Assembly (NCBI GenBank): GCA_040379745.1
Contig: JBEIKL010000003.1
Coordinates: forward strand, 1 to 43,909
Length of the DNA stretch: 43,909 nucleotides
Source of the DNA: Bdellovibrionales bacterium
Lineage (GTDB): Bacteria; Bdellovibrionota; UBA1018; CAIMNF01
Reading direction: 5' to 3'
The translations under genes and the position numbers were made by a program. Shown here one piece after another: positions 1 to 43,909 of this stretch. The notes under the pieces are model-generated. The model searched no databases, had not been told where the DNA came from, and was given only the letters and a program-made list of their open reading frames with translations. Positions within the stretch are counted from its first letter, which is position 1. Every line of letters starts with the position of its first letter.

Positions 1-180
1 ACCACGTGCTTTTTCTTCTGGAGACTTATCGATGTTCTCATAGTTCATCGCTTTAGCCTTACCAAGCTTAGCAAGCACTTTAGTGATTGCTGCAGTCAGA
101 GTAGTTTTACCGTGGTCGACGTGGCCGATTGTACCGATGTTACAGTGCGGTTTCGACCGCTCAAATTTTTCCTTAGACAT
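1..180 (-). CDS. tuf: Elongation factor Tu, N-terminal part (runs off window start)
   Basis: Manual translation from ATG at 180: [36 protein letters not shown]...[11 protein letters not shown]; follows Thr-Tyr-Gly-Thr tRNAs. Confidence 0.98.
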
Positions 181-325
181 ATGCCGTTTTCCCTTTCAGT
201 TTCGTTACCAATAAAAACAATTTTTTCGTTGCCGACTCAATCTTATTTTTGGTTTCAACCTGTAATACCAAAAAAAGGACATTGAATTCCAGCTTTTTTT
301 TCAATCCAAAACCCTGAACAAGAAG

Positions 326-400
326 TGGAGCTGATGATGGGGATTGAACCCACGACCTCTCCCTTACCAAGGGAGTACTCTACCACTGAGCTACATCAGC
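326..400 (-). tRNA. tRNA-Thr(GGT)
   Basis: Cloverleaf, anticodon arm CTCCC-TT-GGT-AA-GGGAG, GGTTCAA T-loop, encoded CCA. Confidence 0.97.
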
Positions 401-436
401 ATACTTGCCATGAGTAATGGATCGACATTTCCTAAA

Positions 437-513
437 TGGAGCGGAAGACGGGTCTCGAACCCGCAACCCTCAGCTTGGAAGGCTGATACTCTAGCCAATT
501 GAGCTACTTCCGC
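437..513 (-). tRNA. tRNA-Gly(TCC)
   Basis: Anticodon arm TCAGC-CT-TCC-AA-GCTGA, GGTTCGA, CCA. Confidence 0.97.
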
Positions 514-526
514 ACATTTAGAAAAA

Positions 527-612
527 TGGTGGTGAGAGAAGGAATCGAACCTTCGAAGGCTGACGCCACCAGATTTACAGTCTGGCCCGTTTGACCGCTC
601 CGGAATCTCACC
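527..612 (-). tRNA. tRNA-Tyr(GTA)
   Basis: Anticodon arm CCAGA-CT-GTA-AA-TCTGG, long variable arm, CCA. Confidence 0.97.
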
Positions 613-639
613 ACAAACAGAGCCAACTATTGAAAAAAA

Positions 640-715
640 TGGAGCTGGCGACCGGGATTGAACCGATGACCTGCTGTTTACAAAACAGCTGCTCTACCAA
701 CTGAGCTAAGCCAGC
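640..715 (-). tRNA. tRNA-Thr(TGT)
   Basis: Anticodon arm GCTGT-TT-TGT-AA-ACAGC, GGTTCAA, CCA. Confidence 0.97.
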
Positions 716-900
716 CCATCATTTCTCAATAGCAAGACTTTCGCCTTGAATCTCTTGATTTAAGAATATGATGTTTTCCAATTTTGGAGAGTTTTGTCAA
801 TGTCAAAGTCAAGGAAGGGTCTGATTCTTTCAGATAAAACAGTGCGTCAACAACATCAGTTGCACCATTACCGAACACATCAGTCCGATATTCGCATCCC

Positions 901-1866
901 TCACTCGCGTCCGCTCAAGAGTCGTGCGGCCTGGTAAGGCGCGATTTCCTTGCGGTAGAGCTGATCAAGAAGTTCATTTCCGCCATCGGTTTTCAAGACA
1001 CCATCGAGAGACTTCCGGAGTTCGGCAATCAGAATGTCGACCATTTCTTCTTTCAGGAATTCCTTCGTTTTTGCCTCTAATTTACCTGATTTTTTGAGCC
1101 ATTCCTGGTGACCCGCCACCACGTCCAACAACTCTTTCACTCCCACATCGCGGTTCGCTTCGGTCTTACAGACCGGAATCATCCACGAGTGCTCGTCGTG
1201 ATCATTGAGGCCCACCATCATCGTCAACTCACGCATGAGCTTGTCGGCTTCGGGGCGGTCGGCCTTATTCAAGACAAAGAGATCGGCAATTTCCATCAAG
1301 CCGGCCTTCATCATCTGAATGGAGTCGCCACTTTCGGGAACCAGAATGACCATCACGGTTTGGGCAAGCTTCAAGATGTCGAGTTCGGTCTGACCGACAC
1401 CGGCGGTTTCGACCAAAATCACGTCAAATTGCGCAGCATCCATGGCCAGGACCACTTCCTTGGTCGAGTGGGAAAGACCACCGTGACGACCACGAGTACC
1501 GAGACTTCGAATGTAAACGTCGTTGTCCCCAGAGTGTTCCTGCATGCGGATTCGGTCACCCAGAATCGCACCACCGGAGAACGGGCTGGACGGATCCACC
1601 GCAACAACTGCGACCTTTTTGCCTTGGGCACGCAAATGCGAAATCAAGCGATCCACCGTGGTGGACTTTCCGGCGCCGGGAGGGCCGGTAATTCCCCAGA
1701 TCTGAGCGTTTCCAGTCAGGGGGTACAGCAGTTCCACCAGCTTTTCAGTGTCCTGGTTGCGATGCTCGATCTTGGAAATGAGACGAGCCAGGGCCGCACG
1801 GTTTCCGGAGCGGGCCAGGTCAATCAGCGATTTCGGATCTGAGGGAAGGACTACCGATGGATTCAT
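901..1866 (-). CDS. meaB: MeaB/ArgK-family GTPase (methylmalonyl-CoA mutase chaperone)
   Basis: GITGPPGAGKST, VDPSSPFSGGAILGDRIRM, ETAGVGQ, GDSIQMMKAGLMEIAD, NKAD. Confidence 0.92.
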   Translation of the reverse strand: MNPSVVLPSDPKSLIDLARSGNRAALARLISKIEHRNQDTEKLVELLYPLTGNAQIWGITGPPGAGKSTTVDRLISHLRAQGKKVAVVAVDPSSPFSGGAILGDRIRMQEHSGDNDVYIRSLGTRGRHGGLSHSTKEVVLAMDAAQFDVILVETAGVGQTELDILKLAQTVMVILVPESGDSIQMMKAGLMEIADLFVLNKADRPEADKLMRELTMMVGLNDHDEHSWMIPVCKTEANRDVGVKELLDVVAGHQEWLKKSGKLEAKTKEFLKEEMVDILIAELRKSLDGVLKTDGGNELLDQLYRKEIAPYQAARLLSGRE

Positions 1867-2983
1867 CGCCCCCTATACTGCCTGAAAGCGGGAGGCCGTT
1901 AAAGTAGTTTTCGAGGCTTTGGGCCGGATTTTCATTTAACTGACACCATTGACGGATTTCAGTCTGATCAATCCCGACCCAATCCCGATTCTTGGTGAAG
2001 TCGTCGGGGTGCCAAAGCACCATTGCCCGAGAGGGCGCGGGAGCACTCCCACTGGATCGCCCCACCCGACCGATCGCCTGAACCAGGGACAACACCGTGA
2101 ACGGCGGTTCGAACAGGATGCAAAACCGGAAAAAGTCGTAGTCCATTCCCATTCCAAACGCGGAAGTGGCGACCACGACCAGAGGATCCATCGAGGTCCG
2201 GTGTTGGGTGAGCTGCTTTTCGAGATTCAGCTTTTCCTCGATGGAGAGGCCGGCGTGATAGAAAAACGATTTCACTCCCCAGTGGTGAAGATGCTTTTGC
2301 AGGGAAACCGCCGAGGCGCGCGTATTACAGAAAATCATCCCGCTTTGATCCGCATGAATTCCAAGCCGGTTACGAAGCCATTCCAGACGGATTTCAGGGG
2401 AAATTTTTGACTTCTGCAACTGCAAATGCCGAGGGAGCGAGAATCGCCCGAGGCGTTTCACCCGATTCCTCGGAAGCGCTTGGAGATGATGGAACAACAA
2501 GGCCTGAGAGGTAAGTGGCAGAGTGGCGGAACACCAGAGCGATTTCCGGATGGAAGGAAATTCCACCAACTGCAGAATACGGCGGTAAGCGGGACGGAAT
2601 CGTTGGCCCCATTCCCACACGCAATGGGCTTCATCCACGATCATGAATTCGGGTTTCCAGCTACGGAGCCTTTCGAATACGCGACCTTGGACCTTTTCCG
2701 GACTCATGATCCAGACACCGGACTGGTCGGGCTCGGGCTCTTCATGAAAAAAAGCATGAATTCCCATACTTTTGAATCGCTCACTCTGTTGACGGGAGAG
2801 CGCATTGAGGGGCGAGATCAGTACCGCGCGAATGCCGGGACGATCGAAAATATACTTTTGAAACAGGATGCTTTTACCGCTCCCGGTGGGAGCGATGAAC
2901 ACCAGATGATCGTGATCGATCAAGGATTGAAGTGCGGTGGATTGATCCGGTCTGAGCGTGAACGGGAATTTCATCCCCTTCAT
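1820..2983 (-). CDS. RecQ-like DEAH-box helicase, helicase core only
   Basis: APTGSGKS, DEAHC..WG..FRP, SAT, YHAGL, ATSAFGMGMD, QAIGRVGR. Confidence 0.85.
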   Translation of the reverse strand: MKGMKFPFTLRPDQSTALQSLIDHDHLVFIAPTGSGKSILFQKYIFDRPGIRAVLISPLNALSRQQSERFKSMGIHAFFHEEPEPDQSGVWIMSPEKVQGRVFERLRSWKPEFMIVDEAHCVWEWGQRFRPAYRRILQLVEFPSIRKSLWCSATLPLTSQALLFHHLQALPRNRVKRLGRFSLPRHLQLQKSKISPEIRLEWLRNRLGIHADQSGMIFCNTRASAVSLQKHLHHWGVKSFFYHAGLSIEEKLNLEKQLTQHRTSMDPLVVVATSAFGMGMDYDFFRFCILFEPPFTVLSLVQAIGRVGRSSGSAPAPSRAMVLWHPDDFTKNRDWVGIDQTEIRQWCQLNENPAQSLENYFNGLPLSGSIGGDESIGSPSLRSEIAD

Positions 2984-2993
2984 CGTGCAGGGA

Positions 2994-3995
2994 TCATGCC
3001 TTCGCTTTCATCTTGGAACCACTGCGAAGGTAAATCACTCCGCCGATCACACCGACGAAAACCTGCAGGAGCACGATCAGACTGAAGACCTCTGCGCCCT
3101 GATCGGAACCGACGAGTTTAAAGAGTGCGAAAAACGCCGCATGTCCGGTTCCCACACCCGCAGGAAGCACCGGAATGGTGGTGGCCAACATTCCGATCGG
3201 CACAATGATTGCCAGCGCGATCAGGGAGATGGGGGTCACTGAAACCGTCTCACTGATCGAAAAAGCGATGATCACGAGCAAACAGTGAATGAGCAAGGAC
3301 TGCGAGATCGCAATGAACACTTCTTTCGGACGGGAACGGTAATCCATCACCCCGAGATAGAGCTTGTCGATCAATTGAAGACGCGTGTGTCGCTTGGTTA
3401 CAAAGCGAATCAACACAAAAAGCGGATCACGTTTGTGGGAAAGGAACATGTAGCCCATGAAAAGAAGAATGAAGCCACCCAGAGCACAGATGGAAACAAG
3501 AAGAGCCTTGGGAAGACTTCCTCCCCAGTCGACAAAAAAACTGATTGATGCGGAGAACGCTCCGACAAAAATCATGGCCGACATTCCCAACAAACGGTCG
3601 AGGAGCATGCTTCCGAAAACACCGGCACGGCGATCAGGAAACTGTTTGGAAACATAAACCGCCTTGACGAAATCACCGCTGACCGCGCCCGGAAGGGCGA
3701 TGTTGAAAAAGCTGCCGATCATGTTCAGCTCGAAAACGCGTCCCAAGGGAAGAATCGCACCTTTTGCAGCAAGGAGGTTTTTCCAGCGGGCGGAACCGAG
3801 AAACGTGTTGATCGCCATGAGAAGAACGATGGTGGTCACCGCAAGAGGCGAGGAAGCCAAGGCACGAAAACTTTCAGCCGTAACCAGCCCCTTCCTGAAA
3901 AGAAACCAGAACACCACGCCCACGAGCGCGAATTTCAGCACCAGCTTGATGCGATCCTTAATTCCGACTGCCTGCAATTCCGAAGAAGTTTCCAA
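2994..3995 (-). CDS. Lysylphosphatidylglycerol-synthase-TM/flippase-like membrane protein
   Basis: Multiple TM segments; RW..LL, FFN.ALPG.VSGD.VK, DRL.G, P.LPAGVG motifs; start uncertain. Confidence 0.8.
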   Translation of the reverse strand: METSSELQAVGIKDRIKLVLKFALVGVVFWFLFRKGLVTAESFRALASSPLAVTTIVLLMAINTFLGSARWKNLLAAKGAILPLGRVFELNMIGSFFNIALPGAVSGDFVKAVYVSKQFPDRRAGVFGSMLLDRLLGMSAMIFVGAFSASISFFVDWGGSLPKALLVSICALGGFILLFMGYMFLSHKRDPLFVLIRFVTKRHTRLQLIDKLYLGVMDYRSRPKEVFIAISQSLLIHCLLVIIAFSISETVSVTPISLIALAIIVPIGMLATTIPVLPAGVGTGHAAFFALFKLVGSDQGAEVFSLIVLLQVFVGVIGGVIYLRSGSKMKAKA

Positions 3996-4689
3996 AAATC
4001 ACCTTTCCGACGTTTTCATTGTAGAGTTTTTCACCCTTGCCCGGATTGAAAATCCATTCCGATGCTACACCTTTTTTGATCTTGTTTGCCAGTGATTCTT
4101 CACCTTCCGCAACGGTGTATTCGGGATGGAACTGGATTCCGAATACCGGCTGTTCCGGCATTTCAAAGGCCTGCAGGTCACAGTGATCGGATTCTGCGGT
4201 CTTGGTCATTCCCGGAGGAAGCTTCATCACTTCCTCGAAATGGGATTCATACGTGATGAACTCTCCATCCAGCCCCCGGAACAAACGGGATTCACCGGTG
4301 ATGCGGATTTTCTGCCAACCGAATTCCGCTTTCGGCGAGACCCGAAGCCCGGAATCGGTGCCCTTCATTCTCGCAAGACAACGCGCGAGTGTCTGATGCC
4401 CGTAACAAACACCGAGGATCGGGGTTTTTTTTCCGAGGTGAGCGATCACGAACCGATCGTATTCCGCAACCCATTCCTCGGAGACATCGAGACACGAAGT
4501 CATCGAACCGGATAGGACGATCGCATTGAACGATTCATCATGATGGGGAAGATCCCTGCCTGGCGCACGGCGGACCGCAACGGTCGATCCTTTCGGTGCC
4601 ATTTTCAGCGACCAATGAACCAGATTCTTCGCTCCGAAGGAGCTTTCCATGCGGTTGTTGTCGATCACAAGGATTTTCAGTGGGTTCAT
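3958..4689 (-). CDS. Type 1 glutamine amidotransferase
   Basis: LGVCYGHQ nucleophile elbow and QFHPE. Confidence 0.88.
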   Translation of the reverse strand: MNPLKILVIDNNRMESSFGAKNLVHWSLKMAPKGSTVAVRRAPGRDLPHHDESFNAIVLSGSMTSCLDVSEEWVAEYDRFVIAHLGKKTPILGVCYGHQTLARCLARMKGTDSGLRVSPKAEFGWQKIRITGESRLFRGLDGEFITYESHFEEVMKLPPGMTKTAESDHCDLQAFEMPEQPVFGIQFHPEYTVAEGEESLANKIKKGVASEWIFNPGKGEKLYNENVGKVIFGNFFGIAGSRN

Positions 4690-4705
4690 GCGCGTGGACT
4701 CCTGG

Positions 4706-5590
4706 TCATTTGATGAGACGGTAATTGCGGAACTCGAATAGGCGGTGTCCGGTCAGTGATTCGATGGTGTCGAGGATCACTTTCTTGATGTCGGATCGGG
4801 TGAAGATGAACGGTGAGCCGGCAAGATCCCACTTCCACCCTTTCGTGCGGATGCGTTCCAGCATGACCGCAGGATGCGTGCCCCGATACTGGTTGAGTCC
4901 CCAAAAGCGTTTGTAAACGTGACTATTGTTCTTGGCTGCATCGGTGCCGTGATAAAGCGTATCCATGAATTCGGTTTTCACGCGCATCGCTTCAGGGGTG
5001 CGCACCCAACCGTAATGGAAAATCCTTGCGGCCGTCAGGATGGCATCGAGCTTTTCGCCAGCGGGCTTGAGAAAGCTCTGCGCATCGCCCACGCTGCGTG
5101 CGCCCGAGGATTTGCGGATGATCCGCATCTCACGGCGGTAGGCGGAACGCGTTTTCTGAATCACATCAAAAGAGCCGTAAAAATGGGCATATTCGAAGAC
5201 CACTGCTTCGGCGCCGGAAGAGACCGCCAGCTTCACCGACTCGCGGATCAGCGGATAATCGTCCTCGTGAAGCACCTCATCGGCCTGGATGTAGAAACAC
5301 CAATCATGCGCGCACTGTTCAAGCGCGAGATTCGTTTGCTCGGAAAGGATCAATCCCGATTTGCGCTTCTCGGGAATGTGCAAAGGCCATTCGGATTCGA
5401 AAATCCTGACCTTGCCTTGTCCCTCTTCAGCGGCGAACTTCCGTGCCACTGCGAGCGATTCATCATCACTGATCCCGATATTCAGGACGAGTTCATCGAC
5501 CACTGGCAGGATCGATCGCCAGGATTCGAGGAACGGATAATCGAACTGAAGTCCATTACGGACAAGACTAAATCCCGATATTTTTTCCAT
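4706..5590 (-). CDS. Glycosyltransferase family 2
   Basis: ISGFSLVRNG, WCFYIQADE (DxD-like), HYGW; adjacent to GT9. Confidence 0.8.
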   Translation of the reverse strand: MEKISGFSLVRNGLQFDYPFLESWRSILPVVDELVLNIGISDDESLAVARKFAAEEGQGKVRIFESEWPLHIPEKRKSGLILSEQTNLALEQCAHDWCFYIQADEVLHEDDYPLIRESVKLAVSSGAEAVVFEYAHFYGSFDVIQKTRSAYRREMRIIRKSSGARSVGDAQSFLKPAGEKLDAILTAARIFHYGWVRTPEAMRVKTEFMDTLYHGTDAAKNNSHVYKRFWGLNQYRGTHPAVMLERIRTKGWKWDLAGSPFIFTRSDIKKVILDTIESLTGHRLFEFRNYRLIK

Positions 5591-6665
5591 ATTGATTGAA
5601 TACGCGAACCACCTGTTCGCTGACTTGCTCGGCCGTGATCTTGTTCATGCACTGATGCGCTTCCACGATGCAATCGCGAAGTCCGCACCAGGGAGGCGAT
5701 CCTGGTTCATTGTTGTTCCGGCAGGCGAGCGGCTCGATAAACAGTCGCGGGTGCATGTCCTGCGGATACGGATGCCATTCGAGCGGATGCTCCGGACCGA
5801 ACACGGTGACCGTCGGAATGTCCAATGCAGTGGCCAGATGGCGTGGGCCGGAATCGTTTCCAACCAAAACATTGAGGCGGGAAATTCGGGACGCAAGAGA
5901 GCGCACATTGCAGGAAGGCATGACCTGGATGGCATTGCGGATTTCAGCATCATGGGGAATGGCCTTGAAAAACTCATCGACCAGGGCTTCTTCACCCGGA
6001 CCGGTGATGACCAACACTCCCCCTTTTGTTTCTTTCACCCAGTGCTGGGCAACGTCGGCAAAACGATGCAACGGCCACATCTTCGTTGGACGGGACGCCC
6101 CGAGAGCGACGCCGAGTACGGGATTCTGGAATCCCCAAGCCTTGAACTCTTCCTGTGCGAAAGATTTCTCTTCTTCTTTGAGATGGATTTTCGGCATCAC
6201 ACCGGCAGGGACCTCAAGCCCCAGTCCGCGAATGGTGTCAAGGTCACGCTCGATGACCGGTTTCATGGTTCCCTTGCCCGGAATCTGCACGGTGGAATAC
6301 ATGTTCTTTGCTTTGAAACTGTGAAAATGAACGGCGCGGGTTTTTGCTCCGGTTGATAACGCCACCATTGCAGCTGCTGGCGACGAGTGGAATGCGCAAA
6401 CGAGATCGTATTGTTCCTTGCGCAGTTGGAACGCCAGGCGGGTCGCGGCTTTGGTGCGTGCGGCGCGATCGTTGTGCCAGGTCACCGGCCAGAGCTTGGT
6501 GACTCCGGGAAAGCCTTCGAGCAACCAAATCCACGGCTCAGTCGCCGCTACATGGATTTGCGCATTGGGGAACTGACGATTCAATTCACTCAACGCTGCC
6601 GTCAGGAGAACGGTGTCTCCCATGGCGCGGAATTTGGTGACCAGGATGCGTTTCGGATTCAACAT
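5568..6665 (-). CDS. Glycosyltransferase family 9 (LPS heptosyltransferase-like)
   Basis: MGDTVL, K.WP..RF, GNDSGPRHLA, TVTVFGP, C-terminal Cys cluster. Confidence 0.9.
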   Translation of the reverse strand: MLNPKRILVTKFRAMGDTVLLTAALSELNRQFPNAQIHVAATEPWIWLLEGFPGVTKLWPVTWHNDRAARTKAATRLAFQLRKEQYDLVCAFHSSPAAAMVALSTGAKTRAVHFHSFKAKNMYSTVQIPGKGTMKPVIERDLDTIRGLGLEVPAGVMPKIHLKEEEKSFAQEEFKAWGFQNPVLGVALGASRPTKMWPLHRFADVAQHWVKETKGGVLVITGPGEEALVDEFFKAIPHDAEIRNAIQVMPSCNVRSLASRISRLNVLVGNDSGPRHLATALDIPTVTVFGPEHPLEWHPYPQDMHPRLFIEPLACRNNNEPGSPPWCGLRDCIVEAHQCMNKITAEQVSEQVVRVFNQYGKNIGI

Positions 6666-6671
6666 GCCCTG

Positions 6672-6701
6672 ATGCTAGCACAAAAGGGATTCAGACAGCA
6701 A
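6672..6701 (-). promoter_or_regulatory. Putative sigma70 extended -10 promoter, leaderless start of GT9 gene
   Basis: Minus strand TTGCTG-N18-TAGCAT with TG extension, 6 nt before ATG 6665, no SD. Confidence 0.45.
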
Positions 6702-6736
6702 AAAAGCCCCTACCGGTGGCAGGGGCTTCTCTTTTT
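6700..6736 (-). terminator. Intrinsic terminator after lipoprotein gene
   Basis: Stem AAGCCCCT../..AGGGGCTT with T-run on minus strand. Confidence 0.8.
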
Positions 6737-6757
6737 CATTCTTTTGGTTGATCGGAA

Positions 6758-7345
6758 TCAAGGGCAGTTCATTGGCTGACCATTGGTATTGGTACAGGAT
6801 TCCTTGTAGACCGCATTCATCAGAGACATCTGATAGCTCACCACGGTGCAGTTTGCAGAAAGTGGTGGAAGTGTCGGCTTGAATTGAATGGTTCCGCCGG
6901 TTGGTGCCACAGTTCCGCTTGGAACCAACTGACCGTTCAAATAAATTTCGCCCGAAGGAATCGCATGACTTTGGTGAAGGTTGGTCACGACGTTGATGAC
7001 GCCCATGCACTGGGTACGATAGATTCCGTAGCGGGATTGACTGAGATTCAAGACGATTCTCTCTCCGGCGTTGACTTGGACGCTTCCCGGAATCAGGTTC
7101 GAAGACAGAAGGTATTGATACACTTCGGTTGCGCCGTGAATCAGTGAAATCTTGTTTTTGTAACCGACGATCTGACCACTGGTGATGATCGGCTCGCTCC
7201 CGTAAGGAGTACCATTGAAAGTTTGGTTGATTCCATTGGTTTGCGGGAAAGACCCCAGTTGTCCGTACTGGTAGGGCTGAGCGGAACCGCAGGCGGTGAC
7301 GATGATTGCGAGTACGGCTACGGAAAGTAATTGAACCATTTTCAT
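6758..7345 (-). CDS. Hypothetical lipoprotein
   Basis: MKMVQLLSVAVLAIIVTAC lipobox; GAGG RBS before ATG 7345; own promoter and terminator. Confidence 0.75.
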   Translation of the reverse strand: MKMVQLLSVAVLAIIVTACGSAQPYQYGQLGSFPQTNGINQTFNGTPYGSEPIITSGQIVGYKNKISLIHGATEVYQYLLSSNLIPGSVQVNAGERIVLNLSQSRYGIYRTQCMGVINVVTNLHQSHAIPSGEIYLNGQLVPSGTVAPTGGTIQFKPTLPPLSANCTVVSYQMSLMNAVYKESCTNTNGQPMNCP

Positions 7346-7377
7346 ATCAAACCTCATTTAATCTTTGCAGAAGGGTG

Positions 7378-7394
7378 AGCAGAAACCATGCCAA
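7378..7394 (-). promoter_or_regulatory. Sigma54 (-24/-12) promoter
   Basis: TTGGCATGGTTTCTGCT, GG-N10-GC. Confidence 0.7.
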
Positions 7395-7564
7395 ATTCCT
7401 GACTAAAAAAATCATCTTTAGGTGCGTTTTATTTGAGTTGGGGATTTTTGAATGTTTTTTATACAGGTCGGCTGTAAAGGCTTTTGACAGGTGTATGTAA
7501 AAGTTCCATGCACCTGACTCGAGGGCGTGTTGCAATCAGACCCGATTTTTCGTAGCGTGGAATC

Positions 7565-8215
7565 ATGCCTGAAATCCTGCAAAGCAAGCTCAACACCCTG
7601 ATGGACACCTACACGACCGGCGAATTTTACTCAGAAGCCTATCGGGCCAAGCAGGAATTCTTCGATCAGGCGGGAACCGTTCATGATGACGACACCGAAT
7701 ACGATCAGCGCATGAGTATTTTCATGGATTGGTATCTGTTCGATCGCGAGATTCCGAGTCTGAAAATGACTCCGATCACCCACTTCATCCGTCAGAACCA
7801 GAATCAATTGAACGAAACCGACAAACAGGTGTTCGACAACCTCGCCCACTCGATCCACTCCATCTTCCTGTTCAAGGGGAATTCACTGTTCGGGAAAAAA
7901 GTCGTGATTCAGGATCTGTTCACCCGCAAGAATTTCAAGGTGGTGGAACCGCAGATGAAGCAGGCATTCTCGCGCGGAGATGTTTTTGAAGGGCGGATTT
8001 TCCCTCACGATGGACAGTTCCATTTCTCCCAAGGATTTTGCTTCCACCCCGTGGAGATGAAGTCGTTCATCGCGAACGAAATCAAGAAAATCCGGTTCCA
8101 GGATCGCGACTTGCACCTGAAACTGATTCTCCAGTTCGCGCAGATGAAACTGAAACACCAGCGCTTCGCCCACATCGATGTGAAACATATTTACGGAATG
8201 AACTCGAAGTTCTAA
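7565..8215 (+). CDS. Hypothetical protein
   Basis: 216-aa ORF with protein-like composition, preceded by TTGCAA-N17-TAGCGT; no family recognised. Confidence 0.75.
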   Translation: MPEILQSKLNTLMDTYTTGEFYSEAYRAKQEFFDQAGTVHDDDTEYDQRMSIFMDWYLFDREIPSLKMTPITHFIRQNQNQLNETDKQVFDNLAHSIHSIFLFKGNSLFGKKVVIQDLFTRKNFKVVEPQMKQAFSRGDVFEGRIFPHDGQFHFSQGFCFHPVEMKSFIANEIKKIRFQDRDLHLKLILQFAQMKLKHQRFAHIDVKHIYGMNSKF

Positions 8216-9318
8216 TCCCGGCTCTGAGCACTCATCCGTTCCAGGAAGCGGTCAAAGAGGTAGCCGGAATCGTGCGGCCCCGGACTGCTTTCCGGGTGGT
8301 ACTGCACTGAAAACGCATTCATCGACGGAACATCGATTCCCTCGCAACATTCATCGTTCAGATTCACATGGGACAAGTGTGCGATCGCGGGAAGCGTGGA
8401 TGCATCGACCGCATACCCGTGATTATGGGAACTGATTTCGACACTGCTTTGGACAAGATTTTTCACCGGTTGGTTGCCGCCCCGATGGCCGTATTTCAGC
8501 TTGTAGGTCTTGGCGCCGATCGCGAGCGAAAGGATTTGATGCCCCATACACACACCGAAGATCGGTGTTTTACCGAGCAGCGTCCTTACCGTTTCAATCG
8601 CATAGGTGGCCACTGATGGATCACCGGGACCGTTGGAAAGAAACACTCCATCCATTTTTTCGGACTGGATGTGCTGAAGCACCTTTTCGGCTGGAAAATC
8701 AGCGGGCACCACCCACACATCGCAACCGCGTTGCTGAAGCTCGCGAAGAAGTTGGGCTTTCACACCGAAATCGTACGCGACCACCTTGTGTTTCGTTTGC
8801 CCTTGAGTCGCATGCAACCAGTAAGGTTCTTTGGTCGTAGTCTCAAGGATCCAATCATGATCCTGAGGAATGAATTGCGGGATTCGGTTCAGCGTGCGGA
8901 ATTCATCGGTCGTGAAATACCCGGGCACCACTCCCCGTTCGCGTAAATACAGGGTCAAGGCACGCGTGTCGACATCGACCAATCCGCAGATTCCGTTACG
9001 GAGGAGAAACTCTTCCAACGTTGCAGTCGTGCGGAAATGAGAAGGTTCCGGACAGTAATTCGAAAGGATCATTCCCCGCGCGTGGATTTTCGCACTCTCC
9101 ACATCTTCGGGATTCACGCCGGTATTGCCGACGTGAGCGGAAGTGAATGCAATGATTTGACCGGCATACGAGGGATCGGTCAGGATTTCCTGATAACCCG
9201 TCATCGAAGTGTTGAATACGATTTCGCCTGAAATCGGTTGTTTCAAAGGTGCGCCGATGAATCGGCCCTCGAAGACTTCCTCTTTCCCGTCATGAACCAG
9301 AACCAGATAACCCTTCAT
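8212..9318 (-). CDS. carA: Carbamoyl-phosphate synthase small subunit
   Basis: GEIVFNTSMTGYQEILTDPSY, LSNGPGDP, GVCMGHQ, QYHPE; ATGA overlap with pyrC. Confidence 0.97.
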   Translation of the reverse strand: MKGYLVLVHDGKEEVFEGRFIGAPLKQPISGEIVFNTSMTGYQEILTDPSYAGQIIAFTSAHVGNTGVNPEDVESAKIHARGMILSNYCPEPSHFRTTATLEEFLLRNGICGLVDVDTRALTLYLRERGVVPGYFTTDEFRTLNRIPQFIPQDHDWILETTTKEPYWLHATQGQTKHKVVAYDFGVKAQLLRELQQRGCDVWVVPADFPAEKVLQHIQSEKMDGVFLSNGPGDPSVATYAIETVRTLLGKTPIFGVCMGHQILSLAIGAKTYKLKYGHRGGNQPVKNLVQSSVEISSHNHGYAVDASTLPAIAHLSHVNLNDECCEGIDVPSMNAFSVQYHPESSPGPHDSGYLFDRFLERMSAQSRD

Positions 9319-10643
9319 TCTTCCATCTCCGCGGTAGACCACTTCAATTCACCGGCCACCATGGTTGCAATTGCACCGCCCTTGAACTTTCTTTCGAGGA
9401 ACGGACTGTTCTGACTTTTCGAAGCCAGATCGGCAACGGTGAGCTTCCAATCCCTTTCAAAGTCCAGAATAGTGAGATCCGCCACCGCACCTTCCACCAA
9501 GGAAACCCGGTGCGAAAACAATTTTCCAGGAGCAGTACTCAAGGATTCGATCATCCTTTCAGCACTCAGCTTGTTCTGCATCACCAAACCCATGAGAATC
9601 GGCACAGTAGTTTGCAAACCGAGGATTCCATTCGCGGCGAGTTCGAATTCGGTTTCCTTGTCGACACAACCGTGAGGGGCGTGATCGGATGCGACCATAT
9701 CGATGACTCCGTCATTCAATGCCTGAATCAGCGCTTCCTGATGATCGGGCGAACGGAGGGGTGGCGCCATTTTGTAATCGGCACGGGCATGGCGATGGGA
9801 ACAGCCATGGTTGCACTCCATCAATAAGCGATCGCTCATCACCAGATGATGAGGGGTGACTTCAGCAGTAACGTCAAGCCCCGCTTCCTTCGCACGACGA
9901 ACAAGATCGACCCCTTCACGCGTGGAAATGTGAGCGATGTGAACGCGCGCACCGGTGAGGCGGGCGAGTGCGATTTCGCGAGCGACCATGATTTCTTCCG
10001 ATGCGGCGGGATTTCCCCGGTACCCGAGGAGTGCGGAAACCGCGCCCTCGTTCATCGGCGCACCTTGAGACAGATTGAGGTCTTCGGCATGACTGATGAT
10101 GGGCACATCGAAAGTAGCGGCGTATTCCATCGCTTTGCGCATGAGAGCAGAATTCATCACCGGCATTCCATCATCACTGAGGGCACGCACACCGGCTTCG
10201 ATCATCATGCCGATCTCGGCGAGTTCTTCGCCCTTCAAGCCTTTCGTGACTGCACCAATTGGAAACACGCGTGCGTTGCCAGCCTCGCGTGCTTTTTCAA
10301 GAATGTAACGGGTGGTGATCGCGTTGTCGTTCACCGGCAAGGTGTTGGCCATACAAGCAACACTGGTGAAACCACCGCGGATTGCCGCGGTGGTCCCACT
10401 CTCAATCGTTTCCTTGTATTCAAGTCCCGGCTCGCGCAAATGAACATGTACATCGAAAAATCCGGGCGCAACGACCTTTCGATTCGCATTCAACACCCTG
10501 ATCGGCATGGTGAGAATCAAATGATCGAATGAACCAGGGCGATCGACGGCCTTGATTCTTCCGTTTTCGATCAGGATATCTTTGGGTTCGTTCAGCCGGA
10601 CAGACGGATCGATCAACAAACCGCCACGGATCAAGAACATCAT
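9315..10643 (-). CDS. pyrC: Dihydroorotase
   Basis: DVHVHLREPG, MANT.P, EVTPHHL, PPLR, SDHAPH; ATGA overlap with pyrB. Confidence 0.95.
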   Translation of the reverse strand: MMFLIRGGLLIDPSVRLNEPKDILIENGRIKAVDRPGSFDHLILTMPIRVLNANRKVVAPGFFDVHVHLREPGLEYKETIESGTTAAIRGGFTSVACMANTLPVNDNAITTRYILEKAREAGNARVFPIGAVTKGLKGEELAEIGMMIEAGVRALSDDGMPVMNSALMRKAMEYAATFDVPIISHAEDLNLSQGAPMNEGAVSALLGYRGNPAASEEIMVAREIALARLTGARVHIAHISTREGVDLVRRAKEAGLDVTAEVTPHHLVMSDRLLMECNHGCSHRHARADYKMAPPLRSPDHQEALIQALNDGVIDMVASDHAPHGCVDKETEFELAANGILGLQTTVPILMGLVMQNKLSAERMIESLSTAPGKLFSHRVSLVEGAVADLTILDFERDWKLTVADLASKSQNSPFLERKFKGGAIATMVAGELKWSTAEMEE

Positions 10644-11572
10644 GACAAGACCTCCACCAATGCGGCCATGCGGACCCACACTCCGTTTTCCACTTGTTTC
10701 AGGATCAGGGATTGCGGGGAATCGGCGGCTTCGGGATCGATTTCGACACCGCGATTGATCGGGCCGGGATGCAGAATCACCGCTTTCGGTTTCAACAGGG
10801 ACAATCGTTCACGGGTCAAGCCCCAGAAATGACGATACTCTGAAAAAGAAGGAAAAAACGCACCTTTTTGGCGTTCCAACTGCAGTCGTAACATCATCAC
10901 CGCGTCGGCATCTGCCAACACCTGCTTGCCCTCTTCATCATCCCAGCGGTTCAGGACTTTCAGTTTTGGAAAGAGACCGAGGTCGTTCGGCAATAGGGTT
11001 TTGGGCGCAACCAGAACCACATCGGCACCGAGCTTCGTGAGCGATTGAATGTTCGAACGGGCCACACGGGAATGAAGAATGTCACCGACGATCAGGATTT
11101 TCTTGCCTTTCATCGGTTGCGAATGTTCGGGAGACAAACCCCAGTACTCAAGGAGTGTGAATGCATCGAGAAGCGCCTGCGTGGGGTGTTCGTGCTGGCC
11201 ATCGCCTGCATTGATCGCCGGCAATCCGCAGGATCGGGATACCCAATCGATCGCCCCACCGGATGAATGCCTCATCACCACCGCATCAACACCGTATTGT
11301 CGGATGGTATCAAGCGTGTCGAAAAGAGTTTCTCCCTTGCTCATGCTCGAAGCACTGCCCGCAAATCCGATGTTGGTGCCTCCGAGTTTTCGAACCGCAG
11401 TCTCGAACGACATTCGGGTGCGGGTGGAGTTCTCGACGAAGAATTGCAACACGCTTTTACCCCTCAGGGTTTGCGAATAATTCTGCGGATTTTTTTTGAT
11501 TTCAAAGGAAAGGGTGAGGATTTTTCTGAGTTGAGCTTCGTTCAATTCACGGACCGTGATCAGGTTTTGCAT
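10640..11572 (-). CDS. pyrB: Aspartate carbamoyltransferase catalytic subunit
   Basis: ENSTRTRMSF, NAGDG.HEHPTQ, RLQLER, HPGP.NRG.EI. Confidence 0.97.
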   Translation of the reverse strand: MQNLITVRELNEAQLRKILTLSFEIKKNPQNYSQTLRGKSVLQFFVENSTRTRMSFETAVRKLGGTNIGFAGSASSMSKGETLFDTLDTIRQYGVDAVVMRHSSGGAIDWVSRSCGLPAINAGDGQHEHPTQALLDAFTLLEYWGLSPEHSQPMKGKKILIVGDILHSRVARSNIQSLTKLGADVVLVAPKTLLPNDLGLFPKLKVLNRWDDEEGKQVLADADAVMMLRLQLERQKGAFFPSFSEYRHFWGLTRERLSLLKPKAVILHPGPINRGVEIDPEAADSPQSLILKQVENGVWVRMAALVEVLS

Positions 11573-11615
11573 CTCAGAAACATAGGGTAGTCTGCCCGAT
11601 GAACCAGCGCAAGAA

Positions 11616-12383
11616 CTATCCCGTGGTCATGATCTCTTTCAATTGAACGAGTAGCAAAAGCGTAACCACCCCGGCCAAGACCGGCCTGACCAGCTTTTCG
11701 GCGCGTTGACTCGCGAATCGAGCCCCGAGAAAACCACCAACGATCATTCCGCTGGCCATGACCAACCCCTCTGAAGGATGCACGTATCCCTGCACCCCGT
11801 ACGATACCAGCGCTACGGCTGCTGAAATGGTATTGGCCAACTTGGAAAGAAGAAGGGCTTCGAATAAGGAGAGCTTTGCCGCCCAGAGCAGACCGAGCAG
11901 CATGAATGTGCCACCACCCGGTCCGAAAAATCCATCATAGAAACCCACGATGGCTCCGGTAGTGAACAAGGTACCCAGAGCCTTGCGGCCCATGTGCGAT
12001 CCGTGTTCTTGCGCTTCCTGAAGAAACACTTTTTTGTTCATCAGCATCCACAAAACGATCGGACAGACCGCAACCAGGAGATAACGGAACCAGATTTTCG
12101 GCACGAGTGGCGAACAGAGCGACCCCAGCGCCGAACCGATTCCGATGGCTGTGAGAAACACCACTCCCTTTTTCAGATTCAACGGATGCTTGCGAAGATA
12201 AACGAGGAACGCGATCAATGCTCCGGAAGTTCCCACGATCTTGTTCGTGCCGATCGCATGCGCACCGGGTTCGATGGCCCAGGAAAGAACAGGCAAAGTG
12301 ATCAGACCACCGCCTCCGGCAATGGAATCGATGGCACCTGCAATGAATCCGGCAACTGACAGCAGCATTTCCTTCATGATCAC
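11616..12383 (-). CDS. TauE/SafE (TSUP) family membrane transporter
   Basis: IDSIAGGGGLI, GTNK, GFYDGFFGPGGG. Confidence 0.88.
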   Translation of the reverse strand: MIMKEMLLSVAGFIAGAIDSIAGGGGLITLPVLSWAIEPGAHAIGTNKIVGTSGALIAFLVYLRKHPLNLKKGVVFLTAIGIGSALGSLCSPLVPKIWFRYLLVAVCPIVLWMLMNKKVFLQEAQEHGSHMGRKALGTLFTTGAIVGFYDGFFGPGGGTFMLLGLLWAAKLSLFEALLLSKLANTISAAVALVSYGVQGYVHPSEGLVMASGMIVGGFLGARFASQRAEKLVRPVLAGVVTLLLLVQLKEIMTTG

Positions 12384-13957
12384 TCCCTCAATTCACAACG
12401 ACTGGGAAAGTATTTTTCCAGGATATAAGGCGGATAGAACCCCTTCCATGCCGGAGAAAGGACCTCACGGACATACCGGCTGGCGCGGAAACCCCGGCCC
12501 ATGGCGATCCAGAACCGCACTCCGTTCACTTCCTTTTCCAGAATACGATGGTCCTCGAAAAACGGGTTCCACCGATACTCCTGAATGGGTGACTTTGAAA
12601 TCATGGCCAGGTTTTTACCTTCAAAATCGAGAAAATCGACGGTCCAGTCAAAGACTCTTCCGAAACGGGAACCACTGCCCCAGACGGTGACCGGCGGAAT
12701 GATCAATCCGGCACCGATTTGATTTTTCCTGAAGAACCGATGCAATTCCTGATCCAGTACGCTGGCCTGACTGTAACCGTCCGTCACCACGAGATCCGTC
12801 TCACCCCAGGAGGAGGTGTTCAGCTCGGATGCGATTTTCTCGGAATACTCGGATCCGTTGAAGGCGATCTGATAATCGAGTCCGAAGCGATCCTTGGTCC
12901 ACTTCTGGATTGTCGAATCCGGAAAGAAAAGTGTAATGGCGACGATCATGGCGAGCGCATAAGTCCAATACAACATCTTTCGCAGCTTCTGCTGCAATTC
13001 CTCGACCGGATAGCGAAGACCGATCCACATCATGAAAAACGGAAGATACGGGAAGTACCAGTGCAATCCCTGTCCCCTGCCCATCAGTGCCGTGATGGCG
13101 AATATAGAAATCGGAATCAACCACATTCCGAGAACAAAGGATTCAAGCGACGAACGGGAGATGAACCACTTGCGGACGGGATTGCGGAAAAGATCGAACC
13201 AGAATACCGGAGTCACGATCAGCGAGAGATAAAGAACGAACAATCCGAACGTTTTCCAGACGGGTCCTTCATCCACTTGCTGACGAGATACCAAGTTGAA
13301 GACAAAGTTCGCCCAACAGTGATTGGCGTTCCAATGAAGATGTTGAATCAGGAATGGAAGGACACCGAGAATGAACCAAACCATTCCGAGATATGATCGC
13401 TGGCCTTTTTTACGGGTGAAATTCCAGATCAGATAGAATGGCAGGGTGAACACGGCAAAATACTTGGAGAGAAATGCGGCTCCCCACAGGACACCGGAGA
13501 AAAGGAATTCCTTCCATGGTTTCTCGACCTGATAGGCACGGTGAAACAGGAGCGCCGACAGGAACGTGAACAACATCAACAACACATCATGGGAAACCAG
13601 AACCGCCAGAAAGGGAAGAGGTGAAAACGCGTAAAGCAGGGCAACCGTCAACGACTTCGCCCGCGAAGTGCTCACTGCAAGCCATTCCCGCATCGCGAAA
13701 GCAACGGCCACGAGCGAAAGGAGGTTCGGTATTCTGAGCCAGAACGGATGGCTGGAGAAAAACGTGAAAAAGCGTTCCCACCATCCGATCATGGGCGGCA
13801 GATCGTAGTAACCACCGGCAAAATGACGGCCCCAATAAAAATAGTAGGCCTCGTCACCGAAAACAGGAAACTCGGATTGAAAGTAAAAACGGAGAAGGAT
13901 CAGGAAAACCAGCGGAAGAACCAATGCCTGATGAAGGGTTCTGGGCGCTGAGGTCAT
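12380..13957 (-). CDS. ArnT/PMT-like GT-C membrane glycosyltransferase
   Basis: DEAYYF.W, YYDLPP, LSKY, many TM helices. Confidence 0.8.
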   Translation of the reverse strand: MTSAPRTLHQALVLPLVFLILLRFYFQSEFPVFGDEAYYFYWGRHFAGGYYDLPPMIGWWERFFTFFSSHPFWLRIPNLLSLVAVAFAMREWLAVSTSRAKSLTVALLYAFSPLPFLAVLVSHDVLLMLFTFLSALLFHRAYQVEKPWKEFLFSGVLWGAAFLSKYFAVFTLPFYLIWNFTRKKGQRSYLGMVWFILGVLPFLIQHLHWNANHCWANFVFNLVSRQQVDEGPVWKTFGLFVLYLSLIVTPVFWFDLFRNPVRKWFISRSSLESFVLGMWLIPISIFAITALMGRGQGLHWYFPYLPFFMMWIGLRYPVEELQQKLRKMLYWTYALAMIVAITLFFPDSTIQKWTKDRFGLDYQIAFNGSEYSEKIASELNTSSWGETDLVVTDGYSQASVLDQELHRFFRKNQIGAGLIIPPVTVWGSGSRFGRVFDWTVDFLDFEGKNLAMISKSPIQEYRWNPFFEDHRILEKEVNGVRFWIAMGRGFRASRYVREVLSPAWKGFYPPYILEKYFPSRCELRE

Positions 13958-13961
13958 TCCC

Positions 13962-15758
13962 TTAATCCACCTTGAGAACAGCGAGGAAGGCTTCTTGAGG
14001 AATTTCGACGCTTCCGACTTGCTTCATGCGCTTCTTACCCTCTTTTTGTTTTTCGAGGAGTTTGCGCTTACGGGAAATGTCACCGCCGTAACACTTTGAA
14101 GTCACGTCTTTGCGATAAGCAGAGATGGTTTCACGGGCGATGATTTTTGATCCGATGGCCGCCTGGATATTGATCTGGAACATCTGGCGCTCGATCAGTT
14201 CTTTCAGTTTCTTCACCAATTCACGGCCTTTGTAATAAGACTTCTCTTTGTGAATGATCAACGAGAGCGCATCCAAGGGTTCATCATTGATGAGGACATC
14301 CATCTTCACCAGTTCGGATGGACGATAATCGAGAAGGGCGTAATCCATGGACGCATAACCACGGGTCGAACTCTTCAACTTGTCATAGAAATCAAAAACC
14401 ATTTCAGCAAGTGGAAGCTGATAGGTCAGGGTCACACGCTCTGAAGTGGTGTAATCCAACTTTTCCTGAATCCCACGGCGCTCGTTACAAAGAGCCATCA
14501 CGACACCGACGAATTCGGTAGGCATGTGCAAACTCAGTCGGACGTACGGCTCTTCGATGGTTTCGATCTTGATCGGGTCCGGAAGCTTTGCCGGGTTTTC
14601 AATCATGGAAACTTCGCCATCCACAGTGGTCACTTTATAAACCACGGACGGTGCTGTCGTAATGATGTTAAGCCCGTATTCACGCTCCAAGCGTTCTTGA
14701 ACCACGTCCATATGAAGGAGGCCCAAGAATCCGCATCGGAATCCGAAACCGAGCGCGGTAGATGTTTCCGGCTCGAACTGAATCGCAGAGTCGTTCAATT
14801 GCAACTTCTCGAGTGATTCCTTGAGATCGTGATAATCGTCGGTTTCAACGGGATAGACACCGCAAAACACCATCGGTTTTGCTTCGCTGAATCCGGAGAG
14901 TGGTTCGGTCGCAAGATTAGCCGCATCCATGATGGTGTCGCCCACCTTCATGTCGCGTACGTCTTTGATTCCGCAAATGATGGCGCCCACTTCCCCGCTG
15001 TTAATCACATTGGTATCGGTATACTTCGGTGTGAAGACGCCGACTTTTTGAACTTCGTATTCCTTGTTCACGTGGTGAAGCTTGATCTTCATTCCCGGCT
15101 TCAACTGACCGTCGAAAACACGGCAAAGGGCAATCACCCCTTGATACTGATCAAACCAGCTATCAAAAATCAACGCACGCAATGGGGAATTATCATCATC
15201 CTTAGGACCCGGTATGAAATTCACGATTCCTTCGAGAATGTCTTCGATTCCAATTCCGGCTTTGGCACTACAGGGAATGGCGCGGGAGCTATCGATCAAA
15301 CCGATGGTGTCGTCGATTTCCTTTTTCGCCTTTTCAACATCGGCAGATGGAAGATCGATCTTGTTGATCACCGGGAACACTTCCAGATTGTTTTCGAGAG
15401 CCAGAAATACGTTTGCCAGTGTCTGCGCTTCCACCCCTTGAGTGGCATCCACCACCAGAATCGCGCCTTCACACGCAGCCAAGGAACGGGAAACTTCATA
15501 CGTGAAATCCACGTGGCCCGGAGTATCGATCAAATTGAGAATATAGTCCTGACCATCTTTTGCTTTGTACTTCAAGCGCACACTCTGCGCCTTGATGGTA
15601 ATCCCGCGCTCCCGCTCGATATCCATATTGTCGAGGTACTGGGCTTCCATGTTTCGTTGTGCCACTGTACCGGTTTTTTCGAGAAGGCGGTCGGCCAGGG
15701 TGGATTTACCGTGATCGATATGCGCGATAATGCAAAAGTTGCGAATATTCTTAGACAT
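13962..15758 (-). CDS. lepA: Elongation factor 4
   Basis: [45 protein letters not shown]. Confidence 0.98.
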
Positions 15759-15898
15759 AATTGATCCTTGCAATCTATCACGTCCCCGCTCCTTTCCCAA
15801 GAAAAGAGAGGGTCACCGCCAAGAAAACACCGCAAAAAAACAATGGATTACCGAATGGTCCGCGCATTACAATGGAAGAAGGCAGGAGGCCGAAAATC

Positions 15899-16270
15899 AT
15901 GAATAAAGTATGGGGAATCATTGGAATCAGTTTACTTATGACCGGGTGCGCATCTTTTTACGGAATCGAAAAAGAGCAAAACCTCTCCAAAGTGACGGCT
16001 GGCATGAAGCAGTCCAAGGTGCTCTTTTACCTGGGCACGCCCGACTCCGTCGCCCAAACTTCCCCGAGCGAAGACCAGTGGTTTTATCGTTTCAAAACCT
16101 CAGAAAAAAAAGGCCAATCAATGGTTTTCCGTTTTGAAAACGGTGCCTTGGTTGACTTTGGATCCCAAGACGGACGCGAGCCGGCATCCGCTGTGGAAAA
16201 TCGCGTTTCAGGAAATTGTACCAAACGCGTGCTTCCGGATGTACAATTGCAACCGCTTTGTCTTCGTTAA
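15899..16270 (+). CDS. BamE/SmpA-like outer membrane lipoprotein
   Basis: AGGAGG RBS, lipobox MTGC, GM....V...LGTP, W.Y. Confidence 0.7.
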   Translation: MNKVWGIIGISLLMTGCASFYGIEKEQNLSKVTAGMKQSKVLFYLGTPDSVAQTSPSEDQWFYRFKTSEKKGQSMVFRFENGALVDFGSQDGREPASAVENRVSGNCTKRVLPDVQLQPLCLR

Positions 16271-17379
16271 TTGTCACCATTCATGATGTCGCCCGTGGAG
16301 GATCCGGTGTTGCCCGAATCGATTCGGGTGAAATCGTATTCGTTCCGTTCACTGCGCCAGGCGATGTCGTCTCCGTCCGGATCATCGAAAAGAAGAAAAA
16401 CTACTCCCAAGGCGAACTGATCGAAGTCCTCGAACCCTCACCGCAAAGAGTAAAACCTCTCTGTCCGGTTTTTGGAAAATGCGGAGGCTGCTCTTGGCAG
16501 CACCTACCGTATGAAACCCAATTCGAGATCAAAAAAAGCGGGGTTCTTCATGCCCTCAAAAGAGCGGGAGTGGATGCGACCTCGATTCCGGTAGACGAAC
16601 TTCCCGCCGCCTCTCCTTTTTTCTATCGGAACCGGATCCAACTCCGTGGCAATCCCCAAGACGGTAGCCTTGGTTTTCATGAACGCGACTCCTCACGCCT
16701 GATTCCGATCACGGACTGCAAAATCGCGCGCAAAGAAATCAACGATGCTCTCCCCGCCATCCGTGAAGAGGGTTTGCAATTGGACCGAGAATTCAAAGTG
16801 GAAGTCGAAGTCACGGAAAAGGGAGAAGTCCGCTCGGCCTGGAATCGCAAGCATGCCGCCTTCGGTTTTCGTCAGGTCAACGACGAGCAGAATCTTGCCC
16901 TGCAAAATTGGGTACAGGAACACATCGATTCGGGAGACACCCTTCTGGACCTTTACGGGGGTTCGGGAAATCTCAGCCGGAACCTGGTAGACCGCTTCCG
17001 GAAAATCGAGTGCGTGGATGTCGGAACGCCGAAACAAAAACCCAGCGAACTTCCGGATCATTTCCAGTTTCACCGATCCGGCGTGGCAGAATGGATGGAA
17101 CGAACTTCTGGCGATCCGGAGCGGATCACCCAAGTGGTTCTGGACCCACCGCGCGAAGGACTCGGTGCCGATTTCGCTCGAATCGAATCTAATTTGAGGA
17201 AAAAGTTCAACCCCGAAACGCTGATCCTGGTCGGATGTGATCCGGACGCATTCGCCCGCGACGCATACCGTTTTACACAACGGGGCTTTAGCTTGGTAAA
17301 ACTGGGCGTTCTCGATCTTTTTCCACAGACTCCTCACGTGGAATCGCTTGCAGTTTTAAAACGTTCAACGCTAAGATAA
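16258..17379 (+). CDS. TRAM-domain RNA (uracil-C5)-methyltransferase, RlmD/TrmA family
   Basis: CPVFGKCGGC, YRNR, DLYGGSG, LDPPR.G, GCDP, DLFPQTPHVE; TTG start tentative. Confidence 0.88.
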   Translation: MSSLIVTIHDVARGGSGVARIDSGEIVFVPFTAPGDVVSVRIIEKKKNYSQGELIEVLEPSPQRVKPLCPVFGKCGGCSWQHLPYETQFEIKKSGVLHALKRAGVDATSIPVDELPAASPFFYRNRIQLRGNPQDGSLGFHERDSSRLIPITDCKIARKEINDALPAIREEGLQLDREFKVEVEVTEKGEVRSAWNRKHAAFGFRQVNDEQNLALQNWVQEHIDSGDTLLDLYGGSGNLSRNLVDRFRKIECVDVGTPKQKPSELPDHFQFHRSGVAEWMERTSGDPERITQVVLDPPREGLGADFARIESNLRKKFNPETLILVGCDPDAFARDAYRFTQRGFSLVKLGVLDLFPQTPHVESLAVLKRSTLR

Positions 17380-17385
17380 AGGGCA

Positions 17386-18147
17386 ATGAAAACCTTCTCT
17401 TACTGGATCGCCTGTTCTGTTTTTCTACTGGCCTCTTGCTCCACTTCCACCAAGAAATCCATGACCAATGATGAGCTCGCCCGACTTTATCTGGATTCGG
17501 CGAACACGGCGCTGATCGAAGGTGATCCGACGGCAGCCCTCACCCATCTTCAACAAGCGGTGAAACTGAATCCGAAGATGCACGAGATTCACTATCTTTA
17601 CAGTCTCAGCTACTACCGCAAGGGCGAATTGGATCGCGCGATCCAATCCGCAAAAAAGACGATCGAACTTGCACCCGATTTCACGCCGGTGAAAAACACC
17701 CTCGGCCGTCTCTATCTGGAAAAAGGAAACCTTGAACTCGCAGAGAAACCCTTGCTGGAAGCGGCTGCCGACCTGACTAATCGGGAGGCTTATCTCGCGA
17801 AGACCAACCTCGGTTTGCTCCACTCCAAAAAGAAGAACTCGCACGAATCGGAACGGTGGTATTCAAAGGCGATCCTTGACGGTGGAAACGCGGCCTGCAT
17901 GGCATCCTACTACCGCGGTGAGATCCATCTTTCCCGAAACGACCTGGAAAAGGCGCATGATGACTTCAAGCGCGCTTCGAAATACAACTGCTCCGGCTTC
18001 ACCGATGCCCATCTCGCCGTCGGAAAGACCCTGATGATGATGAAAAAGAACCAGCAAGCCCGCGCGAAATTCATCGAAGTCCAGCAATTGTTTCCATCCA
18101 CCAATGCAGCTGAAAAAGCGAATCAGTACCTGAAGGAAATCCAGTGA
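17386..18147 (+). CDS. TPR lipoprotein (PilF/PilW-like)
   Basis: Lipobox LASC, TPR-type helical repeats (N.LG motifs), upstream of rodZ-like gene. Confidence 0.75.
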   Translation: MKTFSYWIACSVFLLASCSTSTKKSMTNDELARLYLDSANTALIEGDPTAALTHLQQAVKLNPKMHEIHYLYSLSYYRKGELDRAIQSAKKTIELAPDFTPVKNTLGRLYLEKGNLELAEKPLLEAAADLTNREAYLAKTNLGLLHSKKKNSHESERWYSKAILDGGNAACMASYYRGEIHLSRNDLEKAHDDFKRASKYNCSGFTDAHLAVGKTLMMMKKNQQARAKFIEVQQLFPSTNAAEKANQYLKEIQ

Positions 18148-19118
18148 CACTCGGCCAACTCCTGAAAGACAGAAGAAACGAACTCGGAAAGAGCATCGAA
18201 CAGATTTCCACCGCCACCCGCATTCATGTCAGGGTGCTGAAAGCCTTGGAAGAAGATCAGTACGCACAACTTCCGGCAAGAACGTTCACCCGCGGCTTCA
18301 TCATCACCTATTGCAAGGCACTTCAACTGGATGCCGATGACATCATGAAGAGCTATCACGATTTCCTCGAGTCCAAGTTCTCGGAAAGACCCGAAAAGGA
18401 CCAAGGGCATCATGGGTATGCCTTTGAAACCTCAGAGAACGAACAAAAGAACAAGGGTCTGATCATCGTGGCATCGATCGCTGCATTCTTTGCGATCCTG
18501 ACTCTCTTGTTCTTCAAACCGCAAAACCACAAGCATCGCGAAAAACACAAGGAACTCATCGCTGAGGAAGTGGAAATGGCTGCCGCGGAGGCACAACTGA
18601 AAGCAGCGTCGGACGCAGCTCTGCAGGGAACGGCAAGCCCGACAGCCAACAGCACCGCCACTCCCGCAGTGGCAGCCGGTACTGCCACTCCCGCACAGGC
18701 AATCATAGCCACTGCTGTGCCGGTCTCTTCGCCAGTCACGACGATTTTGTCCACGCCTGCACCGGAAACAATCGCGCTAGCTTCTCCCACGCCCTCTCCT
18801 GCAGATGCAATGAACAAGGGCGACCTGATTCCTGTCGAGGCAGTAGGCGTGAAAGTGAATTTTCAGGCACTGGAAGACGTGATCATCCGCTATCGGTCAG
18901 ATGACCGCCCCCTGTCCGGACTCAACCTGCGAAAAGACAAACAACTGGTCATCAAAGCCACGGGTGAAATCCTGTTTGAAACGAGCAATCCGGAAAAACT
19001 GAAAGTGAAAATCAGTTACAAGAATAAGCCTGGAACAAGCTATGAACCCCTCAAAGAAGGCCGGCTTAAACTCAAATCCGATGGTACCCGCACTTCGCTT
19101 TCAGCGGGGACGAATTGA
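18144..19118 (+). CDS. RodZ-like HTH membrane protein
   Basis: N-terminal HTH (TLGQLLK..R, LP..FTRGF...YC..L), one TM, Ala/Thr/Pro linker, C-terminal domain. Confidence 0.8.
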   Translation: MTLGQLLKDRRNELGKSIEQISTATRIHVRVLKALEEDQYAQLPARTFTRGFIITYCKALQLDADDIMKSYHDFLESKFSERPEKDQGHHGYAFETSENEQKNKGLIIVASIAAFFAILTLLFFKPQNHKHREKHKELIAEEVEMAAAEAQLKAASDAALQGTASPTANSTATPAVAAGTATPAQAIIATAVPVSSPVTTILSTPAPETIALASPTPSPADAMNKGDLIPVEAVGVKVNFQALEDVIIRYRSDDRPLSGLNLRKDKQLVIKATGEILFETSNPEKLKVKISYKNKPGTSYEPLKEGRLKLKSDGTRTSLSAGTN

Positions 19119-19405
19119 CGCTTTTACGCGTTTCTTAGATTAATTTTCTAAGGACTTCTCTACCCCAAAACATGTCTTAGATATTCTTATGGGAAAAGAG
19201 TTTTTAAAGAAAAGTTATCCACCAAATAATTGAAGTTATCCACCAGACTTAAGCCAATGTTTTCAATAGATATTTTTGCTTATATTTTCCATTTTTGGGT
19301 GTTGTTTTATTTTTTATCCACAAACAAACGAATTTCTCGATATTTTATGGGTTTTTTTTAACAGATCCAGAAAACCGTCTGAATTTTGTCGCAATTTTTT
19401 GGGAA
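19119..19405. promoter_or_regulatory. AT-rich intergenic region with DnaA-box cluster
   Basis: TTATCCACC at 19215 and 19236, TTATCCACA at 19314; lies between convergent genes. Confidence 0.6.
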
Positions 19406-20203
19406 TTATCGACGTTTTTTAAACAAGTACCCTTCGTAAGGATAAGAAAACCGGCAAGCATCTTCTCCCATCCACTTCATCAATGCATGCTTCAACTCCA
19501 AGCGCTTGGTTGCACGAACCTCACTCGGGAGCGATTGCTCAAAATGCTGATAGCGTGACTGCGATGCCACCACTCCGACCAACTCTTCCACATCGTGGGG
19601 CCGCTCGTCCGTCATGGATAGGGATGCAACCTGGGAATAGCATGGATGACTGCGCCAGCACTCGGTCAACTTCGTCAATGTTCCTCGTGGCACCTGGGTG
19701 GCCGGCTTCCATAAAGAATTGAACTGACTGCGAATCCACTCGTTCAATGCCGGATGATCGATCGATCGAGGAAACTGATATTCGAAAATATGAACCCCTC
19801 CTCCGGGAACCAGAAGCCGATCGACCTCTTTCACCGATTCCGGCTGTCTCATCCAGTGCCATGCCGAACCGACCATGACGAGATCAAACGAAGCGTCCGG
19901 ATAGGGAATCCACTCGGAAGGTGCGACCATTACGGCTTTCACCCGCTTCTCGTCTGCAAATTCCTTGCGGGCCACTTCGAGCATTTGCGAATCGACATCA
20001 ACCAGATGGAGCTCAAGTGGTATAGGAAATGCATTCAGAAAGGATCTCGACACCAGACCAGTACCACAGCCAAGGTCCAACACACGAAGCGGCCGCTGGA
20101 TTTCGAGCGCAGTGAAAAAGGGTCGCGTTGCTTCGAATATCCTCAAGGGGTATCCGTAACGATAGAGAACGTATTCGGGTGATGAAAAAAGGGAGGGATT
20201 CAC
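19406..20203 (-). CDS. Class I SAM-dependent methyltransferase
   Basis: VLDLGCGTG, SFDLV, AWHW, L.PGG; GTG start tentative. Confidence 0.85.
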   Translation of the reverse strand: MNPSLFSSPEYVLYRYGYPLRIFEATRPFFTALEIQRPLRVLDLGCGTGLVSRSFLNAFPIPLELHLVDVDSQMLEVARKEFADEKRVKAVMVAPSEWIPYPDASFDLVMVGSAWHWMRQPESVKEVDRLLVPGGGVHIFEYQFPRSIDHPALNEWIRSQFNSLWKPATQVPRGTLTKLTECWRSHPCYSQVASLSMTDERPHDVEELVGVVASQSRYQHFEQSLPSEVRATKRLELKHALMKWMGEDACRFSYPYEGYLFKKRR

Positions 20204-20207
20204 AGAC

Positions 20208-21314
20208 TCACCACGTTGCGCGCTTATACGCGAATCCACCCACAAGGAGGATCAGCAGATTCGGAATCTGAAGTGAAAACCAAGCCGGCAGAACACCGTG
20301 ATCGCTGAGCCAAATGGTGCTCACCTGGATTTGCCAGTAAAGGGCCATGGTGATGAACGCGATCAGCAGAACACTCGCGCGGGTCCCACGGGTGCGGACC
20401 GTGCCGAAGCCGATCCCGAGAAAAACAAACATCAGCGGAGCAAATGCCACTGCAATCCGTCGCCAGTATTCGGTCTCCAGTTCACGTTTTTCATTTTCGG
20501 AAAGATCGGTCCGACTCCGCTTGGTCTGCAAGTCTCCGATGCTCAGCATTTTCGGACGATAGCCGAACTTCCCAGTCGAATCCGGAATATCGAAATAGAT
20601 CTGATAAGTGTCAAAATTGGCCAGACTATAGGAGCTCTTTTGGACATCGCTCTGGTGGATGCTGCCATTCTGCAATTGCAAAACCACTCCCCCCAGATCG
20701 TCCTCACCGGATTGCACACGGATCATTTCTCCGTTCTTTGCGATCACGGTCAACGGATGCTTCTGGTCACGCTCGTCGAAAATGAATACCTTTTCCATCT
20801 TGCCGATCCGATGATTGACCCGCTCGGTGAACAGGATCAAATTGAAGAATCCCGAGGAAAAAGTCCCCTCACTGATGGAGCTCATGAATTTGCGGTTACC
20901 GATTTTCATCAGAATCTGGCGAGAGGCCACTTCCGACCAAGGAGCCCAATTCAAGTTGAGAAACAAAGACAACAGGGAAACCACGCCGGCCAGTGCAAAT
21001 ACCGGCTTCGAAATCGAAGAAAGGCTCATGCCCCCGGCCTTCATCGCCACGATCTCACTGTCACCGGAAAGACGGGAAAATGCGAACAACACTCCGAGAA
21101 GAAAAGCCAATGGCAGTCCCAAGGGGAGAAAATTCAGGATCAACGTCCCCAGCAACTTCAGCACCAGATTCATGGGAGCGTTATTGACGATCAACTCCTC
21201 GGCAAGCCGGAGCATTTGGAACAGGAGAAAGACGAACGCAAAGAAGAACACGCCTCCGAGAAAGGGGTTCAGGACTTCCTTGAAGACATAGAGCTGGATC
21301 TTCTTAATACGCAT
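20208..21314 (-). CDS. LptF/LptG family LPS export permease
   Basis: RLSGDSEIVAMKAGGMS, 3 TM + periplasmic beta domain + 3 TM, PN near C-terminus. Confidence 0.88.
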   Translation of the reverse strand: MRIKKIQLYVFKEVLNPFLGGVFFFAFVFLLFQMLRLAEELIVNNAPMNLVLKLLGTLILNFLPLGLPLAFLLGVLFAFSRLSGDSEIVAMKAGGMSLSSISKPVFALAGVVSLLSLFLNLNWAPWSEVASRQILMKIGNRKFMSSISEGTFSSGFFNLILFTERVNHRIGKMEKVFIFDERDQKHPLTVIAKNGEMIRVQSGEDDLGGVVLQLQNGSIHQSDVQKSSYSLANFDTYQIYFDIPDSTGKFGYRPKMLSIGDLQTKRSRTDLSENEKRELETEYWRRIAVAFAPLMFVFLGIGFGTVRTRGTRASVLLIAFITMALYWQIQVSTIWLSDHGVLPAWFSLQIPNLLILLVGGFAYKRATW

Positions 21315-22662
21315 TCTTGTTGATGAACCCCTTGAATACGGTCAAAAACAGGATTTTGATATCCAACCACGGCGACCAGTTGCGGATGTAATAGAGATCG
21401 CATTCGATGCGTTTTTCGAGCGAGGTGTCCCCGCGCCATCCATTGATCTGGGCCCAACCCGTGATTCCGGATTTGACCTTGTGGCGAAGCATGTAGTTCG
21501 GAATCTGATTGCGGAACTGATTCACGAACACCGGTCGCTCCGGTCGTGGCCCCACCAAGGACATATCCCCCACCAACACATTCCAGAGTTGAGGAAGTTC
21601 ATCGATACTGGTCGAGCGCAGGAAAGTTCCGATCGGCGTGCGACGATCGTCGTTTTTCACCGCCCACACCGCACCGGTTTTGTCTTCGGCATCGATCCGC
21701 ATGGAACGGAACTTCAGCATTCCGAACGTTTTTCCATCGATTCCCATGCGTTCCTGGCGATAAAGCACCGGGCCTTTGGAGGTGAGCTTCACCAACAGAC
21801 CAATCACCAACAGCAACGGCAACAAAACCAACAAACCGAAAAAACTCATCCCGAAATCAAAACCGCGCTTCATCCAGGACTGATAGCCGAACAAGGGGGA
21901 CTGATTCAATTGCACCAACGGCAAGCCCTCGAAGGAATCCACTTCCGCACCGAGCGCCAGATAATCGCTGTAATCCGGAATGATCTGCAGGTCGATCATT
22001 TCGTCCTTAAGCGCACGGATCAGGGCATCCATCCGATGCATCTCAAGTTGAGATAGGGAAACCAACACCATTTTAGCCTGATCGCGGCGAATCCATTCGA
22101 GGACTTGGTCACTGTTTTCAGGCGGCAACACACGAGTCAGCTCGATGCCCAACTCCGGGTAACGGGAAAGCTTCCCGAGCATCTCATGGAGGGCCTTGGT
22201 GTTTCCGATCGCAATCAGTTTGGAATTCAGGATCCCCTTCCGATTCAGTTCACGCAGGATTTTTCTGGAAATCACCCGGAACAACCAGGATCCAAAAAGG
22301 ACCAGCACCCCGAACACCAGGATCACTCCTCGGGAGAACCGGAACGTGGTGATGAAATAAGAAAGGGCCGTAAAAAGAACCAGAATCGCGAAATGAGCTC
22401 GAATCAAGGTGTAAATCTCGGTCGAACGACGCAAAATCCGCTCGTAGCGGTAAACTCCGAAGAACTGGAATCCCGCTCCCCAGAGCACCAAAACCATGGG
22501 AATCAACCCATGATAATAGGTGATTTCAGGAAGCTCTCCGAATGACACGAAACGAAAATAATTGAAGCGGATGGGATAAGCCGCGAGCCAGCTGATCAAA
22601 ACGATGATGAGGTCTGCGATGCGCGTCATAACCCCGGCTGAGCTTTGATATCTTTTAATCAT
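21304..22662 (-). CDS. Undecaprenyl-phosphate sugar-1-phosphate transferase (WcaJ-like)
   Basis: KR.FD, KFRSM, DELPQLWNVL.GDMSLVGPRPE, GITGWAQ. Confidence 0.92.
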   Translation of the reverse strand: MIKRYQSSAGVMTRIADLIIVLISWLAAYPIRFNYFRFVSFGELPEITYYHGLIPMVLVLWGAGFQFFGVYRYERILRRSTEIYTLIRAHFAILVLFTALSYFITTFRFSRGVILVFGVLVLFGSWLFRVISRKILRELNRKGILNSKLIAIGNTKALHEMLGKLSRYPELGIELTRVLPPENSDQVLEWIRRDQAKMVLVSLSQLEMHRMDALIRALKDEMIDLQIIPDYSDYLALGAEVDSFEGLPLVQLNQSPLFGYQSWMKRGFDFGMSFFGLLVLLPLLLVIGLLVKLTSKGPVLYRQERMGIDGKTFGMLKFRSMRIDAEDKTGAVWAVKNDDRRTPIGTFLRSTSIDELPQLWNVLVGDMSLVGPRPERPVFVNQFRNQIPNYMLRHKVKSGITGWAQINGWRGDTSLEKRIECDLYYIRNWSPWLDIKILFLTVFKGFINKNAY

Positions 22663-22719
22663 TCGATTGAAATTTTAACTGATTCTTCAATTAAAAAACA
22701 GTGGTATAGTGCTAGGTCT

Positions 22720-24237
22720 ATGAAAAACAAAATGATTCATGACCTGTTTGGCCTCTCCCATTCCAAATCATTCGAAGGCGACACCCTGCTTTCTCTTCAT
22801 TATCAAAACGACAAAAAGGAGCTGGCACTGACGTCTCAGTCTCCGACCGAACTTCACGATCTGCACAAGCACGGGGTTTTCACCGGAGCATCAAAATCCG
22901 CATCTTTCATCCGCGGCTCCTACATCGAAAAAATCAATCTGATGTTTGTCGGCCTGGGCAGCAAGAAGGAATCCTCTTTTGAAACCGCTCGACAAGCCGG
23001 CGCAATCGCCTACGGAAAAGTCTCCGCTGAAAAAGTGAAAAACCTGGGCATTGACGTGGACTCCCTGTTCAAAGCTGCGGGCAAGGACCAAACCGCTGGA
23101 GTGCTGTGCGCCTTCCTCGAAGGTTTCTATCTCGCGTCCTATTCATACGACAAACATAAGTCCACACCGAAGAACAACCAGAAGCTTCAATCCGTCACGC
23201 TCGTATCCTCGGACAAGAAAAATGACCCTTGGCTTGCTGAATTGACTCACAAGGTTTTGGTTACCGTGGATTGCACTTTCCTGACCCGCGATCTCGCGAA
23301 CGAACCTTCCAACTTCGGCACTCCGGAATTCTATGCAAAAACCGTTGAAAAACTCTGTAAAGACTACGGCCTGAAATGCAAAGTGATGGACGAAGCGGCT
23401 TGCAAAAAAGAGAACATGCATTTGTTCCTGAGCGTGGGCAACGGATCCACTCGTGAATCCTATGCGGTGATCATGGAGTATACGCCGAAAACCGGCGCGA
23501 AAACCGCAAAAACACTTTCACTCGTGGGCAAAGGTGTGACGTTTGATTCCGGCGGGATCTCGATCAAGCCTTCCATGAAAATGGAAGACATGAAAATGGA
23601 CATGACCGGTGCTGCAACCGTGATCGGCGCAACCCTGATGGCCGCACGCTTGGATGCAAATCACAAAATCGTCAGCGTTCTCGGCTTCTGTGAAAACATG
23701 CCGGGCAACAACGCCACCCAACCGGGCAACGTGATCACCACTCGCAGTGGCAAAACCGTTGAAATCATCAACACCGATGCGGAAGGCCGCTTGGTTTTGG
23801 CTGACATCCTGGATCTTGCACAAGATTACAAACCGGAAGTCGTGGTCAACACGGCAACCCTGACCGGTGCCAGCACGGTTGCTCTTGGAAAATTGGCCAG
23901 CGCTTGGTTCTCGAATGATGACAAACTGACCAAACAATTCCTCGATGCCAGCTGCAAAACCGAAGAGCGCATCTGGCAATTGCCATTGTGGGATGAATAC
24001 TTTGAAGATCTGAAAACCCCTTGGGCGGACATGGCCAACAGTGCGAATGATCCTGCCGGCGGAACCATCCGCGGAGCGATCTTCCTCAAGCAATTCATCC
24101 GCCCAGGACAGAAGTGGGCTCACTTGGATCTGGCGAATCGCGCCTATGACCAAGGATTCCTTCCTTACAATCCACGCAAAGGGTCTTGTGGCGTTTATGT
24201 TCGCACCTTTGCTGAATTCGTATTGAACTACAAATAA
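22720..24237 (+). CDS. pepA: Leucyl aminopeptidase (M17)
   Basis: VGKGVTFDSGG, MKMDM.G, NTDAEGRL. Confidence 0.93.
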   Translation: MKNKMIHDLFGLSHSKSFEGDTLLSLHYQNDKKELALTSQSPTELHDLHKHGVFTGASKSASFIRGSYIEKINLMFVGLGSKKESSFETARQAGAIAYGKVSAEKVKNLGIDVDSLFKAAGKDQTAGVLCAFLEGFYLASYSYDKHKSTPKNNQKLQSVTLVSSDKKNDPWLAELTHKVLVTVDCTFLTRDLANEPSNFGTPEFYAKTVEKLCKDYGLKCKVMDEAACKKENMHLFLSVGNGSTRESYAVIMEYTPKTGAKTAKTLSLVGKGVTFDSGGISIKPSMKMEDMKMDMTGAATVIGATLMAARLDANHKIVSVLGFCENMPGNNATQPGNVITTRSGKTVEIINTDAEGRLVLADILDLAQDYKPEVVVNTATLTGASTVALGKLASAWFSNDDKLTKQFLDASCKTEERIWQLPLWDEYFEDLKTPWADMANSANDPAGGTIRGAIFLKQFIRPGQKWAHLDLANRAYDQGFLPYNPRKGSCGVYVRTFAEFVLNYK

Positions 24238-24254
24238 TCCGCTCGCGAGGTTTT

Positions 24255-25586
24255 ATGGCACAGTTGAAAGTATCGGACATTGCAAAAAACATCCCTGAAT
24301 TCGACGGGAAAACCGTCACTCTCAAGGGCTGGGTTTACAACAAACGTTCATCGGGGAAAATCAAGTTCCTGATGTTCCGCGATGGTAGCGGTTTGATTCA
24401 GACCGTGATCATCAAGGGCGAGTGTGATGATGCGACCTTCGACCTGTTTGAAAAAATCGGTCAGGAGTCCTCCGTGGTCGTTACCGGCAAGGTGCGTGCC
24501 GAAGCGCGGGCGAAACTCGGTTTTGAGATCACTGTTCTCAACGTCGAACCGGTGCAGATCGCGGAGAACTATCCGGTCAGTCACAAAGAACACGGCGTGG
24601 AATTCCTGATGGACAACCGCCATCTCTGGATTCGCAGTCAGAAACAATGGGCCGCACTTCGTGTGCGTTCTGAGATCTTCTTCGCGATCCAGGATTTCTT
24701 CCGTCAGCGCGGCTTCACCCGATTCGATCCACCGATCCTGACGCCGACTTCTTGCGAAGGCACGTCTACATTGTTTTCAACTCCTTACTTCGAAGAAAAA
24801 GCCTACCTGAGCCAATCCGGTCAGCTTTACGGTGAAGCCGGCGCATTCGCGTTGGGTAACATTTATACTTTCGGACCCACTTTCCGTGCCGAGAAATCCA
24901 AAACCCGTAAACACCTTACCGAGTTCTGGATGGTTGAGCCGGAAATGACTTACGCAACCCTGGATGATGTCATGGATCTGGGTGAATCATTTGTGAAACA
25001 CATCGTGAGTCACTGCTTGGAAAATTGCCAAAAAGAACTCGTGATCCTCGAGCGCAATCAGGACGAGCTGAAGAAAATCATCTCTGGCCCGTTCCCGCGC
25101 ATCAGTTATGACGAATCGTTGAAGATTCTTGAAAAACGCGGCCTTTCGATTCCTTGGGGTGAAGACTTCGGTGCTCCACACGAGACCGCGCTCGGTGATG
25201 AGTTCGGAATGCCGGTGTTCGTTCACCACTTCCCTTCCCAGATCAAGTCGTTCTACTTCAAGAATGCGGATGATCCAAACGGTGGCGGTGTCGATCACGA
25301 TGGCAAATACGCACTCGGTGCGGACCTCATCGCTCCGTTCGGTTACGGTGAGATCATCGGCGGTGGCCAACGTGAAGACAAAGTCGAAATTCTTGAGCGA
25401 AGAATCAAAGAGCACAACCTGAAAGTCGAAGACTATTCCTGGTATCTCGATCTTCGTCGTTATGGAAGCGTACCTCACGGTGGTTTCGGACTGGGCGCTG
25501 AACGCACGGTTGCCTGGATCACCGGAGTGGAACACGTGCGTGAGACCATTCCGTTCCCACGCATGATCAACACCCTGAAACCATAA
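24255..25586 (+). CDS. asnS: Asparagine--tRNA ligase
   Basis: OB-fold, YLSQSGQLY, FRAEKSKTRKHLTEFWM.EPE, WYLDLRRYGSVPHGGFGLG.ER. Confidence 0.95.
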   Translation: MAQLKVSDIAKNIPEFDGKTVTLKGWVYNKRSSGKIKFLMFRDGSGLIQTVIIKGECDDATFDLFEKIGQESSVVVTGKVRAEARAKLGFEITVLNVEPVQIAENYPVSHKEHGVEFLMDNRHLWIRSQKQWAALRVRSEIFFAIQDFFRQRGFTRFDPPILTPTSCEGTSTLFSTPYFEEKAYLSQSGQLYGEAGAFALGNIYTFGPTFRAEKSKTRKHLTEFWMVEPEMTYATLDDVMDLGESFVKHIVSHCLENCQKELVILERNQDELKKIISGPFPRISYDESLKILEKRGLSIPWGEDFGAPHETALGDEFGMPVFVHHFPSQIKSFYFKNADDPNGGGVDHDGKYALGADLIAPFGYGEIIGGGQREDKVEILERRIKEHNLKVEDYSWYLDLRRYGSVPHGGFGLGAERTVAWITGVEHVRETIPFPRMINTLKP

Positions 25587-25592
25587 TTCCTC

Positions 25593-26078
25593 ATGAGCAG
25601 TACCGGGAAAGTAGACCCGATTTTTCATATTGTTCTGATCGAGCCCGAGATTCCGCAGAATACGGGCACGATCGGAAGGATGTGCCTTGCGGTCGGTGCT
25701 CAACTGCATCTGATCAAACCCCTTGCTTTCGATATCGACGAAAAAGCGGTTCGCCGTGCGGGATTGGATTACTGGAAATTCCTGCAGCTGGAAGTGCATG
25801 AGTCGATCGAAGACTTTTTCAAAACCGTTCCGACCGATGCGCAGCTGGTGATGGTGGAAACCCGCCAGGATCGCACCATCTATGATGTGGAATTCAAACG
25901 CGGTTGTTATCTTTTTTTCGGAAAAGAAACGACCGGCATTCCCAAACCTGTTCTGGAGAAATACGCCGAACACATTGCCAGCATTCCGATGTTCGATGAA
26001 CGAGTCCGATCACTCAATCTTTCGAACTGTGCCAGCATCGTTGCCTACGAGGCGATCCGACAAATCAAAGGACTCTAA
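25593..26078 (+). CDS. trmL: tRNA (cytidine/uridine34-2'-O)-methyltransferase
   Basis: PEIPQNTG, RRAGLDYW, FGKETTG, RSLNLS. Confidence 0.93.
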   Translation: MSSTGKVDPIFHIVLIEPEIPQNTGTIGRMCLAVGAQLHLIKPLAFDIDEKAVRRAGLDYWKFLQLEVHESIEDFFKTVPTDAQLVMVETRQDRTIYDVEFKRGCYLFFGKETTGIPKPVLEKYAEHIASIPMFDERVRSLNLSNCASIVAYEAIRQIKGL

Positions 26079-26158
26079 GTCCCTACCCCTGATAAAATAC
26101 ACAAACATTATTCAATTCAGCAACTTGCCTGAATCGACAATTTCATGACACTTTTCGC

Positions 26159-26186
26159 TAAAGTTTTGGCGCTCACTCTCCGATCT
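26159..26186 (+). promoter_or_regulatory. Putative sigma28 (FliA) promoter of first flagellin
   Basis: TAAAGTTT-N12-TCCGATCT vs consensus TAAAGTTT-N11-GCCGATAA. Confidence 0.55.
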
Positions 26187-26207
26187 GTATGGCGAGGGGA
26201 AATTGAC

Positions 26208-26261
26208 GGTACAGCATACAGCCAATCTTCTCTTGTTCGTCGGGCCAGGTACAGCATACAG
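26208..26261 (+). repeat. Exact 14-bp direct repeat GGTACAGCATACAG x2 in fliC leader
   Basis: Copies at 26208-26221 and 26248-26261, 40-bp period. Confidence 0.9.
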
Positions 26262-26324
26262 GGTCAGGCGGGCTAACCAATAACACCGCCCCTTAAAAAA
26301 GGGCAAAGCCTATGAGGAGATAGT

Positions 26325-27158
26325 ATGGGTTTACGTATTAATACCAACGTGCAGTCAATCACTGCACAACGCCAGTTGGGCGTTTCCAACCTGAACCAGA
26401 ACAAGAGCTTGGAAAAGCTCGCATCTGGTACCCGAATCGCAAGAGCTGCAGATGATGCTGCAGGTTTGGCGATCTCGGAAAAAATGCGCGCGGACATCCG
26501 CTCCTTGCGCCAAGACAACCGCAACGCGAACGATGGTATTTCCATGGTTCAGGTAGCGGAAGGTGGAATGAACGAAGTGGGCAACATCCTGACTCGCTTC
26601 CGCGAACTGTCCATCCAGGCAGCTTCGGACACCATCGGCGATAAGGAAAGAGGCTTCATCAACAAAGAAGTCACTCAACTTCGCGGTGAAATCGACCGTA
26701 TTGCGGCTTCTACCGAATTCAACGGTAGAAAACTTCTTGCCGGTCAAGGTGACTCTCTTGAAATCCAAGTGGGTCTGAACAACTCACCGGAGAACGATCG
26801 TTTCCGTTACGACGTTCAAAAACTGACCACCACTGCCGATTCCCTCGGCGTGTCGGACATCAACACTGAATCCAAGGAAGCTGCGCAAGAAAACCTTGCG
26901 AAGATCGACTCTGCGATTCAGAAACTCTCTGAAAACCGCTCTGAAGTGGGCGCGCTTCAGAACCGTTTGCAATCCAGTATTGCGAACATCAACGTGTACG
27001 ATGAAAACTTGAGTGCAGCTCGCAGCCGTATCTACGACGTAGACATGGCAACCGAAACCTCTGAATTGACCAAGTCAAACATCTTGACTCAATCCGGTGT
27101 ATCGGTCCTCAGTCAAGCGAACCAAAACTCAATGTCAGCTCTCAAGTTGCTGAGCTAA
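26325..27158 (+). CDS. fliC: Flagellin (short, 277 aa)
   Basis: RINTN, LASG.RI..A.DDAAGLAI, GALQNRL, SRI.D.D.A.E, LSQAN; GAGGAG RBS. Confidence 0.97.
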   Translation: MGLRINTNVQSITAQRQLGVSNLNQNKSLEKLASGTRIARAADDAAGLAISEKMRADIRSLRQDNRNANDGISMVQVAEGGMNEVGNILTRFRELSIQAASDTIGDKERGFINKEVTQLRGEIDRIAASTEFNGRKLLAGQGDSLEIQVGLNNSPENDRFRYDVQKLTTTADSLGVSDINTESKEAAQENLAKIDSAIQKLSENRSEVGALQNRLQSSIANINVYDENLSAARSRIYDVDMATETSELTKSNILTQSGVSVLSQANQNSMSALKLLS

Positions 27159-27192
27159 TAGCTTCAGCAACCCATCCACTCAACTGGGACCC

Positions 27193-27233
27193 GGAGCCTG
27201 GGGACTTAAAACGCCTCCCAGGCTCCCTTTTTT
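27193..27233 (+). terminator. Intrinsic terminator after first flagellin
   Basis: GGAGCCTGGG...CCCAGGCTCC then T-run. Confidence 0.85.
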
Positions 27234-27482
27234 CGGTCTGAGGACGCATCTTGGTGGTCGGGACAGCGTCACGGAATGAGCCATTCGAATCTTGTTTTCT
27301 GACTTAACTACACGAATTTATTAATTAAATAAAAAAATACTATTTTGGTCAACTTTTTTGATGCATTCCGTTAATTGTTAACGTATACTCATTTTTGAGG
27401 GCGTAAACAAAGTCTCGGGTCCTTGGGGGAACCGGGCACGTAATAAACGGGTGCAGCGAATTGGCGAAGGGGCCAAATTAGT

Positions 27483-28316
27483 ATGGGCTTGAGAATTAGC
27501 ACAAACATTGCTGCGATGGGAGCACAACGAAACCTATCATCTCAAACAATTGATCAGGCGAAAGCATTCAATCGTTTGTCTTCGGGTAACCGAATTACTT
27601 CTGCGGGTGACGATGCCGCGGGATTATCCATCAGTGAAAACTTGAAAGCGCAAATCCGCTCGATGAGACAAGCGGAACGCAACGCCAACGACGGAATCTC
27701 GTTCGTACAAGTGGCAGAGGGCGGACTTTCCGAAGTCGGCAACATCCTGACTCGCTTACGTGAACTCTCCATCCAGGCGGCTTCCGATACCATCGGTGAT
27801 CGCGAGCGCGGATTCATTGATAAAGAATACCAAAGCCTGAAACAGGAAATCGATCGGATCGCAAACTCCACCAACTTCAACGGCACACCGTTGCTGAATG
27901 GACAATCCAAGAAAGACGTCTTGGAAATCCAAGTAGGTGCAAGAAACAACGATGCGGATCGAATTAAGTTCCAAGTAAGCGAGTACGATGTCCGTACCGA
28001 CAAAATTGGAATCGATGGAATCAACTCAAACACCATCGACTCCGCAAGGGAATCGATCGATAAGATCGATGAAGCCATCGCACGGATCACCGGATCAAGA
28101 GCCGGCCTGGGGGCGATGCAGAACAAATTGCAATCCACGGTGAACACCATCGGTATTGCAAAAGAGAACCTGGCGGCTGCACGTTCGCGGATCGCCGACA
28201 CTGACATCGCTGAGGATGCGACCATGCTGACTCAGAAGATGATTCTGCAACAAGCGGGTACCGCTGTACTTGCACAGGCAAATCAGGCGCCACAACTGGC
28301 ACTGAAACTGCTCTGA
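27483..28316 (+). CDS. fliC: Flagellin (short, 277 aa), paralog
   Basis: LSSG.RI.SAGDDAAGL, QVAEGGL.E, SRIADTD.A, LAQANQ.P. Confidence 0.97.
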   Translation: MGLRISTNIAAMGAQRNLSSQTIDQAKAFNRLSSGNRITSAGDDAAGLSISENLKAQIRSMRQAERNANDGISFVQVAEGGLSEVGNILTRLRELSIQAASDTIGDRERGFIDKEYQSLKQEIDRIANSTNFNGTPLLNGQSKKDVLEIQVGARNNDADRIKFQVSEYDVRTDKIGIDGINSNTIDSARESIDKIDEAIARITGSRAGLGAMQNKLQSTVNTIGIAKENLAAARSRIADTDIAEDATMLTQKMILQQAGTAVLAQANQAPQLALKLL

Positions 28317-28369
28317 TCTCCTGATATTCCAACATTCCAGCAATAGACCGCAGCAACCCCATACTGGAT

Positions 28370-28411
28370 AACCGTTGGTGTCAGGAATAGTCCTGGCACC
28401 AACGGTTTTTT
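28370..28411 (+). terminator. Intrinsic terminator after second flagellin
   Basis: AACCGTTGGTGTCAGGA-ATAG-TCCTGGCACCAACGGTT then T-run. Confidence 0.85.
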
Positions 28412-28483
28412 CAAAAATGGATCAGTATTTTCCGTCTCGGATTGCACGGAACAGGTTTTATTCAATGGAACCATCGAGAAATT

Positions 28484-28515
28484 CGATGCCCCCGAAAACG
28501 GATGGCATCGTTTTT
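28484..28515. terminator. Second hairpin, near lolA 3' end
   Basis: CGATGCC..CCG-AAAA-CGG..GGCATCG followed by TTTTT on plus strand. Confidence 0.5.
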
Positions 28516-28531
28516 CAATTTGTCGGCTGAA

Positions 28532-29149
28532 TCATTCCCTGATCTGATCAGTGTTTCGATCTGGAATGAATTGGAACATGGATTCAGTGAGTTTTTTTAC
28601 CAGCTTGATTTCTTTCAACTGAATCGTCGTTTCATTTCCGCTGGTGTGGACCAACGAGACCTTTTCGATTTTACGGGATTGCGGATTAATGGTGACTTCG
28701 GCAGCCTTTACGTCCCCTGCTTCATCCACTGACGGACTCAGAAGGAAAACATTCTCGGCTTTTTTCTGAATCGTGGTTTTGGAACCGGAAAAATCAAACG
28801 AACCGCTCAGAAGCGCATTCAAGAACTTGGTCTGCACTTGCGCAGACTTTTTAATGATCACTTGGCCACGGTCACCCTTTTCAAAAGGCGGAGTATAGAA
28901 CCAAAAATATTTCCCATCACTGATCAGGATATTCTGATCGGGCGAGATCGTTTCCCAACGGAGCTTGTTCGGATGCTTGATCCAGATTTTCCCTTGGGAT
29001 TTTTTTTCAGTCTTGGTCGACTTGATACTCGTGACCTGATCAAATTCAGCCTCGATTCCAGCTGATTTCTTGTACTCTTTTTGAACCTGCTCCAGCAAAA
29101 CGGGCAAAGCCGCTTGCGCTTGCGCGCAAACGGCCGTGCTCAGAATCAT
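28532..29149 (-). CDS. lolA: Outer membrane lipoprotein carrier LolA
   Basis: Signal peptide, A.F.Q, G......P.KLRWE...P, ISDGK.FW.Y.P, F.F.P; start could be upstream (29197). Confidence 0.85.
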   Translation of the reverse strand: MILSTAVCAQAQAALPVLLEQVQKEYKKSAGIEAEFDQVTSIKSTKTEKKSQGKIWIKHPNKLRWETISPDQNILISDGKYFWFYTPPFEKGDRGQVIIKKSAQVQTKFLNALLSGSFDFSGSKTTIQKKAENVFLLSPSVDEAGDVKAAEVTINPQSRKIEKVSLVHTSGNETTIQLKEIKLVKKLTESMFQFIPDRNTDQIRE

Positions 29150-29162
29150 CGGGACAATCAGC

Positions 29163-32100
29163 TTATTGAAGCTGGATGGAAACCATTCTGGAAACACCTG
29201 GCTCCTCCATGGTCACGCCATAGAGAGTATCATTCAGCTCCATGGTCTTCTTGTTGTGGGTCACGAGAATGAACTGTGACTTCGCCGACATCTCACGAAC
29301 GAGTGCGTTGAACTTACCGATGTTGGAATCATCGAGTGGCGCATCGACCTCGTCGAGAATACAGAACGGAGATGGCTTCACCATGAAGATCGCGAAAATC
29401 ATCGACAGCGCCGTCAACGCTTTTTCCCCACCCGAAAGAAGAGTCATGTTCGAGATCTTCTTTCCAGGAGGTTGAGCAAGAATGTCGACACCGGCTTCGA
29501 GAATGTCAGTTGAACCTTCCGGATACACGAGAGTCAGGGATGCCTGACCGCCACCGAAGATGATCGGGAAGAGTTTTTCGAAGCGAGTGGAAATCGCCTC
29601 GAACGCCTTGTGGAAGCGTTCTTCCGAAGTCTTGTTGATGTGTTCAATCGCGTCGTTGAGATTCTGGATTGAAGTCTCGAGGTCGAGTTTTTCCTTGAAG
29701 AGATACTCGTGGCGCTTTTGCATATCTTCGTACTCTTCTACCGCCATGGTATTCACTTCACCCAAGCGACGGATACGGTCACGCAGTGATTCGACTTCTT
29801 CATGCAGGGCTTTTTCGTCCGCTTCGGACATTTCGATGGTCACGACCGGATCGGTCATCTCTTCCTGCATGTTGGTTCCGGAAGTCTGCTCAAGGCAACC
29901 CACACCGTACTTGTCTTCCATGTTCGCCTTCAAGTGATTGAGGTCACTCATTGCGCGCTCGAGGTCGATCGTGAACTGGTTCATCACCTGGTTCTTTTCC
30001 TCGTTCATCTTGTGCAACTCACGCATGCGTTCCATGTTGGTGCTGACCAGCGTGTTCGCCTGTTCGAGACGATCGCGGATCACGGAAAGCTCTTCGCGCT
30101 TGTCACCCAAATTGCGGGTGATGCGGGAGATCGCTTCTTCGTGCTCCATGTCCCCACCTGAGAATTGGGTGCGATCCTGGTCGAAGGTTTCGAGTAAGCG
30201 CTCGACTTCTCCGAAACGACGCTCACGGTCTTGCAAGTAGCGCTGTTCAGTTTCCAGTTCCTTAGCGAGTGAGTTCTTGCGTTCTTTCTCACCGGCTTCC
30301 TGGATCTTCAGGGTTTGGCATTCCGTTTCAGCATTGCGAAGGGATTCGTATTTGCCGGAGAGTTCCGCCTCGTGATTCTTGATCCATGAATCCAGCTCAT
30401 CGCGCTGAGTGGCGATTTCGATCAGGGATTGCTCCAGACCATCGATCTTGCCCATGGCTTCTTGAATCTGGATATTCAGTGTTTCGCGGTCGTCGTTGAA
30501 ACGGTTCAGACTGCGCTCGAACTCAACTGTTTTGCGCTCAATTTGAATGCGCTCTTTTTCCAGCGATCCGGTTTCGATTTCCAGATCGGACAACGCCGAT
30601 TGAATCGTCTTCACTTCGACCGACATGGTCTCGACCGATTCTGAAAGTTTCGCTACCAACGCTTCGGCATTCTGGTTTTCGATCTCAGCCGCTTCAACAT
30701 CGGTTTTCAGTTCGCCGATGATGCGTTTGCGTGCCAGGATCGAACTTGCCTGATCGCTTTCTGCGCTTCCACCAAAGAGCACACCCTGTTTTGCATCGAA
30801 CCAGATTCCGTTTTTGGTCACGAAACTGATGCCTTCGGACTGATAGGTCTTGATGTCGCCTTCGTTTGGAACTTCTTCCAACACTTCAACGGAAGACACC
30901 AGGCACTCGATCAGTTGATGAATGACTTTTGCACTTTCGGAGTTCTGATTCACCGGAGTGATGAACTTCACGAATTTGCGGAGCGGGTTGTAGTTGGCCA
31001 GCTCTTTCGCTTCCAGATACGGTACGGTGATCTGGATCGCCGCGCTTCCTTCCTGGTTTTCACGCAGGTAGTGAAGAGCTGCAAAAGCGGTTTCAGAATC
31101 CTGGGCATACAGACGTTCGAACGCGTGTCCCAACACCGCTTCGACGGCTTGGTCATAACCGGTCTCAACTTCGATGAAGTCTGAAAGCACGGAGAAATTC
31201 TTGCCCTGACCATTCGCCCAGTCGAGAACCTTTTTCGGTCCGTTCGCCATGCCTTCACGTGATTTCTCGAGATCTTCGAGGGACTTCAGGCGGGAACTCA
31301 GGGATGCGAGTTTCTTCATCACCTGGTCACGGTTCTGGCGAGCGGTTTTGAACTCGTCTTCCGTGTTCTTCAGCTGATCCTTGATCTCGACGAGCTTCAC
31401 GCGCATTTCATCGCGGCTTGCGGTTTTCTCTTCGAGTTTAGCGATCAATTCCGCTTTTTCAGCGATCACGGATTCGGATTGCGTCTTCAACTCTTCTTCT
31501 TGCTCGACCAAGCGGGCGATTTGCTGCTCGGTTCCCTGGATTCGCTCTTTCAATGCGGCGATCTGGGAATAGCTGGAAGAGGAAGACTGGGTGAGCTCGA
31601 CGAACTGACGGCGTTTCGCCTCGGCTTCACGCTTGTCGGTGTCGTGCGCATCCCGCAATTCGACCACTTGTTGATTGAGTTCTTCGGCGCGGGCGGAAAG
31701 CACTGCAACTTTTTCATCCAGGCTTTCGAAATCCTCACGCTTCACGGCGATCGATTCGCGATAGAGGGAAAGCTCTTCCTCGATTTGTTCTTTCTCGGTA
31801 TTGAGCTGAACGAGTTGGCGATTCAAGTCTTCCTGGCGCTGGCGAGAAAGATTGAGTGCACTCTGATGGTGATTCAAATCAGCGGCGTAAGTTTCAACTT
31901 CGGATTGAACCTGTTCCTGAATTTTGGAATCGGTGAGCTGAACTACGCGCTGGGATTCCAGGTCGATTTCACAACTGGAAAGTTCGGCCTTGAGACCGGT
32001 CAGCAAGTGATCGAGGGCCTGACGGTCGTCGATGACTTTTGTGATCTGGCGTTGGAGAACCGCATATTTGCGACGTCCCCAAGTGGTTTCCTTTTCAAGG

Positions 32101-32807
32101 AGTTCCGTTCGGTATTCCTTGTATTTGCGGGCTTTCTGGGCCTGACGCTCGAGTGATGCGAGAGAACGGTCGATTTCCGCCAACACATCGTTCAAACGAA
32201 GAAGGTTCGCGTGCGCGCCTTCGAGTTTTTTGAGGGATTCTTTTTTGCGTTGTTTGTATTTTGCAATGCCGGCCGCATCTTCAATGAGAAGACGACGTTC
32301 TTCGGGCTTGGAGTTGACGACCTTGCCGATCTGCCCCTGTTCGATGACCGAGTAACCTTTCGCACCGACACCGGTGTCGAGGAAGAATTCCTGAATGTCT
32401 TTCAAGCGGGCTTGAACGCCGTTGATATAGTACTCCCCTTCACCGGTGGCACGGTACACGCGACGGGTGACGGAAATTTCTTTCCTCGTGATGGGGAGTT
32501 TTTCTTCGGTGGTCGCGCCCTCGCCGATCTTGTCGGTGTCGACCACATCCTGCTCCAAGACCAAAGTGGCTTCAGCCATTCCGAGTGGAGAATACTTGCT
32601 ACTTCCCTTGAAGATGATGTCGTCAGAACCACTGGAGCGGATGTGCTTATAGGACTGCTCACCCATGACCCAGAAAAAGGCATCGACGATGTTCGACTTA
32701 CCAGAACCGTTTGGTCCAACAATACCCGTAATGGGGCGGTCGAAGTAGATGACGGTTTTATCTTTGAAAGACTTAAAGCCTTGAATTTCTAGGCGTTTGA
32801 TACGCAT
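29163..32807 (-). CDS. smc: Chromosome partition protein SMC
   Basis: GFKSF, GPNGSGKSN, long coiled coils with hinge, LSGGEKAL, LDEVDAPLD. Confidence 0.97.
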   Translation of the reverse strand: MRIKRLEIQGFKSFKDKTVIYFDRPITGIVGPNGSGKSNIVDAFFWVMGEQSYKHIRSSGSDDIIFKGSSKYSPLGMAEATLVLEQDVVDTDKIGEGATTEEKLPITRKEISVTRRVYRATGEGEYYINGVQARLKDIQEFFLDTGVGAKGYSVIEQGQIGKVVNSKPEERRLLIEDAAGIAKYKQRKKESLKKLEGAHANLLRLNDVLAEIDRSLASLERQAQKARKYKEYRTELLEKETTWGRRKYAVLQRQITKVIDDRQALDHLLTGLKAELSSCEIDLESQRVVQLTDSKIQEQVQSEVETYAADLNHHQSALNLSRQRQEDLNRQLVQLNTEKEQIEEELSLYRESIAVKREDFESLDEKVAVLSARAEELNQQVVELRDAHDTDKREAEAKRRQFVELTQSSSSSYSQIAALKERIQGTEQQIARLVEQEEELKTQSESVIAEKAELIAKLEEKTASRDEMRVKLVEIKDQLKNTEDEFKTARQNRDQVMKKLASLSSRLKSLEDLEKSREGMANGPKKVLDWANGQGKNFSVLSDFIEVETGYDQAVEAVLGHAFERLYAQDSETAFAALHYLRENQEGSAAIQITVPYLEAKELANYNPLRKFVKFITPVNQNSESAKVIHQLIECLVSSVEVLEEVPNEGDIKTYQSEGISFVTKNGIWFDAKQGVLFGGSAESDQASSILARKRIIGELKTDVEAAEIENQNAEALVAKLSESVETMSVEVKTIQSALSDLEIETGSLEKERIQIERKTVEFERSLNRFNDDRETLNIQIQEAMGKIDGLEQSLIEIATQRDELDSWIKNHEAELSGKYESLRNAETECQTLKIQEAGEKERKNSLAKELETEQRYLQDRERRFGEVERLLETFDQDRTQFSGGDMEHEEAISRITRNLGDKREELSVIRDRLEQANTLVSTNMERMRELHKMNEEKNQVMNQFTIDLERAMSDLNHLKANMEDKYGVGCLEQTSGTNMQEEMTDPVVTIEMSEADEKALHEEVESLRDRIRRLGEVNTMAVEEYEDMQKRHEYLFKEKLDLETSIQNLNDAIEHINKTSEERFHKAFEAISTRFEKLFPIIFGGGQASLTLVYPEGSTDILEAGVDILAQPPGKKISNMTLLSGGEKALTALSMIFAIFMVKPSPFCILDEVDAPLDDSNIGKFNALVREMSAKSQFILVTHNKKTMELNDTLYGVTMEEPGVSRMVSIQLQ

Positions 32808-32876
32808 GGTGTAATCCCCCGATCACAAAAACAAGATGAGTAAATAATTTGACACTGCAGGGGCTTGATTACAAAT

Positions 32877-32907
32877 AAAAAAAGGGCCTGGATTTGGATC
32901 CAGGCCC
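32877..32907 (-). terminator. Intrinsic terminator upstream of smc
   Basis: Minus strand GGGCCTGGAT-CCAA-ATCCAGGCCC-TTTTTTT. Confidence 0.85.
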
Positions 32908-32960
32908 ACGATGTCTTTACGACTTCTGTTAGGGGGTTGGGGGTTCAGATCGTCGCCGAT
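32877..32960 (-). ncRNA. Candidate C-rich-loop small RNA or 3'-UTR element (5' end unknown)
   Basis: Stem ACGA-UCUG/CAGA-(AG)-UCGU with loop AACCCCCAACCCCCUAA, followed by terminator. Confidence 0.5.
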
Positions 32961-33111
32961 ATGTATATATTTTTTGGCTCCCTGCCCATTAGCAATCCCG
33001 CTGATATATTTACTATTTATTTTTTTCGAGCCCCGACTGGACAACCTGGCCAGGTTCGCCATCGTGGTTCATAGGTTTCACCGATATCCCGTGAGTTCTC
33101 CTATGCTTACC

Positions 33112-33195
33112 CTAGCGTGGGGGCCCCGCGTTGTGGACTTGGTGCTTTTCGTCTTTTGCGTTCTGAGACAGCTCACGTACTGCTTGTTCTCTCAT
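33112..33195 (-). CDS. Candidate 27-aa small protein MREQAVRELSQNAKDEKHQVHNAGPPR
   Basis: AGGAGG RBS just before ATG; TTGACC-N17-TAACCT promoter-like sequence upstream. Confidence 0.4.
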   Translation of the reverse strand: MREQAVRELSQNAKDEKHQVHNAGPPR

Positions 33196-33296
33196 ACGTC
33201 CTCCTGAATTTAGGTTACTATACCTGATTGTTAAGGTCAACTAATAATTTAAAGAAATCTGTTTATTTTTTTAGCCAATAATTACAGTATTTTGTC

Positions 33297-34016
33297 ATGC
33301 CGAGCCTGAGTATCGTCATCCCAGCCTACAATGAAGAGTCGCGGCTACCGCGCACCTTCGACCTCCTTAAGCAAGGGATGGAGGCAGGTGTATTCGCCGA
33401 GTTCGATCTCGCCGAAGTCCTGATCGTCGATGATGGTTCGCGAGATCACACCCAAGCGGTTTGCGAACAGCACCGCGCCATTCTTCCACAATTAAAATGT
33501 ATTCCAGTCAGTCCGAATCAAGGCAAGGGTAACGCCATCCATGTGGGCATAAAGGCATCGGTTGGCGAGTGGATCCTGATTGCCGATGCGGATACAGCCA
33601 CCCCTTGGGATCAGTTCTTGAAACTTTCGAAACAGGCGATTCAGAATCAAAGTGCGATTGCGATCGGTTCGCGTGATTTGCCCGAAAGTGACGTCCGCAC
33701 CAAACAATCCTGGATTCGGGAACACATGGGAAAAACCTTCAACGCCATCGTACGGTTGATCACCGGCCTGCCCTTTCACGATACCCAATGCGGCTTCAAG
33801 CTGATCGAAAAAAACAAGGTCGCATCCTTCCTGAGCCTTCTGATCGTGAAGCGCTTCGCTTGGGATGTCGAGTTCCTGATGTTCGCCCGTAAAAACAATC
33901 TCAAGATCACCGAAGTTCCCGTCACGTGGGAACATCAGGAAGCGAGCAGAGTCCATCCGATCAAGGATGCGTTTGAAATGCTCTGTCGGGTCATTGAAAT
34001 GAGAATCCGGATTTGA
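33297..34016 (+). CDS. GT2 polyprenol-phosphate glycosyltransferase (DPM/Alg5-like)
   Basis: SIVIPAYNE, VDDGSRD, N.GKG.A, DAD, IGSR, DTQCGFK, WDVE. Confidence 0.9.
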   Translation: MPSLSIVIPAYNEESRLPRTFDLLKQGMEAGVFAEFDLAEVLIVDDGSRDHTQAVCEQHRAILPQLKCIPVSPNQGKGNAIHVGIKASVGEWILIADADTATPWDQFLKLSKQAIQNQSAIAIGSRDLPESDVRTKQSWIREHMGKTFNAIVRLITGLPFHDTQCGFKLIEKNKVASFLSLLIVKRFAWDVEFLMFARKNNLKITEVPVTWEHQEASRVHPIKDAFEMLCRVIEMRIRI

Positions 34017-35569
34017 ACCGTTCCAAAGTTTTCACGTATCTCGCCTTGATCCTGGTCTTCTCTCTTTGGATCTACTCCCTTTTCCAGGTTCCCACTTTTG
34101 ATCTCGATGAATCGCTCTATCGCCGTGTTGCCGAGGAAATGAAATGGAATGGCGATTACTGGCATGCCGTCTGGGACGAACGCTCCCTTCACCACAAACC
34201 ACCGTTTTTTTACTGGTTGATCGTGATTTTCAGCCGCATTTTCGACGGTGCCGAAGCGGGAGTTTCCATTCTTTCCGCTCGATTTCCGAGTTTTCTTGCC
34301 ACACTGGGAATCCTTTGGTCCCTTTCGCGATTCGCCCCACTCAAAGAGACGATACTGGCATGGGCTTGCCTGTTGTTTCCATTGCTGACTTCGACAGCGG
34401 TCCTGTTCGATCCGATCCAGACTCTTTTGCTGATGCCGACCCTTCTGATTCCCCATCGCGCATTTTCAGAGGGAAGAATGATCTTGAAAAAAGAATACCA
34501 CTGGATGGCGATCAGCCTGTTCGGCGCCACCCTGTTCAAAGGGTTGAACGGACTCATCTTGCCCACTCTGGCGATCGCGCTGCACACACTCGCGTTCCAA
34601 TGGAAAAATGTTTTTCGGGCAGGCTTGCTCTATCTGAACCATGTATTCTTGCCGGCCCTGACACTGTGTTCGTTGGGCTTTTGGTTCCTCGATTGGAACA
34701 TCGGTCGACCATTCACGCAGGAATTTTTTCTGGTGCATCACTTCGGCCGCGGAACGCAGGCCATGGAATCGCACGGTGGCCCCTGGTTCTATCACCTGAT
34801 CACGACCCTCATCGGAGGTGGCTTGCTGATTCCACTTGTTGCGCACCACTGGCTTCGCACCCGTCCGAGTCTTCGCCGTCTCGGATACCCGCTGACTTTC
34901 GCAGTGGCCATCATTGTTTTCTTCAGTCTTTCGGCAACCAAACTGCCGCACTATACTTGGCCGATCTGGCCTGCCCTGGTTTTATTTTATTTGGAAATCC
35001 GCAAACTGCCGACCGTTACGATGGGTGTGAAATGGGTGGAAGCCTGGAAATTCCTGTTGATTCCGACGCTTGCTCTCGGCATTGCACTTTTCTGGCTGGT
35101 GCTCAACCCCGAAGCGATTCCGCAAACGGAACTCACTGACATCGAAGTGCTTCTTCTCAGTGCGGCCGCAACCTTCTGCTCGGTGGTGCCCTTTGTGTTT
35201 CAACGGTTTTTGAAACAGCCCGAGTATCTTGCCTTTTTCAATGCGATGATCACCCTGCTCATCGCGGTTCCCGCATCTTCAATCGCCGAGCGTATTTGGG
35301 TTGAACCCTACCGTGAAGCCGTCCGTGAATTGAAAAAACAAAATCCGCAACCGGGGGTCTGCCTCTGGGATACCGGGCCGATGACCGCTACGCTCAGTCT
35401 GGTCATGGGGCAGGAGTTGGGTCGAGGCTACACTCACAATCGGTGCGAACCCACCGGGATGCGCTTCCTGATCAGCCCGAAAGCGCGGGATGAGGAATGC
35501 GCCGAAAGAAAAATGAGCGTTCTCCACCGGGGGAAAACGCTCACTCTTTGCGGTTATATTGTGAATTGA
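34013..35569 (+). CDS. ArnT-like GT-C membrane glycosyltransferase
   Basis: DE.LY, KPP..YW, KG, H.GPW.Y, TKLPHY; overlaps GT2 gene end. Confidence 0.85.
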   Translation: MNRSKVFTYLALILVFSLWIYSLFQVPTFDLDESLYRRVAEEMKWNGDYWHAVWDERSLHHKPPFFYWLIVIFSRIFDGAEAGVSILSARFPSFLATLGILWSLSRFAPLKETILAWACLLFPLLTSTAVLFDPIQTLLLMPTLLIPHRAFSEGRMILKKEYHWMAISLFGATLFKGLNGLILPTLAIALHTLAFQWKNVFRAGLLYLNHVFLPALTLCSLGFWFLDWNIGRPFTQEFFLVHHFGRGTQAMESHGGPWFYHLITTLIGGGLLIPLVAHHWLRTRPSLRRLGYPLTFAVAIIVFFSLSATKLPHYTWPIWPALVLFYLEIRKLPTVTMGVKWVEAWKFLLIPTLALGIALFWLVLNPEAIPQTELTDIEVLLLSAAATFCSVVPFVFQRFLKQPEYLAFFNAMITLLIAVPASSIAERIWVEPYREAVRELKKQNPQPGVCLWDTGPMTATLSLVMGQELGRGYTHNRCEPTGMRFLISPKARDEECAERKMSVLHRGKTLTLCGYIVN

Positions 35570-35573
35570 AGGA

Positions 35574-35774
35574 TTAAGCGAAATCGCGATCCATCACGGT
35601 CTTGCGGCCGTCACGTTTTGCGTTCTCGATCGCCTGATCACACATTTCACGGATCTTGTCGGAAAGAACATCGGTTACCGCAGCAGAAGTGTTCATGTCT
35701 GCCTTGGAGCGGATGTAGCCTTTCAATTTGGATGCGACCACCAAAACTTCTTTATCTGTATTTGTATCTGACAT
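35574..35774 (-). CDS. Bacterial histone-fold protein (Bd0055/HBb-like), 66 aa
   Basis: EVLVVASKLKGYI..MNTS..V.DVLS..I...C..A...AK.DGRKTVM.RD matches the Bdellovibrio histone pattern; AAAGGAG RBS before ATG 35774. Confidence 0.9.
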   Translation of the reverse strand: MSDTNTDKEVLVVASKLKGYIRSKADMNTSAAVTDVLSDKIREMCDQAIENAKRDGRKTVMDRDFA

Positions 35775-35889
35775 AACTGGCTCCTTTGATTGGGTTGTTG
35801 AAAACCAAAATTGTTCTGGACCTGCATTTAGCGGTTCAAGATGAGAGCCTAGCTTCAAGGATTGGGGCGACGGTTTCAACCAAAAAAAC

Positions 35890-35974
35890 AAAAAAAATGG
35901 GCCCGAATCAAGGGGGGTTGATCCGAGCCCGAAAAACATGCCTTTGGGGGTTAGGGGGGGTCGGCACGCTCACC
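35890..35974 (-). ncRNA. Candidate sigma54-dependent small RNA, about 85 nt, two C-rich loops
   Basis: Hairpin GCGUGCC/GGCAUGU with loop GACCCCCCCUAACCCCCAAA; terminator GGGCUCGGAUCAA-CCCCCC-UUGAUUCGGGCCC-AU8; -24/-12 promoter directly upstream. Confidence 0.7.
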
Positions 35975-35982
35975 ATTTATGA

Positions 35983-35999
35983 TGCAATGCGCATGCCAA
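35983..35999 (-). promoter_or_regulatory. Sigma54 (-24/-12) promoter
   Basis: TTGGCATGCGCATTGCA, near-consensus TGGCAC-N5-TTGC. Confidence 0.8.
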
Positions 36000-36058
36000 C
36001 AACCTATTTACTTGTAATTACTTAATTTGTACGTGATTCGGACGCTATGCGTCATATA

Positions 36059-36081
36059 TTTTATACATATTATGTATAAAA
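36059..36081. promoter_or_regulatory. Perfect inverted repeat, candidate enhancer-binding-protein site
   Basis: TTTTATACATA-T-TATGTATAAAA about 85-110 bp upstream of predicted sigma54 start. Confidence 0.5.
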
Positions 36082-36084
36082 GTT

Positions 36085-37785
36085 TTACATACCCGATGCA
36101 GCTTGGACATAGGCCAGGTGAAGTGGAGCAACTCGAACCTGATTTCTCCCGCCTCGCTTACTTTCATAGAGAGCTTCGTCTGCCCGATTGAACAAGGATC
36201 GAGCGTCCCGGGAATGAATTCCGCATTCGGAAATCCCGATCGAAAGAGTGACCTTCAAATTCCGACCTTCGTACTCGAATTCATGGCCTTCGACCTTCTG
36301 TCGGAACTCTTCAAGCTTCTGAAAGGCTTCGTTTGATCCCAAACCGGAAAAGATCACACAGAACTCTTCGCCGCCATAGCGATAAATGTGCTCGCCCATT
36401 TCACACCGAATGGACTCAAACAGATGAGCAACCCCTTTCAAGATGGCATCACCGGCACGATGGCCGTAACGATCATTGAACTGTTTGAAGTGATCGATAT
36501 CGAGAAGTGCCAACGTCAGAGGACGGGACTCCACCAACGAAGCCGTAACGAGCTCATGAAAGGTGTCTTCGAAATACCGTGAATTGTACAAACCGGTCAA
36601 ACGGTCCGTGATCGAAGCGGAATAAAGACGCGATTTGTGCAGGCTTGCTGCTGACTGATCCGCGATTCCCTGCAAGAGCTTCACTTCCTCTCGCGAGAAG
36701 CGACCGAAGCGATCCTGAACGGCGGTGCCATCGGATTCCACGTGCACCTTGTTCGAAAAGTTCATCACGCCTTCCAAGACTCCGGCATTCAAAACCGGAA
36801 CAGAACAGATACAAAGGATCTCATCACCATCGACCGGAAGGATTTCTTCCGGATTGTTCTGGACCACAGCCTTTCGTTCCAGTGCCGCCCTTCCTGCGGC
36901 ACCTTCTCCGATTTCAAATTGTTTCACCCGAGCAGGATCCTCATGCACATGCCCCCAGGACATGACCACCTGGAGTTGTCCCGTCGCCCGATTCAGCATC
37001 ATCAGGTTTCCCTTCTGGGCACTCACGGCGCGAACCGCATTTTCGATCATTTTTACACAAAAGGTGTCGAAATCATGGATATCCGAAAGAGTTTGATTGA
37101 ATTCATAAAGAGTACGGATATTTTCCAGTGCAAAGCGGTTCCGTTCCGAACGGATCGCGGAATCGATGATCACGGCGGCCATGGAAGATAACTCCTGTAT
37201 GAAGAAATGTTCCGACTCCTCAATCGAAGTTCCGTCACGTTTTTCCCCCAGTGCGAGAATGCCGATCACCTCGCCCGAGCGAATCAAGGGGCACCACACA
37301 TCGGATTTCAATGCAGAAAGACGATTACGTTCCCAAGCGGTCTTGAATCGGGGTTCCTTTTTCAGGTTTCTCACTGGAATGACCCCACCCTGACTTACAA
37401 TTTGCCAAAGAAGTCCGTGATCACGCTCAAAACGGAACAGGGCGAGTGGTTCTCGCAAACCACGCGCATTGAGGTAGTAATCCTCGAGCCCGTGATGGCG
37501 ACGCAATTGGAAGAAACACCGTTCGCCGGTTTCGACTTCCTCTTTCAACAGAACGGAAGTGTGGGTGAGATCGAATCGTTCACGCACGATCGCCATGAAT
37601 GAGTCCAGCAACAGGGAAAGATCGGAAATCGTTCCCAAGCTCTTGCACGACCGGATCACGTCCTGCAATTCAAGCATGCGACTGTCCTGTGAAATCAGTT
37701 TTGATTTCAACGATTCGATCTGATGATCCTGTGATTCCGGCGATCTCATATTGGTTTCCGTATGAAGTGCAATCTGAGGCATCAT
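36085..37785 (-). CDS. GAF-GAF-GGDEF diguanylate cyclase
   Basis: Two GAF-like domains, TDRLTGLYN, DIDHFK.FND.YGH.AGD, RYGGEEF, TLSIG, AD.ALY..K..GRN. Confidence 0.92.
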   Translation of the reverse strand: MMPQIALHTETNMRSPESQDHQIESLKSKLISQDSRMLELQDVIRSCKSLGTISDLSLLLDSFMAIVRERFDLTHTSVLLKEEVETGERCFFQLRRHHGLEDYYLNARGLREPLALFRFERDHGLLWQIVSQGGVIPVRNLKKEPRFKTAWERNRLSALKSDVWCPLIRSGEVIGILALGEKRDGTSIEESEHFFIQELSSMAAVIIDSAIRSERNRFALENIRTLYEFNQTLSDIHDFDTFCVKMIENAVRAVSAQKGNLMMLNRATGQLQVVMSWGHVHEDPARVKQFEIGEGAAGRAALERKAVVQNNPEEILPVDGDEILCICSVPVLNAGVLEGVMNFSNKVHVESDGTAVQDRFGRFSREEVKLLQGIADQSAASLHKSRLYSASITDRLTGLYNSRYFEDTFHELVTASLVESRPLTLALLDIDHFKQFNDRYGHRAGDAILKGVAHLFESIRCEMGEHIYRYGGEEFCVIFSGLGSNEAFQKLEEFRQKVEGHEFEYEGRNLKVTLSIGISECGIHSRDARSLFNRADEALYESKRGGRNQVRVAPLHLAYVQAASGM

Positions 37786-37843
37786 TCCCGATCATGCAAG
37801 TCATTTGCGAATTCAACTTACATGGTTTATATTTAAAAAATAA

Positions 37844-37872
37844 TTGATCGACTGACTCGGTCTTGCTATAAC
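37844..37872 (+). promoter_or_regulatory. Sigma70 promoter, leaderless start of nucleotidase gene
   Basis: TTGATC-N17-TATAAC with TG extension, 6 nt before ATG 37879, no SD. Confidence 0.6.
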
Positions 37873-37878
37873 CCCACC

Positions 37879-39714
37879 ATGCGTTTTCTTTTCCGTCCGA
37901 CCACCCTGCTTCTTCTGTTTGTCAGCGCCACCACCCTTTTCGCTCTCAGCGCATGCAAGGATCACGAACAACCGGTTCGCCTTTCTTTCGTACTGACGAA
38001 CGACATTCACGGACAATTGGAACCGCTTCTGAACCGCGAAGGTAAAAAAACGGGTGGCATGGCCTATCTTGCCTCGATCGTGGATTCGATCCGCCGACAA
38101 CCCGAATTCGCTTCGGACCGTTCCGCATTGTTCGTTCTCGATTCGGGAGATCAGTTCCAAGGCACCCTCACCAGTAACTTCAATGAAGGGCGTGCGGTGT
38201 TCGATGCGATGAACGCAATCGGTTACGATGCGGTCGTTCCCGGCAATCATGATTATGATTTCGGCCCCATGGGCTGGCTCTATGACAAAGTAACCGACGG
38301 AAAAACATCGGCAAACAAGCGTGAGGTGATTGAATCACTCGCCCAGCGCGCTCGATTCCCCCTGCTCTCGGCCAACACTTACCTGCGAAACAGCATCCGT
38401 TTCAACGGAACACAGGCTTCACCGACAGTCGATTCAAAGTGCCGCCTTTCCAACGCGAATTCCGATCAGGCGCTGGATTTCGTAAATGCGAGCCGTCCCG
38501 AATTCCTGCGCACGCATGTGATCGTGAAAAAAGCCGGGGTACGCGTGGCATTGATCGGCCTCGACAATACCGGAACCGGCACCACCACCACCGTGGAGAA
38601 TGTCGACGATCTTTGTTTCCGTGACGAAGTGGAAACCTATCTTGAAATCCGTCGTGAACTCGAAGGAAAAGCCGATGTGTTCGTGCTGATGATGCATAAC
38701 GGGAACAGTGACAACAGCAAGGAAGCATCCGAACTCGTGCGCAAGATCAACGCCACAGTGAAAAACGGCGTTCATCTCGCGGCAGCAGGACACACTCATT
38801 TCGTTCACGATGACGTGGTGGACGGCGTGCGCGTTCTTCAAAACGGAGACAAAACAAAATTCTTTGGACGCGCGGATCTCGTCTTCAATCCGCTCACCGG
38901 CACGGTCATGGCCGAACTCACGAAGAGCAAGGCCGGTATCGCCACTCTTCACGATGCGTGCGCCCCGGACGCGGGTGTCTACTGTGCGGAATATTCCGTT
39001 CCCCTTTCGCCCCTGAAGAACGTCGAAGAAATCGTGAGCCAGGCAAGCGCGGAAGTGGCCGGTCTAGCCAAGCGCACTCTTGGCAAGGCGAGCGAACGCA
39101 TCACCCGGAATCGAATTGGTGAAAGCGCGATGGGAAATTTCCTGTCCGATGCCCTGCGAACCGCTGCCGGAACCGAAATCGCGTTCATGAATGCAGGCGG
39201 GATCCGGAGCGATCTCGCCCCGGGCGAGATCCTCTATGAGAACCTTTTTGAAGTCCTGCCCTTCTCGAATTCCGCGGTCAAAGCGAATGCGGCGAAGTGG
39301 TCCACCATCCGCAAAGTCCTTTCAAAGTCTGTCCAAACCTGTGGTCGCTTCGGTACGCTGGCCTTCAGTGGCCTTCGCATCCTGTTCTCGCGAAAATGCA
39401 CAAGCGCTATCGATGTGGATCCGAATGCCCGTCTTGAGCGCGTCGCCACTGTCGATGGACGCATTTTGCTCGATCGGGAAAATGGAATGGAAATCAGCCC
39501 TGATACGACTTTCTCCGTCGTCACCTTGGATTTCTTGGCAGCGGGCGGAGGCGGCTTTGCCGATCTCCGTGAACTGAACGTGTCTGAAACCCTGGGCATC
39601 TCCCGCGAACTGATTGCGAACTCACTGGAACTATCCAAGCAAACCCTCATGAACGCCACCGATGGGCGCATGACCAATGTGAACGCCGGTGAGAAAGCAA
39701 AAGAACGCGATTAA
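37879..39714 (+). CDS. 5'-nucleotidase/UDP-sugar hydrolase family lipoprotein
   Basis: Lipobox LSAC, TNDIHG, DSGD.FQG, GNHDYDFG, GHTH, N.GGIR, LPF.N, FLA.GG.GF. Confidence 0.9.
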   Translation: MRFLFRPTTLLLLFVSATTLFALSACKDHEQPVRLSFVLTNDIHGQLEPLLNREGKKTGGMAYLASIVDSIRRQPEFASDRSALFVLDSGDQFQGTLTSNFNEGRAVFDAMNAIGYDAVVPGNHDYDFGPMGWLYDKVTDGKTSANKREVIESLAQRARFPLLSANTYLRNSIRFNGTQASPTVDSKCRLSNANSDQALDFVNASRPEFLRTHVIVKKAGVRVALIGLDNTGTGTTTTVENVDDLCFRDEVETYLEIRRELEGKADVFVLMMHNGNSDNSKEASELVRKINATVKNGVHLAAAGHTHFVHDDVVDGVRVLQNGDKTKFFGRADLVFNPLTGTVMAELTKSKAGIATLHDACAPDAGVYCAEYSVPLSPLKNVEEIVSQASAEVAGLAKRTLGKASERITRNRIGESAMGNFLSDALRTAAGTEIAFMNAGGIRSDLAPGEILYENLFEVLPFSNSAVKANAAKWSTIRKVLSKSVQTCGRFGTLAFSGLRILFSRKCTSAIDVDPNARLERVATVDGRILLDRENGMEISPDTTFSVVTLDFLAAGGGGFADLRELNVSETLGISRELIANSLELSKQTLMNATDGRMTNVNAGEKAKERD

Positions 39715-39725
39715 TCGCATTCTCC

Positions 39726-39759
39726 AAAAAAAAGGGCCCGCCGGAATCCGGCGAGCCCC
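39726..39759 (-). terminator. Terminator between convergent nucleotidase and S8 protease genes
   Basis: GGGCCCGCCGG..CCGGCGAGCCC with A8 on the left (U-run on minus strand). Confidence 0.8.
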
Positions 39760-39782
39760 AATCGTTTTCATTTCTCTTCAGC

Positions 39783-41156
39783 TTAGAACAGCATCGGCAA
39801 CGGAAGAACGAAGGTGTTTTCCTCGTTTTTCACGCCCATGAACTGTTGGGATTGCACATCGTTGATTTGAACGCGTGCCGCTTCCAGCGCCTGATCCAGC
39901 TGTTGAGTCAATGCGAGTTTAGCCGCCATGATTGCACGGTCAGTGTTCACGATCCCGCTGGATACGACTTTCCCTTTCAGGAAGTCCTTCAAGTCAGCCG
40001 TCTGCATCAGGATCTTTTTCAGATCGCTGTTCGACAGGTTCGGGTTCGCATCGATCAAGAGACCGGCTACGTTCGCCACGAACGGCGACGCTTGAGATGT
40101 TCCACTCACAGTCAGATATTGCTGACCAGGGATCGCAGATTCGATTCCGACTCCCGGTGCAGCCACATCCACCATTTTTTCACCGTAGTTCGAGAAGCTG
40201 GCGATTTTCTGATAACCCAGCGTAGCCGCCACCGTGATGGTGTTCGTCATGCGCAGGTTCGCAGGAGAAGTCGGGAACACATCGTTGTTCATGCCGTCGT
40301 TACCCGCGGCAATCACAAACAAGGTGTCTTTCGCTCCGTTAGGCATCGCCTTGGAAGCATCGACCGCCTGATTCACGAAATATGCAGAGTAGAGATCGAG
40401 CTCTTCCTCTGTCGGTGCGCGACGGAGGGCCAATTTCAACAATGCCGGCATGATCATGGTTTTCACTGCGTGCGTACTGGTTCCGAAAGAACAGTTCGCC
40501 ACGCGAGCCTTACCCTTGCCCACATATTGACCGATGGTTCCGAGCAGTTTCGACTGCTGGGTTGCCAGGCCTTTCAACGCCATCTTGAGTACCGCATCGA
40601 TTTTGGAATCGACTTCGGTGATCTGCTCGGCAGAAGCGTTCACGGCTTTTGCGAACTGACGAGTGCGCTTCGGATTGATGCCCGGTTTGGTCGGGATCAT
40701 CTTCAACACCATGACTTCCGCCTGATCGGCATTCTTCGCAGCAATACCCGCAACGTGGGTACCGTGCACGAAGTTACCGAACACCTGAAGCTGGGAAATC
40801 AGCTCTTGGTTGTTACGCGCATTGGTCATCCATTCACGATCGGCATCGGTCGCTTCGCCCTTCATCATACGGGTCTGCACTTCGAAGAACTTGTAAACAT
40901 CCGCAGAGAAAGTACCCACCAGGGTCTTGTCATACAGCTTGTTGTTGTTCTCGGCGAAGTTCCAGCCGTTGACGTCGTCGATCAAACCGTTGTCATCGTT
41001 GTCTACCGCATCGTCGATGTCTTTCGAGTTGAACCATTTCTTGTTTTTCAGATCGTTGTGCGAAAGATCCGTACCGGAATCGATCACTGCGATCTTGGTG
41101 GCGTTTGCCACGCCTGTCATCACTGCCATCAAAAAGAGGATTCTGATCATGTTCAT
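39783..41156 (-). CDS. Secreted S8 subtilisin-family protease
   Basis: IAVIDSG, HGTHVAG, AAGN, SGTSQASP; DND.NG..DD..GWNF loop; signal peptide. Confidence 0.92.
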   Translation of the reverse strand: MNMIRILFLMAVMTGVANATKIAVIDSGTDLSHNDLKNKKWFNSKDIDDAVDNDDNGLIDDVNGWNFAENNNKLYDKTLVGTFSADVYKFFEVQTRMMKGEATDADREWMTNARNNQELISQLQVFGNFVHGTHVAGIAAKNADQAEVMVLKMIPTKPGINPKRTRQFAKAVNASAEQITEVDSKIDAVLKMALKGLATQQSKLLGTIGQYVGKGKARVANCSFGTSTHAVKTMIMPALLKLALRRAPTEEELDLYSAYFVNQAVDASKAMPNGAKDTLFVIAAGNDGMNNDVFPTSPANLRMTNTITVAATLGYQKIASFSNYGEKMVDVAAPGVGIESAIPGQQYLTVSGTSQASPFVANVAGLLIDANPNLSNSDLKKILMQTADLKDFLKGKVVSSGIVNTDRAIMAAKLALTQQLDQALEAARVQINDVQSQQFMGVKNEENTFVLPLPMLF

Positions 41157-41171
41157 TTCAATTTCCCCTTA

Positions 41172-41933
41172 TTAGAAACGGATGGCCGCGCTCAGTTCCT
41201 GAGCGGTGGTGTAACGGCGTTGGCTGTCGGTGATAGTGATGGATTTGTTCGTTTGTGCGAAAATCCAGTCGGACATCTGAGGAGCCACGTAACGCCCCAT
41301 TGCGAACTTCAGTTTCTCGGCTGCCGGTTGACAGACTTTCTTCATTTCCGGCTGTCCTGATTTTTGCGCGTAGTAATTGCACGCCAGAAGTGAACCGTAG
41401 AAAGTAACGATGTTCGCGAATGGAATGAAGTGCTTGCGGTACTCGATGCGGTTATCCACATCTTTGGTCTGCCAAGCGCCTTTCGGATGGAACACGACCG
41501 GAATCGCGAAGTTCAGGGTGCGGATGTCATCCACAACCGGAAGACTGTAGATCACGGTGCCGTATTTGTCGGCCATGGTCTTCAGGAACTCTTCGATTTT
41601 CGGAATGAGTGGAGAATGGTCGCCCAGGTCGCGCCAGCCCAGTGAATAGAATGCAACTTCGTCTTGTGCCCAGATCTCTTCGAGCTCGGAAGCCATGCCT
41701 TCGTCTTCGTATTCATTACGGATGTTGTCCGCCAAAACCCCAACGGCGTTGCCCATCGACTTCTGGGTCATTTCCGTGAAGTCCTTGTTTTGAAGTGCGG
41801 TGATGAACTGGTCGCGCACATCCAGTGCGGCCTTCAGAGCGATGAGTTCACCCTGATGGACATTTTCAGCTCTTGCAGGAGCAGCGAGTTGCAGTTGTGC
41901 GATTGCAAACAGTGATAGGATTAGTGTTTTCAT
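41172..41933 (-). CDS. Secreted hypothetical protein
   Basis: Signal peptide MKTLILSLFA...ARA; AAGGGGG RBS; 15 nt upstream of the protease gene. Confidence 0.8.
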   Translation of the reverse strand: MKTLILSLFAIAQLQLAAPARAENVHQGELIALKAALDVRDQFITALQNKDFTEMTQKSMGNAVGVLADNIRNEYEDEGMASELEEIWAQDEVAFYSLGWRDLGDHSPLIPKIEEFLKTMADKYGTVIYSLPVVDDIRTLNFAIPVVFHPKGAWQTKDVDNRIEYRKHFIPFANIVTFYGSLLACNYYAQKSGQPEMKKVCQPAAEKLKFAMGRYVAPQMSDWIFAQTNKSITITDSQRRYTTAQELSAAIRF

Positions 41934-41946
41934 ATTTTCCCCCTTA

Positions 41947-41968
41947 TTTTTGACATCATTGTCAAAAA
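41947..41968. promoter_or_regulatory. Inverted repeat (operator or leader hairpin)
   Basis: TTTTTGACA-TCAT-TGTCAAAAA adjacent to the RBS of 41933. Confidence 0.5.
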
Positions 41969-42020
41969 ATTATCCCTAAGAGGAAAAGTCTACTCGGCTT
42001 TGATCGGAAAAAAAGCGTTA

Positions 42021-42872
42021 TTAATTTGACGATCGGTTCTTCGAGCGACGCTGATAGCTGGCAACGTATTCACGATAGCGCTGCGGCGGTGTCTTCCCGA
42101 AGGCATCCTTCACGTCTTTCTTAGCTCCGCGCTCTAAGAGTTCACGAATAATCAACTCATGCCCGCTCTCAGCTGCGATTAAAAGCGGGGTTGCAAGGGT
42201 GTGCTTCGTTCTTTGATCAATGCGGGCCCCTTGCTCGATCAGGATTTTCAAAACACTCACCTGCCCGAAACGGGCCGCAAAATGCAGTGGACTCTCGCCT
42301 GTTGAGTTTACTGAATCCGTATGCGCACCGTGGCTGAGCAAAAGATTCACCAGTGAAACATTCCCATTCGAGGCGGCCTGATGGAGTGCGGTTCTTCCAT
42401 CTCCGATGTATGCCTTGTCTTTCCAGTCCACCTGATCCGCATTCCACTTCAGGTAATGGTCGATCATTTGAAGGTAGCGAGGCGTTTCCTTTTTTCCAGG
42501 CGTAGCCAAGGTGGTAAGGATCAACACCAGTGGGGTGCCCCACTGATCGCGACCATACTGGCGCGCATCTGCTCTCTCCCGCTTCAGTCCCGAGAGCAAA
42601 ACCTTGAACGATTTCACTGCTGCACTCACCGCCGCTTTTTCCAAGAGCGATTCCTTCACCCGGCTTTGGATTCTGGAATTTGCGGAATGACCGCGAGAAA
42701 GCCATTTCGCCACCTGATCGGCGCGATCCGCTTCGATGGCCCGAAGAATCGGATCATCGGTGCGGACGATGGCGGTCGATTCGTTTTCAATGATTTTTGT
42801 TGAACGAGTGATCACGGCAGACTGCGCGGACAAAGGCAGGGTCACCGAAGCGATGAGAAGCAACGCGATCAT
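42021..42872 (-). CDS. Ankyrin-repeat protein, probably exported
   Basis: GRTALHQAA..G, GESPLHFAA..G, TPLLIAA..G, GKTP; hydrophobic N-terminus; start tentative. Confidence 0.85.
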   Translation of the reverse strand: MIALLLIASVTLPLSAQSAVITRSTKIIENESTAIVRTDDPILRAIEADRADQVAKWLSRGHSANSRIQSRVKESLLEKAAVSAAVKSFKVLLSGLKRERADARQYGRDQWGTPLVLILTTLATPGKKETPRYLQMIDHYLKWNADQVDWKDKAYIGDGRTALHQAASNGNVSLVNLLLSHGAHTDSVNSTGESPLHFAARFGQVSVLKILIEQGARIDQRTKHTLATPLLIAAESGHELIIRELLERGAKKDVKDAFGKTPPQRYREYVASYQRRSKNRSSN

Positions 42873-43012
42873 GCGGTCCACTGAGCAAGCGGCGGGCCAG
42901 TTCGGCGGCATCACGCGCGGGGCTCAATTGGAATATGAATGAATCCACCGCAACAACAGCGATTTTTGGAATGATTTTCAGGTTGCCAGTGTTGAATCGT
43001 TTTACAGGTGAA

Positions 43013-43447
43013 CTATGGATTGACGATGACCGAGCCACCGATGCCGGTGTTCACATCCGTCAGAGCAAAAGTCCCGGTACGATTCATCACCATGGCGGCG
43101 ACTTTCAAAGTGGATGAGCCATCGAATTGCGGGGTCAGTCCGAAGGTCGCAATCGAGATTTGGTGCTGGGTGCTGACCGTGGTGAAATAGAAATACAGGA
43201 CGGTGTTGACCGAGACGGTGCAATTGAACGAACTGGACGTGGTGAAGACGCCCGTACCCTCGGCGCAACCGCAAATTCGTTGGATCCCCCCGTCGAGCAC
43301 CTGAAACTGGGCGGTACCGGTTTCGCACGTGGACGAGGTGCTGCCGGTGCTGATAGCGTTACAACCCATCAGAATCATGGAGAAAATCGTTACCATGACG
43401 ATCGGCATTCTAGCGGTTTTGGTGATGACGGATAGCACAGCGTCCAT
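43013..43447 (-). CDS. Hypothetical small lipoprotein
   Basis: Lipobox LMGC, Ser/Thr-rich tether, beta-rich domain with extra Cys; start uncertain. Confidence 0.65.
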   Translation of the reverse strand: MDAVLSVITKTARMPIVMVTIFSMILMGCNAISTGSTSSTCETGTAQFQVLDGGIQRICGCAEGTGVFTTSSSFNCTVSVNTVLYFYFTTVSTQHQISIATFGLTPQFDGSSTLKVAAMVMNRTGTFALTDVNTGIGGSVIVNP

Positions 43448-43533
43448 GGCATCACTTTCGCCCAGATTGCCCTCAAAATCAAATTGATAAAATCCGGCGT
43501 TTATCGTACAGTGTGGCTTCTATTCGTAGATGC

Positions 43534-43611
43534 GGACTCGTAGCTCAGTTGGATTAGAGCACTTGACTACGGATCAAGAGGTCATAGGTTCGAACCCTTT
43601 CGAGTCCGCCA
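43534..43611 (+). tRNA. tRNA-Arg(ACG)
   Basis: Acceptor GGACTCG/CGAGTCC, anticodon arm CTTGA-CT-ACG-GA-TCAAG, GGTTCGA, CCA. Confidence 0.96.
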
Positions 43612-43623
43612 TTTTAAAGTTTC

Positions 43624-43657
43624 AAAAGCCTGCCTTCTCCAGAAGGTGGGCTTTTTT
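43624..43657 (+). terminator. Intrinsic terminator after tRNA-Arg
   Basis: AAAAGCCTGCCTTCT-CC-AGAAGGTGGGCTTTTTT. Confidence 0.85.
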
Positions 43658-43756
43658 GTTTTTACGTTTTGAGATTCCGATTCAGGGCTTTCTAACCCAT
43701 ACCGTCCGTGAAACGATGGTTTTCACCGAAGCTACGAACTAACCCCTGCCACTCCT

Positions 43757-43909
43757 ATGAACGTCTACTACTCCGATCACTACACCCTCCCCCTTCCTCC
43801 CGGTCATCGTTTTCCGATCGAGAAATACCGGATGCTGCGGGATCTTCTCCTCGCCGAGGACATCATCCACCCCTCGCAACTGAAAGAAAGCCCGCTTACT
43901 CCACCCGAA
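43757..43909 (+). CDS. Histone deacetylase-family (Zn-dependent, class IV/HDAC11-like) protein, N-terminal part
   Basis: Manual translation MNVYYSDHYTLPLPPGHRFPIEKYRMLRDLL...; the LP.GHRFP..KY motif is typical of this family; truncated by window end. Confidence 0.8.
   Translation, partial: MNVYYSDHYTLPLPPGHRFPIEKYRMLRDLLLAEDIIHPSQLKESPLTPPE

Follow-up and report, generated by a model that had tools for sequence, protein, structure and literature searches.

A small-ORF RNA with a covarying two-hairpin domain and a C-rich tail upstream of smc in a Bdellovibrionales bacterium

The window analysed here is a stretch of 43,909 nucleotides from a Bdellovibrionales bacterium (contig JBEIKL010000003.1). 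Directly upstream of smc, identified by its Pfam SMC_N match (3.8e-50), we found on the minus strand a unit of ~330 nt (about 33205-32877), named 'GPP-sORF RNA' here. Its arrangement is strongly supported: a sigma70-like promoter, a Shine-Dalgarno sequence, a 27-codon ORF (sORF) ending in AGPPR, a covarying 85-nt two-hairpin domain, a G-rich linker, a C-rich stretch and a terminator. The features of the unit and its surroundings are:

35890..35998, minus strand: sigma54-type promoter (TGGCA 35998-35994, TTGC 35987-35984) and a ~88-nt sRNA with C-rich loops
33212..33240, minus strand: sigma70-like promoter read from the sequence, -35 TTGACC (33240-33235), 17-nt spacer, -10 TAACCT (33217-33212)
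33112..33204, minus strand: Shine-Dalgarno GGAGG (33204-33200) and sORF from ATG (33195) to TAG (33114-33112), encoding MREQAVRELSQNAKDEKHQVHNAGPPR
33027..33111, minus strand: central two-hairpin domain (match to covariance model R2, 70.5 bits)
32961..33026, minus strand: linker with AU-rich AAAAAAAUAAAUAG, G-runs (GCGGGA, UGGGCAGGGAGCC) and AAAAAAUAUAUACAUAUC, an AU-rich loop flanked by GCC and GGC
32929..32960, minus strand: C-rich module, AUCGGCGACGAUCUG followed by the C-rich stretch AACCCCCAACCCCCUAA
32913..32923, minus strand: GUC-GUAAA-GAC mini-hairpin of the RNAalifold consensus, an alternative to the lower stem described previously
32877..32907, minus strand: intrinsic terminator (10-bp stem, 4-nt loop, U7)
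32805..32820, minus strand: smc ribosome-binding site GGGGG (32820-32816) and ATG (32807-32805), a candidate target of the C-runs

The transcription start of the unit is placed, provisionally, from the promoter-like sequence. TTGACC and its spacing are conserved among the copies compared, and the -10 element of relatives reads TGnGATTCT. A simple promoter scan chose an adjacent, weaker pair (33234-33207). Inspection by eye upstream of 32960 and of 33205 revealed no sigma54 motif, as the preliminary description had noted for the element, and the TTGACC-N17 promoter-like site was seen instead. A sigma28-like or internal promoter at GGGAGCC...AUAUAC, also judged by eye, showed no consistent -35/-10 pair and was therefore dropped.

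Positions 32877-32960 had been described before as a C-rich minus-strand hairpin with a terminator and U7, ending about 70 nt before smc. We recovered these structures. The sequence 32975-32870(-) folds into a stem GCGAC..UCUG / CAGA.GUCGU enclosing the 17-nt loop AACCCCCAACCCCCUAA (32945-32929), with an energy of -28.9 kcal/mol (z = -4.24; none of 200 shuffles as stable), and the last U of the terminator lies 69 nt from the smc ATG. The terminator stem GGGCCUGGAU/AUCCAGGCCC (32907-32884(-)) leads directly into U7 (32883-32877), the G+C-rich stem-loop plus U-run of an intrinsic (Rho-independent) terminator. A terminator scan recovered the same 10-pair stem (seven pairs G-C, 4-nt loop), which covaries among copies, with 6 to 10 rows altered on both sides at inner pairs. 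The hairpin above it was said to combine differing stems with a conserved loop, as in sibling sRNAs. We found no covariation behind this pattern: 82% of alignment cells are compatible with the hairpin and 135 of 500 shuffles score equally high. The mini-hairpin GUC/GAC is compatible with 89% of cells, and covariation is absent there too. The C-rich hairpin and terminator before smc are thus real, yet they form the 3' module of a longer RNA and are no stand-alone gene.

The C-runs occupy 32943-32939 and 32936-32932 (-) within the motif CCCCCAACCCCC. Together with GCGA.GAUC, both are invariant or nearly so in 24-25 aligned copies from 17 genomes. In the window, C5-N1-5-C5 occurs twice where 0.39 occurrences are expected; since 10 of 100 shuffles also reach two, this excess is weak on its own. 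The 2.5-Mb assembly contains ten such sites on both strands, and a terminator follows at only three: both elements of the window and one copy on contig C14. Ordinary terminators therefore do not commonly carry the motif; a frequent association would have spoken against the earlier proposal. One could read the element as the ordinary terminator of a small-protein mRNA with C-runs arisen by chance, in keeping with the weak window-level excess. The near-invariance of the C-runs, the scarcity of comparable terminator sites and the covariation of the domain between ORF and tail make this extremely improbable.

ORFs as short as 27 codons are rarely reported by gene callers. The sORF frame is open in 25/25 aligned copies, versus 1/25 and 4/25 for the other two frames, and the third codon position is the most variable (0.40 vs 0.28 and 0.27). 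Copies exchange synonymous codons for Gly, Pro and Arg, end in any of the three stop codons and differ by indels in multiples of three. This strong comparative coding signature suggests that the sORF is translated. The 27-residue peptide has no Pfam match at E <= 0.01. Among 45 copies examined, 44 carry the sORF, 39 of them with Pro-Pro and 38 with Gly-Pro-Pro (codons at 33126-33118(-) in the window). The distance from Pro-Pro to P1, the first helix of the central domain, is 11 nt in 38 of the 39 copies, and by eye also in the 39th; the stop codon shifts between -8, -5, -2 and +7 relative to P1. Pro-Pro has been lost in 5/45 copies (EDPR, RHRR, GDPQR, EDQR), including the second copy in the window's own genome. 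Gly is preceded by A, V, T, I, H, S, P or G, and by R in a single copy (RGPP in G043a).

The central domain comprises P1 (GCAUAGG/CCUAUG), an inner helix capped by the self-complementary GAUAUC, and a second hairpin, CCAC...GGGG, capped by CUGGCCAG. In 25 copies, 90.3% of cells are paired, compared with 76.2% in shuffles and 32-43% when the structure is slid along the alignment. Compensatory changes occur at 17 of 23 pairs, a score reached by none of 500 shuffles. Both hairpin tips are self-complementary: the identity of the 6-nt palindrome at the first tip differs between lineages with its self-complementarity kept, and the second tip reads YGGCCR. The HIV-1 dimerisation initiation site is a self-complementary kissing loop of this kind, likewise a 6-nt tip palindrome that changes in sequence and stays self-complementary. 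In the GPP-sORF RNA dimerisation is a prediction, and the RNA differs in being bacterial and chromosomal and in having a second palindromic tip.

In the linker, GGGAGC is invariant or nearly so across aligned copies, and the GCC/GGC pairing is supported by two compensatory and two wobble rows. Folding of the whole 3' domain (six species) or of the complete RNA (23 sequences) predicts mostly paired C-runs, with a mean unpaired probability of 0.24 versus 0.44 for the whole RNA. The G-rich linker accounts for a share of 0.57 of the predicted partners and the 5' Shine-Dalgarno region for 0.16. Masking of the C-runs by the upstream G-runs is thus predicted, and the 'loop' is context-dependent, as the C-runs lie in a loop when the 3' piece is folded alone. 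The G-run/C-run pairing shows no covariation among aligned copies; here, as for the previously described hairpin, this is because the columns are invariant.

Such folds also suit a reading in which the C-runs are purely structural, closing the 3' domain with the G-runs, or serve as a decoy for the sigma54 sRNA or a protein like CsrA, with no mRNA targets. The G-run/C-run helices form the minimum-energy fold in 6/6 species and dominate the ensemble in the 23 RNAs, GGGAGC persists unchanged even where a copy lacks C-runs (G014b), and CsrA is present in 5/5 genomes searched. Against this, covariation is lacking, one copy (G015a) has a degraded first C-run with unchanged G-runs, and only about three GGA motifs are conserved, far below CsrB-type sponges. 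We consider a structural or decoy role unlikely. With so few GGA motifs and an Rfam CsrB score of 9.9 bits (gathering threshold 71), a CsrB-like sponge was dropped.

A BLAST search with the whole unit gave E <= 6e-12 in 15/16 same-genus genomes and nothing convincing outside the genus, so covariance models were used instead. In the following counts, related genomes are not independent samples. The core model R2 (ORF plus folded domain) matched 52 of 116 genomes of the order, with one to four copies each, of which one usually adjoins smc; in a sample of 128 genomes from the phylum's other orders it matched none. By these comparisons, conservation of the ORF and hairpin core across the order is strongly supported. 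The tail model R1 (3' domain) matched 15/16 genomes of genus g1, the one genome of g2, and elsewhere gave one strong and three weak matches in 75. Judged from these matches, the C-rich module is a lineage-specific addition in two genera. A pattern scan of species genomes returned at least 118 stretches. Among the 80 listed, 11 were confirmed by R1, in records named Bdellovibrio, Bdellovibrionales, Oligoflexia, 'Proteobacteria' or 'Nitrosovibrio'; the other 69, mostly in G+C-rich genomes, are chance matches, so the scan says little on absence elsewhere.

At gathering thresholds, a search of the window against Rfam 15 found only five tRNAs. For 32780-33320 at E <= 10 the best scores were FsrA (15.8 of 80 bits) and ClpQY_promoter (15.7 of 42), and five distant copies gave no match at E <= 0.5. 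6S RNA (RF00013) and tmRNA (RF00023) were rejected as identities, both being found elsewhere in 5/5 genomes (in the window's assembly on contigs C6 and C125, respectively). The GPP-sORF RNA gave no match to a curated RNA family, and we found no description of it in the literature searched. To our knowledge, almost no riboregulators have been characterised in Bdellovibrio-type predators. What began as a single odd hairpin is now a defined RNA family, present in roughly half of the order. Absent from the preliminary description were the conservation of the coding ORF, the covariation of the central domain and the spread of the family across the order.

Metatranscriptomes show the family expressed in lakes and rivers. 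Eight RNA runs contain a fraction of 0.51-0.56 of the words sampled from a 501-nt stretch at the locus, and in four runs from four studies we found contigs of 251-273 nt lying wholly inside 32905-33193 with 0 mismatches. In natural samples the unit is transcribed as a single RNA, and it assembles far more easily than its neighbours; the contigs span from the start of the ORF into the C-rich stretch without a break, although contigs cannot reveal RNA ends, strand or processing and RNA libraries may contain DNA. This bears out the earlier suggestion of co-transcription with a small-ORF transcript starting near 33210, as does the conservation of the unit as a block. RNA cover of the element, which that proposal demanded, exists down to 32905; the uncovered parts (32877-32904, 33194-33210 and both flanking genes) are no evidence of RNA ends or silence. 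No contig extends to smc or to the glycosyltransferase gene, which contigs cannot turn into proof of absence.

The sigma54-type sRNA lies ~3 kb from the unit. Its element at 35890-35974 carries CCCCCCCUAACCCCC and sits behind TGGCATGCGCATTGC; the covariance model R3 built for it scores 93.1 bits at its own locus and matches 29/116 genomes of the order. It is thus a conserved sRNA, and it does share the C5-(U)AA-C5 motif with the unit's tail, as had been reported. R1 does not match 35890-35978 at E <= 1, and in the 116 genomes R3 matches a long-RNA tail once, weakly (25.6 bits, E 0.008). Without a mutual match of the models, the resemblance amounts to a common motif with no demonstrable homology, and by this comparison the sigma54 sRNA is a separate family. 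Of the earlier interpretation, the co-transcription, the shared motif and the link to smc stand, whereas the two-member family of short siblings does not: a full-length paralogue of ~330 nt, on contig C14 of the same assembly, is the true sibling.

Nevertheless, an ~85-nt sRNA could be cut from the 3' end of the sORF transcript, acting on the same targets through the same seed as the sigma54 sRNA and differing in transcriptional input, as originally proposed. The common motif is often preceded by GAUC in both, the AU-rich loop just 5' of GGCGACGAUC is a possible RNase E-type site, the 3' piece alone exposes its C-runs, and both loci are syntenic within the genus. Apart from the missing cross-match, no processed species was seen, the RNA contigs are continuous from the ORF to the C-runs, and the distributions differ, the sigma54 sRNA occurring in 11/75 genomes of family f4, where the tails of the long RNA are not C-rich. 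We regard this proposal as somewhat unlikely.

The position 5' of smc, already remarked upon, is conserved in relatives. Family f1 has the unit upstream of smc on the same strand at 17 of 18 'a' loci (in the 18th the contig ends), and the same holds for its position in G018, G036, G038, G066, G068 and G061. By gene order, the linkage is persistent and spans three families. It invites the view that the unit acts in cis on smc as a leader or attenuator, in which sORF translation and the folds set read-through and the C-runs mask the G5 ribosome-binding site; a proline-codon leader ORF with helices and a terminator would follow the logic of mgtP/mgtL, as far as the available parts of PMC3641672 and PMC5299641 describe it. 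Many copies, however, stand alone: at least 13/45 have a convergent gene next to their 3' end, and in G027 unit and smc are transcribed divergently. The same/opposite strand count is 28/16/1, figures that include spurious antisense ORFs (e.g. at G014b and G002b). A response-regulator gene intervenes between unit and smc in G003, G006, G012 and G018, the gap spans about 70 to 560 nt in different copies, a strong terminator closes the unit, none of the RNA contigs reaches smc and no antiterminator fold was identified. An smc leader is accordingly a quite improbable reading.

A G5 or G6 run precedes the smc start in 17/17 f1 loci and in G018 and G036; in G038 and G027 no such run was seen. G018 and G036 have the site, yet their RNAs lack the C-rich tail. 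Read from the sequence, the complementarity between tail and smc site is confined to a G-C core of 5 bp. Nor are G5 runs rare ahead of start codons (190 vs 96 for a C5 control), these counts resting, like the target scan and the strand counts, on gene starts from crude ORF calling. An RNAduplex scan of 2347 crude start regions ranked smc 387th and 355th; as long loop-rich pseudo-duplexes dominated the scan, no target was drawn from it. Hfq was not found in 5/5 genomes searched, four of them at least 93% complete, which fits G-C-rich seeds, as in the C-rich sRNAs of Hfq-independent systems.

We see about an even chance that the element is the 3' module of a dual-function RNA, its C-rich tail being a regulated seed that pairs with G-runs. 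According to this proposal, a ribosome on the sORF would slow at Gly-Pro-Pro; the fixed spacing of 11 nt would place its leading edge at the foot of P1, so that the translation status of the sORF decides how the RNA beyond it folds. At rest, the upstream G-runs and, in part, the Shine-Dalgarno sequence of the RNA itself would mask the C-runs. These might be freed when the AU-rich loop is cleaved, when the RNA refolds or when the sigma54 sRNA, which also carries C5-(U)AA-C5, competes; they would then pair, independently of Hfq, with G5 runs in ribosome-binding sites, smc being one candidate.

In its full form, which appears improbable to us, the GPP-sORF RNA would be a translation-gated, self-associating riboregulator. 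The pause at Gly-Pro-Pro would serve as a readout of EF-P, prolyl-tRNA or overall translation capacity, the self-complementary tips of both hairpins would allow dimerisation or multimerisation, and in the two tail-bearing genera this sensor would control exposure of the G-run-masked seed. The sigma54 sRNA, as a seed mimic, would compete for the same G-runs, and both would tune genes with G5 ribosome-binding sites, including smc. Should the gating idea hold, the RNA would be a natural case of an sRNA module controlled by a translational pause; should it fail, what remains is a new structured RNA family encoding a conserved micro-peptide. Notable features of the family are a peptide motif at a fixed distance from a helix, tips that stay self-complementary despite sequence change and a lineage-specific C-rich tail mimicking a sigma54 sRNA.

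6C RNA, RsaE/RoxS, LhrC and FsrA are C-rich-loop sRNAs that pair with G-rich sites without Hfq. Like 6C RNA (RF01066), RsaE/RoxS, LhrC (RF00616) and FsrA (RF02273), the GPP-sORF RNA has C-runs next to its terminator, unpaired in those families, none of which is the tail of an sORF RNA. The sigma54 neighbour scores 26.2 bits against LhrC and 25.3 against 6C; these values and the FsrA score of the GPP-sORF element lie far below the gathering thresholds (110, 47 and 80), so neither RNA is a member. Targets of C-rich-loop families are treated in the available parts of PMC2790875 and PMC6158497.

A similar layout is known from the Rhodobacter sphaeroides ccaF1-CcsR1-4 locus ('cuckoo' RNAs), where, according to the available text of PMC8034643, sRNAs are released from a 3' UTR by RNase E, which prefers AU-rich sites, at AU/U-rich sites. 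Both systems co-transcribe a small ORF with a downstream C-rich, anti-Shine-Dalgarno-like module, and in both the loci are duplicated and rearranged. The CcsR RNAs carry CCUCCUCCC in both loops of four repeats and ccaF1 encodes a 71-aa DUF1127 RNA-binding protein (same text of PMC8034643), whereas our RNA has a single C5-AA-C5 stretch and a 27-aa peptide outside any Pfam family. An 85-nt covarying domain stands between ORF and tail, and the phylum differs. With CCCCCAACCCCC instead of CCUCCUCCC, no Pfam match for the sORF and no Rfam match, we do not assign it to the CcsR family.

Salmonella mgtP and mgtL are proline-codon leader ORFs governing EF-P-sensitive attenuation (PMC3641672, PMC5299641 and PMC6460261, each in its available part). 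They share with the sORF a short Pro-Pro ORF just before helices that depend on ribosome position, but as described there they are 5' leaders of a defined operon, whereas many GPP-sORF copies stand alone and end in a terminator; moreover, Gly-Pro-Pro here is fixed 11 nt from the helix, with no alternative antiterminator fold identified. X-Gly/Ala-Pro-Pro near the C-terminus of a small ORF also recalls the RAPP/RGPP/RAGP arrest peptides (ApdA, ApdP, ApcA, SecM), with which PMC10951233 is concerned as well. In the available part of PMC12992588, Arg is essential and AGPP and AAPP are arrest-defective controls. Since AGPP is such a non-arresting control, any pause here would be mild and EF-P-sensitive. 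Arg is missing in 37/38 Gly-Pro-Pro copies, so the family as a whole lacks the Arg-(Ala/Gly)-Pro-Pro signature near the C-terminus; there is also no signal peptide in the sORF and no sec or yidC gene downstream.

Qrr-type sRNAs (PMC10162802) are sigma54-dependent siblings, with a TGGCAC-N5-TTGC promoter some 12 nt ahead of their start. The GPP-sORF element showed neither a sigma54 promoter nor a sequence or model match to them, while the neighbouring sRNA resembles them in its TGGCA-N7-TTGC promoter and conserved seed.

The C-rich element upstream of smc is the lineage-specific tail of an order-wide, expressed RNA of ~330 nt (GPP-sORF RNA, or long RNA) that carries a small ORF (sORF) and a structured domain. 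The preliminary description had read it as one of two sibling sRNAs, together with the element at 35890-35974. Its co-transcription with a small ORF, its shared motif and its synteny with smc held up; the nature of the object did not, as it forms part of a longer RNA. The features concerned are:

32960-32877, minus strand: C-rich element, with AUCGGCGACGAUCUG, AACCCCCAACCCCCUAA, CAGAAGUCGUAAAGACAUCGU, GGGCCUGGAUCCAAAUCCAGGCCC and U7 in this order
about 33205 to 32877, minus strand: full-length unit, from the 25-copy alignment
35890-35998, minus strand: sRNA that has a sigma54 promoter and three C-rich stretches and is flanked by a GAF-GGDEF gene and a histone-fold gene

Folded in isolation, the element at 32960-32877 forms a stem around a C-rich loop of 17 nt and, behind it, a terminator of 10 bp (-28.9 kcal/mol, z = -4.24; no fold as good in 200 shuffles). 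The terminator scan was concordant. The hairpin, C-rich loop, terminator and U7 described before smc are borne out; the smc start (Pfam SMC_N) lies 69 nt beyond the end of the element. The double C-run by itself is only weakly unexpected in the window (2 versus 0.39 expected, with 2 reached in 10/100 shuffles), and the 2.5-Mb assembly has 10 such sites, both strands together. Since only three of these ten precede a terminator (both window elements and one site on contig C14), the arrangement is not common at ordinary terminators and the observation stands. That it arose by chance is very improbable.

The C14 site is alike far beyond the tail: a TTGACC promoter element and everything down to the terminator, ~385 nt in all, can be aligned with 33260-32860. 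The full-length unit was found by BLAST (E <= 6e-12) in 15 of 16 same-genus genomes, often twice per genome, and 25 copies from 17 genomes were aligned. Their order is constant: Shine-Dalgarno sequence ACGGAGGACG, an ATG-initiated ORF of 26-27 codons, a domain of ~85 nt, an AU-rich stretch, G-runs ending in an invariant GGGAGC, an AU-rich loop, GGCGAYGAUC, the C-runs, a GUC-N5-GAC mini-hairpin and the terminator. The sORF frame is open in all 25 copies, the remaining two frames in 1/25 and 4/25. Insertions and deletions come in multiples of three, each of the three stop codons is used, synonymous replacements affect Gly, Pro and Arg codons, and the third codon position is the most divergent (0.40 vs 0.28 and 0.27). 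Judged by this comparative signature, the sORF is very probably coding; the window's peptide, MREQAVRELSQNAKDEKHQVHNAGPPR, has no Pfam family.

Of the words sampled from 32800-33300, eight metatranscriptome runs contain a fraction of 0.51-0.56 (DNA runs up to 0.93). Four runs from four studies each yielded one contig of 251-273 nt lying wholly inside 32905-33193 with 0 mismatches; a fifth RNA-library contig stems from a related strain. None of these contigs extends into smc or the glycosyltransferase gene. They are uninformative on RNA ends, strand and level, and DNA may occur in RNA libraries, but they show that ORF, central domain and C-runs are joined in single assembled molecules from such libraries, as the proposed co-transcription implied, and that the unit, not its neighbours, is what assembles. 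A processed sibling sRNA, cut from this transcript, would share the co-transcription; with bridging contigs at hand, we consider it unlikely.

The central domain is a structured RNA. Its model, counted on 25 copies, comprises four helices in two hairpins, the first with an inner helix; 90.3% of the cells pair, compared with 76.2% after shuffling and 32-43% with partners slid. Compensatory changes occur in 17 of the 23 pairs, and the covariation score was equalled in none of 500 shuffles. Neither the window region nor five distant copies matched an Rfam family, 6S RNA and tmRNA are located elsewhere in the genome, and the long-RNA family has no match in Rfam 15. Nor did we find it in the openly accessible article texts searched, PMC3627812 included. 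Self-complementarity of both hairpin tips emerged on comparing the window's domain (33027-33111, minus strand) with 44 related copies. At the inner-helix tip, a self-complementary hexamer is present in 44/45 copies with G-U allowed and in 38/45 with Watson-Crick pairs only (three rows read by eye); position-free shuffles averaged 29.1 and 13.5 and reached at most 38 and 22, respectively. The hexamer varies by lineage (GAUAUC, GACGUC, GGCGUC, GGUACC, GAAUUC, CACGUG), and the second tip is GGCC in 44/45 copies. Because neighbouring loop bases are unable to pair inside one hairpin, the pattern suggests pairing between RNA molecules, i.e. kissing-loop dimerisation, and the G-U variants argue for RNA over a DNA operator.

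Among 45 copies, an sORF of 17-36 codons is present in 44, the last being interrupted by a contig end. Pro-Pro is encoded in 39 copies and Gly-Pro-Pro in 38, the next residue being Arg, Lys or once Asp; five copies, among them the second one of the window's genome, have lost Pro-Pro. From the end of the last Pro codon to the G opening helix P1 there are 11 nt in 38 of 39 copies, and by eye also in the 39th, while the stop codon shifts relative to P1 (-8, -5, -2 or +7). Given the leading-edge geometry known from ribosome footprints, we infer from this fixed spacing that, when the second Pro codon occupies the P site, the front of the ribosome would just reach the foot of P1. If a pause occurs there, an ordinary Pro-Pro pause, sensitive to EF-P, is to be expected. 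The motif is not a RAPP-type arrest sequence: according to PMC12992588, Arg is essential and AGPP is a non-arresting control, and this Arg is missing in 37 of the 38 Gly-Pro-Pro copies.

Covariance model R1 (3' domain and tail) has two hits in the window's genome. Among 116 genomes of the order, it matches 15/16 of the window's genus and 1/1 of a second genus; elsewhere, 75 genomes gave one strong match, from a bin with 5% contamination, plus three weak ones. Model R2 (central domain) matches 52/116 genomes, with up to four copies each (families f1 18/18, f4 31/75, f5 1/1, f10 1/1); in 128 genomes sampled from the phylum's other orders, it has no match. Among the matches listed, named records with the long RNA bear the titles Bdellovibrio sp., Bdellovibrionales, Oligoflexia or vaguer ones. 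As distant copies keep sORF and domain and have different 3' regions that are not C-rich, the core is old and the C-rich tail a later addition.

Some copies deserve separate mention. Genome G045, placed in f4, has on its short contig C98 (L041/L213) a copy typical of the window's genus, with that genus' gene order (R1 107.9 bits, R2 91.3 bits); as the bin is 5% contaminated, the contig is probably mis-binned. Two contigs of a 'Nitrosovibrio sp.' record (L107, L146) carry true copies (R1 106.8 and 92.1 bits), and the organism label looks wrong. The second copies of G014, G002 and G013 (L209, L210, L223) form a sub-type without C-rich tail, followed by a gene that resembles, by eye only, the NAD(P) transhydrogenase alpha subunit or alanine dehydrogenase; another sub-type (G007, G016, G001, G011, G004) has a convergent gene after it. 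Near 25155 (minus strand) of C14, at the contig end, a run of 15 C with G-rich flanks is probably an assembly break point.

Within the tail, aligned copies show little or no variation in GCGA.GAUC and in the two C-runs. The hairpin described initially and the GUC/GAC mini-hairpin are mutually exclusive; each is compatible with most sequences, and neither shows covariation in the aligned copies. Minimum-energy folding predicts, in six of six species, that the G-runs further upstream are the pairing partners of the C-runs. In ensembles computed for 23 full-length RNAs, the C-runs have a mean unpaired probability of 0.24 (0.44 overall); the G-rich linker accounts for a share of 0.57 of their partners and the Shine-Dalgarno region of the same RNA for 0.16. 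Masking of the C-runs by G-runs, an energy-model prediction on invariant columns, is thus plausible. We propose, with about even confidence, that the RNA has a dual function, its tail being a seed that pairs with G-runs and can be masked. A tail with a purely structural or decoy role, which the predicted internal pairing would also suit, seems rather improbable.

The sigma54 element is a genuine, conserved sRNA. Behind its TGGCA-N7-TTGC promoter come a hairpin whose loop contains AUCCCCCCUAACCCCCUCA, a U-run and a terminator again with a C6 loop; CCCCCCCUAACCCCC, within 35890-35974, confirms the motif in common with the C-rich element. Its model, R3, matches 16/16 and 1/1 genomes of the two genera and 11/75 of f4, one copy each, and within the genus it lies ~3 kb from the smc-linked long RNA. 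R1 has no hit at the sigma54 element of the window's genome. R3 matches a long-RNA tail just once, weakly; the two RNAs therefore have a motif, and perhaps partners, in common, a shared ancestry being not demonstrable. The sRNA has sub-threshold likeness in Rfam to two sRNAs with C-rich loops, LhrC (26.2 bits) and 6C RNA (25.3 bits).

In 17/18 f1 loci, one long-RNA copy is flanked by smc on one side and a divergent family-2 glycosyltransferase gene on the other, confirming the synteny; at the 18th the contig ends. Copies are upstream of smc also in G018, G036, G038, G066, G068 and G061; in G027 the copy is divergent from smc. Four genomes have an intervening response-regulator gene between unit and smc. 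The remaining copies are located elsewhere, many facing a convergent gene. That the element is an smc leader, which this linkage would favour, we regard as quite improbable. A G5 or G6 ribosome-binding site precedes smc in 17/17 f1 loci and also in G018 and G036, yet these two are without C-rich tails, and G5 before starts is not rare (190 vs 96 for a C5 control). Tail-smc complementarity is limited to a 5-bp core, and smc had no special rank as a target in a crude duplex scan. Among five genomes (G000, the window's own, G002, G011, G012 and G016; four at least 93% complete), Hfq (PF17209) was found in none and CsrA (PF02599) in all.

A 518-aa ORF at 34013-35566 (plus strand), between the glycosyltransferase and histone-fold genes, has no Pfam family at E <= 0.01. 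Between terminator and smc ribosome-binding site, 10-25 nt before G5, most genus members have a conserved inverted repeat, GYGUCA-N8-9-ACRC (GUGU/ACAC, GCGU/ACGC), with an AU-rich centre (window 32826-32856, minus strand), a candidate RNA hairpin or operator. Upstream of this repeat, several genomes have a further motif, GCTTGCCTTTTC.

What the first reader, a model, noticed from the sequence alone, without database searches (positions are those of the whole stretch)
35890..35999. Sigma54-driven ~85-nt small RNA with two exposed C-tract loops, directly upstream of the bacterial histone gene
Seen: near-consensus -24/-12 promoter (TTGGCATGCGCATTGCA), then a 7-bp stem with loop GACCCCCCCUAACCCCCAAA, then a 13-bp terminator stem whose loop is CCCCCC, then U8. 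The G-U pairs in both stems work only on the minus strand, which supports an RNA rather than a DNA palindrome. No credible ORF inside. Known: C-rich loop sRNAs pair with G-rich ribosome-binding regions (RsaE/RoxS UCCC motifs, alphaproteobacterial cuckoo RNAs). Inference: a stand-alone trans-acting sRNA family I do not recognise, or an attenuator gating sigma54 read-through into the histone gene.
Basis: partly seen in the sequence, partly recalled or inferred. Interest (0 to 1): 0.85.

Follow-up and report, generated by a model that had tools for sequence, protein, structure and literature searches.

The report
Sigma-54 small RNA with C-rich loops
This is a conserved small non-coding RNA gene of uncultured predatory-type bacteria (Bdellovibrionales), apparently switched on by the sigma-54 system, that displays two cytosine-rich loops likely used to pair with guanine-rich messenger RNAs; it is a new RNA family of a familiar kind.

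Summary
On the minus strand at 35890-35998 lie a near-consensus sigma-54 promoter (TGGCAT-N5-TTGCA), a 9-bp hairpin with a 20-nt loop carrying C7 and C5 tracts, and a 13-bp terminator with a CCCCCC loop and U8. The element is a real, conserved gene. A covariance model finds it in all 17 genomes of the genus and in at least five more genera of the order. All 27 aligned copies fold into the same two hairpins. The stems covary (15 of 22 pairs compensatory) and the loops vary less than the stems. The promoter is kept in 26 of 27 copies, and a TGT-N11-ACA dyad sits 91-95 nt upstream in 16 of 16 genus copies. In a second family the RNA lies between opposite-strand genes, so it is not a histone leader. 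No Rfam family reaches threshold; the best is actinobacterial 6C at 25.3 of 47 bits. No Hfq was found in the genus. Expression, targets and the activator remain unshown. Verdict: a new sRNA family, sigma-54-driven and 6C-like in design, of moderate interest.

The parts
36073..36089 (.). Upstream dyad TGTAAAACTTTTATACA (TGT-N11-ACA), the likely binding site of a sigma-54 enhancer-binding protein, 91 nt upstream of the T of TGGCA
   Evidence: Found at 91-95 nt in 16 of 16 genus copies: 11 exact and 5 with one mismatch. A related TGTCTAAAGTTTAGACA lies at 110-166 nt in the second family. In the own genome 6 such dyads fall 80-99 nt upstream of 42 promoter-like sites, against 0.11 expected.
35983..35998 (-). 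Sigma-54-type promoter TGGCAT-N5-TTGCA (-24 GG, -12 GC)
   Evidence: Sequence. The motif is kept in 26 of 27 family members. rpoN is present in the genome, along with about 10 strong Sigma54_activat genes. The genome holds 25 such sites against 4.6 expected.
35890..35973 (-). Predicted sRNA transcript of about 83 nt; the 5' end is inferred from promoter geometry and the 3' end lies in the U-tract
   Evidence: Fold. Model R1 scores 92.3 bits at 35890-35978. The 5' and 3' ends are inferred, not observed.
35934..35971 (-). Hairpin 1: 9-bp stem with the 20-nt loop GACCCCCCCUAACCCCCAAA at 35943-35962, carrying two C tracts
   Evidence: Loop 1 has two C4+ tracts in 27 of 27 copies. Stem pair 11-49 occurs as AU 12, CG 6 and UA 4.
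35899..35930 (-). Hairpin 2, the intrinsic terminator: 13-bp stem with loop CCCCCC at 35912-35917
   Evidence: All 13 of its pairs show compensatory changes. The loop has a C5+ tract in 26 of 27 copies.
35890..35897 (-). U8 tract of the terminator
35851..35879 (-). Conserved box TTGAAAC...CCCCAATCC..GAAGCT between the terminator and the histone gene. It is context, possibly the histone gene's own promoter, and is not part of the sRNA
   Evidence: Seen by eye in the genus sequences. The sigma-70 scan gave no call here.
35574..35774 (-). Downstream histone-fold gene (66 aa); context only
   Evidence: In 9 of 16 genus loci the orthologue carries an N-terminal Cys-rich domain, giving 146 aa or more.
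36085..37785 (-). Upstream GAF-GGDEF diguanylate cyclase gene; context only
   Evidence: It lies upstream in 15 of 16 genus loci and in the one locus of the sister genus.
32875..32967 (-). Second, different sRNA-like element ('type B') with the same CCCCC-AA-CCCCC loop motif, upstream of smc
   Evidence: R1 scores 27.1 bits. Sequence.

Best explanation
The element is an independent gene for an RNA of about 83 nt. An enhancer-binding protein bound to the TGT-N11-ACA dyad about 90 nt upstream activates sigma-54 RNA polymerase at the -24/-12 promoter. Transcription starts near 35972 and stops at the intrinsic terminator. The RNA folds into two stable hairpins whose loops display single-stranded C tracts: C7 and C5 in loop 1, C6 in loop 2. 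These tracts most likely act as seeds that pair with G tracts in other RNAs, for example GGGGG-type ribosome-binding sites. The pairing would be G-C-rich and need no Hfq, as shown for actinobacterial 6C RNA. Shown here: the anatomy, its conservation with covarying stems and constrained loops, the conserved promoter and dyad, and its stand-alone position in a second family. Inferred: transcription itself, the 5' and 3' ends, sigma-54 and activator dependence, and the trans-pairing mechanism and its targets.
For: Anatomy and strand asymmetry.

Conservation:
- BLAST finds it in 16 of 16 other genus genomes and in 0 of 44 outside.
- Model R1 finds strong matches in the genus, a sister genus and three genera of a second family, out of 116 genomes of the order.
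- Model R2 adds a genus with two promoter-bearing copies.

Structure:
- On 27 sequences 90.0% of cells pair, against 74.9% in shuffles (0 of 500 reach it) and at most 53.8% when partners are slid.
- 15 of 22 pairs have compensatory changes.
- 27 of 27 fold alone into two hairpins.
- Mean column entropy is 0.87 bits in stems, 0.43 in loop 1 and 0.33 in loop 2.

Promoter and activator site:
- The -24/-12 motif is present in 26 of 27 copies.
- The dyad sits at a fixed 91-95 nt in 16 of 16 genus copies and is enriched at that distance among the genome's sigma-54 sites.
- rpoN and the activator genes are present.

Independence: in the second family the nearest downstream long ORF is on the opposite strand in 10 of 10 loci. 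It is a convergent LysR gene in 9 of 10.

Analogy:
- The best Rfam resemblance is 6C, whose C-rich loops bind mRNAs without chaperones (PMC6486639, abstract read).
- Hfq (PF17209) was found in 0 of 17 genus genomes, 13 of them at least 90% complete.
- GGGGG lies in the Shine-Dalgarno zone of about 78 of 2133 ORF starts.
Against: - No transcript was seen. Contigs from four metatranscriptome runs cover only the histone gene, which says nothing either way about an 83-nt RNA.
- No conserved target was found. The best complement in the own genome is 15 bp inside a 190-aa ORF on contig C57, and it is lost through synonymous changes in the orthologues. The own-loop duplex energy there is -36.2 kcal/mol, against -12.5 to -29.3 in the 15 other genomes that could be scored.
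- Near-perfect complements of the loop (12 of 13 or better) occur in the genus no more often than a reversed control, apart from the sRNA genes themselves.
- The cognate activator is not identified.
- The covariation counts were made on a model-fitted alignment of related sequences. Helix 1 has only 2 of 9 pairs with compensatory change.
- One family member (L042, the sister genus) shows no -24/-12 motif.
Confidence: 0.6

Rival explanations
1. The RNA is a protein-binding or decoy RNA. The exposed C tracts would titrate a C-binding protein, such as a KH-domain or cold-shock-type RNA-binding protein or Rho, instead of pairing with mRNAs.
For: The loops are more conserved than the stems. No conserved complementary target was found. 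A second, unrelated sRNA-like family carries the same CCCCC-AA-CCCCC loop, which fits a shared ligand as well as a shared seed.
Against: No candidate protein was examined here. The only experimentally studied analogue with this design, 6C, acts by base pairing (PMC6486639, abstract). Short G-C seeds would escape my 12-of-13 search.
Confidence: 0.17
2. The element is a cis-acting leader or attenuator. The sigma-54 transcript normally ends at the terminator, and regulated read-through drives the downstream histone gene.
For: In the window's family the element lies upstream of and on the same strand as a histone or zinc-finger-histone gene in 17 of 17 loci. These are 16 genus loci, the window's own included, plus the sister genus.
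Against: The terminator has a 13-bp stem with 7 G-C pairs plus U8, and the MFE makes up 0.56 of the ensemble with no competing fold. A conserved box lies between the terminator and the histone gene. In the second family the downstream gene is convergent in 10 of 10 loci, and no histone or GGDEF match lies in those loci.
Confidence: 0.08
3. It is a true homologue of actinobacterial 6C RNA acquired by horizontal transfer, and therefore a divergent member of RF01066.
For: The full-length 6C model (positions 1-75) aligns over both hairpins at 25.3 bits in the window and 23.4 bits in L008. In both cases it is the top Rfam match.
Against: The scores are about half the gathering score of 47, with E 0.4-0.6 even in searches of 0.3-1 kb. 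The second-family copy gives no 6C match. The similarity lies mainly in C tracts and generic hairpins. 6C is described as conserved among high-GC Gram-positives (PMC6486639, abstract).
Confidence: 0.05
4. It is not an RNA gene. The hairpins would be the 3' terminator region of the upstream GGDEF gene, or DNA palindromes, and the promoter match would be fortuitous.
For: The element follows the GGDEF gene on the same strand in 15 of 16 genus loci. No transcript has been observed.
Against: The promoter and dyad are conserved at fixed spacing. The G-U pairs are strand-specific. In the second family the flanking LolA-like gene, where found (6 of 10 loci), and the LysR gene (9 of 10) lie on the opposite strand. 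The loops are under stronger constraint than the stems.
Confidence: 0.04

Closest known systems
6C RNA (Rfam RF01066; B11 in mycobacteria)
   Same: Both are small RNAs of two hairpins, each with a C-rich loop. The window has C7 plus C5 in loop 1 and C6 in loop 2. 6C is the top Rfam match for the window and for L008. 6C pairs with mRNAs through its C-rich loops without chaperones (PMC6486639, abstract). The genus here shows no Hfq.
   Different: The scores of 25.3 and 23.4 bits are far below the gathering score of 47, and the second-family copy gives no match. The phylum differs: Bdellovibrionota-type MAGs against high-GC Gram-positives. The element here has a sigma-54 promoter with an upstream dyad, loop 1 has a bipartite C tract split by UAA/AA/AAA, and hairpin 2 doubles as the terminator.
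Qrr sRNAs of Vibrio, and other sigma-54-dependent sRNAs (GlmY/GlmZ, CrcZ, Pxr); names and properties recalled, not taken from a call
   Same: All are stand-alone small RNA genes transcribed from -24/-12 promoters under an enhancer-binding protein that binds upstream. They convert an activator's signal into post-transcriptional control.
   Different: There is no sequence or structure match to any of these Rfam families. The seed is made of C tracts in hairpin loops. No Hfq is detectable in the genus, whereas Qrr and GlmZ act with Hfq (recalled).
   Same: They carry exposed C-rich motifs in loops and are thought to pair with G-rich ribosome-binding regions.
   Different: Their motifs are UCCC or CCUCCUCCC rather than pure C5-C7 runs. 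The promoters and taxa differ, and there is no Rfam match.

Membership tests
6C RNA (RF01066) | Reaches the Rfam gathering score (47 bits) | tested here: not met
   25.3 bits, E 0.63, in the window. 23.4 bits in L008. No 6C match in L038, and none at E<=1 in 20 relatives' loci.
6C RNA (RF01066) | Two hairpins, each with a loop holding a run of about six C | tested here: met
   The window has C7 and C5 in loop 1 and C6 in loop 2. 27 of 27 copies have two C4+ tracts in loop 1, and 26 of 27 have C5+ in loop 2.
6C RNA (RF01066) | [quoted passage not shown] | tested here: not met
   All 23 model-confirmed records of the pattern scan are labelled Bdellovibrionales, Oligoflexia, Bdellovibrionia, Bacteriovoracaceae or Proteobacteria, plus one 'Nitrosovibrio' MAG. 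The Frankia and Streptomyces pattern hits do not match the model.
Sigma-54-dependent promoter | GG at -24 and GC at -12 with fixed spacing (TGGCAC-N5-TTGCW) | tested here: met
   The window has TGGCATGCGCATTGCA. 26 of 27 family members keep the motif.
Sigma-54-dependent promoter | rpoN and enhancer-binding proteins encoded in the genome | tested here: met
   Sigma54_DBD scores 220 bits in a 509-aa frame. Ten Sigma54_activat matches score 144 bits or more.
Sigma-54-dependent promoter | Upstream activator site about 80-150 bp from the promoter | tested here: met
   The TGT-N11-ACA dyad lies at 91-95 nt in 16 of 16 genus copies and is enriched at that distance genome-wide. The binding protein was not identified.
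Sigma-54-dependent promoter | Transcription requires RpoN and an activator | not testable with these tools
   This needs genetics or in vitro transcription.
Trans-acting base-pairing sRNA | Own promoter and own terminator, and not part of a neighbouring mRNA | tested here: met
   Promoter and terminator. In the second family the downstream long ORF is on the opposite strand in 10 of 10 loci; LysR matches lie on the opposite strand in 9 of 10 and LolA-like matches in 6 of 10.
Trans-acting base-pairing sRNA | A discrete transcript is observed | tested here: inconclusive
   RNA-library contigs cover only 35550-35814, the histone gene. Contigs cannot show small RNAs or ends.
Trans-acting base-pairing sRNA | Conserved complementarity to target mRNAs | tested here: inconclusive
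   The best own-genome site is not conserved. Long complements are not above the control. Short G5 sites are common in ribosome-binding regions but were not tested for co-variation.
Transcription attenuator or leader of the downstream gene | Same-strand downstream gene in all members, and an alternative anti-terminator fold | tested here: not met
   0 of 10 second-family loci have a same-strand downstream gene. The MFE structure makes up 0.56 of the ensemble, and MFE and centroid are identical.

The most novel reading that the evidence does not exclude
In these Hfq-less Bdellovibrionales, at least two unrelated sRNA families share one CCCCC-AA-CCCCC seed. One is this sigma-54-driven RNA next to the histone gene. 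The other is the 'type B' RNA next to smc. Together they could form a C-tract regulon that shuts off mRNAs with GGGGG-type ribosome-binding sites. The G5 site of smc is kept in 3 of 3 loci where it could be seen, and flagellin and many secreted proteins also carry one. That would tie an enhancer-binding-protein signal to nucleoid and cell-cycle control in a predatory lineage, as a convergent counterpart of actinobacterial 6C.
Probability: 0.1. Interest if true: 0.75.

Novelty: new member of a known kind. Interest (0 to 1): 0.5.

Why it matters
Very little is known about RNA regulators in Bdellovibrionota. The one survey I read lists eight attack-phase sRNAs of B. bacteriovorus and reports no significant homology for them in other genomes (PMC3627812, passages).

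This family differs in several ways:
- It is conserved across at least two families of the order.
- Its input is clearly readable: a sigma-54 promoter plus a conserved activator site that it shares with a few genes for secreted or unknown proteins.
- Its output surface is clearly readable too: invariant C tracts.

It also lies in a lineage where no Hfq was found. That makes it a natural test of whether G-C-rich loop pairing is a general chaperone-free solution, reached independently of Actinobacteria. The model built here could seed an Rfam family and improve annotation of these MAGs. The link to the bacterial histone is only one of position, but it is easy to test.

Tried and rejected
1. Expression. 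The look-up of sequencing runs listed four metatranscriptome runs. Laid on 35300-36500, their contigs cover only 35550-35814, the histone gene and part of its leader. None covers or bridges the sRNA. This is no evidence for or against an 83-nt RNA.

2. Target in the own genome. The best duplex was 15 bp at -36.2 kcal/mol inside a 190-aa wHTH/nucleotidyltransferase-like ORF on C57. I rejected it because the protein is 86-96% identical in 16 orthologues while the G tract is lost through synonymous changes.

3. Long complements of the loop in the genus (pattern with up to 1 mismatch). All 13 exact matches lie in copies of this sRNA family, and 2 of the 15 one-mismatch matches lie in type-B copies. 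Counts per genome (0-3) match the reversed control (0-6).

4. The activator. I guessed that the 432-aa enhancer-binding protein on C1, which has a sigma-54 promoter and a TGT-N11-ACA at 88 nt, is the autoregulated cognate activator. I rejected this: the promoter is kept in 14 of 15 orthologues but the dyad in only 2 of 15. Its N-terminal domain was found in 14 of 16 other genus genomes, but not in the sister genus (g2), nor named in the per-genus tallies shown for the second-family genera that carry the sRNA.

5. Wider membership. 14 of the 37 pattern hits lie in other taxa (Frankia, Streptomyces, several Betaproteobacteria and others). They do not match the model or fold alike, so they are chance. 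Weak model hits L048, L049 and L122-L127 are terminators or unrelated hairpins.

6. Coding potential. The 121-aa frame from ATG 35939 is not conserved.

7. Sigma-70 promoter scan of 35300-36300: 0 sites. The conserved TTGAAAC box could not be assigned to a promoter class.

Supplementary files of papers were not opened. The supplement of PMC3627812 may hold sRNA structures that I did not see.

Full report
**What is there.** Read on the minus strand, the region holds TGGCATGCGCATTGCA at 35998-35983, a one-letter departure from the sigma-54 consensus TGGCAC-N5-TTGCW. From promoter geometry, transcription should start at 35971-35974. The RNA then forms two hairpins.
- Hairpin 1 has a 9-bp stem (35971-35963 with 35942-35934) closing the 20-nt loop GACCCCCCCUAACCCCCAAA.
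- Hairpin 2 has a 13-bp stem (35930-35918 with 35911-35899) with loop CCCCCC, followed by A and U8 (35897-35890).

RNAfold gives -34.1 kcal/mol, with MFE and centroid identical, MFE frequency 0.56 and z -4.16; 0 of 200 shuffles fold as well. The opposite strand gives -24.7 kcal/mol and z +0.75. The difference comes from five G-U pairs. The terminator scan calls the second hairpin and finds no sigma-70-like promoter in 35300-36300.

**Is it known?** At Rfam's gathering thresholds the whole window yields only five tRNAs. A permissive scan of 35400-36400 gives five sub-threshold matches. The best is 6C RNA (RF01066): full model length, 25.3 bits against a threshold of 47, E 0.63. A genus relative (L008) gives 6C at 23.4 bits. 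A copy from the second family (L038) gives no 6C match. Twenty relatives' loci scanned together give nothing relevant at E<=1. Literature searches gave these results:
- Bdellovibrio with small RNA/sigma54 and with sRNA/transcription start sites brought up one relevant paper, PMC3627812, which lists eight attack-phase sRNAs of B. bacteriovorus (passages read).
- Bdellovibrio with sRNAs and C-rich returned no paper.
- Bdellovibrio with RpoN and enhancer-binding protein returned nothing on such an RNA in the 12 titles and abstract openings listed.

I therefore found no description in print within that library.

**Conservation.** The own assembly (2.5 Mb, 347 contigs, 78% complete) has one copy by BLAST. 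BLAST finds the element in 16 of 16 other genomes of the genus and in 0 of 44 genomes outside it.

I built covariance model R1 from 16 genus sequences; one further copy was left out because a contig end truncates it. R1 searched all 116 genomes of the order, and 36 have a match at E<=0.01. On inspection, the clear members have two C-loop hairpins and score 38 bits or more. They are:
- the 17 genus genomes;
- 1 genome of a sister genus;
- 8 genomes of one genus of a second family;
- 1 genome in each of two further genera of that family.

A rebuilt model R2 was run on 151 genomes sampled across the phylum. It adds a genus with two promoter-bearing copies. Outside the order it finds one convincing relative (54.5 bits) with no visible -24/-12 motif, and one doubtful one.

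An exact promoter-plus-loop pattern was scanned over 185,579 species genomes and hit 37 records. Of these, 23 match R1 at 41.9 bits or more. All 23 are MAGs labelled Bdellovibrionales, Oligoflexia, Bdellovibrionia, Bacteriovoracaceae or Proteobacteria, apart from one labelled Nitrosovibrio whose score equals that of a genus member. The other 14, from unrelated taxa, neither match the model nor fold alike. No record titled Bdellovibrio bacteriovorus was among the 37. That shows only that the type species lacks this strict pattern.

**Structure and constraint.** On the 27-sequence model alignment A4, 90.0% of cells form standard pairs. Shuffles give 74.9% (0 of 500 reach the observed value), and slid partners give at most 53.8%. 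Fifteen of 22 pairs show compensatory changes: all 13 of the terminator helix and 2 of 9 in helix 1.

Two caveats apply. The alignment was fitted to the model, and the sequences are related. Independently of the alignment, each of the 27 sequences folds alone into exactly two hairpins. Loop 1 holds two C4+ tracts in 27 of 27 and loop 2 a C5+ tract in 26 of 27. Mean column entropy is 0.87 bits in stems, 0.43 in loop 1 and 0.33 in loop 2. Variable stems with fixed loops are what one expects when the loops are the working surface.

**Promoter and activator site.** The -24/-12 motif precedes 26 of 27 copies; the exception is the sister-genus copy. The genome encodes RpoN and ten strong Sigma54_activat proteins. 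It holds 25 TGGCAY-N5-TTGCW sites against 4.6 expected, most of them 20-60 nt upstream of a start codon.

A dyad TGT-N11-ACA lies 91-95 nt upstream of the T of TGGCA in 16 of 16 genus copies, 11 exact and 5 with one mismatch at the same place. In the window it is TGTAAAACTTTTATACA at 36073-36089. In the second family a related TGTCTAAAGTTTAGACA lies 110-166 nt upstream. It is exact in 6 of 10 loci and has one mismatch in two more. The other two loci are cut short by contig ends.

Among 42 looser promoter-like sites in the own genome, six such dyads fall 80-99 nt upstream, against 0.11 expected from the genome-wide frequency. They precede this sRNA, an enhancer-binding protein gene, and four genes for secreted, membrane or unknown proteins with no Pfam match. 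This looks like a small regulon of one activator, which I could not identify.

**Context.** In the window's family the order is GAF-GGDEF cyclase, sRNA, histone-fold gene, then a convergent membrane protein. The histone gene is present in 16 of 16 genus loci and in the sister genus. The cyclase is absent in one genus locus (L004).

The histone-fold gene matches the solved chains 8cmp_A and 8fvx_A at E about 1e-14. In 9 of 16 genus loci it carries an N-terminal Cys-rich domain. That corresponds to the 'ZZ histones' described in PMC11390915 (passages read). The window has only the 66-aa histone fold.

In the second family no histone or GGDEF match lies in the loci. There the sRNA sits between a LolA-like gene on the opposite strand, matched in 6 of the 10 loci, and a convergent LysR gene, found in 9 of 10 loci. 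The nearest downstream long ORF is on the opposite strand in 10 of 10. So the RNA is a transcription unit of its own. The histone neighbourhood is family-specific synteny.

**Mechanism.** The design has a stable scaffold with G-C-rich single-stranded loops. The only studied look-alike is 6C, whose C-rich loops bind mRNAs without chaperones (PMC6486639, abstract). Together these make base pairing with G tracts the best-supported mechanism. Hfq (PF17209) was found in 0 of 17 genus genomes, 13 of them at least 90% complete, while the control genomes gave matches.

G5 runs lie in the Shine-Dalgarno zone of about 78 of 2133 crude ORF starts. My script listed 89 rows; 11 lie at contig ends and are slicing artefacts. 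The 78 include smc, a flagellin-like gene and many genes with signal peptides. The smc G5 is kept in the 3 of 3 loci where its start could be seen.

I could not show a conserved target. The mechanism therefore remains an inference, and a protein-decoy role is the main rival.

**Verdict.** This is a genuine, conserved and so far undescribed sRNA family of Bdellovibrionales. It is sigma-54-controlled and 6C-like in design, but it is not a member of RF01066. Function and expression are untested.

Noticed in passing
window 32875-32967 (-); G000 contig C14 about 19270-19362 (-), held as L101:771-863: A second sRNA-like family ('type B'). It has a hairpin whose loop carries the same CCCCC-A(A)-CCCCC motif and a terminator without a C-rich loop. 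An invariant AGGGAGC box lies about 20 nt upstream, and there is no -24/-12 motif. The window copy lies just upstream of smc, and copies are present at the same place in relatives.
   Followed up: partly
window 35574-35774 (-) compared with L003:1665-2105 and 8 other genus loci: In 9 of 16 genus loci the gene downstream of the sRNA is a fusion of 146 aa or more: a Cys-rich (ZZ-type-like) domain joined to the histone fold. The window and six other species keep only the 66-aa fold, so this 'histone' looks like a ZZ-histone orthologue that lost its zinc-finger part. The fused ORFs appear to start at a GTG with no visible Shine-Dalgarno sequence.
   Followed up: partly
window 35851-35879 (-): A conserved box TTGAAAC-N..-CCCC(A/G)ATCC-..-GAAGCT(A) lies between the sRNA terminator and the histone gene in the genus. 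It does not fit the sigma-70 scan and is possibly the histone promoter.
   Followed up: no
G000 contigs C3:7393, C19:18386, C26:17496, C28:12633 (promoters): Four further sigma-54 promoters carry a TGT-N11-ACA dyad 88-96 nt upstream. They precede genes for a 199-aa lipoprotein-like protein, a 102-aa protein, a 420-aa secreted protein and an 85-aa membrane protein, none with a Pfam match. This is a candidate regulon shared with the sRNA.
   Followed up: partly
whole genus (17 genomes): No Hfq (PF17209) match was found in any of the 17 genomes, 13 of them at least 90% complete.
   Followed up: yes
G000 genome-wide; e.g. window 32820-32826 upstream of smc (start 32807): About 78 of 2133 crude ORF starts have GGGGG in the Shine-Dalgarno zone. 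They include smc, a flagellin-like gene, a trigger-factor-like gene and many signal-peptide proteins.
   Followed up: partly
window 33040-33240 (-): A TTGACC-17-TATAGT promoter-like site is followed by a 27-codon ORF (MREQAVRELSQNAKDEKHQVHNAGPPR) and a GC-rich stretch ending in an A-run. It lies just upstream of the type-B element and has no Rfam match at gathering score.
   Followed up: no
G000 contigs C14:25125-25170, C55:1855-2058, C71:8782-8819, C24:5245-5282: These are intergenic stretches with several G5+ tracts, up to G15. They are the strongest non-coding complements to the C-rich loops. Their strand, expression and conservation are unknown.
   Followed up: no
L043, L044, L045, L038 (second family): Some copies carry a third hairpin with a C-rich loop directly after hairpin 2. 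In these copies hairpin 2 lacks a good U-tract and the third hairpin carries it.
   Followed up: no
L084 (record CALPVV020000039.1): A MAG labelled Nitrosovibrio carries a copy whose model score equals that of genus member G008. The record's label probably does not fit this contig.
   Followed up: no
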